Assembly (NCBI GenBank): GCA_048013815.1
Contig: CM106586.1
Coordinates: forward strand, 1,364,001-1,428,000
Direction of reading: 5' to 3'
Origin: Setoptus koraiensis
Lineage: Eukaryota > Animalia > Arthropoda
Length of the DNA stretch: 64,000 bases
Positions 1-64,000 of the stretch are shown here, one piece after another (the stretch's first letter is position 1; every line of letters begins with the position of its first letter). The position numbers and the translations under genes are program-made. The notes under the pieces were generated by a model. The model did not search any database. It saw nothing but the letters and a program-made list of their open reading frames with translations, and was not told where the DNA came from.

Positions 1-859
1 AGGCCGAGCGAAAAGATTAGAATAGAACAATCAAGCCAGATCTTGTGTCATCAATCAATGGACTCAAGATCTGGCTACAACACTGCACCTGTCTTTACTA
101 TCTGTAGTTATTGTTGATGCCATCAGGGGTTCTAGCTAAATGGTTTATGTTGCTGAGGGTAGGTGCATTTAATATTTAGGATTGATTTTTGACGGAATCA
201 TCGGAGAGTAAATTTGACCTTATCCCAGTTTTTCTCGAGTTCTTCAACTTGAAAGAGGAGAAAGAGTAATAGTAGATGGATTTTCTTGGATTCTGCCCAC
301 CCTCTCTGAAAGTCTCAACAATCAAGCATCGGTTTAATAGTGCTACGTGAAACAAATACAAAATATAAATCTACTGAGGTCTTTGTAGGGTCGCACAAGA
401 AGAGATGACGTTTGGTTGTGATTGTACAATTGTAGTTTGGACAATCATAAAAGACAGAGAGAATTTTTTTTCTTCAAAAAACAATGCCATAATGGTTCAA
501 ATAAAGCGGCTATTAGTAAATGACATTTATAGTAAGGTTTATAAATGAGGGAAAACTAACGAGTAAGGCCAACGAAAACAACAATAACAATAACTATTAC
601 TATGTTCAAGTTATATGAAACTACTGTTCGTCTTAATGATTTGTTAATATTGTGTTTGTTTTTTGTTTCGTTTCGTTTCAATTCGCAGTTGTCAGTTTGA
701 TTTGTTTTGTTTGTTAGGTCGGGTCTCACCGCAACGACTGGCTAGATTGCGACAACCATTACAATCAATTGAACGGTGTCATTGGTTGTTGTTGTTGCTG
801 TCGTTCGGAAGTCACTCTCGACAGCCTATCGATGACACCCTCACAGATGCTGCTGTTAT

Positions 860-1258
<399 letters not shown>

Positions 1259-2277
1259 TTGAATTATCACGCAATTGGCATTGTTTCAACTGTATTAATG
1301 TAATCATAGTGTGAATGCCCGTGAATCACGACTAGCACATCGGCCCGTCATGCTAACCGTTGTGTCTGGCTAGCAATCGATCACAATTACGCGATACAAT
1401 TCAACCATTATATACATAATATATAGTAATGGCTAGACACATTGGCGCATTAAGAGAGTCACACCATAAGAGTCATCGATAAATCTAGTCAGTAGTTGCG
1501 ACTCTTGCTTGCGTTTAGCTTGCTTGTCTCTGTTTATTGACGCACCAGCCTGTTTTGTGAAATTTTTGAAAACTTGTCAGCAGTTCTTCTCTCCATCGCG
1601 TTTAGCTAGCGAGTCAGTCATTTACCTGTAAGTTGTAAGTATTATGTTGTTAGCTGTAACTTGTTGTGTTTGGCTATTGGGTTGTTTCATTGAACGCACA
1701 AATCTATTTGTCTTTTGTGAGCAATTGAGCCAACTATTGAGTCGACTATCGAGCCGACTATTCCAACACGACGACTCCATTCACATGTAATTCACATCTA
1801 ATCAAAAATTAAACTTACATTCACACTGACTCACACTGGACTCGAAACATCTGTTAGAGTGGATTGTTACAGCATTTATGTTTGTTTTATCTGTTGTTTG
1901 TGTTTCGTTTTTCGAATTATTCCATGCATTTGATAGATAGATTATGTGTCGTATCCGACATTTTATCGAAACAAGCCACAAGCGGGTCAAACACACACAC
2001 ATAATAATACATGTATATTATTATCTCATTGTTTAGCGAGCTCATTCATAAGCAAACTCATCAATAACATCATTTACATGTGACTAACCAAACGTATTTA
2101 CTGCTATTATTGTCATCATTATTATCAACTCCGACACAAATATTTCGTTACTCATTGATGAAAATCGGCACTATCACCTCGAATTGTACATCAATTGCAA
2201 TTACAATCGACACAAACTAAATTTTATTATCTACAATGGTGGTCACCAACAATTACGTAGACGTTATACTTTACCAG

Positions 2278-2809
2278 GTGCCTGGACCATCATCTATCAG
2301 GTCACAATTTAGACTATTTAACGATGACCTGCTCAATGGTAGCTACTGCAATTATTTAGAATATCTCAAATTGACGCTAGCCAGACGACGTTCCATTGTT
2401 GAAATACGAGCTTCATATCCTTTGGCTAGCACAAGCGCAAAAAATAACCAAGTAGTGATAAGCGATTATGAAACAATAGACAATACATCAGATTTGCATC
2501 AGTCAGATTTGGATAAAACAAACAGCAAGAGTCGTCATGAAAAATCGCTTGCTCTTGCTGCCAGCGAGAAAAGCCAAAAGAACTCAATGAGAGTACATCT
2601 TTCATTGGCCACCTCATTATTAGATCTAACTTATGATGTCACCGTCCAGGGTTTTGTTAGGAATTCGCTCAATTGGAATTTTAATTCATTTACATTTGAC
2701 GCCATTTGCGGCGGTAGATCCTTAACGGAATTATTAATGCATTTATTCAATTATTATAATCTAATTAAAATATTCAATTTAAACATAATCAACGTGCTCA
2801 AATGTTTTC
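2278..2809 (+). CDS. PDE7: PDE7-like cyclic-nucleotide phosphodiesterase, exon (N-terminal region and start of catalytic domain)
   Basis: Acceptor TACCAG| at 2277 and donor C|GTGAGT at 2810. NWNFNSFTFDAICGGRSLTELLMHLFNYYNLI matches the start of the class I PDE catalytic domain (PDE7 NWNFDIFLFDRLTNGNSLV). Confidence 0.85.
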
Positions 2810-3093
2810 GTGAGTATCCCTTTACAATATACAGTATTGCTGTACATCGGCTTCTGACACGTATCGCCGTATTGATATTGATTGATTGAATTGGAATTGC
2901 AGTACATAACAACTAATGAAATGTTGATGATTCGATCAAATTGTTTGTGCTCAAGCTGGCACTATGAACTCGCATTGAGAACGAATATGTGATTCTGATC
3001 ATCTTATATAAACACTTAAAAATACTCAAAATTTCTCTCTCTCTCTCTCTCTCCCTATTCTCACCAAAAACTTTGTCCGTATTTTATTTGTAG

Positions 3094-3326
3094 GCCTACT
3101 TGAAATCGGCTATCAGGACACAAACCCGTATCATAATTCTATTCATGCGGCCGATGTCACGCAGGCAATGCATTGTTTTATTCAAGAGACCAAAATTAGA
3201 CGTCATCTCACCCATTTAGAGACAATGTGCGCCCTATTGGCTGCCGTCTGTCACGATCTAGATCATCCGGGCGTCAATCAAACCTTTCTCATTGCCACCG
3301 ACAATTACATGGCCAAGCTCTACAAG
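3094..3326 (+). CDS. PDE7: PDE7-like phosphodiesterase, exon with metal-binding motifs (not in the ORF track)
   Basis: My translation is [34 protein letters not shown]...[43 protein letters not shown] and [10 protein letters not shown] are PDE/PDE7 motifs. Phase-correct AG and GTGAGT boundaries. Confidence 0.93.
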
Positions 3327-4253
3327 GTGAGTGTTTGAAAAGGTGCAAAGAAAAAAATGTTTTCTAGGAAATTTCATTCGCTTTTTGGCTATTCAAACGT
3401 TAAGTGATTGAATGCATTGAGCCATTTTTATTTGCATAATTTTAATAATTTGGTAGCATACAGAGTGACGACTAACCTTACACCTTGTACTGAGTGGCGA
3501 CAGAACAAACGCACAAAGCTAGTTGGCCCATGGTGTCCCCGTAGAAATCAGTAGATCGTCAGCGGATCGTCAGCAGATCATCAGTAGTAGTGTAGTGGTA
3601 TCACCACCCAATAGCATCTATCTATTCTTTGTTGGTGCCTTGTCGGATTGCATCATGTTTTTTTTTCTTTTCACTCTTCACTCTTTTATTTTGTTTGTCG
3701 TTCACTACAGATGATTAGTTACGTAAGTGTTGCCATGCCTTGTAACCCTGCCAGTTACGTAACGACTTGCTGTCTATAGTTGGTGTGCTTGTAGTAGTTG
3801 CTTGTGGTAGCAGCGCTAGAAGTAGAAGTGGTAGTGATGTACTTTAGTTGGCAACTCATTTAAGGTTTGCCTCGACGCCACGACTGCATTAAATTTAGAA
3901 TACCGTTCCGCCGCACACTCTCACTCTCTTCATGTGTCGCCCTAGATATATTATCTCTGTTCTTGCTCTTGTATTCTCGGCAGCGTATTACAACGCCAGA
4001 TAAAGGAGCGGACCTCATTTACGGACGAGCGCCCCTGTGAGGCCGTTCAGTGGCTCAGATGAGTGGCGCCGACTCTACCATTGAATGTGTATTATTTGAG
4101 AGTTTGGATCGGCAAGCGGCGCGTATACACAGTTGGATAGCGCATTATGCAATAGTATCATTGAAGTAAATAGAACTGTGCAAACAGAAACACACATAAT
4201 AGAGATTTTTGAATTTTCACATCAACAGATGTATACAAAGATGCTTACATAGG

Positions 4254-4279
4254 GAGAGAGAGAGAGAGAGAGAGAGAGA
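4254..4279. repeat. (GA)n microsatellite
   Basis: Read directly. Confidence 0.9.
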
Positions 4280-7200
4280 TCACTTATCACTTTTGGAATG
4301 AAAAAGTTAGCTCGAGTCGCTCGCTAGCAACACTTTTGAGTTGGCGTATGATGGTGAATATTATCATGCTTCATTTAACTCGCATTATTGTGCGGCGCAT
4401 ACCCCCACGCCGCCTCTACCAGCAGCTATTTCAAATAATAATAATAATAATAATAGTAATAATAGTAATAATAATAATAATAGTTATAACAATGATGATG
4501 ATAATAACGTCCATATGCGCCCTTGCCAGCATTGCGGCAGCCATCGGTGTGATGATAGTGGCGAGGCAACATGATGTTGCCAACATCTGCGATTATTATT
4601 TCTTATTATTATTATTACGTAGCCGATAGTCGCGAGCTGCAGATTGTCGTCGTCGTGATTATTGTTGGCTGGCTTGCTAGTGGTGTGTTTGTATCAAGTC
4701 GCTAGCGACGCCGGGCCGAGGCCGCGGCGACGACAACAACAACTAATTTCTTTTCGCCTCGACAGAGAGTTTTTCGACACGCCATATAGACAGTCTATAG
4801 TATAGACAACAACTGGCGTTTAAATGCATCTGGGCTGGCTCATGTCCCTTGTGAATCTCACTGTCTTGGTACATGCTATTTGTGTTCGTTTGCAGATTAC
4901 GATTTGCGAGTGAACTGCTGGTGACTGTCACATAACAGCATGCAACATTTAAAGAAAAGATATAGTCTCTTGGTGATGGAATTATTAATAGTATTATTAA
5001 TATACGAATGCGAGTTGTATGCAGAATTAATGTTCAATGAGTCGCTGCATTTGTTATATGTAGCGTTGACATCAAATACTTCGGTTGGATCATATCCTGT
5101 CGGGCACTCTGACAGGCTCAGTTACAACAGCGACAACAACAACAACAACAACAATAAGATGTATTATATCTGTCCATATCTTTTGTTTCTCTATTTGTTT
5201 GCTTTGTGCATTATGTAGTGTATTTGTGGTTTGGCGTGTGTTGCTCCACCAGACAATCGGCTCTTAATGAGTTTATTTGAATGACGCAATAGTGTTGAGC
5301 ACACAGTAGCGGGCACGTCAAACAGTTGTTGAATACGTGAAAAACGTTCATTCGGATTGTGTAAACCGATAACTACACAATTCACAAGCGTGCACACATT
5401 TGTATACACAGTTTATCGCTTAACGGTAAAAATAAACTGTCTATGGAGTTGATATTTCATGATGTAACGCGTATTCATATTTACATATCCAATCGATCTG
5501 GATATCCTGTTGGAGGCCATTGAATCATGGCCTGGCTAAGGTGCGCATCATTACTGTATTCTTCGCTGCCAGAACTAGCTTATCATTCACCTGGCTAGAT
5601 GGCCTGTGATGGCTGGATATCTATTGATAGTTTGCGAACAGGTCGCGCCTGACACCTCAGCACTGGCATCGAATGACACTATCATCATAAAGCACAATAT
5701 CTCGTCTATATTGGTGGCAAGCGGCAATAGGAGACAGAGAATGCAACCTGAACAAAATAAAACGTAACGCCAAAGTGGTAGACAGAGAAAAAAGAAACGA
5801 AACGACGATACATCCAACTGAATAATGAGCCCAACGGAAGCACCACCAGCTACCGCTATCTGCCCACAAAACGCTTGCCACAATGGTGTCGCTTACTGAC
5901 GCTTACTGTCGCTTAGTATTTCCTGGGCCAGGTGAAAGAATAGTCTCTAGATAGTGCCATTCCATATATAAGCTGCTATAATGGTGCCAGTTGTTTCCAT
6001 TGTGTGTGTCTCATTTCTTTGCCACACTCTCGAGGGCTTGCCTCTATTCCAGCCTATTCGTCCTCCCCCCCTCCCTGATCCAATTCTATTATGCCACTTT
6101 GTCGCGTTGCAATGTTACCCCATCCCACCCGACATAAACCCTCGATGCCATGGGTCTCTCAATTGATGTGAACACAGCGCAAATTTTTGCCACTAAATCA
6201 CTATATTTATCTCTCTTTGTTTGCCCACTGACAAAATTTACACACTCTGTCCCAACGCACTTTTGTCGAGTGCTGCTTGTTAAATCGTACGGGCCTCAAA
6301 TGCTCGCTACTATTACTATAAATATAAATTCTCGCCATTTATTTTGTGTCTTGCCTATTATTAAATGTTGATAGATCGCAATACGGTGAGATACGGCAAC
6401 AAATAGAGACATAGAGCCGCCACCAACCAAAATGACCAAAACAATAATCGTCGTCCATTTGCTAGTAGTAGCAGTGCTCTATTATCGGTGGACTCCATTG
6501 GTCAATTGTGTGCCTGTATGAACGCGCCCATTGATCGGCCTTTGTTGGCCAGGTTTGCCAATACAACAATAATACTGGAAACATCACAATTTTCGGTAAT
6601 TTGAATCCTTACAAAAGGCGAGCCAGCGATATAAAATGAGGGCGCATAATCATTGTTTTTATATTGTTTGTGTACCTCTTAAGTGGTAGAGTCTCTATTG
6701 AGATTGTTGTCGCATTTATGACAGCCAATTGTTTCTCTATATTCGGACCAAACAAACACAACTGTCTTGTTGTGTTTGAACTTCGCCAGCCTCCACAATC
6801 CCATTGCCGGCCAGTGAAGTTGGTTGGTATTGGCACGAGTCGTCACACTAGCGATGTTTACTTACTACGCTTAATGTACGACCGAACTAATATTTGGGCT
6901 CGAAATTGAGGCCCCTCACAACTTGAGGCTCTTGATCGCCCACTATCCGCGCTCAATATGATTTTTTCCTCTTGACCATGCCTCATATCCTTATGCCTCA
7001 CATCAGCCATAAGTTGGTGTATGTTATAACGTGGTATCCTTATTTTTGTTGTGTGTTTGTATGTTGTAAGACACGAGAGAAAGTTGTGCCCGATATTGTT
7101 GACAAATCCAATATCGCCACGTTGGTCGTTGCACCCGTGCTGCCCTTTACGATGTGCCAACACTGAATTTATTTTTCCTGACAGCGGCCACCCTAAGCTC

Positions 7201-10044
7201 CGTCGGCTATTTATATCGTCTGACCGTCTGTTCGCTCAATGCCCCACCACCGTAACAACACCAGAGCGAGGCCCTCGTTCGCTTTGGGTCGTTTGAGAAA
7301 TTCTGTTCGCCCAGACACACACACACACAACAAAATTTCCATAGAAAGAGCGTTGTAGGAGAATTGCCGATCGAGGAGACGAAACGATGCAAACGAAATG
7401 GCGCAAAATGGCTAAATCGACTATATGAACGCAGCATGAATTTTAAATGTTGTTCGTTGGCGGGATGGCCACGAGTGAGGGCCAACGTTATATTCGTGTA
7501 TTGGTTGGTGGTGGCACACATGTGGCGAGGGCGTTGTGCTGTAGCGAAATAAGCGAAGAATAGATTGTGTGTACGATTCGATTGAGAGAGAACAACAAAC
7601 ATATCGTGTTTTTCTCATCGTTGTTGTTTTAGAGTCGCTGGCAATGTTTAATCTCGCCCGAGCTTTTGGCCCGCTCAGAATATCCGATTTACGATCAATG
7701 TGATGCACACAAAAAAAAAGAACAATAACAAAAAGAAAGAAAACACGATGGCATAATGTTGTTCAACAATGACAAAACAACCAAGGGAAATATATTCACT
7801 TGGGCCCTTCTCTCTCTAGATCGCGCCTTCTCTCCCTCTCGATTTGCTGACTGGCCACTATTCATTCATCGGCTGACCGTGTCTAACCGGGGCCACGCGA
7901 GTTCACATAAAATGGCGCCATTCTGACACACATGTGACACACAGAGAAAATAGTTTTTAGCTGGTATCACTGCTGATGCACCAACGTTTAGGTCAGTACA
8001 GTAATAAGTGAGTGCAGTTAGTCGGGGGCCCCAATGCTGATCATGGGCTGCCATTGGGGGCAATTGTTTGAGCTTGGTCCATTAATTTCCATTGTGATAC
8101 TTCTTCATGTCAGATCATCTCTTTCTCTATGATCAAACAATGATGATTCAGCTCGCTGACACTTGCTCGAAGCACATAGAGAAGCTCAGCAGCGTCAAAT
8201 TGTGACGATTTGGTATAAATAGCGCGCTATAAATATGTTGAAAATCGAGAAAGATATCATGTTGTGTTTGTTTAAAGCGGAAATTGATCCATAAATCAAT
8301 AAAAAGAACACAAACAAATATAGCTAGCGCATAGACAGCAACATGATGCACAGCAATGTGTTTTGTTACCGAATGCAGCTCTGGGCCAGAACGCTTATTA
8401 TCCAATAAAACACATAGCATTTCATGTGACCCATTAATGGTTGCCTATCCTTTTCGGATAAATCTCTGATTCTACACAACCTGAACAACTGATTTATACT
8501 GCCGCCTGTTCGCTGCTACGCTAAGCATTTTTGAGGCATTTCTACATTTGCCCTTTACATATATGAACGTATAGAGAGCGAGATCAAACTAGTACCATAT
8601 ATACATAGAGCCAGTTGGTCAGTGTGTCAATCAGCAGTTTGCAGCAAAATAGACTATTTTCACCCTTACTCATATAACTGGCTTAGTGTTTGTTGTGTGG
8701 GCACACAGGAACGAATCAGTGAAGCGATTCACAACAATCGCCGCTTATATAATGGCGGCACCAATTTTTCAGGCATCGAATTCGTGAGGCGTTTGGCGCC
8801 ACCAACGACGATTGATGTGAATCGAGCGAAGGCTATTGAAAGCGGAGACTGACTTGAGCAAAAAGCCAACAGAAAATCTTGTTTCGTAAATTGATCTCAT
8901 CTGATGACGCTGGCTCTGGGAAGCACAAACACCGACAGCGACAGCAACAACACCAACGGCAACAACAACAGCAACAACAACAGCAACAACAACATCAACA
9001 GAAGTTGTGTGTTTGTATTGAACGATTGTGCTTCGATTATACAAATAAATCTTATTGTTCCAGCCTTCTCACTCTATATTGGCCAGGCGCCATGGAAGAA
9101 TAGAAACATGAGTAACACGAGGAAATATGAGAATGGGTCCACTGGGCCCGCTGGCCGGCTGGCTGGCTGGTCGGTTGGCTGACTGGATGGCTGAATGGCC
9201 GACTGGCCAGAGCGTAACGAGATAGAGATTACCGCGTGTCTATAGACGGCACAGTTTTTGCTAATGTGGGCCCAATAGACGAAATGCGTTTTGCACAACG
9301 TTTTGGCAAACATTGGGCGCGTGTTAATTAGAAATTGTTGGGCTGTTGCATTAGTTTGTGGGCACGCTAGCAGGTGCCGGTGAAGGCACTGAATATGACA
9401 ATGGTATGTGTACAGTTGCAATATATTGCCGAGGGTGCCTGGCAAGGTAAATTGGCTATTATACCTTATTGGTATATAGGAATGTAGTATTCAGTGGGTC
9501 CATACGACACTGCGCCGGGCTCGATTGGGGCCCAGATTTTTGTGCCCCCTTGGCGTGAACTGTGTTAATCTGTGTTGCTTGTTAGTGAGCGAGACTGGAG
9601 CTGGCAACATCTTGCTGGCGACATTTAAAGTAAGACATCTTGTTCGCTTGTCTGGACTCGCAAGATAATACGTGTAGCAGCGTGTGTTTGGTTTGTATGT
9701 GTGAGTGAGGCGAGAGATAATGAGATGGCTGTCGGTGAACATGTTTATAGCCTATTATTGTCAACTTATCTGCTCGAGAGTTTGCTGCTGTTGCGCAACA
9801 CAACACACAGTTGGACAGATATTTTATTCAGGCTGGCAATTGGGCGCGTGTGTGCTGGCTCACATCGGGCGCCCCATTCGACAGCGCCCAGTGACAACGC
9901 ACAGCCAGACACTGTTGTCTTTTTGAGGCCCCGCTTATGAGAACATTGTCAGCTTGCCTTATTATATTATTATATTATTATATTGTGATGGTAGGTGAGA
10001 GTAAATATTCTCCTTGTCGTGAGTTTGTTGGCCTTTGCATGGGC

Positions 10045-10050
<6 letters not shown>

Positions 10051-10076
<26 letters not shown>
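10051..10076. repeat. (AC)n microsatellite
   Basis: Read directly. Confidence 0.9.
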
Positions 10077-13000
10077 TAGCCGTTTATGAACGTACAAGAT
10101 AATATGGTCATAAAGTAGCGCCACCAGAATGGATTACACGCGCTCAAGTTTGAAGCTCAAGCAGCTTTAAGAGGCCCGCTTGTTGTGCGCTTGTTGGCCT
10201 GCTGCTGGTCGGCTCACTGCTGGTCGGCTCACTGCATGTTGGCCCACTCTACAGGGGGCGCCTACATGCCAGAAATGGGGGGCCCCTACCTACTTTTGGG
10301 CACTCACTTTTGGATAGCCCTGGCGGTGCGAACGCAAATGGTAGCTGTGGCTTAAATAGGGTATTGTTGTTATAAGTAAAGCAGTTGTTATTTGCCGGCT
10401 TGCACTATCATCGAGCGACTGGTTGTTGTAATCAGCGTTGCCTTACTATTGCTTTGGCACCTCTATCACTACTTGTATACTACACAACTACTGTAGTATG
10501 ACTTTGCTGCTGCACATATGTATACAGCCCAATATTGGTGCTGTTGCTGGTGCGAGGGGGCGCACAATGACAAGTTAATCCTATGGAACTCATCAACGTC
10601 ACTTGCATCTTCACTTTTCATTTTTGCCAACCATTCACTCACAGCGCCCCAATCCGGCAAGCCAGCAATCGGGCGCCTCAGCTGACAGCAAACAGTGGGC
10701 CAGAATCAGCGGGCCAGCTGACAGGCAACGGCGGCGACAAACCAGCGAGCCGGTTAGCGAGGTTTGGCGTGCGCACTCGCGCACAACCTTGCTAACCAGC
10801 TTACAAGGCAACAGCCAACTATTTTAGAGGCGCCTTTTTTGTCAGTTGGCTTGTCGTTCGGTTGCTTTATCCACTGCAAACTAGCCAGAGGGTGGCGAGA
10901 AGAGCCGCCTGCTTGCGCCTGCTAAGCTCACTCGGTCTTTTATAGGGAGCCGGGCGAGTGCGAACTGTTATAACGAGCCAGGCTGCGTTCGCCGTGCACT
11001 CGTTATAACTGTGATCGGTCCTCTCAACTTATTGCCGTACGAGCCCCTTCTGGTTTTATATCTGGCGCTAGTTGGGGTGCCAGTGCTGGTGTTGGTGCTA
11101 CTAGTGTTACATCATCATCTTTTTTTAAGCATATACAAATACAAGACGCCAAATTGTGTGTATGCCAGCGCACAAATAACAGCTCACAGGGCCAAATGCA
11201 GCGCATGTGGGCGCACACTGTTCCCCGGCTAGCCTAGTGTGCGGCCCCTGCCGCTACTGCTGGGCTCTCATTGGTCGCGCAAGGGCCCCAGTGTCTTTGG
11301 CGACAGTGATGGCAGTGTCCTCATGACGCCACCATCACTGGCATTGCTATTTGTATTGCTTGCCGAGTTAGCTCATATGGTAATCGTATATTTGTCTCTG
11401 GTGCTGCCGCTTCTTTGCAAGTGTCGGCGTAGCAGTTTTATCGTCTTTTATTTGACAATAGACGGACAATGCGCGCAATACGCAAACGATAGACAGAAAG
11501 ATAAATATATTGATAATAATCGTGGTATTACGTTTCCATCTATGAAAGTTAAGAATTGAAGACGAACGAGCTCCGCTTATCGTGCTCGCATGCCTCTGAC
11601 TATCTAGCAATGGGACTTTCGACCATTTGAGTGGCGTTGCCAGTATACAGAGTATTGAAAGGCAATAATAAAAGCAAAAGCTCAAATGGCTCAATGAAAA
11701 AGAGGTCGGCAGCGGGGCGCGACTCAATGCCATGACACACACACACGCACACACAATCCGTCGTATCAACATCTCCATCGAATTGAGGTCTCTGTTGCTT
11801 CGCGTAAATGTTTTCCTCGTCTTGGTGTGTGCGAGTGTGTCAGTGCTTCACACATGAAGGAAAGTCTTGTTTGCAATTTGTAGATTTCTGGCGTTCCCGT
11901 TACTCACGACACCAAACTGTGCCTGATGACAGTTAGTTGGTGCTGGTATGAATTGCAGCTCACGATGTCATTTTAATGGCTATGGAATAAATCAGATGGC
12001 AAAGAATCACAAGATTGTCGCGCTATACAGAGCATCAATCTTTGTGAAAAACTTTTGTTTTCTACTGCCTTCACTCATTCTCTGTTTCTCGCCTCGTCTC
12101 GTCTCGTTTCTTAGTTCTCACATGGACGCCGATTAAAGTGTGAGTTGAACCTTCAAGTTGAAGTTTTAGTTAAAGCTTCAACTTTCGTTCCGAGGCCCGT
12201 CCATCTTAAACTCGACATTACTTCTCACTACTCCTACCAACCATGCCAACATCAATGGAAAAGAACAGCTGGCTTAGCTCGCTCTAATTGATCATTTGTT
12301 TCAATGTGACACTAGCGGGTTCCTCAATACACACACGAGTGCTCAATACTACATGTATATGGTCACTAGCTTGTATCACAAACTGTCTTTAGTCTTTCTA
12401 CTCGGCTTATCTTATAACGCACCTACACTGTGTGTAGGTTGCCATGATTTCATGGGGTTATTGACACAATCGGCCTCACACCAATCAAGCCGATTAGTGC
12501 TGCCAATTAAAATACATTTTCCCTTCAAGCAGAAGACATTTCTTGTCGGGCACCTCATTTTTTTCGGTCCATCGCACCGGTTGTGGACGATTCACTGACA
12601 ATCGATAGTCTGATAAGACACAATTGTGCGACCTGATCACGACTGAACAGTTATGGTCCCAGTCTTTACATCATTATCAAGTTAGTTCAGTGGAACCTCG
12701 ATCGACGTCTCTTTGAGATACCAAATGGGTATTGTTCAGCTAGTCGACTAGTTCCACTAGAACCAAAACATGTATTAACTGATTCTGCACGAGTTATTAT
12801 CAGCGCAGTGGGAATTTCTGAAACTCTCTGACGTAGTGCTTCGGCGGTGCTTGTTTCGTCACGGTCAAATCGTTTATCGCAACGTTCAACGAGGAGGCCA
12901 GCGGCGCATTCAGGGTGCATCAAATGGTGAATTTGTAATGCAAATTCGCCAATCAGTTGTATTAGCATCTATTGGCATTCGAAGTTATAAACGAAATTTT

Positions 13001-14208
13001 TAATCAAGGGCATATCACCCTTATTGGATATTCCGGTCTAATCATAATATCGAATAATATATGAAAATAAGAACCGACTGATTGATCGAACATTAGATTG
13101 AGGTCGTTCGGCTTATTTTCCATTGGATTTTGCGCGCCATCAGAGCGTCAATCAACGGAAAACATCGTCGCGATGCTCCTGTTCCAGGCTCACCATAAAT
13201 CCTATAAAGTTGAAAGAACAAAATCGACATACCGTCTATGATGTTTCTCTCGGGCAGTCGTTCGTTTTTAAAATCTCTCAATTCTTAGCCTAACGGGAAG
13301 ATAGGGCAAATCGGTCACTAAAATCCACCAAAATTAGTTTTTAAGGGAGAAAGTATAGCACTTTCTTGGTTTTTTCGGTTTTTCGGGGTCTCGATACTTT
13401 TGAAACATCATATACAGCGGATACAAGCTGCTTCAAGAATCGATGGTTTTGTAGCGTTTCCCGACAGAGAGCAAAATATCAGCGCGACTTAGGCTGACCG
13501 AAGTCAACAAATATCACAAGTGATCAAGTTTCCAGCAACCGGCTCTCGGATACCTCAACAGGGCAGTTTTTTTTATAATTTGGGCTACCACCCGTTTTTC
13601 GGTCCTCATGTGCAGGTTGGTGAAAATCGGTGATTATGAGGAAAAGAGGTTGAATTTCGGTTTTTCGCCGACTAAAAATACGTCTCAAAATCGTCGTACT
13701 GATAATGACTCGCCAGAGAATTTTCAGGGTTGTGCCATGCACAGGAATAATTCGGTTCGGGACCGATTTGTCTCAAACTCTGTTTCTTTAGATAATCGCT
13801 CGGCATCCGGCTTCAAGTTTTTCGCTCTAGTTCAGCACAGCCACTGTTTACATAGACTCGGGTTTTCTATTCGGGAGACTGACCACTATAGCTCCACATA
13901 ACACGAGCAGCAGGATCGACGAACAGTAGACTGTTCTTGCACTTTATTCCTCTGTCTGGAATTCTTTATAATTTTAAAACTCACATTATTTTAAAATTAT
14001 AAAATTCTCATTAGTTTACAATCTAAACACAGTTGAAAATTCGAAAGGACAGGCTCAAGTGACGTAAACTTGAATAACGTCACTCGACAATTGTCAAGTC
14101 GATGACAAACGCCAACTCACTCTGACATCATCTAATGTCTAATGATCATAGTCTTTATGAACTCTCCAGTGTACCGAGAACAAGAATACGCTAGTCTCGT
14201 TCTCAACT

Positions 14209-14357
14209 TCGGCCAAAAAAATTCTAGATTTTTCTTCGTATTTTCTGAATTTGGACCCACCCTCTGGATCCACAATTGTCCCTCAAGCATCTACGGATGA
14301 TGGGGTGGAAAAAAAATTTCAGAAAATATCAGGACTAATAATGAAAATTTTGGCTGA
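14209..14357. mobile_element. Imperfect foldback, possibly a MITE or DNA-transposon remnant
   Basis: Nested inverted pairs: tcggccaaaaaaattc / gaaaattttggctga, tattttctgaattt / aaatttcagaaaata, cccaccc / ggggtgg. No target-site duplication or transposase identified. Confidence 0.3.
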
Positions 14358-15772
14358 TTGGTTGGTTGCTTGCTAATTACTAGCTCAATGAATACAGAGA
14401 GCGTATTCGTAAAGTAGTGAATGGGTGTATTTCAACAAATTTGTGGATTGTTCGGTATTAAATGATTGTCAACCTTTACACAGCTCGATCAGGCGAGAAG
14501 ATTTAGGCTATAGTCAGTTGGAATCTTTTGCACCCGGAAAAGAGGTTTACCTTGTCAGTAACTATACGAAATTGCACCGCATAGTGCACAGTTGAAGTTT
14601 GAACCTCTATTTTATCGTTCTTACAGAGTATGGATTGACATCATCATACAGCCAACTAATTGCATTGTAACCATAGAAGCAGATCAATGTAATGAATGTA
14701 CATGATAAATTTCACACAAACTCGTTGTGCCGGCTGTATTTTTGTGTCGCTTTGTTTTGCCGTTTAGTGTGGCTGTGAATAAAATTAACACCTTCATCTG
14801 TAGTCCACTGATCTCTGTAGAACTTTCCAAATTATCTGTCATGTTCTATCTCATTGATCATTCATCTGTAATTGTCTTCGCGTAGTGTTTGTCTTTTTAG
14901 AATAACTACTGACCAAACTCGATCGTCAGCTATTTCCTATTTCGTTCGCCATTGACTAGCCGACCAGGACTATATTTAGTGCTATATACCAATATGCCAG
15001 TCTGCCAATATCTGCAATAATATATCCGCGTTCTCCAATGGGGTGGTGCTATAAGTGTGATACCGGAACGTGCTCAGAATGAATATCGTTCACTTCGGCT
15101 TCGATCGTTTTATCGTGCAAATCCTAGGCTATTTCTGGTCTCGTCCGTCATCATTGTCCGTTATTCATAAATTCTTGTCTCGAAGTCACCACCAACTGCA
15201 ATTGCTTGACAAACTTAGATCGCTTCATATATTCCCATTAATTTTATCATCAACAAAATCCGATCATTCACCCAATTCAGACATCAGCACATTTTATATT
15301 TGTGCTTCTGTACCATTTGATGTGCAATTGAAGCATTGACTATAGCCATCATCAATGTTAACTTTACCAAAATAAAGATGCGCACTCAAGAAGAACAAAA
15401 CTACCAACAATGATATACTTAGATGAGCTCACAAATATCCTTTATCTTGCTGTGTATCGACAGCGTTCATTGCTGGCGCCCAAGACCCAACCAATGGTGC
15501 TAAACTAATCAAGTAGAAATCAAGTGCATTAGAAGATCCCCTTTCGTGTTAGATTTTTGAAACTTCGTAGAATAGTTGTGGTGAACTTCCGACTAAAATC
15601 TCTATTGTAGCGTGCGCATCAATTGAACTTTCCACAACAGACCAGCTATTTCCTGTGTACTATCCTGTGTGAAAAGATCCGAGAAAAATCAGATTGTCAG
15701 GCATGATGGCTCATTGAAAAGATATACGACTAACTACCTAACTAATACTTTCTGTCTTATTCCATTTATCAG

Positions 15773-16187
15773 AATTGTTCCGTTTTGGAAAATCATCACT
15801 GGAGATTTGCCATGAGTATTTTCAAAGATTCTCATATATTTGATCATTTCTCTAAGGCTACCTGGTCGGATATTGAATCACAATTGAAGTGTCTTATTTT
15901 AGCCACCGACATTGCTCATCAAAACGATTATCTAATAAAATTCAGACAATTGATGGTTGATCCGCAGTTCTCAATGATTCAATTCGAACATAGAAGTTTA
16001 GTATTGCAGATAGCTCTCAAATGCGCCGATTTAGGCAATCCATGCCGTCCTTGGATATTGAGCAAATATTGGAGCGAGCAAATATGTACAGAATTTTATC
16101 GTCAGGGCGATTACGAACAGCAACTTGCCATCAAATTGACGCCCATGTGTCAGCGCCATAAATCCACCATTGCGGGAATACAATCAG
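15773..16187 (+). CDS. PDE7: PDE7-like phosphodiesterase, catalytic exon after the 12.4-kb intron
   Basis: NCSVLENHHWR...LILATDIAHQN...ALKCADLGNPCRPW.LSK.WSE...EFYRQGD.E...IAGIQ continues the domain exactly where exon 3094-3326 stops. Phase-0 acceptor TATCAG|, donor G|GTAATA. Confidence 0.93.
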
Positions 16188-16310
16188 GTAATATAAACTA
16201 ATATATATACACTGGTATCATGTGTGGATATCATCGTGACCACTTTTTCATCATAACAAAAATACCATGTTCGATTTATTGATTTTTGTATTGTTCTTCT
16301 CTTACGTCAG

Positions 16311-17289
16311 ACTTTTTCTGTCACATCGTTCAGCCCCTGCTAGAGTTGTGGCACAAGTTTCTGCAGTCGCCCCTATCGAGCTTATTGATGTCTAATTTCA
16401 ATTACAATTACCAACAATGGCAGCAGGCTTCACTGGCGGCCAAGGTGTCAAAACGCCGCCACTCATTCAACACCAGCAACAAAATGAACCCTCAGCAGCC
16501 ATCAGCAATCGCCGATGGTCAGAAACAAACACGCGGCACAAATTGTGGAAAACTAGAGAGAATAGTGAGCCAGGATAAAGGTAGCACTAGGACAGAGAAC
16601 GACAACAATGATCCACAACAATTGACCAGTTCTAATGATATCAGCCAGAGTAGGGATATTGTTGTTGGTCAAGAGCATCATGCTAGCATATGTAACAACG
16701 AAAAAATCTCCGATGTATATTTAAAACGATCTTTGGCAACATCTCGAGCCGGAGACTCATCATTGCTACATTGTAAGACGCTCAGATTTAGTAGATCGTT
16801 AAATAGCTTGAATTCTAATCAAATTATCAACATCGATGATCTCAGTGCATCGCTATTCCTGGCTCATATAGCATCGCCAGAGCAGCAACAACACAACTAT
16901 TCACACAATAAAAACTACCACCCGACGAGGGCTTCTTTATATTCTAGCGCCAAATATCCGAATAAAACAAAAAGAGGACACATGTTTCACCAGATGAGCT
17001 TAACCGGTTCTACCACTGCAACCAAAAATTCGGAACCTAGTCAATCATTTTCCATTGAACAAATTGAGTCAAAGTTAGAGACGAGCACCACCGCAAAAAA
17101 TGCAAACAGTGACATGGTAACTGCTGGCCACCACGCACATGAGAAGAAATCATTTTGTTCAGGTGAGGGCCAGTGTGGAACGCCATCACCGCCTGCATCA
17201 CCATCATTTATTGTTGCGTCGTCATCCGCAAAGGATCTGTCAGCAGCTAAACTAACAGTGAGGCCATCAACAGGATGCTCGTCAGTTAG
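16311..17289 (+). CDS. PDE7: PDE7-like phosphodiesterase, end of catalytic domain plus low-complexity tail
   Basis: Acceptor CGTCAG| gives DFFCHIVQPLLELWHKF (compare PDE7 GFMTYLVEPLFTEWARF). Donor AG|GTGAGT at 17290. Confidence 0.85.
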
Positions 17290-17400
17290 GTGAGTAATTT
17301 GCGTATTGGGTTTGTTTGACTACATCTCTTTGTGTCTAAGACGAATGTTTAACCTCTCATATACATTTCTGTAATAACCTGTTGAAACAACCTGAAGCAG

Positions 17401-18342
17401 TATGACATTGACAACGCAAACAACAACAACAAACAGCACACCATCAAAACATAGGAAAAAAACCAAACCCAAGTCAAAACCATCAACACAACAACAACAA
17501 ACAACCAACACTGCCATAGTGAATACTAGATCGTCCGATCATTTGATTAGGAAGACGCTCTCACCGATAAACGATGATATTGATGACAGGCCATCACCGT
17601 TGGGTATACGTTCCTCATCGCCTCCATCTAGGTCGTCGATGCTCTCTGATTGTTCAACCTCATCATCATCATCATCATCACCATCATTATTATTTGTCTC
17701 TTCGTCTATATCAGAGAATACAAAATGCAAAACTAAATCAAAATCTTCAGATCGTTACTCCAATTACCCAGAGAAGCCCTTTCGCCTTTTGGCACAATAT
17801 TATGACTCTTCACTCCAAACCACAACAACTCCTCAGCTACTCGGTCATAAAAGACAAGGTGCCAGTAAAATAAAAGTCCCTATATCCAATATAACTGCTA
17901 CGCCTGCGGCGTCGGCTATCGTAAATACCAATGATAAGACGCACGTGTGTAAAAAGTCGCCCCCATCACCGTTCTGCTCTGTAAGTAGTTCAACTAATCG
18001 GGCGCCACAAAGAATTTCAACGTTTATCTTATGCATAGCTCATTTAACTCACACAATTTCTATCCGAATCCATCGATATCGTTACAGCCTAAAAATTATC
18101 TAGCACATAGTCGCCGGAGAGAGTCTGATCCTGGTTGTTGTGGCTTCGTTGGCGCACCGGAAACCGGAAATCAAATGAGAACGGCAAACACTGCCGATTT
18201 CGAATTGGCCGCCGCCGCAGCCATAGTGTCCTTATTACAATACCAAAACAGTGCACGATACCAGAGGCGTCGTTCATCACTTCCTGTTTGTCTACCCAAA
18301 AGACGCTCATCTTATCCTGTTGAGTCGAAGAGGCGTGTTTAA
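17401..18342 (+). CDS. PDE7: PDE7-like phosphodiesterase, probable last two exons (17401-17980 and 18088-18342), Ser/Thr-rich tail
   Basis: Phase-consistent chain: AG|T ATG at 17401, donor GTAAGT at 17981, acceptor TTACAG| at 18087, stop at 18342. No homology evidence; supported only by splice signals and frame. Confidence 0.55.
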
Positions 18343-18928
18343 ACAAACAATGTGGACAGTTTTACTAAGCAATTTTTGTTTGACAAAGAATCAGAATGAG
18401 TGTCACCTACTATACATTACAATTACCATCATCATAATTATTCTTATCATTAAACGTTGTCAGAGTGTAGCCTTACACTACCTCTAGCGTACGCACATAC
18501 ATAGAAATGCATTTCTCAGAGAAATAAGATTCTTTGCCCCATCTTTACCGATTTATCTTTCGTCTCACGTATTGTATGATATTTAATCTCATGCAAAACA
18601 TGTTACTCAGCGAAGAGTTTGTTTGCTTTCTCAAGTACGGTGCTGTTGTGTAAGTGGCTCGATTGTGTATTTGGTCTCTCTTCATTCCTTCAAAGCTCTA
18701 CTTCTGCCAAATTCAGATTATGTATTTTCCAACAAAGTATTCATTTAGAAGTATCATTTGGGATGCTATATTAAGAAACGAGATCTGAACAATGGTGATT
18801 CACACAAAATTACATTCCACCGTAGATAAAATGTTTGCTATGTTAATTGCTACAAAACATTCCTAGACTTTTTTCTAGACCAGCAATACATTAGGACATC
18901 CCATTTTATTTATTTCATTCATCGTGAG

Positions 18929-21900
18929 TCATTTTTGATAGCCCCTGTTTAGTGTGTCTTTACTGTGCCGACTTTCTACAATTATCGCAGGTGGCAAAGG
19001 TGGCGCTCTCCTTGGTTTAGGTGGCAAAGGTAATGTCGAAGTAGGCAATTCATCTGAACAAATACTACTAATAATATTCCTGCCCCTCGGTGGAACAGGC
19101 GGCGGAGGTGGTAACTTGCTTTGAGTAAATTCATTAGGGTGCCCGTTACTATTCTCGATAATAGTACCAACGCTGGTTGTTGTTGATATGGTTGAGACGC
19201 TCCCTTCAAATATCGAGCCAAATAGTGTAGGAGATGCGAATGCAGATGCAAATACACTGTGCTCGCTCGAGACGGCGCTTCCACCCGATAGAGGTGGTGA
19301 TTGAGGAGTCAGAGGGGTCGACGGAGATTGGTGAGCACTTGGTATTCTATCTGAAAGTGTTGGCAATGGTGTCGGATAGGACCTGCGTGATTTAGTATTC
19401 ATAGGTGACTTCCAGCATTTTGGTTCAGGTCTCTTCCGTTGCACATCACGCGGCAATTGTTTGCAATCTCTTGGCTCTATTTTCAAAGATTTCCTATAGA
19501 GAAAATCATCGATATAATCATAGAGTTCCTTGTCATTTTTGAAATCACGCCTGGACATGTCTTTGGGGTATACTTCGATCGACTCGATGTAATCACGTAT
19601 TTCTGGTTGAACCTGTAAACAATAGGGATTATTTTGATATGCTCTAATCTCCTCAGTTATTGTCGTTCTGAGACGTTGTTTTATGAAGTTGATCATTTTG
19701 GGTCGTTTCATAGTCGCAAGTTTGTTCACGCTATTCTGTTGGCTCTCTCGTTTTACAGCGTCGATTGAATCTAGATTGTTACTATTTCTAGCAGCTCTAG
19801 AATCGAAATCTTCAAGCGATGCTGATGTGGGAAACAATTCGGTTTCCGAAAGTCCATTGTTTGTTCTTGTGGACAGTGATTGAGGAGATACAGGAGCTGA
19901 GACGCAAGAGGTTTCGCCAGAACTTGAATTACGTTCTCCAATGGAATTTCTAATCTGAGAATTCTCATCAACAAAAGTCCTGTTACCCTCAATCGTATGA
20001 ATGAGCTGAGTTTGATAATAGCCAAGGAATGGTACACATGGTAGATGTCCAATTTCTTTGAGACGTTGATGCAAACCTTTAAAGTGTCCCTTATCAAACA
20101 GTTCATTATACTTATCTATCTCTTTGTTATAGTCTTGCCCTTGCCTTGATCTCAAAGCTTTGAAATGATATTCCAAGCGTTTTACTGAGGAACATTCGAT
20201 GGCACCGCCGACACTGATCAAGCCGGCAAAATTGTTCAGCTCGTAGAAAACTTTCATAATCTCAATAGCTCTCTGCATAATGACAACTCTGTGGTCAAAA
20301 TCCTCTGCTTCAATTATGCATTTCCTAATCCAATAGCTAATCTTGTTGAAATGGCTCTCAAACTTCGATTTATTGGGAGAAGATTCGTATTTTTCTTCGT
20401 CAATAGTTCTTTCTCCAGTCAATTCTCTAGTATTAATAAGCTCAGATTGTTTGATTGATCGAAACAAATCGAAACCTATTAACGTTATCTGACGAGCAAT
20501 CTCTCTTGGATGAAGAGTCAGAATATCGAACTTGTCAGGTTCGTTCGCTTGTGCTGTATGCCATTCAATTTCAGGTGGAATAACAGTTTGATGTAATCTA
20601 ATTTTTTCAGGCTCTGCAGGCTTTTGATTTTTGGCAATGACATTGTGGATAGATTCAATAAATTTTCGCTTCCTTGGATGATCTCTGTGGGCCTCTTCTA
20701 AAAAAGAACGCAACCTGTCTAATAAGGAAGGATACCGCTCAAAATCGTAGAAATGATCCTTACTCCATGAACGTAATACGTTCATAACACGAAGTTGGAC
20801 GGGATTCGAGTAGTCATCTCGGAATCTCCGCAATGCCTCTTTATAGGCTGTTTCTATATGTTCCGGCGTCTCGACGAGAGGGTTGATATAATTATCATTG
20901 TCGTTCTTTGAAAATTTTTGATTTTTGTAAGTAGCTTTTTTACATCTGGGATGAGTGTGCATACCGACATTTCTTTCACTCCTCATGTCGACGACGCTAG
21001 AAGTTGAAAGATTCTCTCCAACGTGCCAACAAAATTCAAGCGTTATCTTTTTGGATGAATCATGTTCTGACCCTTGATCTAGGTAAACAGGGTAAGGCTC
21101 TGGTATGTTGAAGCGCTCGATAAGCAAATCCAGCAGTTCTGATGGATGGGATATGAAAGATCTATATGTTAACAGAAATATCCTTACTAAATTTGGATCA
21201 GGGAATTCGTGAAACGTAACGCGTTCAACCAATTTAAGTAGAGTGGCACATCTTATCTGACTAGGTGTCTGTTCTTTCTTCTTTTCTTCCCTCTTCTCCT
21301 CTTTTTCGAGAATGATGTTATGTTCGCTATCGGGTTCAGTAAATCTGTAAATGGTAGGTGGCGGCAGCGGCAGGCAGGCTTTCTCTGTCTTCAAGATAAT
21401 ATCCAGATAATTTTCCAACGTTTTACGATTGCTGAGTAGCAAAAGATTGGACAACCACATTGATTTTTCTTCAGCACTTTTGGCAAATAATATACAAGAT
21501 GAATCACGTTTATCCTTAGTGTTTCTTTGTAATCTGAAAGCATAAACACCGTGATCACAGTTCTGCATAAACTGCATAGACAATTCAGGACTAGGTAGAG
21601 ATCCCAATACGGGTGAAGAATGTGGTAGGGTGTTACTAAAATAAGATGACGATAACGACGTTGAAAGAATGGATCCGCTACTTGTAGACGTACCATTAGA
21701 AATCGTCATTGAGGAGAATGATGGGGAATGAAAATTGAAGGCTTGATTTGGTGCTGTTCCATCAACAAACTCAAATGGGCTATGATTAAATTTCAAATTA
21801 TCGGTAGACCAATCAACTATCTCAATATCTTTAAGTTGTATAGGACCATCCTTCATTTTGTATTCAAATTGTGTACCCAAGTTTGATGGTGCCCGTTTGG

Positions 21901-23236
21901 GGTTCTTTTTAGAAAAAAACAGTAGATTATCGAATAAGAATACATGACGGTGCGATCTCTTTTGCCCTCCCTTGGTCTTGATAAGGTCACCCTCTAGAAT
22001 GAATTCTTTGCAATATTGCTTTATAGAGCATTCATATTCAATGTCCCAATGCTCGACACTTTTCTTCAGTTTCTCAATAGTTTGTATCAAAGTCTGATTC
22101 AACGTGGACGGGAGAGTTGATCGAAGGTACGTTTCCCATGGTTTGGCTGCTTTGATATCGATCTTATTTTGAGCTAAAGTAACCTCCAATTTACTTTTGG
22201 TAGATAATAGTATGGATAATGTATTTTTGAACTTGTCATTCTCGCTTTTGAATTTGTCATTACCTGGTTGACTACTTTGCTGTTCCAAGTCTTTGATATA
22301 TTGGAAATATTCGAAGAAGTGGAATACAACCCCTAACAAAAGTTTTGGCAACACGTATTCAACTAGCAATCCAAACGAGTGTATTTGAGAACAGGACAGA
22401 TCTGTATTTTTAAGCATTTTTGAGAACGATAGATGCCATTCTGGCGACAAGATTCCCGATGCGTAGGTACAATACGACTCAAACTTATTCCCTTCTGCCA
22501 ACTCGAATATGCTAGATCCGATATAAGGAGGTTCATCTCCCTCTGTATCTTCCATAGCGTCCTCAAGTGACGCCAACAGCGATGCTGATAGCTCGTAGAC
22601 CTCTGTGATGTTTGAGAAGATTGCGTCGATTTCTTGATTTGATAGTATCGAGGCATATAATTTATCTCGAAATACTTTCATTATGAGTTGTAGGACTCTC
22701 AGGAATGACTTTTCAGCACTAACCATCTGTTCAATTATTTGCTTGTGACTTTTGTTGTTATGACTATTTATGCCTAAGTCACTCTTGAATAGGCGGCTCA
22801 TATCTTCAAAGGCATACACAACAATATTGATATCCTCGCGTGTAATCGTATCCCTCTTCAAGTTAGATACATATTTCCGGCTTAACTCATAAAGGTCCTT
22901 TATTATGTAGTTGAGTAAGGCCTCCCTAAATCTATCTGCGTCATTGTCAGGTCTTTCCTTCATGACAAGCACACGAAACTTCTCTGCTATTAGTTGTGCT
23001 ACGGACGAAGATGAATGGTGGCTAGATTTTTTAAGAGTTGTCCTGGGGCCGTCATCTAATCGATGTCGTGCCTCCTTGAGAGCGGAGTCTCTCAAGGCTG
23101 AAGGTTGATCAGTTGGAAACAATAATATAAACCTATCTTCGACATCCTGAATACTTTGGGGTTGCGGGGGGCAAGTTAACTTTTCAAACAATTTTTTCCT
23201 ATATCCGATCAAACATTCTTCACTCTCCTCATTCAT
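18929..23236 (-). CDS. SOS: Son of sevenless Ras/Rac GEF, 1435 aa, single ORF
   Basis: Histone-fold remnant, DH (EKSFLRVLQLI.KVFR), PH (RHVFLFDNLL), REM (ATLLKLVERVTFHEFPDPNLVRIFLLTYRSF), CDC25 GEF (LTLHPREIARQITL, PCVPFLG.Y, INF.KQR) and C-terminal PPPVPPR Grb2-SH3 motifs. Confidence 0.95.
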   Translation of the reverse strand: MNEESEECLIGYRKKLFEKLTCPPQPQSIQDVEDRFILLFPTDQPSALRDSALKEARHRLDDGPRTTLKKSSHHSSSSVAQLIAEKFRVLVMKERPDNDADRFREALLNYIIKDLYELSRKYVSNLKRDTITREDINIVVYAFEDMSRLFKSDLGINSHNNKSHKQIIEQMVSAEKSFLRVLQLIMKVFRDKLYASILSNQEIDAIFSNITEVYELSASLLASLEDAMEDTEGDEPPYIGSSIFELAEGNKFESYCTYASGILSPEWHLSFSKMLKNTDLSCSQIHSFGLLVEYVLPKLLLGVVFHFFEYFQYIKDLEQQSSQPGNDKFKSENDKFKNTLSILLSTKSKLEVTLAQNKIDIKAAKPWETYLRSTLPSTLNQTLIQTIEKLKKSVEHWDIEYECSIKQYCKEFILEGDLIKTKGGQKRSHRHVFLFDNLLFFSKKNPKRAPSNLGTQFEYKMKDGPIQLKDIEIVDWSTDNLKFNHSPFEFVDGTAPNQAFNFHSPSFSSMTISNGTSTSSGSILSTSLSSSYFSNTLPHSSPVLGSLPSPELSMQFMQNCDHGVYAFRLQRNTKDKRDSSCILFAKSAEEKSMWLSNLLLLSNRKTLENYLDIILKTEKACLPLPPPTIYRFTEPDSEHNIILEKEEKREEKKKEQTPSQIRCATLLKLVERVTFHEFPDPNLVRIFLLTYRSFISHPSELLDLLIERFNIPEPYPVYLDQGSEHDSSKKITLEFCWHVGENLSTSSVVDMRSERNVGMHTHPRCKKATYKNQKFSKNDNDNYINPLVETPEHIETAYKEALRRFRDDYSNPVQLRVMNVLRSWSKDHFYDFERYPSLLDRLRSFLEEAHRDHPRKRKFIESIHNVIAKNQKPAEPEKIRLHQTVIPPEIEWHTAQANEPDKFDILTLHPREIARQITLIGFDLFRSIKQSELINTRELTGERTIDEEKYESSPNKSKFESHFNKISYWIRKCIIEAEDFDHRVVIMQRAIEIMKVFYELNNFAGLISVGGAIECSSVKRLEYHFKALRSRQGQDYNKEIDKYNELFDKGHFKGLHQRLKEIGHLPCVPFLGYYQTQLIHTIEGNRTFVDENSQIRNSIGERNSSSGETSCVSAPVSPQSLSTRTNNGLSETELFPTSASLEDFDSRAARNSNNLDSIDAVKRESQQNSVNKLATMKRPKMINFIKQRLRTTITEEIRAYQNNPYCLQVQPEIRDYIESIEVYPKDMSRRDFKNDKELYDYIDDFLYRKSLKIEPRDCKQLPRDVQRKRPEPKCWKSPMNTKSRRSYPTPLPTLSDRIPSAHQSPSTPLTPQSPPLSGGSAVSSEHSVFASAFASPTLFGSIFEGSVSTISTTTSVGTIIENSNGHPNEFTQSKLPPPPPVPPRGRNIISSICSDELPTSTLPLPPKPRRAPPLPPAIIVESRHSKDTLNRGYQK

Positions 23237-24577
23237 TATGGAAATGATCTAATTGTAATTACAGAGATATGCATTACAAATCGTTTGTATTTGTGGGGAT
23301 GCCATTGTAGTGGGGAATGTTCGACCGTTAATATTGAGTTGGGGGCGTGCAAACGACGGTAAGTATATGGCATCAAACGCATTAATAAAGCAATTTTGAT
23401 GCGTGCATGATGCATCACATTCCACTCAGCATTTAGCGTACAACAAATCAGCACAAATACAACTCAAATGAACAAAATTTTCTATGACAAGGATTCAATC
23501 CACTCTAGAAAGCGCGCAATTTGAATTGATTTAATTGATTGTGTAGTGAAAATCTTGAAATGAATGATACATTTTCAGAGCCTGGTTGGTTCAAGAGAAG
23601 TACTCATCAGGAGTTAGAAGATGTCTTGATGATGGCCGGATCACGACTCTCTCAACTATTCTTTCGAGATTTATTGTAAATACTAAAATGCATTGGGTTA
23701 CAGTGTGGTATTATATGAGTGAGTGATGTTATGATATAAATGTGTGGTCACTCACCAAATTTTAGAGTGTCTGAAAATGCGAGTTAAAGTTTACGTGATA
23801 TGAAATCAAAAAAATTGCACGTGTTCAAAATGGACGTGGAGACACGTAAGGAGTCATACAATTGAATATGCTAGTTAGTTCGATAATTGAATGTTAAGTA
23901 TTATTATTATAGATTCATTTAAATTTTCTTCCGTAATTTATTCTGTTGGTAGTGATTCATTAGTATCTAATTAGCTTTGTTGGCTACTGGGTTCAGATGA
24001 TGGAAAAGGTAAGACATTCCACATTGTTGTTATGCTTAACAATAGCGTCAGCTGGATTATGTTCATAAATATTAATTGAAGTTGTGACAAAGCTCTAGTC
24101 ATCGCTTGTGCCCGGATTATGAGTATCATCAATTCGATGTACATCCGGTGTACTACTGTAAGACTGAACTTAAGTGTTTGAATTGCTTATTCAAGACGAG
24201 TTCCTGTGGTGGTCCTCTTATGTGCCGCCTAGATTGTGTGACCAGTGAATATGAGAATTAATGGTTCCCACGTCTGTATGTATATTGATTGACATAAGAC
24301 AGGAAGTGGTTGCTTCCGGCGAGCAGGCACTGTGTATTGTTGTAAACCAAAAGATAACTATTTTTTTTTTGAAACGGATTCGGGGATTTGATTCGAGAGA
24401 CACAGATAAATCTTTTCTGTAATCAAATCGGAATACTTGAATTTTCGTGGACGATCCAAGTTGTGTGAACACTCAAACTGGATGAGACATCAAAGTCTTA
24501 TCGTGACTTTTCATAGTACCATGTTTCTATAAGAGAGAAAACACACATTTATTACATCATTACATTCATTTTAATCT

Positions 24578-26002
24578 TCAATGGCCGAGTTTACCTCGTT
24601 TGAATTTTCCACCACGTCCGCCGCGAATCGCTCGGCGAACTCCTTTATTTGCATCTTTTTTGACTTTCTTCTTGAATGATTTGAGAGCTTTTTTATCATC
24701 GTCCATATCGATGTCATCTTCATCATCTCCTCTTTTTCGCCGTGTCCTCTCAGCCATCTCGTTTTGTTCAATTCTGGCTAATCTATCAGCTTGTGCAACA
24801 CGGTCAACAAGAAGCATAACTTCTTGTTCAACGGTGGGGTAAAGAGGCAACTTCTGTCCTATTAAGTGTTCGATCCTTTGATAGAGCTCCACATCATATT
24901 GAGTCACCATTGTTATAGATTTTCCATATCTTCCAGCTCGAGCTGTCCGCCCAACTCTATGTATATAGTCTTTGCTATGCTGTGGAAGGTCGAAATTGAT
25001 CACAACATCCACATGAGGTATGTCGAGACCCCGACTAGCCACGTCAGTGGCAATCAGCACAGATCGTGCTTTGACTTTAAATTTATTCAAGGATGCTATC
25101 CTTTTAACTTGGTTCATCTTACCATTCAGTGGTATAGCAGAATATCCCAAGTTTCTTAAAAGTAGAGCCAATTTCTGAGTCTTCGTGCAAGTGTTACAAA
25201 ATATCATGAAAGAATTTCCGGCTAATTCATTTAGAACGTAGACCAGATAAACCTCCTTGAATTTAGCTGGAATGAAAAGGTAATGCTGCTGTAGATGTTC
25301 GACCGTTTGATACTTCGATGATACCTGGACTCTTACTGGATCGACTAGGGAGGCTCGTTGTAGTTTTGCCACCTTCTTCGTCATTGTGGCAGAAAAAAGT
25401 AGAGTCCTGCGTTCCCTCGGGATTTGTTCGAGTATCTTATCTACTTCTCGTTCAAAGTCCATGTTCAATATTCTGTCTGCTTCGTCCAAGACAAGATATT
25501 TGAGCGTTCGTAAATTGAAACCCTTCGTCTTTTCTAGATGATCTATCAATCTACCAGGGGTGGCGATTATTATATGTGGTTTTTTCGCTAATGATACAGC
25601 CTGAGACATCATATCCATGCCACCTACTACTACGGCACATTTGATCTGGAAGGAAACACCTAAAGCAACAACTTGGTCCTGTATTTGAAGGGCCAGTTCC
25701 CTAGTGGGAGTTAGTATCAGCGCAAATAGTCGCTGTGGATTCTGAAGGAGTGCCTGTAGCATGGGTATAGTGAAAGCTGCAGTTTTACCCGATCCGGTTT
25801 CGGCAAGACCAATGACATCTTTACCTTGTAACGCAACGGGTATCGCTTCTCTTTGAATATTTGTTGGTTCGTTCCAATTGAGCGATTTGCATATCTCACA
25901 TATTCTCTCGTCTACTCCGAGTGACTCAAATGTAACTGCAGCAGGCAATTCTTTCTCCTCTTTTGGCTCATCCTTTGATAGAACCCCAACATCATCAGGC
26001 AT
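24578..26002 (-). CDS. DDX47: DEAD-box RNA helicase DDX47/Rrp3, 474 aa, intronless
   Basis: [28 protein letters not shown] and [10 protein letters not shown] motifs. [15 protein letters not shown] and [16 protein letters not shown] are typical of DDX47/Rrp3. Confidence 0.93.
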
Positions 26003-26423
26003 CTTGGTTGTTTTAGATTTCGCTAGCTTGATGAATTTGAATAACTATGATCATATAAAATTAAATGATGAAATGAATGAAACAATGAAGAGTCTTTCGG
26101 TTTGCATGTTCAGGCTGCCAAAAGCGCGACGATATTGTGACGAGAATCATGCTGTATGACCGCCAACATGAGAATTCCTATACTAATGAAGAAATCATGT
26201 GCTTTTTCCAGGGAAATTATCCCTGCTCGTTTCAAAGCCCGCGCTCTCGCAAAGAGAGAAAAGCACATGATCTCTTCACCCATATTAGTTTTCCTTGTGG
26301 CAACATGTAAAAATTCAAGTATCATGTAGAAAAAAAATCCATTTATACACAAAATACGCTCGAATTCATATGAAACGACGTCTCAGGGCAAGGGGCAAAT
26401 AAAGCCATCTTACTGTGTCAAGA
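26003..26423. promoter_or_regulatory. Probable bidirectional promoter between divergent DDX47 and ATP23
   Basis: Head-to-head start codons 421 bp apart. Positional inference only. Confidence 0.45.
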
Positions 26424-27204
26424 ATGAAGGAACATCTGAAGGAATATTTTCCAGAAAGATTCGAGCAAACAGACTCTAGTTTATTGAGTAAATACCTATC
26501 TTTCGGCAAACATGTATCTATTAACAAAGACAAGTGTGAGCACACGGTATCCCAACTTTTCAATGAATCTGGAGAAACAAAGCTTCTGGTTGGCGCAATG
26601 AGAAAGTATGGTTGCAGTTTCAATTTAGCTAGGCACATATCATGCGAAGATTGTGACCCAAGATGTCAGGGTGGATATGATCCCGACACAAATCAAATTG
26701 TTGTCTGTAGCAATCATGTTAGACTGAAGGCACAAGTACTATCGACATTAGTTCATGAAATGATACACATGTTAGATTATTGTAGGGCTAAAATGGACTT
26801 TAACAAGTTGGAACACATAGCATGCAGTGAGGTTAGTTCAATCAAATAGACATAAGTCATCTTATTAGCTGCACGCAAACTAATGTGGTAACACTTTGTT
26901 TTTTTATTAGATTAGGGCAGCGAATCTAACTTACTGCTCTTTCATGGATAAGATCAAGCTAGGTAACTACGGCATGTTTCATGTAAAAGAAACTCACAAA
27001 ATTTGCGTCAAGGATGCAGCCTATGCATCTACAAAAGGATACAGTCCCAGTTCCACAGATGAAGAAGTTTGGGGTGCAATTGAACGAGTATTCGATGGAT
27101 GCTACAATGACATGGAACCATTTGGTAGAAGGCCTAATAATAGAAGTCAAGAATTTAGGCAGGCCTACAGAGAGAGATACTTTTATGGTTATGTGGATAA
27201 TTGA
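26424..27204 (+). CDS. ATP23: Mitochondrial inner-membrane protease ATP23 (exons 26424-26831 and 26911-27204)
   Basis: HISCEDCD...GGYDP...QIVVC.N, HEXXH (HEMIH), DYCRAKMDF..LEHIACSE|IRAANL. 79-bp GT-AG intron joins the two ORFs in frame. Confidence 0.92.
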
Positions 27205-27387
27205 AGGCTGTGCAACAGTGCTCAAAAAACGAACTTTGTCAAAAATATGATAAGTTCCATTATATGTAGGTTTATATATTAAATTAGCAGAAAGATATAT
27301 TCATAGTATATTTTAGGTTCGTTAACCTTGGTTTGTCAACATGTCTGCGCCCAAAGAATCCATCTTTTCCTCGCAAATATTCAAGTC

Positions 27388-27859
27388 TCAGTTCCCAATG
27401 GAATGATAAATCTTTCCTTTTCTCTGGGTGCAATTAAACTTACAGGCCATGGGATAACTGTCACAACTGGGACAAAACGAGTTAGCAAGATAAGTTAGCA
27501 GTGAGTTTCATATCACAGTGAGTCAATACAATTTTTGCTTACCTGCACATTTTGCCTCCCTCGGCCGGATTAGTTCGACACAATATTACACAAAATTCTC
27601 CTTTAGTGGCATACTCTGACGAGTTTATATGATTGCTATTATTTTCTTGTAGTTTTCTATTAAACTTGTGCTCCATTATTGCAGCTTCAGGGTTATTCAA
27701 TGTAGTTGTTCGCAATTCTTCTTGTTTTTGACCTGTTCTAATACTAGTAGTTATATCTGTCGGCATGCAATATATTGTATTCCGAGAATCCAGAACAAAT
27801 AGGATGGTGATTGATGTGATCCACACAATGAGTCTATGTCTGTGAAACATGATCCGCAT
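27388..27859 (-). CDS. Small putatively secreted Cys-containing protein, neuropeptide-like precursor (exons 27859-27543 and 27466-27388)
   Basis: Hydrophobic N-terminus (LIVWITSITILFVL). A 76-bp GTAAGC..CCCAG intron gives EFCVILCRTNPAEGGKMCSCDSYPMA. The 3' end is uncertain because a second GTAAGT donor lies at 27443. Confidence 0.6.
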
Positions 27860-28866
27860 ATATAATGGTTTCCCTCGACCGAACTGTGTAAGAATTGTTG
27901 AATCTTTAATACCTAGAATAGCAAGATTGGTTGTTTCACTTTTTAGTTAACCTGTACGCTTTGTTAATATCAAAAGTTTCGGCACTTTTTCTCAGCACAT
28001 ACAAACTATTCAATCTACCGAAATCGATTGCTTTTATTTTTGTATAGTTGATTAAATAGCAAAATCAGAAATCGAGTGTGATATCTTGTTTATATATTGG
28101 AGAACAATTGGCTGACAATTAGATAACCAACGCAAAGCCATCAATCAATGATCTCTATCATCAGATTGTGCGGGTACATATAGAGACCAACTTGTTGTGG
28201 GCGATATTAGATTCCTCCCTAATGCTTCATATCATCGGTACTCTTTTTCAACCTTAGATAATTCTGAATTCTGATAATCTAATATTTCCTTTAACCGATC
28301 TAATCAGGCTAGAAACAAATTTCTGCTCTTTCGGACACCGACCTCAAATCCAATCCTGATGCCACTCTCACGAGCAGGCCGAACTCTTCTCCTCTCAAAT
28401 CATAGAAATCAAATAGTTTATGCCAAACTCAGATCCTTTGATAGCGAAACGAGCTCAAGTAGATAATGTTCCAAGGTAGATATAACATCAACTGGAAATT
28501 CACTTGGCATTTGAAACAAATTGATGCATATTCATGCGACAGACGCATATTCAAAGTCGCTCACCTTTATCTGAATACTATGATTTAGATTGTTCACAAC
28601 AAAAGACGATATAAGCTCGGCCTAAAGCCGCTCATTCAAGATGGTGTAACATGTGATTTCAGTATTCCGATCAGTATTTTATAAAAAGGCATAGATATTT
28701 TTGAGAGAAGTCAGACAAAGGTCTTTCTGAAAATTGTATTTCAGTATATAGAATCTGAGTGACAAGTGAGATCCTAGAGGTGAGGTGAGCAGTTTTTGCG
28801 TGATTGAATATAGGAATCAATAGAATAATACGGTCATGGTAGTAACTAACTCCAGAATAAGACGTC

Positions 28867-29714
28867 TTACAGTTCTTGCTGATGTCCATCGGCAACCGTG
28901 CAAGGTCCGCATCGAGATATGTTTGATCCAAAATTTCTGCAGTATTGACCGACACATTCACAACATCCATCGTAGAACCACCTATAGGCACTAGCACCTA
29001 TTGTTTTGCAAGCGTCATGGCATTTGAAGATCTCCAATGAACATTTAAAATATGCCACTGTACATATCAAGGGGGGTATAACAGTATCGGTGCTATTACT
29101 TGGACTAATGGTTGTTCCATTTTGATTAATATCTGTACGACCAGACTCGGAGTCGGGCAACGGATCAAAGTTTGTCTTCGGAGCTGTTACTGGTTCATGA
29201 TATTCTTGCCATCTATTCAGGCTGTCTGGCAAACTAGTTAGAGTTTCGAACAATTCGGGATTCGCCTCATCTATAACATCAACTGATGATGATCCCCATT
29301 CAGTGTCGTTCTCAGGTGGTTGTGGACAAATCTCTATATAGGTCGCAGATAGTAATAGGAGGATGGAGATGATTGTAATGAATGAAAGTATAAGTTTCCG
29401 CTGTTGAACACATATCATACATATCACCATAGAAAAAGACATCTAAACAGAATTCATGATTACTTCAAAGTATGCCTTCGCTTACCTACGCATGAACAGC
29501 AATCGTTATAAAAGTTTTCTGTAAGGCATTGGCCGCATTCTTCATAACAAGTGTTGTTTATATTCACGCATCTACATGCTCCTATAAGTTGGCACTTTGA
29601 CACTATCGGGCCGCAGATAGATTTGACGCAAGCAGAGGCTGGAGCTAGTGTGTAATAGATCGTCGATGCGATACATAAAGATATCAATAAATATGTGGTT
29701 GTTAACTGTACCAT
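28867..29714 (-). CDS. tsg: Twisted gastrulation / crossveinless BMP-binding protein, 231 aa (exons 29714-29486 and 29333-28867)
   Basis: Signal peptide, CVKSICGPIVSKCQLIGACRC...CCSCV|EICP, PELFETLT and CTVAY...C...C..IGASAYRWFYDGCCECVG.YC.NFG.N.SRC match Tsg family cysteine patterns. Confidence 0.92.
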
Positions 29715-30871
29715 AGTGTGTAGTTATCAATTACTGATTTGGAAATAATACATTGCTCAACAGATGATGCATGAATTTGTAGAGATGGTAACGAGTGACT
29801 CATTTTCGGACTGACATCCACGTTGGTAAACATTTGATAAATTTACTACCAACTGTGTGGGGGTAAATTAGATTTCTTTCCTTGCACGTAGTGTACAGAG
29901 GTCTTGTTTCTTCTTTCTTTTCCCCACTGGAAATGCTTTCGACACGAACTGTTCATATACGCATGCAGAACTTTGTGCGATTTTTCTAATGCATTTACAC
30001 CGGTTTACGAAAAAACCCAATAGGGCGGCGCTACTCAGATTTCTATGCACAGTCGATCACGAGGAGTATACATGTGTACAGTGCATACAGGTGTATATGT
30101 GTAGCAAACTTGCAAATAAGCAAGACGCCCCCTTGCGTCGATACGGGCGTACGCATACCGTCTTTGGAGCACGCTAGAGCAACCAAACAAAAAAAGAAAA
30201 TGTTTGATGAAACAGTCTGCCCTCGGCTGCACATTTTTTTGGGCGATGCCAGCGCCTCTGGCGAATCATTTCGAGACTAGATGCGAGTTTATTGGTAAAA
30301 GAGCACACAGTACTGTAGTGCTTGATGGTTACAGTGATAAGATTGAACCATGAAGGCGCTTTTTTAATTGATCAGCGAAAATCCGCGAGGGCGGCGCTCG
30401 CGTTCTCTTTTTAGTACCACGAGTGTCGCTCGTTAGGCAGATGTATTTGATGTTGACAAGGCAATCATCTGCAAAATCAAGCAAGCAATGAACCTAGTTA
30501 GCGTGCAGCAAAAAAAAGAACGGTTGAAACATTTAATGTAGCACCCCAGGTTCCAACTGTGTATTTTTATGGCGTTACGAGCGCCCCTAGCGGTTTTTGC
30601 AGAAGTCGCTTTGAAGGGATTAGGAAAACCTCAGTGCGTTCACACAATGGCGGCTGCGCATGTGAGCGTAAAAATTCATGTATTTTCTTTTTCTTTTACA
30701 CTGATAATTTGTTTACTTGCATCATACTGTACATGCATAGGTAAGCAAACAGCGGACAGATTTATGCTTGTTTGTACACTTAAAATAGTCTCCGTGATAT
30801 CACCTCAATTATTATTATCAACATTAATATTATTAAAATCAATTATTATCCAAAATATCTATTTGATAAAA

Positions 30872-32170
30872 ATGAATAGTGCACCCGAATGGCAAGATGG
30901 GGAATGTTGTTTTAGATGTCGTACAGAGTTTACCATTGTAGCCCGTAAACATCACTGTAGGAATTGTGGCGATGTGTTTTGTGCAAAATGTTCATCAAAA
31001 CAAATGCCTATCCCCAAATTTGGAATAGACAAGAGTGTAAGAGTTTGTGATGACTGTTATGAAAAATTGACTCCCCAGGACGGTAACAATGAGCCCTCTG
31101 TAGCTAATAATGGACGCCCTACAAATATTCCAGCTTCGGATTCGATATCTACCACCTCGTCTGCCACCATTGGTTCTACAACTACTGCTAAAACAACTAA
31201 AACGCCTGCTAATGCCAGCGCTCCATCAGAGCAAGAATTAAAAGAGGAAGAAGAATTTCAACTGGCACTCGCACTCTCTTTAAGTGAAACTGAAGCACCT
31301 GATACATCAATGGCCCTAGTTGAAAAGCCCTCTCCTCCCATAGCCATTGAATCAACGACCCCTCTCGTGGATAAATCACAAACGGTTGCTGATCCACCGT
31401 CACCTGAGCAAGAAGACAAGGAACTATTTAGATTTGTGGCTGAACTTCAGTCAAATGCTGAAGTATTTGTTAATAGAATTAATTCAAACAAATTACGCGG
31501 ACGTCCAATAGCCAACGATACAGCCATACAATCCAAGTTCTTACTCCTCACAGAGATGCACTCTAAACTCTTGAACTACATAAAAGACCATGATACACAG
31601 CGTGCCTTCTACGAAGGCCTTCAAGACAAACTAACCCAAATTCATGATGCCCGGGCTGCCTTAGACGCACTCCGCGAGGAACATCAAGAGAGGATTCGAC
31701 TTGCTGCCGAGGAGGCTGAGAGAAATCGGCAGAATCAATTAGCACATAAGTTGGAGTTGATGCGCCAGAAGAAATCACAGATGCTACAATACCAAAGAGA
31801 CATGGCTATGCAGCGAATACAAGAGCAAGAGATGGAGTTCATGATGCGTCAAGATAAAAATAAATACACATCACTCACTTGGCAAAATCAGAACATGCCA
31901 GAAATTAACAATCCTGGTCCTCACCAGGTTCCACCACAAGCAGCAATACAAACGTCGACACAAGCAGCAATACAACCACCATTACAGACAACAGCAATAC
32001 AACCGCCATTACAGACAGCAGCAATACAACCACCATTACAGACAGCAGCACAACTACCATCACAAACAACAATACAATCAACAGCGCAGCTACCTCCGGG
32101 CCTGAATCAAACACAGATATCACCTCCTGCAATAGTGGATGAAGCACCATTGATATCGTTCGATGACTAA
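30872..32170 (+). CDS. Hrs: Hrs/Vps27 (ESCRT-0) homolog: FYVE, UIM, helical region and clathrin box, but no VHS domain
   Basis: APEWQDGECCFRCR.EF....RKHHCRNCG.VFC..CS (FYVE), EEEEFQLALALSLSE (UIM), FVNRINSNKLRGRPIANDTAIQS.F..LTEMH..LL (Hrs helical), C-terminal LISFDD. ATG at 30872 preferred to the GTG-extended ORF at 30569. Confidence 0.9.
   Translation: MNSAPEWQDGECCFRCRTEFTIVARKHHCRNCGDVFCAKCSSKQMPIPKFGIDKSVRVCDDCYEKLTPQDGNNEPSVANNGRPTNIPASDSISTTSSATIGSTTTAKTTKTPANASAPSEQELKEEEEFQLALALSLSETEAPDTSMALVEKPSPPIAIESTTPLVDKSQTVADPPSPEQEDKELFRFVAELQSNAEVFVNRINSNKLRGRPIANDTAIQSKFLLLTEMHSKLLNYIKDHDTQRAFYEGLQDKLTQIHDARAALDALREEHQERIRLAAEEAERNRQNQLAHKLELMRQKKSQMLQYQRDMAMQRIQEQEMEFMMRQDKNKYTSLTWQNQNMPEINNPGPHQVPPQAAIQTSTQAAIQPPLQTTAIQPPLQTAAIQPPLQTAAQLPSQTTIQSTAQLPPGLNQTQISPPAIVDEAPLISFDD
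31967..32047 (+). repeat. 27-bp coding minisatellite x3 (AIQPPLQT[T/A]) in the Hrs tail, with degenerate flanking units
   Basis: Units start at 31967, 31994 and 32021. Confidence 0.9.
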
Positions 32171-33140
32171 TCGTGAACAACAACTAATAGACGAGTATTT
32201 ATTTGCAACTGATTTCATCGATAGTGCAACTTATGTGTCGCTTGTTATATGCAGATTCACAAAAAGACTGTCTACTTGCTTCTCTTCATCTACCTTAACA
32301 ATTCAAGAGGCTCAAGAAATGCATATTCTTAAAGCTGTGACATTCCAATCGAAGCGCCTTGATTGCTAGTAATTTTGTTAAGATTCCCCCACAATAAATT
32401 CTGTCTCAACATGCGGCTCTGTCACGTTTCGACCAGCAACAGCGGTCTTACTCACTGAAATTGTAGTTGGTAATCAGGTCCAAGGGCTATATAGATATTT
32501 GTTAATGAGATTACTTAAATGCTTTCCATTTCGCGAAGCGAGTGCGATAAACATTATTTTTGGAATAACAATACTGACTACATTTCTCAACACATGTTGC
32601 GCCAATTTTCTACTTCACGAAGGCTTGTTCAAAGAATTCGGTGAAACTTGTTAATGCCATTAAAAATATAGCAACCACAGTGAGTTTATGTCTAGCTTAC
32701 TCCTATTTGTAAGAATCATTCATAATTGTCAGTATATGCACAGACTCAACGTGAACTCGCGATACTCATTTCTTCTGTCAATATCTCATGTTTTAATGTG
32801 TCAAAAATGTGTGACCATCTAATGGTGATAGGCCCTGTGGAATGGAGAATAGATAAATTCAATTTTAGAAAGCTCAGAGCTGCATAAGCCCATTCAAAAC
32901 TCAGATGTTAACAGCAATTTAAGCATTTGTTAATAAATCTAGTAGAGATATTCTATTAAAACAGTAAATCAAACACGATTAATATCATTCGATACACAAG
33001 ACGCGAGTTGACAAGAATTAGGTTTCACTTAATTTCATTAATGGTATAATACATACACATGTATAGACTTATATGTATATGCCGCTTGGTATATTACTTG
33101 GTAGAATCAACAACAATATTGCTCACTTAACCTTCTTTAT

Positions 33141-34439
33141 CTATTCATTTGTTGATTTACAATATAAATCTTTTAGTGATTTCAATTCATCAATCAATGC
33201 CTTATTCTGGTTCTCCAAAACTGAGACGCGATTTTCTAAACGCTTAATGTATTCCTTTTTTTTCCGCCGGCATTCTTTCGCGGCCTCTCGATTCTTCAAC
33301 AAACGCATCTCTCGTTTTTTAGACGCGTCCTCTCCCACATGAGAATGATGATGCGTTTGATGTGCGTGAGGGTGCTGATGATGAGCAGCAGTTTGATGGT
33401 GATGGTGATGATGGTGATGTTGCTGTTCTTGATCCTGTTGTTGTTGCTGGTGGTGATGGTGTAGGTTATTGTGTATTGCAACATTTGTCGCTAGAGACCC
33501 AGTTGTTTGGGACTGGTTTTTAATATTATTCATCTGTGCCTGAAGATGATGGTGATTAGGCGTTGTAGCGTCTAAGATTAGGCCAGATTGTTGATTATTA
33601 TTTAAGCTGGTTTGACCTCCTGCCATTCCGCTAACCTGATTCAATTGTTGTGGTTGTTGCTGTTGATGCAATGCAGTAGACAGAGTTGGTGTGCTAGGTG
33701 TACGACTCTGGTAGGATTGGAGATCGGCAGTTGTGGCAGGCATATAGTATTGTCCTGCCTCCGTGGCTTGATGAGCTGCATATGGGACTAAACCAGGATT
33801 AGTCATAGCCAAAGCGGCTTGCATATTACGATTTGCAGCCACTAATTCAACAGAGGGATTTGTCACACTTAACCTAGAGAAACCTTGACTTGTATTTAAT
33901 ATACCAGTACTATTTAGATTTGTAGTATTCTGATTGTTTGTGCTGTTAGTATCAGTGCTCCGACTGTCTCCGTCATCCGTTGTTGAATTTGGCGTCGACG
34001 GATTCCCTTCAAGCAATTGTTGTTGAGGTTGCTGCTGTTGTTGTGAAGACACAACTGAGGTTAACTGATGTGAAAGTTGTGCCTCGTTAGCATTGTTAAT
34101 TAGTGATGATGAAGTTGTCAAATGATGATTATTAGGTGACTTCAAAGAACCACTTCCGCCGCCGCCGCCACCACCGCCACCAGCATCTGATTGATTATTG
34201 GGTGGGTCTAGCTGCGCCGTCGGTACCGCTCCGCCCGATATATGATTGAAAATTTTCATATAAGATGGCCGCCTAACATACTCCCGTCTATCGTTTGGAT
34301 TATGTGGATGATGATGATTTGAATGGTGATGCGGTTGTGGTTGTGGCTGAAGAAGCGCGTGTTGTTGTATTAGGTTGTTCAGTTGATGATCATGATGGTG
34401 ATGATGATCAACTTTTGAATCAGCTACTAGCTGCATCAT
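33141..34439 (-). CDS. CREB: CREB/CREM/ATF1-family bZIP transcription factor, 432 aa, intronless
   Basis: KID motif RREYVRRPSYMKIF. C-terminal bZIP KKREMRLLKNREAAKECRRKKKEYIKRLENRVSVLENQNKALIDELKSLKDLYC. Confidence 0.93.
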   Translation of the reverse strand: MMQLVADSKVDHHHHHDHQLNNLIQQHALLQPQPQPHHHSNHHHPHNPNDRREYVRRPSYMKIFNHISGGAVPTAQLDPPNNQSDAGGGGGGGGGSGSLKSPNNHHLTTSSSLINNANEAQLSHQLTSVVSSQQQQQPQQQLLEGNPSTPNSTTDDGDSRSTDTNSTNNQNTTNLNSTGILNTSQGFSRLSVTNPSVELVAANRNMQAALAMTNPGLVPYAAHQATEAGQYYMPATTADLQSYQSRTPSTPTLSTALHQQQQPQQLNQVSGMAGGQTSLNNNQQSGLILDATTPNHHHLQAQMNNIKNQSQTTGSLATNVAIHNNLHHHHQQQQQDQEQQHHHHHHHHQTAAHHQHPHAHQTHHHSHVGEDASKKREMRLLKNREAAKECRRKKKEYIKRLENRVSVLENQNKALIDELKSLKDLYCKSTNE

Positions 34440-35623
34440 TGAGTTTATTTATAGCATAAAATATATTGAGTTGTAATTTTAGAATTGATAGATTTTTGTT
34501 CGATGAGTCTCAAATGTTAATAAATGATAATTATTGAATTGAATTCCAGTTGCAGTTTGAGTCCAGGTAACAATTTGACAATTTTTATAATCATTGGAGA
34601 TTAATTTGATCATTTAAGTACATTTATCATTTAATCAAATATGTCCAAGAGAAAATGATTCGACGATGCATATTATTGTTATATATGGAATGGATGATAT
34701 TGAATATATAAATATTCAGACATACGTCGATTTGATTATATTTAGATAATGCAGCAATATCGGATCCGCTCTTGTTGTTGTTGATTCAATTCGTTAGGCG
34801 GAAGATTCGATAGAATGATGCAGATGTCGAACATTTGATGGATCGTTCGATGATGAAGTTTTATAATAGTTGATGTTATAATATCGATGTTATTTCATGA
34901 ATTAGTTGGAAAAAATTCATTCATCGACGTTAATTATGTGTACGTGTAGTTTTGAATATTGTTTGTTTTCAGAATAATTAATTGCCGGTAAAATATGTCG
35001 TGTTAATCGTGTTTAATTATTGAACATCCAAAGAGAGTATGGACAACATGCGATCAAATTGTCATAAATTTGATTCAATCCAGTTTTTTTGCAATCATTT
35101 GTTGGGTATACTTAAGGGAATGGATGCACCAAATGAAAGTTTTAAGTCGATATAATATAGGTGATAATATTTAAAATTATTAATAATAATAATATCAACA
35201 ATTAGTAACACACATTAAAATATCATATTGATTGATTGATGGCGATCGTGGTGTACATGTGACGCGATGGGTATGATGGGGTTAAGGATAATTGTTAGTA
35301 GATAGTAGCAATGAATTGATAGTGGATATAGAAAGGATTGATGAGACGAAATAACAAGTGGCATTGATTGGTGACAAATGTATTCGATGTATCAGTGTAA
35401 TGTGTGTGCGTTATTTGCAGCAACGAGTAGGACGTGAGTGCAATGATATATGCGGATATATTAAAAGAAGAGAGATGGTTGTAGATGGATATAGACGGAT
35501 GTTTTTTCATGAGTGAGTGTGTTGTTTGTTAGTTGTTGTGTTGTTATTGCAGATATTTTTGTCAGCAACAAGTGCGGTAGTTTGCGACGATATTATCATT
35601 AGTTATTAAAGTTAGTATTGTAT

Positions 35624-35628
<5 letters not shown>

Positions 35629-35683
<55 letters not shown>
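35629..35683. repeat. (TG)n microsatellite
   Basis: Read directly. Confidence 0.92.
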
Positions 35684-35685
<2 letters not shown>

Positions 35686-36859
35686 ATATGAGTGTGTGTA
35701 GTATGGTGTGTGTGTTGGTTGGTTGTAATATTTTGACAGTGGCAAGGCAACGCATCAGTGTGCAGTATCGAGTGAAGGCAGGATAAGTGATAAGTGTTGG
35801 CAAAATGTAGGCACCGTATATTTGTAACATCAGTATGTGTATGTGTGTAATTTGATGTTATTATCAGTTTCAGTGGTTGTTGTTGTTGTTGTTGAGGTGG
35901 TGATAGAACGACGCATTAGATGATAATGAGAAACAATCCGACAATCACGGTGGAATTTTCACATTGGTTTGATTCAGTTTGGTTAAGTTATTATTATTGT
36001 CGTTGAGCTTGTCGAATTGTATTGCATTTCATTTAGTTGAGTTAATTTGATTGCAGTTCATTTTAGTATAGTTTCAATTAGTTTGCTTTGGTGACGATAA
36101 TTGTTGTTTTTGTTGTCAGGAGCGCGTAGATCAATTATCAAACAATAAATTTTCACATATATCTCTCATCGAATCATCATCGTTTGGGGGGTATTGATGA
36201 TAATAGTTAGATTAGTGTTGATAACATCAGTGTGCCAAGATAACAATGATTACAATTACATTTGTTGATGAATGATATTATTATTGATGTTATTGATTTA
36301 ATAATAGTAGCTTGACAATTAGCGATTGTAAGAAGATTGATGATGGCAACAGATCAATGATCAGGATGTGGATCATCAGATAGAACAACGGAGGTATGCG
36401 GGAGTCGAACGATTTCATTGATTTTAATCAGTTCGAGGCATTCATTTGGATTTTCGGGGCGATTTCCACATAATGATTCAAGTCAATTAGTTTCAAGTAG
36501 ATCCAAATTAAAATTCACAAATCATTGGTCATCGTAAAACCATTTATACAATAGTCGGATAACACAGCAGTGAGTAGAATTTAAGCATCGTTGTTCGATA
36601 TGTTATGATGATATAGTTCGATCAGTGATGGAATTCGTTCCGGTTTGAAAGTGTGCGCATATAGAGCACACAGCCCAATCGGTTTAGTTCGATTTCAGTT
36701 TGTAGAATTGATAGTTTTGTCACAGTTCGTGTGTGTGTGTGTGTGTGTGTCAGCAAGAGCGAATGAATGCGTGTGCGCGTGCGTAAGTGTTTACGTCGTA
36801 CGTGTTGTTGTTGTTGTTGTTGTTGTTCGAAAGGTTAACGAGCGCTCGTTAGGACGAGA

Positions 36860-36871
36860 CAAGATGGCGGC
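36860..36871 (+). promoter_or_regulatory. YY1/Pho-type motif CAAGATGGCGGC about 2.4 kb upstream of the CREB start codon
   Basis: 12/12 match to the known YY1 consensus, next to microsatellite-rich promoter-like sequence. Confidence 0.4.
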
Positions 36872-38256
36872 GTGTGATGGAGAGAGTAGTCAATGAAATT
36901 AGTAGTTTTTCTTTTCTATTATTTTTGTCTTTGTGGTATTATTGATTGTTTAATTCGGGAATACTGAGTGTATATGATTTAAAATATTACTACTGCTACT
37001 ACTTCTACTGCTACTAGAACGACGACAACAATTAATCAAAATAGTGTAAAGTATCAACATTGCTGGCTGGATCAAATAGATTAGGCTGATCGAGGTGAAG
37101 GGATTAGCTAAAAGTGAGAGTGCAAAAGAGAGGAGACGAAAGTTCTGGGAAGAGAGCTCAGTGGCGCATAATTCGATTATTGCAAATTAAAATTAAAAAT
37201 TCGAATCCTCTCGTTCTATTGCCATCACAACGTTTCAGATTCTCGTTTTGCTATAAAACTCGTTGCTCGCAGCTCGTTCCTAGTTGCAACTTGTGTGTGT
37301 GTGTCTGTGTGTTTAGACTCTTCAGCATACATACAGCATGTAGCTAAACAGCAGTAAATAAAGACTCCACTGAGACGAATTTAATTCTATACTTAGCCCA
37401 CCCTTTCTCTCTCACACAGTCACTACAGAGTACTACTACCTATGTTGTTCTTTGCGTTTTTCGTCGCTATTGCCACCATGGATCGATCTCTCAAGGACAA
37501 CACAACAGCAACCTTTCATTTAACTGCTTGCTGTTGTTAGTAGTAATAGCAGTAGTAGTAGTTGTTGTTGTAGCAGTAGTAGTAGTGGTAGTAGTAGTGG
37601 TAGCAGTCACCTTTAGCTGGTTGGTGGAATATAAATGATGAATACGAATAGTAAATAGTACTGAATGAAAACAAGTTTTGTATACTTTGTACTTACATTA
37701 GATTCACTGGATTAAATGTTTGTGCCTTTGAAGTGTAAGGTATTCTCACTGAAAGATAGATTCTTTTTTGTTTGTCTATCTGTTTGTTTGACGACTGCCG
37801 ATGGATTTCTTATAAGGGGCTAACAAGCTTATCATATCATCAAGAAGATCGTTCGGTCAAAAATCATTTAAATTGTAAATCTATCCGATATCTGGTCTGT
37901 TAGAGATGTGTTATTGATACAATTAATCCAAATGTTGGTGCAATAATATTCTAGTTACTAAATGCAACTGCTGAAGCTTGTCTTACGCAAGGCTTTATTT
38001 GCGCGTGATTGCTGATGAAAATAATATAATAATGATGATTCTCTTGTTTGTGTATATTGGTTCTTATCGTTTGCTTAGTCCTATTTTTTACACCGCGTAT
38101 ATCTTTCCACCAATCTTTTCAATGCTCCAAAAATAACAGTTAAATCAATGATCAATCAATCGTAATAGTAATGCGCTAAAGCAAAAGGTAAGTCAAAGCG
38201 TAATAAGGCCTTAAAAGCGTCACATATGTTTCCTTTTCCTCGCTATTTTGCTCTCT

Positions 38257-39495
38257 ATGCTTCATTTGTTGGAGCTTATACTTCCTTACCGTTTCGCCAT
38301 CATTGCTAGCTTAGTATTTTTGTTATGTTCACTCATGTTACATAACGCGCGCGCGCAAACACACGCACACATTTCGGCGTTAGCTAACTGATCTGACCTT
38401 AAGATGCTGAAACTATGCATATACTTATATACTAACAAAATTAAGTTAGAAAAATTAATTAGAGCTGTTCGAATCCTCTCAATCGCCCTTAGCGACAAGT
38501 GTTTGTGAGCTCTATCTGGGACGTCACATGAACGTTTCGGTCTTATCTGAAAACGAGGACAAGCATTTGCAAAAACCTGCAAATCATGCCAAACCGGGCG
38601 TTATATGTTGTGAATGCTCTGCTTATTTTGGCTATGCCTCTTGCCAACACTTCTATGGAACTTCCGAGACAAAGCGGGTTCGACCGTTTTAACGAGAGGG
38701 AGGAAACCCTATTGGACACTTAGATGTTTAGGAGGGCAACATCGCTTACGTTAAGAACATTCTCCACGCATGACTTTGAGAGCTTTCTGCGACCCAAAAT
38801 CTGTGTTACATTAAGGATGTGTAGCAGCTAGAGGGTATTTTTGGAAAAATTTTTATCTGAGGTTGGGATTTTCTTTTTTGGGTAGAATATCAATAGTCGA
38901 TCATCTGGCATTGTGAGCGGATCTTCTGGTCACACCCATTTCTGACGAGATCTGGTATTTTTGTCATCTGCACTGGTTTTTTTAACTTTTCGGTCCGAAC
39001 CTGCGGTTGCACGATAAATTGCGTCGGCACACGGCTAGGTCTTGTCAAGATACGTGTGTTGACGAAGGAAAAATGGCAAAAAAGTATGGACATGGCCCCT
39101 CTGACCGCAACCGCACTCTCTAAATATGCCTAAAAACGCACAAAATTCGAATGCGATTTTTGTTCATTTTTGCTTACAGGAGATTAAATTTTGAACCTAG
39201 CGAATTTGATTCAAAACAAAAAGGTTGCAAGAAAGTCGCCACACTGATTGCAAAAAATGACGAGAGATCAATGTTGTCTGAGTTATCTGCAGGCCCACAC
39301 GGATTGGTCCAACTTTGAAACACAAGCTGTAGAAATGGCCTAGCTAGAGAAAAGGTTGTCAAGTTTTGTGACTATCAAGATAAAGTTCGAGCTATGACGA
39401 TTTTTTAATATGAGAAACCTTCTAAACCGGAAGTGGAGCTGTACAATGATCCATCTTTTGCTAGAGCACAATCAGCTAAGGTATCGAAAGATTGA
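38257..39495 (+). pseudogene. Decayed paralog (psi-A) of the orphan six-Cys membrane protein family, tail-to-tail with NLK copy 1
   Basis: Its 3' end translates YEKPSKPEVELYNDPSFARAQSAKVSKD*, homologous at DNA and protein level to the tails of the 48889 and 51509 ORFs. 38310-38450 resembles the shared leader block (cttagta.ttttgttatgt...gcgcgcgcg...gatgc..aaact). In-frame stops; no transmembrane segment found. Confidence 0.6.
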
Positions 39496-39506
39496 CCGAA
39501 TCGTTT

Positions 39507-41009
39507 AGTATAACAATATAATGTATTGAAAGCATGTGAGAAAACGAATGGATCGGCCAAAGGAACCGAGCGGTCGTGAAAAATTTGTGACCGACAAAGC
39601 AAAACTACACGCCAGTTATAGTAACAACTATAAATTTCAATTTTAAGATACTCAATAAAAAGTCTCATGAATAATAATAGTATCAAATGTGATACACATT
39701 GAAAAAGAAATAATCTCATGTTTTAATCTTTGGTCAAATTAGATTGTTCTATCCTTCCCATTGATGTGGGCTAGGTGGTAGTTCGGACGGATGTGCAACA
39801 GTTGAAGATGTGAAGGATTTGAAAGCGGCTGAGTGAGGGTTTATGCACAAAGGGGTCCTAGCGGAACTAGCGCACCTTTCCAAAATAGTCTTGTGTAACA
39901 ACTCTGTGATATTTCAAATATACATTCAAGGATAAATGATGAAATTGTTAGTACTGCGTGCGAGAAATGATGAGATATTTCAGTGATAATTGAGTGAACA
40001 AAACTAACCTTTAACTTGTGTGACATAAACTAAGTCACGTTCAAAGCCATCGTCAAATGGGATAGGAGCTGTGGGTTCTAGATCACAACAAAACTTTCTT
40101 GCTCCTTGTATAGAGTGACAACATTTGCACATACAAGAATGATATCGTATTCTGCCCTCTTCCAAATATGGGTGATTTAAGGCAGTAGCACCATCAATTC
40201 TTTTATCAGGATTAAATACCAACATCTGACATAACAAGTGGACAGCTTCATGTGTTGCTTGCGAGGATAAAATGTACAGGGCAGTAAGTGCTGGTTGTTT
40301 GAAGGGACTCCTTCTTATGTGATTCTTTGCTCCTTGACAAGCGTATTTCATGTCCTCATTTGAAGGGGTACCTAATAAATCAACAATTAAATCTAGTTGC
40401 TGGACAGGTGTCTGAGCCTGAAATAATATTCTTCTACCAAGAAGCTCAGCAAAAATACATCCGACAGACCAAATATCTATAGCTGACGAATAATGTTTAG
40501 CTCCCATAAGTAGTTCAGGCGCTCGATAATATTGTGTCACTACCTCCAAGGTCATGTGCTTATACCGATCTGGTTCCACTCTGGCTAATCCAAAATCACA
40601 AATCTTTAACAAACAATTACTATTTACTAATAGGTTACCAGGTTTGATATCACGATGTAATATTTTTGCCGAGTGCAAATACTTCAAACCTCTCAAAGTT
40701 TGATAAAGAAATATTTTGACGTGATCAGATGTCAGGGGTTGGGATGATACAATAATCTTGTGTAGATCGGATTGCATAAGCTCGGTTATCACATATAATT
40801 CCTGAAAATAATCTAAATGAGGTGGTTGTAATATATCTAATGCTGACATGACATTTTCATGTTTAAGGAAGCATAGCATTTTGATCTCACGCAACACACG
40901 TTTACTTGAGACAAAATTTTGGAAGACATTGGGCATCTTTTTGAGAGCCACTTTTTTTCCGTCCCTTGGGTCCGTCACCGACCAAACGATACCAAACGCT
41001 CCATATCCG
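39507..41009. repeat. Segmental duplication unit 1a (NLK kinase domain, last intron, last exon and 3' flank), matching 49626..51128
   Basis: Colinear at a constant offset of 10119 bp. From 39521 on I see only about four substitutions (39537, 39561, 39612, 39845) before the 5' junction. Confidence 0.95.
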
Positions 41010-41095
41010 ATGGGTCTGTCCGGCTGGAATTCGGAATTAACACCGTTAACAGAGGAAGAAGATGAAGACGATGACCAAGCAACAGAACACATCAC
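39749..41095 (-). CDS. NLK: Nemo-like kinase, copy 1 (exons about 41122/41092-40009 and 39903-39749)
   Basis: PDRPIGYGAFG, VALKKMPNVFQN, HRDIKPGNLLVNSNC, DFG, EVVTQYYRAPE. A 105-bp intron adds ELLHK...PLCINPHSAAFKSFTSSTVAHPSELPPSPHQWEG*, the typical NLK/nemo C-terminus. An upstream exon is possible (acceptor at 41123). Confidence 0.95.
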
Positions 41096-42780
41096 AAAGT
41101 TAATGTTGTAGTTGTTTTTTTCCTATAGTACGACAAATATATATCATCAAATTAATTTGGCAGTCGAAGGTTATAATAATGTGAAATAGTAATAATATCC
41201 TGCCTTTGTTCTATCGTAAAGCTCAAATAGCTGTAATAGCAGTAATAATAATAATAATAATAACAAATCTATTTCGTTTTTGGCGTCATCCAAGGGGCAT
41301 CAAGTAATATATCGGACAACTTGGTGGTGTTGGTTGTAGGCTCTCAGAACTGGGGAGATTTTGAATTCCATTACAGTTGCTCATCGCTCGTCACATTTAC
41401 ATACATACATACATATGTGAGTATGTATATGTATGTATATGTGTGTGCATATATATTTTTTATAGATCTTTTATATAGATAAATATAAATATATAAATGT
41501 TATAATAATAGTAATAATATTGATAAATTTTTCTTCTCTTTTCAGTATCTATGAGCGTGTGTACGTGTGTATTTATTCGTGTTTAATTATTTATTTGTCT
41601 GCTTGTGAGTATGTTATGCTTGTGTGTCTCTACTCGTTATATGACGCCAGATTTGAGGATTGTTGTTGTTGTGGGATTAGTTTCTTCAGCAGAATTTGTC
41701 TTAAATGAGTTCTGTGTACACGCCGATGGCTGGATTTTATAATTAGTGGACGGACAGAAGGATGGTTATAAATTGAGGGCACACGCACATAAGACACATA
41801 CAGACAATTAGCCTACGGGACCAAGATTTTATTTTATAACACAATTCTTTTCCTCCTAATTATTACTAGTTTTAATGAGTTTAAATTTGGTAACAACAAT
41901 TAAAGTATTGTGTTATATATGTAAATTTGTATGCTGTTAGAGATGAGCTTGTTTGGTTATTATCACACTCAATATAGATGAGAAGTTGCTATTGTTTTGA
42001 TCAATAGTCAAGTTGGTGCCTATATGTGATGTATGATTGTTGGTTGGATTATATTGCGATAGGCAGTTGATGGTGCTGCATTGACTAATGTCGCCTCTTT
42101 CGTGTCTCTTAAGTGTATATAGAAGCTGTTATTTGAATTTCGACTTCTTCTTAGATACTTTTTATCAATGTAAGAATATAGTCGTCTAGTTGAGCAAGTT
42201 AATAATTTAGTTAGTTGATAGATTGTTGCATGAATGATGATAATATTGATTACATGGACGATAATGGATCGATGATGGCGATGCTGGCTGGGATAAAAGA
42301 AACCTCAAGCTCAACGGATAGAGGTGAGTGTAGTTTGCGTTAGTGCAGTTTTATAAATACTACTACTACTAGTGCTGTTGCTGTTGCTGTTGTTGCTGTT
42401 GGTGACGATAGTAGTGATGGCAAAGATGCTGATGACAGTGGTAGTGGTGCAGCAGCAACGACGACGAACTATCGACAATCGAATCATACGACGACGACGG
42501 CGACGACGAGGACGGCGATGATGGGTGAGTAAGTGAGACGAGCGAGCAAATCAACGAACGGCGAATGGACGGGCCATCGAACGACGACGACGGCGACGAG
42601 CATTAACAATAATAGTATTAATTTTGCAGAAACAGCTCAAGCGGCGGCGGCAGCAGCAGCAACAACGACAACGACAGCGCCAGCAGCGGCGATGTTGTGT
42701 CTGCAGAATTTGCCCGTGTGTCTACTTGTGTTCGAGTAAATTCCACTATTCGATCGCTAGTGCGTCAGTTTGTGCGTCAA

Positions 42781-42784
<4 letters not shown>

Positions 42785-42823
<39 letters not shown>
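42785..42823. repeat. (TCTG)n tetranucleotide microsatellite
   Basis: Read directly. Confidence 0.88.
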
Positions 42824-42825
<2 letters not shown>

Positions 42826-43963
42826 TAGTTAGTGGTAAATGCGACTGTAGTGAGTAGTGTGCGCAGAACGCAGCAGGCAATGGATCCAATCGGTGGTAGT
42901 GACGGCAATGCTATAGTACATACTAGAGTTGTGAAACTGCACACAAAGCAGACACACGCACAAACAGACAGTCAATCGCTCAATAGCCTTACTTGTGACA
43001 CACACTCAAACAGACAGAAAAGAAACGGGGAAAAAACCTGTGAGGGGCAAGACGAAATAACCCCGTGGCTTGTTGAGTTGCACTCAAATGCACTGTTAAC
43101 AATTCCATGTCCAGTGTGCTGTGTGAGCTTTTGCCAACGACTCTTGGGTCGCTTTTTATTCTCCGCCAGAGGCGCAGAGAGCGCGCAAGGATGCACAATC
43201 GAGTGCACGGTGTCTCGGTAAATGTTGAAAGCGTTCGACAGTACAGGGCTCAATGCGCCGACCGAAGCCACTCGCGGTGCGCATGAAACCTAAGGTGCGC
43301 CGCCCTGGCGGCTTAAACGAAAAAGAAGCGACCGGTAGAGATTGGGAGCGAGGCAGAGTGTGCATTGTAACTTATTGCGTTTGTTGGGTTGCTGTAGGAC
43401 GCTAGTGCCATTAATGTTGGCCTGCGTCTACCATTAATGCAGCCAGTCTGGCAGTCTCTTTGTGTTGGCCATTCGTTGGACTGTTCGACTCGTTGTGTGT
43501 GTGTGTGTGTGTTCAGTTAGCCTATACTCAGTATAGTGTGTACTGTACTTTTGAACTAATGATTGTTGTTAGTGCTGTTAACCTAGAAACGGAGTAAAGC
43601 GAGTTGAGAGTTCTGTTCAATTGCATGCTGGCAGCAGTGCTAAGAATGCCGCTGCTGGCTCACACAGTGCTAACACTCACACTGAACGGTGCAGTGTGTT
43701 TGCTGGCTATAGACACTAAATGGAGGCCAGAAGTAGGACGAAGGCGACGGTCATAGTGACGACGTAGTAATATAGTAGCGCACTGTTGTATTCAGGCCAG
43801 TGGTGCCTATAGGCTGCCTATTGCAATGGCTATCTGTCGGCTTGCCTGCCAGCCGGTTGGCCTGTGTGCGCTGGCAACTTGCTGCACAATCGGTCGAGTG
43901 TGAGCTGCATCGAACCAGACCCGACCCGGCCCAATCCAACCTGACCTGACTGACCGGACCCGA

Positions 43964-44218
43964 CCAAACCAAACCAAACCAAACCAAACCAAACCAAACC
44001 AAACCAAACCAAACCAAACCAAACCAAACCAAACCAAACCAAACCAAACCAAACCAAACCAAACCAAACCAAACCAAACCAAACCAAACCAAACCAAACC
44101 AAACCAAACCAAACCAAACCAAACCAAACCAAACCAAACCAAACCAAACCAAACCAAACCAAACCAAACCAAACCAAACCAAACCAAACCAAACCAAACC
44201 AAACCAAACCAAACCAAA
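43964..44218. repeat. (CCAAA)51 / (TTTGG)n pentanucleotide array with degenerate pentamer flanks
   Basis: 255-bp perfect run; it explains the WFGLV-repeat ORFs. Confidence 0.97.
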
Positions 44219-44477
44219 ACGAATCGAATGGAAACAAACCAGACCGGGCAAGACAGGAGAGAACCCAAGCGGACCGGACAAGACCGAAGAGCGAGCTGGA
44301 GTGAACTGAATGAGAGCGAACAAAACAGTCTTTTATGTAGAGTGTGTTGTGGTGAAAAGGCTGCTAAGGCTAACACAAGACGACCAATGGTGGAACAAGA
44401 GCGATATAAAGTGGCACTTCTATTGTGGGTCGTCGTGTGTGTGTTGTGTTTGGAAATTCTTTTTATACTCTATATAG

Positions 44478-44480
<3 letters not shown>

Positions 44481-44554
<74 letters not shown>

Positions 44555-44576
44555 GAGAGAGAGAGAGAGAGAGAGA
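44481..44576. repeat. Compound (CA)n(GA)n microsatellite
   Basis: Read directly. Confidence 0.93.
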
Positions 44577-47489
44577 ACAAGCGAGAGGTTTGAGGTTGAG
44601 AGTGGCGCAAGAAAAGGAGGGCAACTTGGCTGGCGTTGCTCTGGCTGTTGCTGTCGCAGTTAAACTAGCACAGTTACAGACAATTCGCTGCGCTCGATTT
44701 GTCTGAAAATCGAACAAACGGTAATAATTCGCTCGCTGTGTTCTTACATTGTGTGTGTAGGCGCCAGTGTAGTATTTGCATGACTACACCGAATATTACA
44801 ATGTGTGTTGCGATATATTACAATATATATCACAATATCGAATACATCGATTCGAAAGAGTTGCGCCAGGCACAACTTGATTGCAAGAAGCGCCAGATAA
44901 TAGACAACAACTGTGTTAGCGAAGGTAACACACATGAGACAATCATTAACTGTGGCAAATAATGAACATATGGCCACATTGATGCTTGTGTGACATATTT
45001 TTTGCAACTTAAAAATAAACACTTGTTACTCTCTCGCTCACGATGCCTGGACAGTGGCGACAACATTTTACACTACATATCATATATTGAAAGTTGGCCA
45101 CATTGTATGTGCCTCGCTAGGCTAGAAATTCGGCATTCGAATCTCGAATCTCGGATTTCGGAGTTGGGATTTCAAATTCGAATTTCGAGTTTCGAAGCTA
45201 GCGAGCACAAATTGTTGCTTTGATGCGACACATTTGTGGCCAATCGCAGCGACCAATTTCTTCTACAGGGCACAGGGCTTAAGTTTCGTTTGATGGGCAA
45301 TCGAGTGGACGAATGGACACAGACGCATACGGACAGGGCAGTAAAATTAGATTAGTCACCACCATTACTGCTGACTATTGTGTGTAGTTTGGAGCCCCGA
45401 CAAGTTGCATCTTGGAAGCGCTAGCGGTGCGGGCAGTGTTCGAAGTTCCAAGCATTCGAACTGGCGCACATTCGTGCGGTGCTTGCAGGATAGAGAGAAC
45501 GCGCGACCTGGAGCCACTCTAATGGCTTTTGCAGTGGTCAATTCTCTTTGCTATCCACTGTCCGTCCACAACTATTCACACGACTATCGCTGGCAAAAGC
45601 TGGCAAAGTTCGCAAATGCTCGAGCCCTGAGACGCACCACAAATTGTTCGCTGGTGTTTGTGTGTAGCTGGCTTGCAGTGGATAGTTGGTTTGGGTTGCT
45701 GGCGTTCACGCTGATGCACCGTGATTGATCAGTTGGCCCAGGGATACAACACAAAGAGCGCACATTCACCAAGTGTGCGAATTGGCCCTTCGAGAAAAAA
45801 GAATTCCAAGCCAAGCAAGATTCTCTTCGAAATTCGAACGCTCCGTGTTCCATTTAAATCATCATGACACCAATGTGCAATGCTATGCGCGTGCAGCAAC
45901 TGGTGCCACCACGAGCTCCAGCACGAAAGAAACACGCCACAGAAGAGAGTTGGGCTTAAAATTAAAGGTCGACGGCAGTCTGAAAGTCTTCATTTGAGCC
46001 ATGTGCTGCGATCGTTGTTCGCGATCGCTTCGAAATGGAATATTCGTTTCCAAAGTCGCCCTATAAAACAGCGCGCTGCTTGTGTTTATGTTGCTGGTGT
46101 CTTTTGTATATTTAGCACATTTCCATTTTCGCATCCTGGCCAGCACAAATATACTTGCACGTTGTTTATATCTATGTGTTGTTGTTGTTGTTTCAACTAA
46201 CTTTGCTACTGCCACGGCTGCTTGTTGATGCTTCGCGTATGATGAATATTCATTCTGCTCTACGACGCTTCTTTCTCTTATTATGCCGAGCTGCTGACCA
46301 TCTCGTATGGCCACAGTGATGCCCAAATGTTGCCTCTGGCATGGTGCTATTACGAGCCAGTGGCCCTGTAATGTCAATTCGAGCAACTGCAAAGTTGATA
46401 CGAGCATAGTTTTGTTGTGCATTTTGGTTAGCTCAAAGGCGACACCATCAATCGGTGGTCAGAAAAACAGTCGCCATTGATTGATTCTTCGGATTCATTC
46501 AAATCCAACCACTCAAGTCTCGAATCACTTGAATGATATGCCAAAATTATGATTGTGATTATTATGAGTGATATAAATACATGGGCGACACTGCTGCACC
46601 ACATTAATGAGTTGCTAATAAAACAATAATAACAAATATCATAATTATTTGTGCCACACACAACAAACTTTGTTCCTGGTCCAGTGTCTCTGACCATCAT
46701 CTCAGAGCATGAAAGCAAAAACATGTCGTCCTATTTGCTCATTCTTCACGTTGTCGTATGTCTCGCCAAGAGATAATTTGAGTTGAAAATCAAATGGAGC
46801 AACCGTGCAAATCACCAATAACCAGCCCCCTCCCTCCCAAGGTAGGATGACAATCGCGTGGACACAGTCAACATCTTTTTTGTTTGTTGTATCTTGCCCG
46901 GCTGACAAGTTTACATTGGTGAGCTCACAAGAAACTCTCAATCATAATTTGTATGACTTGATTTCGCACAGCTGACCTAGGATTATTAGCAGTGAATCAA
47001 TTAGAGTAATGCACCAGATCTTTGTCTCTATTTTTAGAGCAATTTGTTGTGAGTTGTTCACCACCACAACTACTTCTAATAATAATCTAGTGCTTGGGCG
47101 TTGTTGTTATTGTTGCTGTTGCCGTCGCTGCTGCCGCTGTGAAGCATGTTTGTGGCGACATACCAGGAAATAATAATAGTAATAATAATAAAAAACTCTC
47201 CTGTGAAATAAGCGATTTCTACAAGCGTATTGTGTCTGAATAAATGAGTGTGTGATCTAGCCGAGAGTTGAGAGACGAGCGACGAGATAACGGAGTCTTC
47301 TTCTCGAGGCCCAACCAGTTTTTTTCTTTCCCTCTTCTCAGACTAATGACGGATGCAGCCTGTCTACCGAGTAACTGTATAGGACTTTCATCATTCAACT
47401 CAACTTTAGAGCTTTATCTAAACGAGAAATAATTCCCATCCTCTCATGCCCATTTAGCCAGCCAGATATATTATGCGATATGGCTGGCT

Positions 47490-47490
<1 letters not shown>

Positions 47491-47564
<74 letters not shown>

Positions 47565-47566
47565 GA
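47491..47566. repeat. Compound (GA)n/(GACA)n microsatellite
   Basis: Read directly. Confidence 0.88.
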
Positions 47567-47990
47567 GGGAAGGCAAAAGAAGGGGCAATCAAGTCCGAGC
47601 TAACCACCATAGTATTCTGTAACTCTTTTCCATAGCCGCTTGAACACATAGACACATCTCACAACATTTATACAATAATCTTCGTGCCTGAAACGGCATA
47701 CAAGACAAGCCGGCCTGACAAGTCTCTAATGATGATACTGCCAATCTTCTAGCGAGATCAATGAGCGAGCCAACGAATCAGTGGGTAAGATTGGCAACGA
47801 TTGTTTGTTGTTGTTTCCCCGCAACAATCTTCTATCAAGTTGGCTCTGAATCAACTGTTGCCGCTGCTGTTGCCGTTGTTGTTGTTGCAGCTGTAGCAAC
47901 AACAACAGGTGAATATTTGTTGGCCATTCTTTCCTCTTTTTCTCTCTTATCTTCGTGAACAACTAACGGTCGACTAACATGGAGACACAC

Positions 47991-47993
<3 letters not shown>

Positions 47994-48036
<43 letters not shown>
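47994..48036. repeat. (CA)n microsatellite
   Basis: Read directly. Confidence 0.9.
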
Positions 48037-48038
<2 letters not shown>

Positions 48039-48109
48039 AAGCAATAATATTCGGCCGACCAGCGGTTCTGGCAAAAAAGCGATCGTGTCCCAGTTTAGTT
48101 TGAGACTCT

Positions 48110-48526
48110 CCACCTCTGGCCTACCAACAAACTTACAATACTTGATAGGAGAACTGGCTCAAAGGCATTCTCACTGTCAGGCAATACAACAACTTCTCGG
48201 TTAGACCAGACTGATTCGTAATTTTGGTCGGCTTACCTGGCGCTGCACAGCTCACATAACAGCAATAACAAGTGCCAATTACTCTTTCTTTCTCGTAAGT
48301 TTTCCTCGTCATCGCAAGCGGCCCTAGAAACAACATCAACATCATGCAAACTCGCTTCACTTGATATGTGAAGCGAGCCCTAGTGAATGAAAAAATCACG
48401 ATAGGTTAGTACCCCGATTGTTCCCTTCCAGATTGCTTTAATATCCGGCAGTGGTACTGGAGCAGTAGTGCCAGCGTCATCGCTCATGGTCTTCAATAAC
48501 TAATTGACACTCTCTGGTCTAATTCT
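48110..48526 (-). pseudogene. Inverted, truncated paralog (psi-B) of the orphan membrane protein family
   Basis: The reverse complement of 48385-48526 aligns with 51470-51612 and reads MSDDAGTTAPVPLPDIKAIWKGTIGVLTYRDFFIH* (48487-48380), versus MSDDAATTAPVSLPDFDEICKGEWGLLTYRDFFIHS. Weaker frameshifted similarity continues towards 48110. Confidence 0.8.
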
Positions 48527-48535
48527 ACCATCGCG

Positions 48536-48828
48536 ATTGCTCAGCGCGCGTTCGAAACCATATCACTTGATGGCATTGCGTTGGAGTAGCTGAATTTCCT
48601 GTTATGTAAGGTCGCTTTTCGTCTGATTCTTGTGCATGTCTCGCGCTTTTTTGAATAACATGAGCCCCAATCTCTTAGTAGTTTTGTTATGTAAGCATTG
48701 TCCACTAGCCTAGCATGAGCGCGCGCGGGCACCTGATACGCTGATGCCAAACTTCAACTACATATCAGTACAGTTTGTCAGTTTTCATCTCTATCCCGAT
48801 TCTGAAGTTAGGTGACAAAAGTCGCATT
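48536..48828. repeat. Shared 293-bp leader block, copy 1 (matches 51163..51455)
   Basis: Offset 2627 bp; one mismatch seen (48619 T versus 51246 C). Confidence 0.95.
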
Positions 48829-49614
48829 TAACATTTCGAAATACCAAGATAAGATCAACCTAAAGATTCTTAAATCATAACTAGAACGATGGGCGACGAT
48901 GATCCAAGCACTGAGACACCCGTGTATGACATAATAAAAGATGTATTTTGTAAAGGAAATATTGGCAACTTAAACTACAAGGATTTTCTCATTTATGCTA
49001 ATTGTACATCAAAAGGGGAAGAGGCTGAATTCTACACATGGTGCGCTACATTAACACAAAGAAAAATTTCCGAAGAAGACAAATCGTCCGAGTGTTTCTA
49101 CGATCGCTTTCCCGGACACAACATTGCTGGAGATTATCTGCCTGACATATTCAAATTTCTTTGGCAGAAAAGCGAAAAGATGAGATATAAGGTCAAGAAA
49201 ATTGATGATATAGAACAAAACAATTGCACGGAATTAGAATTCAATGTTACAATTCAAGATGCGACAGACGTGGAAGAGTACTGCGAAAAACGAAGGGACA
49301 ACACTGATTGGAGTAAGTGGTCAACAACAGCCGCGACAATGGCACAGCCGGAGGGATTGTCACTATCGTCACTAGTTTTTCCGATCATTATGATATTTGT
49401 TGCTCTTTTTATTGTGGCATTCTTCGCAACAATTATCTTCTACTATATGAATTCCACTAATCGAAAATCAGGGGCTTCATCTAGGGTTTCCAATATTGCA
49501 GTCCAAACAGTGAGATCGGGAGTGAGGCCGTACAGAAATCCATCAATCGCTAGATCACAATCAGCAAGGTCACCATCAGCAAGGTCACCATCAGCTGGGG
49601 CTTCAATGGTTTAA
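48660..49614 (+). CDS. Orphan single-pass membrane protein TM1: six-Cys ectodomain, transmembrane helix, SARSP-repeat tail, C-terminal ASMV. Main ORF 48889..49614; predicted leader exons 48660-48690 and 48769-48811
   Basis: 241-aa ORF with hydrophobic segment LVFPIIMIFVALFIVAFFATIIFYY, N-glycosylation sequons (NCT, NVT) and an intact paralog at 51509. Leader exons inferred from GTAAGC/CAG and GTGACA/TAG splice sites. Confidence 0.8.
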
Positions 49615-49625
49615 CTGATTTGTCT

Positions 49626-51128
49626 AGTACAACAACATAATGTATTGAAAGCATGCGAGAAAACGAATGGATCGGCCAAGGGAACCGAGCGGTCGTGAAA
49701 AATTTGTGACCGACAAAGCAAAACTACACGTCAGTTATAGTAACAACTATAAATTTCAATTTTAAGATACTCAATAAAAAGTCTCATGAATAATAATAGT
49801 ATCAAATGTGATACACATTGAAAAAGAAATAATCTCATGTTTTAATCTTTGGTCAAATTAGATTGTTCTATCCTTCCCATTGATGTGGGCTAGGTGGTAG
49901 TTCGGACGGATGTGCAACAGTTGAAGATGTGAAGGATTTGAAAGCGGCTGAGTGAGGGTTTATACACAAAGGGGTCCTAGCGGAACTAGCGCACCTTTCC
50001 AAAATAGTCTTGTGTAACAACTCTGTGATATTTCAAATATACATTCAAGGATAAATGATGAAATTGTTAGTACTGCGTGCGAGAAATGATGAGATATTTC
50101 AGTGATAATTGAGTGAACAAAACTAACCTTTAACTTGTGTGACATAAACTAAGTCACGTTCAAAGCCATCGTCAAATGGGATAGGAGCTGTGGGTTCTAG
50201 ATCACAACAAAACTTTCTTGCTCCTTGTATAGAGTGACAACATTTGCACATACAAGAATGATATCGTATTCTGCCCTCTTCCAAATATGGGTGATTTAAG
50301 GCAGTAGCACCATCAATTCTTTTATCAGGATTAAATACCAACATCTGACATAACAAGTGGACAGCTTCATGTGTTGCTTGCGAGGATAAAATGTACAGGG
50401 CAGTAAGTGCTGGTTGTTTGAAGGGACTCCTTCTTATGTGATTCTTTGCTCCTTGACAAGCGTATTTCATGTCCTCATTTGAAGGGGTACCTAATAAATC
50501 AACAATTAAATCTAGTTGCTGGACAGGTGTCTGAGCCTGAAATAATATTCTTCTACCAAGAAGCTCAGCAAAAATACATCCGACAGACCAAATATCTATA
50601 GCTGACGAATAATGTTTAGCTCCCATAAGTAGTTCAGGCGCTCGATAATATTGTGTCACTACCTCCAAGGTCATGTGCTTATACCGATCTGGTTCCACTC
50701 TGGCTAATCCAAAATCACAAATCTTTAACAAACAATTACTATTTACTAATAGGTTACCAGGTTTGATATCACGATGTAATATTTTTGCCGAGTGCAAATA
50801 CTTCAAACCTCTCAAAGTTTGATAAAGAAATATTTTGACGTGATCAGATGTCAGGGGTTGGGATGATACAATAATCTTGTGTAGATCGGATTGCATAAGC
50901 TCGGTTATCACATATAATTCCTGAAAATAATCTAAATGAGGTGGTTGTAATATATCTAATGCTGACATGACATTTTCATGTTTAAGGAAGCATAGCATTT
51001 TGATCTCACGCAACACACGTTTACTTGAGACAAAATTTTGGAAGACATTGGGCATCTTTTTGAGAGCCACTTTTTTTCCGTCCCTTGGGTCCGTCACCGA
51101 CCAAACGATACCAAACGCTCCATAACCG
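49626..51128. repeat. Segmental duplication unit 1b (copy of 39507..41009)
   Basis: Near-identical colinear copy. The 5' junction falls at the GYG codons of the glycine-rich loop. Confidence 0.95.
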
Positions 51129-51193
51129 TGAATATTCTTACAAACCTGTACAAATCTGACCAATTGCTCAGCGCGCGTTCGAAACCATATCAC
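49868..51193 (-). CDS. NLK: Nemo-like kinase, copy 2: 5'-truncated duplicate with a new in-frame N-terminus (exons 51193-50128 and 50022-49868)
   Basis: Protein identical to copy 1 from GYGAFG to the stop; the one coding substitution seen (TGC/TGT) is synonymous. Upstream reads MIWFRTRAEQLVRFVQVCKNIH from an ATG at 51193. Expression unknown, so it could be a pseudogene. Confidence 0.7.
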
Positions 51194-51455
51194 TTGATGG
51201 CATTGCGTTGGAGTAGCTGAATTTCCTGTTATGTAAGGTCGCTTTCCGTCTGATTCTTGTGCATGTCTCGCGCTTTTTTGAATAACATGAGCCCCAATCT
51301 CTTAGTAGTTTTGTTATGTAAGCATTGTCCACTAGCCTAGCATGAGCGCGCGCGGGCACCTGATACGCTGATGCCAAACTTCAACTACATATCAGTACAG
51401 TTTGTCAGTTTTCATCTCTATCCCGATTCTGAAGTTAGGTGACAAAAGTCGCATT
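51163..51455. repeat. Shared 293-bp leader block, copy 2
   Basis: See 48536..48828. Confidence 0.95.
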
Positions 51456-52312
51456 GAGCATTAAGAAATAGAATTAGCCGAAAGAGTGCCTATTAGTTAT
51501 TGAGGACCATGAGCGATGACGCTGCCACTACTGCTCCAGTATCACTGCCGGATTTTGATGAGATCTGCAAAGGGGAATGGGGGCTACTAACCTATCGTGA
51601 TTTTTTCATTCATAGTGATTGTCAGTCAATCACTGGCGATCGATCGGAGTTTTACAAATGGTGTGCACAACCGGAGCGCAAAAACGCACCTGATTCTTAC
51701 AAAGAAGCTATTTGTTCGTTTGAGAGCTTTCCAGGCCAAGTCATCAAGGGAGAATTTTTCATTTCGCACGACATAAATATAGATGAGCATGAAAATAAGT
51801 TCCTAGGGTACGAGCTCCTGAAAGTCGGGGAACTAGATCATAATTGCCCAGAAAATAGATTCGAAACCACTGAATCAGACTACAAAGATGTCCTCGATTA
51901 CTGCAATGCTACATTGAATAAGGAAGATGTAAGTAAATGGAGGACAACCCTCCCTTCTCCTACGCCTGAGGAAGGGTCATCCTTGGCGATCATCCTGGTA
52001 GTTGTCGCTATTTTGATTATTGTTTTCATCGCTATGTTGATCTATCTCTATATGGGGAATGTGTCGAATAAGCGAAGATCTGGTGCAATATCGGGAACAG
52101 GGAGCCAAATAGTCGCCAGAGATTCACTAAGGGCTCCGCCATCTCTGCCAACAATGTCCAAGGTGGCAGACAAGACCTTGAGATCGGAGGTGAATCATTA
52201 CAAGATTCCATCCCTTATTAGATCATCATCAGCTAGGTCGCCATCAGGTGGGCCACCATCAGCTAGGTCGCCATCCTCTAGATTACCATCAGGCAAGGCT
52301 TCGATGGTTTGA
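51287..52312 (+). CDS. Orphan single-pass membrane protein TM2, paralog of TM1. Main ORF from ATG 51509; predicted leader exons 51287-51317 and 51396-51438
   Basis: Same six Cys positions and motifs as TM1, hydrophobic segment LAIILVVVAILIIVFIAMLIYLY, SARSP repeats and ASMV end. Joining the leader needs a rarer GAG acceptor at 51504. Confidence 0.8.
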
Positions 52313-52481
52313 TTGATATTTTGTTATTACAATTATGTAATTTACAGGGCGAGTGGAGCGGCCGCAGAAATTGAGTGTCAATCAAGAATAAACTGAATTC
52401 GACCGATCACAGAGGAGAAGGACTGTCTATCTTTGTTTATTAATTAGATATCTATAATAATAGTAATAATATAAAAACAAT

Positions 52482-54590
52482 CTACAATCTTGGCTTTAAA
52501 TAAGCTATGATGGGCTTGTTATCTGTGAATTCCCTATACCAATCCGGCCGTTGCATAGCGTTTTTAGCGTTCATTATTGCATCGTAAATATTCTTGTAAA
52601 TCTGACCATCGGATTTGCCCAACGCAGAGTTTAATATAAAATCACTTGGTGCCATAGCGTCTGCCAAAGATACGGCATCATTCTTTATCTCGGAACACAA
52701 TTTTAGAATGGCCGCTCTAATATATTCCGTTGGTTTAGCACCCTCGAAATAACCAGCTTGATACAAGGTGGCCAAATTTTTCTCTAATGACCACAGACCA
52801 TACAACAAGCCCAACCTTTCAAGAACTTGAGCCATCGGTACCTCGAGTTCTTCAATGTTTGTGAAGGTGTGCCATCTTTCTAAAACTAGCTCGTCACAGA
52901 AAGCAAACGACAATGAGCGTGCAAAGTAAACTTGTGAGTTACTTTTGGACATAAATGGATCCTTGTCTAAACTGAGCTGTTCTTTTAGTTTCTGAGCCGA
53001 TTGCTTTAGTAGCCAACAAACCAAAAATTTGTAAGTCTCTATGATAAATGTCATGGACAATACATCTTGTGGCCTCTGAATGTTGGCCTTCGTTTTAAGC
53101 ACTGCCTCACAATTGTCTAGATAATCTAGTGAGCCGAATGGAGAACTAATAGCTTGATTACTTTCCAGTTTTTGATCATACAATCTAATGAGATAATTGC
53201 TCGTTTGTTGTTGCAAAACATTGTTGTCACCCTCATAGGTATTGTTAGCGTCATGATCGGAACGTAGATCGCCCAAGCCGGAAGCCTTCAGGTAACCGTG
53301 TCCACCACAAGCCTCGCGACACTCTTGAATGGCATCGCGAGCTATAAAACCGGCCAACCCTTTTGCAGCACTAGACACAGCATGTATCTCGGCCCCCTGT
53401 TCGCCAATGTCCTCTTGATCGCCGCCAAACATAACAGCCACTTGAAAGTTTATAAAGTCCCTCAAGAAGGTCATGGAGAAATTTTGCCACAAATAACAAG
53501 CAGCCAGATAGGGAAAGAGACGCCATTGTTGCATTTGATACTCGATGATAGGCAATTCCTCGCAATCTTCAGGTCCGAATTGTCGTCGTGCCGCCGAATA
53601 TCTTATCGCAATAGTGACAGCCTTCTCTAGATTGGACACTGACATACCAACTATGCCCACTCTGCCCATAGATAGAGTTCCTAGCATGACACCCATGCGG
53701 CGCTTGGTATTTGAATCGCCTGTGTAATTGCCTTTCTTGTCCATGTCGCCCGACCTATTAAACATGCAATCCTTTGGAATGCGATGATTCTTAAACTGTA
53801 AAAATCCGTTGTCAACTCCATTGAGGCCAATTTTGGGGCCCATGTCACCAACCACGATGCCCGAGTATGGCAACAATGTTTGTGGACATCTAATGGGCAC
53901 TATAAAGGCATTCAGTCCGTTACATTTGCCGTCGGCTGTATACAATTGCGCAAACACAACAGCGTGCGTGGCTGTTTGGCCCATATTGCCCGACCATACT
54001 TTAGTTGCTTCGAATGTTGGAGTGTTTAAAACAAATTCATTCGTTTTAGGATCATAATCGGCCCTAGTGAGCATATTTTTCGTATTGCTTCCGTGTCCCA
54101 TTTCTGTCAGCGCAAAGCACCCCAATGCTTTAAAGTCCATGATCTCGTCTAATATCTTAATGTGACGCGCTGAGCCTTGATTCCTTAAACTGTTTGTTAC
54201 AAATTCATACGATAGAAACAACTTCATCGATAGTGACCAATCGTATTGCCCAATGACATTGTATAATACTTGTGTCAATGTTGGATTTGCATAGAATTGA
54301 TCCTCATCTAACAATTCAAATTCAATCAGACGCTTCATTCTGATCAGACACAAACGACGATGTTCGTCCCGGGACAATTCCTCCGATGGATGTCTGAAAA
54401 ATATAGAGTCACTCTCTAACGTCTTCCATATCTTGTGTTTAAATCTGACAATTTCCTCGCCGTCTCTCAATAATCTCATTTTGCGCCAATCAAAGGTGGC
54501 CCGCCGCCTGTAGATGTCCAATGGTCCTGGTGCGAAATCTGGCATCATCTCCAGCCACTCGGGCGTGATGGTCAGGTCGGTCACTTCCAT
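52482..54590 (-). CDS. ACOX3: Peroxisomal acyl-CoA oxidase 3 (pristanoyl-CoA oxidase-like), 702 aa, intronless
   Basis: [77 protein letters not shown]-terminal PTS1-like PRL. Confidence 0.93.
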
Positions 54591-55287
54591 TTTTTATAGA
54601 TGGCGATTACTGTAATAATGAGATTGATGATTGATAAATGATTGTGTTTCACAAAGGTGATCTACAAAAGAGAGTGAATGTCGCTGGTGATGTTAAATGG
54701 TATGAATGGTATAAATATAATTTATCCTTTAGAAAACTAACAATATATTACTTCTGCCTACTGTCAACAACAACTTGTGCAATCTAATAAATCATGTTAT
54801 TGCTTGAGAGGACACATGGGAAATAAACAAGTATATAATAATAATATTATGTAATACTACTGCTGTTGTTAATCAATTGCTCACAAGTTGATATCTTGCC
54901 TATCAGATGGTGAATGTTCCCTGAAGGACGATATCAAGACAATATTGCTGACAATAACATTTGTTTAATTTTGTGACGGTCAGGTGGTTTGTTGATTACA
55001 CATTACCATGTATTGATGCTGATTTGTTATTTTTGTTTTTGTTTCTTTTCTTCCTATTCTTTGCTGACCGGTGCGGGTGTCTAGTGATGCGGTAGTATTA
55101 CTGTCATAGTTGTTAGATGATCTTGTGTGATATTTTATTTTATTTTATTTTATTTCCAACTCACAGTCTATTGGTATAACTTGTAATAGCCAATCGCAGG
55201 TCTATGTGGGCATCTCTCGGCGATTTGTGTGCCGACTAGACGAAAAGTATGTTCCAAGTTGTTCCACTTGTTGCTTCGTTCTTAAAA

Positions 55288-55389
<102 letters not shown>

Positions 55390-58300
55390 GCAAGACTTAA
55401 AATCTGTTACTGGCTGTTTGGTGAATGTTAGGCCAGCTCAATACAGCTCATACACAAGCTAGCCACGGCTATGTTTGATGATAGGAGAGTTATTGGAGCA
55501 GGTTAGTCAGCAGTTGTTGTTAGAGAATGTCTAATAGAAACAGCACTCAAACAACCAGACAGTGAGTCAGTGTTGAGAGTAGCGAGGAAAAAGAAGCAAT
55601 GATGAAGAAAGAATGGTTGTTATGTATGTAGTTATGATGATGTTGGAAAGAAGGCGCAATTAAAGAATGATAGTACCTTACTATGCCCATTGAAGAACAG
55701 GTTGTTTGGCAGGGCCACTTGTTATATCACTACCATCACTATTATACCAATATGTTCATACAGTATTGTAAGCCAGCGTTAGCAAGCTATCATGCGAAAG
55801 AAAGAATACAATCAAAAAAAGAGGAAAGAAGTAGATATTACATTATACATAAGAAGAATGAGAAGAATCAAGCACAAGTCAAATGAACATCCAACCAACA
55901 ACCAAATGCCATTTACAGGCACTGACCAAGTTAGGTTGGTTGGAAAAAAATGAAATCATTCGCACTTGATCCAACCTATACCGATAAAGGTAGAGAAGCG
56001 CGCCCTGGCGCTCGTTTCGCCAACTATGTTGTTAGTGGGTCGATAAATGCCAGCATGAGTGCGTTAGGAAATATAAAATTATTACTATTGATGACAGATG
56101 AAGGCACTTTTTTGTCTGTGGCATATCTTCAAAACCATATTTATTTATACACAGTTGAAGAAGATTTCATTGCCCATCACATACACTTATACAACATGTG
56201 CTATAGAAGTGTTCTCTTCGAAAAAGTCAGCCAATGTTTGTGAAATGAACGTGCGAGCGAATGAAAACACGTAATTCTTTCAACTGTTCGACATTCCAAG
56301 CGTACGTCGAATCGTTGACATTGATTCGCTGATTGAAACGCGCAATCACAAGAATCATTAACTTTTACTTGTATCAACAAGATTCTCTGTTTGTTGGCAT
56401 AATCATTATAATAATCAACCAAAGTCACATTCACACACCACTATTTGCTAGCAAGCTAGCCAATGTTTGTACTAACAAGTAGTGAGCATAATGTTCCTTG
56501 TGCCTAGCAGCTCGATGATGGCTCGAAGGCGACGGCGCCACCGACAACAATCAGCGAGCCGACAAAAACGAAGCGATACCAATTATCTGTTTTATCTGTT
56601 CCCCACGTGGCACTAAGTATAGCGGCGCAGAAGGAAAACTCTCGGCCATGTAACCACTTGTTAATTAATTAAGTTTCCTCCCGATGCTTGTGGAATTCCA
56701 GTTGAAAACGTAACTGATGCTTGCGTTTATGCTACTATGGTTGCCAAGTGTTTGATGCAAAACACGACAACGAACACAATGAGCAATTACTGTTAGTGGT
56801 AAGCAAGACCGATGACCGCCTCTCGATGATGTGATAGATTTATCACTGTTGATTACATGTCAACTAACACACCAAGAACAATCATTATCGTCTACTCCAA
56901 TGCTTTTTCTATTGCTCTAATGCGATACAAAAAACCACTACAATCATCCATTGAATTGTGTCTGTTTGATTTAATTCATTCCAAGGTCAACACCAGAAGA
57001 ACCAACAACAAATATCCTGATTATTAACTCGCCTCCGTGCGAGTACAATAGTAACTACGCATAACTAACTAATAACTTGCCATTATTTATGCCCAGCTTG
57101 GCTAGCCCCCGCTTGCCAGTTGTTAGACTCAAGTCCAAGGTTCAGTTAGTTCAGCAAGTGTCTTTTGTTGCTGAAAGTAACGACTTCGCTCATAATTTTC
57201 TCTTTTTCGTCTTTCGCCACACATCCACTATTGACTGATAGAATAACACTCTTTAGTTTGTTTACTACCTGTCACTGATGATGATAATGATGATGCAGAT
57301 GATTATGACTGTCTGTAAGAATGAACATAACATGTTCGTTTGTTATCTGTCAATTTAGCGAGCTGTCTCGGCGCGCGCGAATCTCTATCTAGATATAACT
57401 CAAAACTTCTGCACACTGTATTTGAAATTTTAAAATTTTTATTGCCTTAACAGCGAAACGAACTGAAACCTCATTACGACTGCATTATAAATACAACTCT
57501 TTTAATTTGCAATTATGAGTCATAATGAGCACAAATCTCACAATGTTGTTGCCGTTGTATGAATGAGCGGGCATCTGCGACAACAACAATTATGATTACC
57601 TACAGAGTTAGAATGGTCTACAATTGGGGAAGAACGCGCGAACATATTCATCGCTGTTGATAACTCATTTCTCATTCTATTTAGCTCGTTTACTCACGAT
57701 GGCTACATTTTCATCTCTGGCACGTTGACAGCAATTGGCAATGTGACTCATAGCAACTTGCGCGTCATCGTAACGCCAAATTGAATGGATGGACGAGAAA
57801 TGGTTATGAGCGGGGTGTAAAAACCAAGGCATTGCCTTGTTCACATGAGATCGCGACTGCACTGTAATCAACAGAAACCATTCAACAATCCCAAGATCTG
57901 CGAGACTATCTTTCTCAAAATTGTGCATGCACTGGTATGTTCTGAATATGGCAAGCTCAGGTGGAAATCGTTGCCAACTCAAATTGTAGCTACTAACTAT
58001 CAGAATTCTTCACAGTTAGATATAAACTAATCAAGACAATTTGAAATAGAGCAAGGCTGACGTCACTTCGCAAACACACTTTAAATTTGAATGTTGAGTC
58101 GTTGAAAGAGCAATGCAAGGGGTTGACAGCCCATTGTGTGTCTCCTCAAACGACATGATACATGTATGATCTATTTAAAGTAACAATACCGATCTAATTG
58201 TAGCTCACGAGCAGACGAACGAACCCATCCTCGATCATCACAGAACCAACAATCTCAGGAAGTGCTTAAATGCTCTCAGTTCTCATCGATGACAGATAAT

Positions 58301-59600
58301 CCGCGATTCAAGACATCTTTTTTCATCTACTGTCTACCAGAGGCAATCTATTATTCATTCATATAATTCTACACTATCCATTGACACAGCTCTAACACCT
58401 GTAAAGCTTGTTCTCGTCATTGTTTATTTTATATCATCGCATACCACAACAAGCAAGCAAACACTCACACATACACACCGTGACCATGGTAACATCCTTT
58501 TGATACACTTGTATCTGCCAGATAAACTACTGTTGTATAATATGTAAGCGGTGATCACAAGACACAGCTCTAATAAGTACCTACCAGGTATAATCACACG
58601 GGTGGTTGACACTCAAATCTAAGTACGTTTCTTACATTTTGATCCAAATAGCAATTACATGCAGCGAGTAGTATTGCCGGAATGCAATGTGCTACCATTC
58701 CTATACTGATGTTTCAGGCACTTTCTTATACTTGCTAGTGTGTTTACAATAAGATACCAATTACATATACAACATCGATACAATATCCGTTCTCTTGTGT
58801 ATTTCTATGTTATTTGTTGTTTATATATGTCGTGCGCATTTACTCGTGAAGCCCAAAGACGACCTTTAACCTTTAGAAAACTTCTAGAGAAGTCCTTGAT
58901 TCACACTTTTCTCTGTTCTTGAAAACCTTTCTGAAAACAAACCGAAACAACTTATGAACTTTTACCCATGTGTACTTTTGCCATAACTTACCACTCATTC
59001 AATAGTCCCTTGTGATCTTTGTGGTCAATAGAGATGGGGTCAAGAACACCAATTTGGATGCCATCATTTCAGTGAAAAGAACTTAACAAAGCTATATGAG
59101 GATTGAGATATATCGAAAATATCAGATGATTCATCTTGATCGTAGATCGTTGGTTGTTCATTGGGACTTTATTGAACATTTGTGTCAGTAAAAAAATGTG
59201 TTTCATTATGATATCACTTTTTGTTTACACATTGAAATACCGTTGCCTCCGATCTCGCCTAACCCATCAGCTGAGCGGGGACGAATTTACAATTGTGCCT
59301 ATCTGTATCAAAACAAAAAAAAACTGTTAAATTGAATCTGAGGTATAAAAACATGTTTACGTTATGACCTAATGTGACGTTAATTAGAATATAGATTACC
59401 TGATCTAACTCAAGCCCCTGGTAACTAAAATTTTTTGTATTATTTGTATTATTAAATTGAAAACCTTGGCATCACTAACGTCATGTGTTGTTATTTATTG
59501 GCCTGCACTATTTAGATTAAAAATGTATATCTTTACACTTCATCTACGATAAGAACTCTGTTACGTAGCATATCAACAAGATAATCTATAATATGGAGAC

Positions 59601-60725
59601 ATGCTAGTGAGAAGACTGAGCTATTTGTTAGGTAGTATGAGTGGTAGACATCACTGCCAAACTATAAATGGAACACGTAAACTGAAAAATTTTACAGTCT
59701 ACTCAAGTGAACTAACGCCCAAAACAAACGCAGAAAATCATCAGATTATAAGTCTCCTCAAGATAGTCAAAACCACCAAAATACCCTATAAATTATTGTC
59801 CTCAAGTGACCAACAGTCCATTGAGATCCCAATAAAAAAAACTGACAACATGGCTACCATAATCAGTGGAACTAAATTGGCCGGTGATATCAAGACCAAA
59901 CTCAAAGCTAAAGTAGAGCGAGAAAAACTAAAGCCGAATCTCGCCATTGTACAAGTAGGAAATCGTGAAGATTCAAATGTTTATATTCGTATGAAAATAC
60001 AATTTGCTGAATCTATCGGAGCCTCTGCCAATCTTATCAAACTGCCAAGTACAATTAGTGAAGTAGAACTCGTAGATACTATTATCAAATTGAACGAGGA
60101 TGACAATGTTCACGGTATAATAACTCAATTGCCATTCAATTGCGACACAAAAATAGATGCCGATAAAATTACAAATACAATAGCACCGCACAAGGATGTG
60201 GATGGACTTAGTGTTGTTAATGCTGGAAAACTGCTCCATGGTGATCTGACTGGATCCTCTTTTATCCCATGCACTCCCAATGGTTGTCTAGAGATGATCA
60301 AGGAGGCTGGTATCAAGATCGAAGGTACTCGATCTGTTGTTATTGGACGAAGTAAAATTGTTGGTTCGCCAATGGCACAGTTATTAGTTTGGAACAACTC
60401 AACTGTGACCATATGCCACTCGATGACTAAGAATTTAGAGGGTATATGCCGCGATGCAGACATAATAGTTGTGGCCGTAGGTCGGCCTCAAATGGTTAAA
60501 CAGACTTGGATCAAACCTGGTGCAGTTGTAATAGATTGCGGTATTAATTGTATTCCAGATGCAACCAAAAAGTCTGGTACACGTTTAGTCGGGGATGTTG
60601 ACTATGAAGATTGTAAATTGGTGGCAAGTGCTATTACTCCAGTGCCAGGTGGTGTGGGTCCAATGACGGTGGCCATGTTGATAGCCAACACTGTGGAGGC
60701 AGCCTCTCGAGCCAACAATAGGTGA
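59601..60725 (+). CDS. MTHFD1: Methylenetetrahydrofolate dehydrogenase/cyclohydrolase (MTHFD1-type D/C domain only) with an 83-aa N-terminal extension
   Basis: LAIVQVGNREDSNVYI..K, VHGII.QLP, PHKDVDGL, FIPCTP.GC, GRSKIVG.P, WIKPGAVVIDCGIN, ITPVPGGVGPMTVAML, then stop. Second in-frame ATG at 59850. Confidence 0.88.
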   Translation: MLVRRLSYLLGSMSGRHHCQTINGTRKLKNFTVYSSELTPKTNAENHQIISLLKIVKTTKIPYKLLSSSDQQSIEIPIKKTDNMATIISGTKLAGDIKTKLKAKVEREKLKPNLAIVQVGNREDSNVYIRMKIQFAESIGASANLIKLPSTISEVELVDTIIKLNEDDNVHGIITQLPFNCDTKIDADKITNTIAPHKDVDGLSVVNAGKLLHGDLTGSSFIPCTPNGCLEMIKEAGIKIEGTRSVVIGRSKIVGSPMAQLLVWNNSTVTICHSMTKNLEGICRDADIIVVAVGRPQMVKQTWIKPGAVVIDCGINCIPDATKKSGTRLVGDVDYEDCKLVASAITPVPGGVGPMTVAMLIANTVEAASRANNR

Positions 60726-60839
60726 TTTTACTCTATATCCGTTTTTTTTCTACCTACATGTATTATCTCGCCGAGATAAAATTTTTCCTGTCACAAAATT
60801 GATATATACAGATAGTAATTTTTTCATTTTTACTATAAG

Positions 60840-62752
60840 TTATTGTCGGACTCTGCCCATAGCTAATATTAAACCATTGATACCATCTAGAACAAAATAC
60901 AAGAATGGTCCACTTAATTTGATTGATGTTGCCTCTTGGCGTGATCTAGCTCGACGAAGCCCTGAAGCTCCTAATCCTTTGACTGGAAGTTTCACCTTAC
61001 TCGATGCTCCTACTTTCAACCTGTCTTCGGCTTGATAGTACTTAGGATTAATCGTGCCAATGTCGATTGAAGTTTCATGAATTATATCACTTGGCCTCAA
61101 CCACATGTTAAGCCCAACCTCATTGAATTTATTGTGTTGGTCTCCGTAAAATATGTCACTTAGTCCCAACTCCCTCAGGGCCCCCTCAACATTTGTTGGA
61201 CCTCTATCGAACTTAATCACAGGTATCTAGAAAAAGAAGCGATTCAAAACAATAGAGTAATATTTAATCGCATGATACTGAGAAAATAAATGATACAAAA
61301 TTTCTACCACTTTACCTGTATGGCGAGTCGTTGAACTTCAAGACTATTAATCATATCAGCCAGCACTTGTGCATTGAGCTTGGACATCAGCAAACTTGTT
61401 GAATTTGAATGATTCGGCATTACTATCACAAGGGAAATGAGACGGTTCTTAAAGGGTATCTCAATAGTTTTACAATCTAGGTCGTAATTTACACCATATT
61501 TCAATAATGTCGATTCCGTTTCAATGAACACCGGTGCATCCTTCTTCCTGATATTTCTTCTAACGCTGGGCGACGATTTTGGCAATGATCTTGGATATAA
61601 TTGATGTTTTAAGCAAGATTGGGTCTTTGCGAGTCCAGTTAAGTTCGTCAATTCACAGTTTACATCATGATCATTATTGAAGCTTCTAGACTCTTTCATG
61701 AACACATCTAGGGTACCTCGAAAATGAAAAGCACTGACTAAAAGCATAGCGATCGGTTTTTGATGTATTTTTTCAGACAAAATGATATCTTTGATTTTAC
61801 CTTCTGTGTTACTAGCCACCAACGAGTTAATATGCTGCCTTGTTTCTTCGCCGTTATGAAGGAAATTAACCGGATGTACAATAGTCTTGTAAAAATGTCT
61901 TAGCAGAGACTGATAGTTGTAGTCAATATTTATGCCTCGTTGAATATAGATACTCTGAATGGATGCCATCTGGCTCAGAGTAGGTGAAGCTATGATTTCT
62001 CGGTTTTGATAATTATACTTGGTTGCTGCTGACCCTTCGGTGGGAGAATCTCTTCCATGAACAAATTTGTTTGATTTCATGTTGAATTTATTTGAATGAA
62101 GTTGAGATGAATTGTTGTGTCGAATGTCAGCCGTATTAGAGGCTGGATTATCTAAACTTTTCTCTCTGAGATACATCAGTTTAGGAAGAGACAATTGATT
62201 GATATCGTCGTTTGCGAATGACCATGCCTGATATCCTTTTCGATGTGAATGATATGAGGAAAAACTTTCCTGCGGCTGATCAATGTCTACCAATTGTCTT
62301 TCTCGTCGATATACACTGGTTTTGTTGTGAATTGTTAATCTTGTTGATCTGGTCTCTTTGGCGCTTCGCTTTCGCTTGTTTATTGTACTCACTTGATTGA
62401 CCCCAACATGATTGAACATGTCCAGATAAGCCTGATTGATATCTTTTGGTCTCATAGACCAAATATATAAGGCATGGCGCAATGGTGAAATGACTTCGTA
62501 TCTTGACGATCCCATAATAATCATGGCTAGTGAAGAGGAGAGACATAATGGACAAAATACAATGACTTTGTCGCGAGGTTCTATTTTGTCAAGGGATCTT
62601 AGAACGTCCAAGCCGAAATGATTGGTCGATATGGCTAGTCTTCTCAATCCATGGGATACAACTTGGCAGTCTGCTGAACGACAGCGTTCTGCAAACCAAA
62701 GTGATACAGTTAGTAGTATAAGATGCTTTCTCGTTGAGTTGGCTATGAACAT
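60840..62752 (-). CDS. Secreted serpin, probably non-inhibitory, with a large insertion (exons 62752-61316 and 61226-60840)
   Basis: Signal peptide, N.FGLDVLRSL, VFCPLCLSSSLAM, INSLVASNTEGKIKDI, LLVSAFHFRG, IEIPFK....SLVIVMPN, phase-0 intron, and terminal PFLYFV.D...GLIL.MGRV. Confidence 0.88.
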
Positions 62753-63319
62753 TTTTGCATCAACACTATTTTATATGATTAGTTTATGAAATCAAAATTT
62801 GTTGATATTCAAGAACTGATAATCGAGCGTAGTTCAGATTGAAGTAAATATTATCAACTAATTCGCTACCAAAAGAGAAGAGAAAGAGGGAGAGAGAGAG
62901 AGAGAGAGAAATAAGAATGTTGTTATGCCACTTTCAAGCTCTTTTAAGGCCCACCCTCTGCGACATGCCGAGAAAAAGAAAAATCTTGAGGCCTATTCAG
63001 ATGTCACATGAAGAAAACTATCAATCTTGAGAACGCTATTATATCGTCAGCATTTCATTGACAATTTCAGGTGACACCCTTCTGTATGCAAGAGCGGTCA
63101 GATATGTTCCCGTCCAGCCAGCATTGGTAACAATCAACTGGTTTTTACGGCGATTCATCTACGTTAAATGACAACAATGAGTCGACCAAGACAGAATCGA
63201 CTATGCATTCTGTAATAGGACACCAAATAAGCAAGGCTCAAGAAAGACATCTAAATACTTGAGAATAGTGTTGTAAGCAAAACAAATTTTTATTTGATGT
63301 GTGTGTATGTGTGATTGAT

Positions 63320-63673
63320 CTAACTGCTGTACCTAGATTTTATACGTCGGCGTCTCCTGGATCGGACTTTTTTAAGGTAGTCCACAGTTCGAAATATTTG
63401 ATTGATTTGTTGATCTTGTTGATGAGGGGATGACTTTAGTTTCAGATAATTCAGTTCCGACACCAGGTCGACGAATTTCTCCAGTTCCTCTTGACTCAAC
63501 TCTCTCCTAAGTTCTATACTTATAGGCCGGTTGTGATTAGATGACATAAAAGATAATGATTTTCTGGTTCTACTCCTGGGCGATAATGTGATCCTATAAT
63601 CCCTAAGTTTCTTACGCTCCTCCTCGGATGGTGGTGGAATGATTGGCTGCTTTGTATTGCTGTCGGTAGACAT
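63320..63673 (-). CDS. Small basic orphan protein, 117 aa, Arg-rich C-terminus
   Basis: ATG-initiated ORF with protein-like composition and no microsatellite. No recognisable domain. Confidence 0.45.
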   Translation of the reverse strand: MSTDSNTKQPIIPPPSEEERKKLRDYRITLSPRSRTRKSLSFMSSNHNRPISIELRRELSQEELEKFVDLVSELNYLKLKSSPHQQDQQINQIFRTVDYLKKVRSRRRRRIKSRYSS

Positions 63674-64000
63674 TGTTCTTGTTCAACTTTAATTTACCAT
63701 CCCAATAATGAATTTTGATTCGATTGAGTAATGACAAATGACGAGGACGAAATTCCATATCTATGATAACAACTCTAAGGTGGGTCCATAGTATAAAGGC
63801 TTATTTCACGATTTTGTTAGTCTATCATTTTTTGCTTTACTACACGCTGCACGCCTTCTTGGGTTCATTTTCAGGACAATAAGTATAATATAAGTATCGT
63901 TCGTATGCTTATTTCTAGAATATATCTGAAGAGGGCGTTAATAAAACATTCGATAACAACATGCATTTTATTGTTGTGCAAAATGATTTGTCATTTTCTT

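Follow-up and report, generated by a model that had tools for sequence, protein, structure and literature searches.

Orphan families of single-pass membrane proteins are described from tandem birth-and-death arrays, which consist of small intronless genes with a cysteine-patterned N-terminal domain and one transmembrane helix, and in which local duplicates and dead fragments accompany near-identical non-coding blocks that lie beside strongly diverged coding DNA. All these traits are shared by the locus described here. In architecture, its proteins also resemble the signal-anchor (type III) proteins with class I PDZ tails, whose motif rules are established knowledge: no cleavable signal peptide is present, the charges are distributed as in an N-out/C-in protein, and the tail ends in S-x-V and carries phosphorylatable Ser-Pro units. 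This is a likeness of architecture only, involving no relation of sequence or fold; for export by a signal anchor, the N-terminal domain is long, and both the topology and the binding of PDZ domains are predictions. Moreover, the locus holds a kinase of the NLK/Nemo/LIT-1 group, whose members, as CMGC kinases, are proline-directed. Finally, when double-strand breaks are repaired by copying from ectopic templates (through template switching or synthesis-dependent strand annealing, and end joining with filler DNA), near-identical patches that meet at a short filler can be left, and two such patches are seen here, each fading on one side into older homology between paralogs and ending abruptly on the other.

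The window, that is, the whole 64-kb stretch of DNA that was analysed, had been interpreted before as holding a candidate module of membrane receptors or substrates kept beside a Nemo-like kinase. The reading preferred here, with a probability of about 0.7, is that TM1 and TM2 represent a living taxon-restricted family in a turnover array, while the link to the kinase is an accident of break repair from two wrong templates, NLK1 being the working gene and NLK2 most likely functionless. The features on which this reading is based are listed in Table 1.

Table 1. Features of the locus, with positions in the window
Feature	Position	Strand	Description
psi-A tail relic	39428..39495	+	3' end of a TM-family gene; tail block kept, SARSP units deleted, ASMV end lost
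Donor stretch of the recent copy	39613..41009		NLK1 from the 3' UTR through exon 2 and the intron into exon 1, most of which is included; identical to 49732-51128 except at 39845 and 41006
NLK1 exon 2	39749..39903	-	C-terminal 51 codons and stop
NLK1 intron	39904-40008	-	105 nt, GT..AG ends
NLK1 exon 1	40009..41092	-	Start codon, N-terminus MCSVAWSSS conserved with Aceria tosichella, whole kinase domain
psi-B	48383..48499	-	38 codons from the start of a TM2-like gene, inverted
L1	48536..48843	+	Block upstream of TM1, between head-to-head psi-B and TM1
TM1	48889..49614	+	Intact ORF, 241 codons; six-Cys N-terminal domain, TM helix near residue 166, SARSP tail, C-terminal ASMV
NLK2	49613..51128	-	Partial NLK1 copy: 3' UTR, exon 2, intron, exon 1 from codon 29 on
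Filler	51129..51162		34 nt joining two recent copies; no counterpart at either template
L2	51163..51470	+	Recent L1 copy in front of TM2
TM2	51509..52312	+	Intact ORF, 267 codons; architecture as TM1; transcribed

Two intact genes of an orphan membrane-protein family

TM1 and TM2 are related intact genes, as the sequence-only reading had held (35% identity, E 2e-45 by BLASTP), and the motifs that it had listed are all present (CKG..G.L.Y.DF.I...C, EFY.WCA, FPG..I.G, NC.E..F, DV..YC, D.SKW.TT, SARSP and a terminal ASMV). The six cysteines are aligned (21/39/52/69/113/132 in TM1 and 20/38/52/69/113/132 in TM2), a single hydrophobic helix is found in each protein, and a Ser/Arg/Pro-rich tail with SARSP units is common to both. 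A comparison of dN/dS between the paralogs, which had been suggested as a check, gave values for the tail (about 0.44, at 56% amino acid identity) and the helix (about 0.6), while that for the ectodomain was unusable because its synonymous sites are saturated (pS 0.78). Where it can be measured, in the tail and the helix, selection on TM1 and TM2 is purifying.

Transcription was followed in X7, a single RNA run available as assembled contigs that drop rare variants. TM2 is covered by the contigs 51494-51950 and 51922-52284 with zero differing letters; the first of them begins without a loose end or joint, and no spliced upstream exon was found in it. Of the co-expression of TM1, TM2 and NLK2 that had been proposed for checking, the transcription of TM2 was found in this run, while TM1 and the NLK2 junction had no RNA depth; NLK2 or TM1 may be weakly transcribed, X7 being one run of such contigs. 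TM1 is covered by DNA contigs in the runs X1, X2 and X4. In TM1 and TM2, this eriophyoid plant mite possesses two living genes of a taxon-restricted family of single-pass membrane proteins, and the family sits in a small local array that is gaining and losing copies.

The family had not been recognised from its sequence, and this impression was confirmed by protein, Pfam, PDB and metagenome searches, all without relatives. In particular, a word-indexed protein search with TM2 returned zero matches, as did an exhaustive profile search with the ectodomain alignment against 1.84e9 representative proteins, a profile search of the PDB and a search of the JGI metagenome contigs; no relative of TM1 or TM2 was found outside the window by protein, profile and metagenome-contig searches. 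Exact-sequence look-ups of ACOX and TM2 matched no record. In Pfam, no family scored above its cut-off with either protein; the candidate PF12216 (m04gp34like) was rejected, reaching 19.1 and 21.2 bits against a gathering cut-off of 25 and matching only at the membrane-proximal and transmembrane end of the profile. Of the approaches to a fold that had also been suggested earlier, the profile search of the PDB is the one without a match just mentioned, and structure prediction by AlphaFold2 on a three-row alignment gave no confident fold (mean pLDDT 35.8). Only generic small membrane proteins came out of two feature searches in the ESM Atlas (scores <=0.80 and <=0.60), which were rejected as evidence. 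For annotation, TM1 and TM2 are to be taken as genuine orphans, which pipelines based on homology will miss, and the locus is a further instance of orphan families of membrane proteins that turn over in tiny eriophyoid mite genomes.

Each protein has an N-terminal domain of about 160 residues with six conserved cysteines and no signal peptide. No hydrophobic segment was found in the first ~58 residues (highest KD19 value of 0.29 or less in the first 40 windows), and TM1 and TM2 both lack the cleavable signal peptide of a type I membrane receptor. A signal-peptide exon in the upstream block was considered and rejected, as no in-frame ATG with a hydrophobic stretch precedes its GTAAG sites and the RNA contig is unspliced. 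One possible short upstream ORF, not hydrophobic, was observed in the same block. Because acidic residues stand before the helix and K/R after it, the positive-inside rule predicts an external N-terminal domain and a cytoplasmic tail; this topology is uncertain, since the export of a 160-residue N-terminal domain without a signal peptide is unusual. Both proteins end in A-S-M-V, in agreement with the class I PDZ-ligand pattern (S/T-x-hydrophobic), which makes S-M-V a putative PDZ ligand, and the tails, judged from their motifs, may be targets of phosphorylation.

Fragments of the family

The locus is indeed turning over, as had been proposed, since it contains one dead fragment (psi-B) and one tail relic (psi-A). 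Both had been taken for TM-family genes of greater length. For psi-B, claimed at 48110-48526, the related fragment is real, but it covers only the span given in Table 1, where it matches the start of TM2 (74% amino acid and 86% nucleotide identity, HMM E 6.5e-12). Its first cysteine is changed to tryptophan with a stop directly after, and its dN/dS is about 1; psi-B is a dead piece of a 5' end, inverted and subject to neutral drift. For psi-A, claimed at 38257-39495, the TM1-like part is confined to the 3' flank and to the tail, which is alike over 39428-39482 and has its stop at 39495; the nucleotide identity to the TM1 tail is 78% (E 3.7e-7, local score z 17). On the other hand, the body (38257-39400) aligned with TM1 and TM2 no better than control DNA in local alignments with shuffles (z 1.9 vs. 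4.2), and gave nothing significant by tblastn and no HMM match. Only the last ~70 bases are demonstrably related, and psi-A is a 3' tail relic adjoining the true NLK gene.

A complete kinase gene and its partial copy

NLK1 is a real two-exon gene, whose spliced product of 412 amino acids aligns end to end with its relatives and has conserved N- and C-termini. An RNA contig of X7 skips 50023-50127, which is homologous to the NLK1 intron. The kinase domain is complete (Pfam PF00069 Pkinase, 1.5e-59, profile positions 3-263 of 263), with the motifs GYGAFG (Gly-rich loop), VALKK and HRDIKPGN. The best named match was the NLK of Aceria tosichella (87% identity, 100% coverage), and the identity to other animal NLKs was 74-81%; among the matches listed, those bearing a name from their source were called NLK, nemo or mitogen-activated protein kinase, except for a few with uninformative labels. 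Moreover, the C-terminal block PLCINP..SAAFKSF, conserved in NLK/Nemo/LIT-1, is shared by NLK1, while its N-terminus is short (28 amino acids), a trait that other eriophyoid-type sequences have too. In the activation loop, the motif is T-L-E, likewise in A. tosichella, and that of vertebrate NLK is T-Q-E. NLK1 is a working NLK orthologue.

The second kinase had been read as a whole gene, but in NLK2 the homology ends at codon 29, and codons 1-28, with the start codon, are missing. The repeat extends over 39467-41009 and 49586-51128, with 1 mismatch in about 1393 bases between NLK2 and NLK1. To the left of NLK2, the stretch 49517-49612 has the older homology of the TM tails, which makes this edge graded. 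In contrast, the right edge is abrupt (41009/51128) and lies inside a coding exon, with near-identity up to the edge and no diverged homology beyond it. NLK2, a young and partial copy that has neither head nor promoter, most likely has no function, and it should be flagged in annotation as a partial duplicate, not as a second kinase.

The blocks L1 and L2 are 98.4% identical, and the core of L1 (48536-48828, 293 bases) has 1 mismatch against L2. Here it is the left edge that is abrupt (48536/51163), again with near-identity up to the edge and no diverged homology beyond, while the right edge is graded. By mismatch rate, the core cannot be told apart from NLK2 (Fisher p 0.32), and the L2 copy lies 34 bases from NLK2. 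L1 is probably a promoter or intergenic DNA and is likely the template for L2. A transposon with terminal inverted repeats was rejected as the identity of these blocks, since the only pair found was 11 nt long at 82%, no better than chance pairs. The order of a leader, a TM gene and a converging NLK had been reported to occur twice; NLK and the upstream blocks are indeed repeated, but no significant leader precedes psi-A, where the sole match has 19 bases (E 0.05). As the body and the leader of psi-A are unsupported, the double occurrence reduces to one duplicated piece, comprising the TM tail, the 3' flank and most of NLK.

Origin of the copy

Both patches probably derive from the repair of a break between TM1 and TM2, for which two non-allelic templates were used. 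The left end, within the tail of TM1, would have paired with the paralogous psi-A tail, and about 1.5 kb would have been copied onward into NLK1; the right end, in the 5' region of TM2, would have paired with the 5' region of TM1, and about 300 bases of the upstream block would have been copied. Both new ends would then have been joined through the 34 filler bases. We infer this mechanism from its end product, no polymorphic 'empty' allele, which would prove a single insertion, having been seen. The locus offers a clean example from nature of a single break for whose repair two wrong templates were apparently used.

Alternatively, the TM tail with NLK and the leader with TM might have been duplicated in tandem long ago and homogenised later by gene conversion from NLK1 and L1, in which case NLK2 would be old and possibly maintained. 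This is unlikely. The near-identical patches beside unalignable coding DNA would be expected from concerted evolution, as would the one edge of each block that grades into older homology, but both inner edges are abrupt and that of NLK2 falls within a coding exon, whereas gene conversion between old copies normally gives tracts whose ends lie within homologous sequence.

It is also conceivable, though rather improbable, that the family is a young species-level recognition system, with ectodomains that positive selection drives apart and that vary or are lost from strain to strain, promoters and cytoplasmic tails that are kept alike by copying between paralogs, and a captured NLK fragment that might become a co-regulated partner. 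Two observations hint at such a system: the bodies of TM2 and TM1 have missing or low cover in run X4, and the number of SARSP units in TM1 is variable, an extra 15-nt unit being found after 49574 in X1 and X2.

The chance that NLK2 is a newborn kinase gene, with a new N-terminus that comes from a non-canonical start or from a new exon farther upstream, is very small. Its frame stays open from 51193 through the kinase core and the last exon, free of disabling changes, and from GYGAFG onward its protein does not differ from that of NLK1, but this intactness is no proof of selection because the copy, with its 1 mismatch, is too young. Furthermore, its 22 replacement codons contain no ATG, the first in-frame one being found after the Gly loop and the catalytic Lys (VALKK). 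The NLK2-type letter at 49964 is present in an RNA contig of X7, yet the 5' end of this contig leaves at 51128 and continues in NLK1 sequence; the letter could come from an NLK1 allele of that strain or from a mixture of two transcripts. Past 51128, no RNA depth was found on the NLK2 path in this one run of assembled contigs. A start codon, the N-terminal strand before the Gly-rich loop, a promoter of its own and a transcript, as expected of a working gene, were not found for NLK2.

The kinase neighbourhood in related mites

The headline proposal of the sequence-only reading was a module in which the TM proteins serve as receptors or as NLK substrates; under it, selection would keep kinase and membrane genes linked, and NLK2 and TM2 would be co-expressed from L2 as a two-way promoter. 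Ten NLK loci of related eriophyoid-type mites were considered, nine of which were scanned as DNA with the TM HMM and the tenth by its gene table only, and a TM-family gene stood beside NLK in none of them (0/10). The neighbours of NLK in these mites were a lipase, a filamin-repeat protein, SNAPC3, PNP_UDP and a cathepsin. The co-duplication is therefore one accidental event and not a module; the adjacency goes back to a single copying event, neither recurring independently nor being conserved in relatives.

TM2 does lie head-to-head with NLK2, as had been seen, the two diverging from one 380-nt interval, and L1 likewise lies between two diverging TM gene starts. However, X7 had zero depth across 51129-51450, leaving L2 without transcription in this RNA run, though TM2 and NLK1 are expressed there, and NLK2 lacks a start codon. 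The 2-4 S-P sites in the tails would suit a proline-directed kinase such as NLK, but they are not specific to it: as sequence motifs, they fit any proline-directed kinase, and their RSxS context fits basophilic kinases equally well. With one recent 5'-truncated copy, no junction transcript in X7 and 0/10 related loci, the module has hardly any likelihood left and nothing here supports it, which removes a false lead. The evidence agrees with the fallback of the same reading, in which NLK was carried along by a rearrangement hotspot.

Reality of the assembled arrangement

The arrangement is real and not an artefact, as was asked of the assembly in the earlier proposal. In X1, X2 and X4, three DNA runs that come from different samples and studies, contigs bridge psi-B/L1, L1/TM1 and L2/TM2, and in X1 and X2 the junction of the TM1 tail with NLK2 is bridged as well. 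A misjoin or a folded-in haplotype at 48.5-51.5 kb, for which near-identical repeats of 1.4 kb and 0.3 kb and the lack of a single listed contig spanning the whole stretch might be cited, is the least credible explanation of all given these bridging contigs and the entirely different flanks of the two copies, unlike the pattern of haplotigs. For the filler junction, the depth per bin requires contigs over 51125-51176 in X1, X2 and X4 that cannot derive from NLK1, which is a matter of depth arithmetic and not of a listed contig; the depth of the RNA run X7 calls for none there. Moreover, in X1 and X2 the NLK contig has about twice the single-copy depth of its flanks.

TM1 and TM2 are real genes of an orphan family

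The reading frames TM1 and TM2 (Table) were related, as the sequence-only reading had claimed, aligning as true paralogs with 35% identity (E 2e-45) and six matching cysteines (TM1 21/39/52/69/113/132 vs. TM2 20/38/52/69/113/132), and all the motifs listed for them were found. Since two long ORFs stayed open across a large divergence and the cysteine scaffold was conserved, TM1 and TM2 are real genes. A single, strongly hydrophobic helix, preceded by acidic residues and followed by K/R, lay near residue 166 of TM1 and near residue 160 of TM2; an N-terminal hydrophobic segment was absent from both proteins in a hydrophobicity check. Following the positive-inside rule, which orients a helix from its flanking charges, the N-domain would face outward and the tail the cytoplasm. 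Moreover, the terminal S-M-V fits the class I PDZ-ligand pattern, making it a putative ligand. Identity climbed from the N-domain (34%) through the helix (45%) to the tail (56%); dN/dS was ~0.44 in the tail, but was unreadable in the N-domain because synonymous sites were saturated there (pS 0.78).

Expression was assessed in X7, a run read, like the DNA runs X1, X2 and X4, as assembled contigs, and recognized as RNA because its contig of the Nemo-like kinase (NLK) skipped a 105-nt GT..AG intron. TM2 was covered by two contigs (51494-51950 and 51922-52284) with zero differing letters. No joint or loose end toward an upstream exon appeared in them, so TM2 starts at the ATG at 51509, without a signal peptide. 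The X7 depth over TM1 and over the upstream blocks of both genes (L1 and L2) was zero.

A word-indexed protein search yielded zero TM relatives, no hit reached E 0.001 when 1.84 billion representatives were searched exhaustively with an HMM, and neither PDB nor JGI metagenome contigs gave a match. Pfam matches were all sub-threshold, covering the TM end, and Atlas feature matches were weak and generic. Structure prediction with AlphaFold2 reached a pLDDT of 35.8. Judged by public data, TM1 and TM2 belong to an orphan family, as first thought.

Among the DNA runs, X1 and X2 contigs carried 15 extra nt after 49574, which add a further SARSP unit to the tail of TM1; either the unit number is polymorphic or the assembly has collapsed it. 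In X4 (organism label as X1, different study), the TM1 body (48985-49258) showed ~1/4 of flank depth and the TM2 body (51623-52400) zero cover at 95% likeness. These gaps may reflect presence/absence or a strongly diverged allele, a gap in contig cover being no proof; the depth pattern hints at strain differences and proves nothing.

Features of the TM-NLK locus and its convergent neighbour
Feature	Position	Strand	Remark
psi-A tail	39428-39482, stop at 39495	+	like TM1 tail, z 17
NLK1 exon 2	39903-39749	-	two-exon gene
NLK1 exon 1	41092-40009	-	two-exon gene
psi-B	48383-48499	-	38 codons, 74% identical to TM2 start
L1	48536-48843	+	near-identical to L2
TM1	48889-49614	+	intact ORF
L2	51163-51470	+	near-identical to L1
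TM2	51509-52312	+	intact ORF
Acyl-CoA oxidase	52482-54590	-	intronless, 702 aa, convergent with TM2

Two dead relatives had also been claimed. The one placed at about 48110-48526, psi-B, is real yet small, shrinking to the extent in the table, with its first Cys changed to Trp, a stop directly after and a dN/dS of ~1. For psi-A, claimed at 38257-39495, significant likeness to the TM1 tail was limited to the tail and 3′ flank, with the SARSP units deleted and the ASMV end lost, while the body (38257-39400) and its 'leader' were no more similar than control DNA.

A partial NLK copy between TM1 and TM2

The complete gene, NLK1, encodes 412 aa and aligns with mite NLKs at both ends, its opening residues MCSV.WSS included. 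The closest match was full-length, from the wheat curl mite Aceria tosichella (87% identity), followed by Logan-assembly proteins of 398-414 aa. The repeat shared with the partial copy, NLK2 (39467-41009/49586-51128), was uneven: differences were concentrated in 39467-39612, and 39613-41005 held a single mismatch (39845, synonymous). Similarity ended abruptly at 41009/51128, and NLK2 therefore lacks codons 1-28. Its 22 replacement codons contain zero ATG, the first one lying past the Gly-rich loop and the VALKK lysine. Furthermore, at 51128 the X7 RNA contig departed from the window sequence and ran on in NLK1-type sequence, and depth in bin 51040-51176 was exactly as expected with zero cover from 51129 onward.

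The sole NLK intron here (39904-40008, copy 50023-50127), confirmed by the RNA contig, splits QVK from ELLHK. Four NLK loci from related mites (L002, L007, L009 and L010) had an ORF uninterrupted at that point, the difference reflecting either an intron gain in this lineage or a loss in the others. The letters distinguishing the copies (49964/39845 and 49731/39612) varied between runs: X1 had the NLK1 letter at both 49964 and 49731, X2 and X4 at 49964 only, and in the X7 contig position 49964 carried the NLK2 letter. Such variation points to polymorphism shared by the copies or to exchange still going on between them.

History of the duplication

A misassembly at 48.5-51.5 kb, raised as a possible refutation, was contradicted by contigs of X1, X2 and X4 (different samples and studies) spanning psi-B/L1, L1/TM1 and L2/TM2. 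The TM1-tail/NLK2 junction was bridged in X1 and X2, where NLK contig depth was ~2x the flank. In all three, depth in bin 51040-51176 exceeded what the NLK contig alone could supply; therefore, contigs must cover the junction with the filler (51129-51162).

L1 and L2 had one mismatch within the first ~290 bases, with an abrupt left edge and a right edge grading into the weak, older homology that the TM 5′ regions share. Mismatch rates of the L and NLK copies were indistinguishable (Fisher p 0.32). Taken with the edge pattern, this similarity indicates that the whole interval from the TM1 tail to the TM2 5′ region probably consists of two equally young copies. At its outer end each copy was anchored in old TM paralogy, and its inner end was cut abruptly; a 34-base stretch without a match in either template joins the two. 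Most simply, a single double-strand break would have been repaired using two ectopic templates, and end joining would have closed it. It is less likely that conversion homogenised an old duplication, since the abrupt edges are not followed by any diverged homology.

Ten NLK loci of related mites were compared, nine of them with DNA. Their neighbours were lipase, a filamin-repeat protein, SNAPC3, PNP_UDP, cathepsin or unnamed ORFs, and the TM HMM, run in all frames on the loci with DNA, had zero matches. Since no TM-family gene lies there, the TM-NLK adjacency is not conserved, having been copied once within this genome. Moreover, the S-P sites of the TM tail fit any proline-directed kinase, and their RSxS context fits basophilic kinases too. 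The sequence-only reading was thus partly right: its TM-kinase module is unsupported, given the single copying event, the headless NLK2 and the unconserved adjacency, and the locus is better explained by its fallback, a rearrangement hotspot carrying NLK along. Of continuing interest are the membrane-protein family, a genuine orphan, and a tidy footprint of putative two-template repair.

Surroundings of the locus

The 38-53 kb stretch is set in an intron-poor animal genome, among ordinary neighbours (SOS-type GEF, DEAD helicase, Tsg, Hrs, bZIP factor, MTHFD, serpin and the acyl-CoA oxidase), and a small amount of window DNA was present in phyllosphere metagenomes. Together with the NLK matches, this identifies the organism as a plant mite of eriophyoid type. 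ORFs with a phosphodiesterase-like end (HQNDY...) at 15785-16201, opening the 15785-17293 stretch, were followed by long low-complexity ORFs without a Pfam match (16286-17293 and 17402-18103); none in 15785-18103 was related to the TM family. A tandem array at 43873-44317 (10-nt period, ~45 units) held long open minus-strand frames with GLVWF-type repeats, and (GT)n, (CA)n and (GA)n microsatellites occurred at 44.4-44.6, 47.5 and 55.2-55.4 kb. Finally, in the 52263-52400 stretch, the 1877-nt acyl-CoA oxidase RNA contig reached as far as 52263, within the end of the TM2 coding sequence, and its transcript seems to overlap that of TM2 tail to tail.
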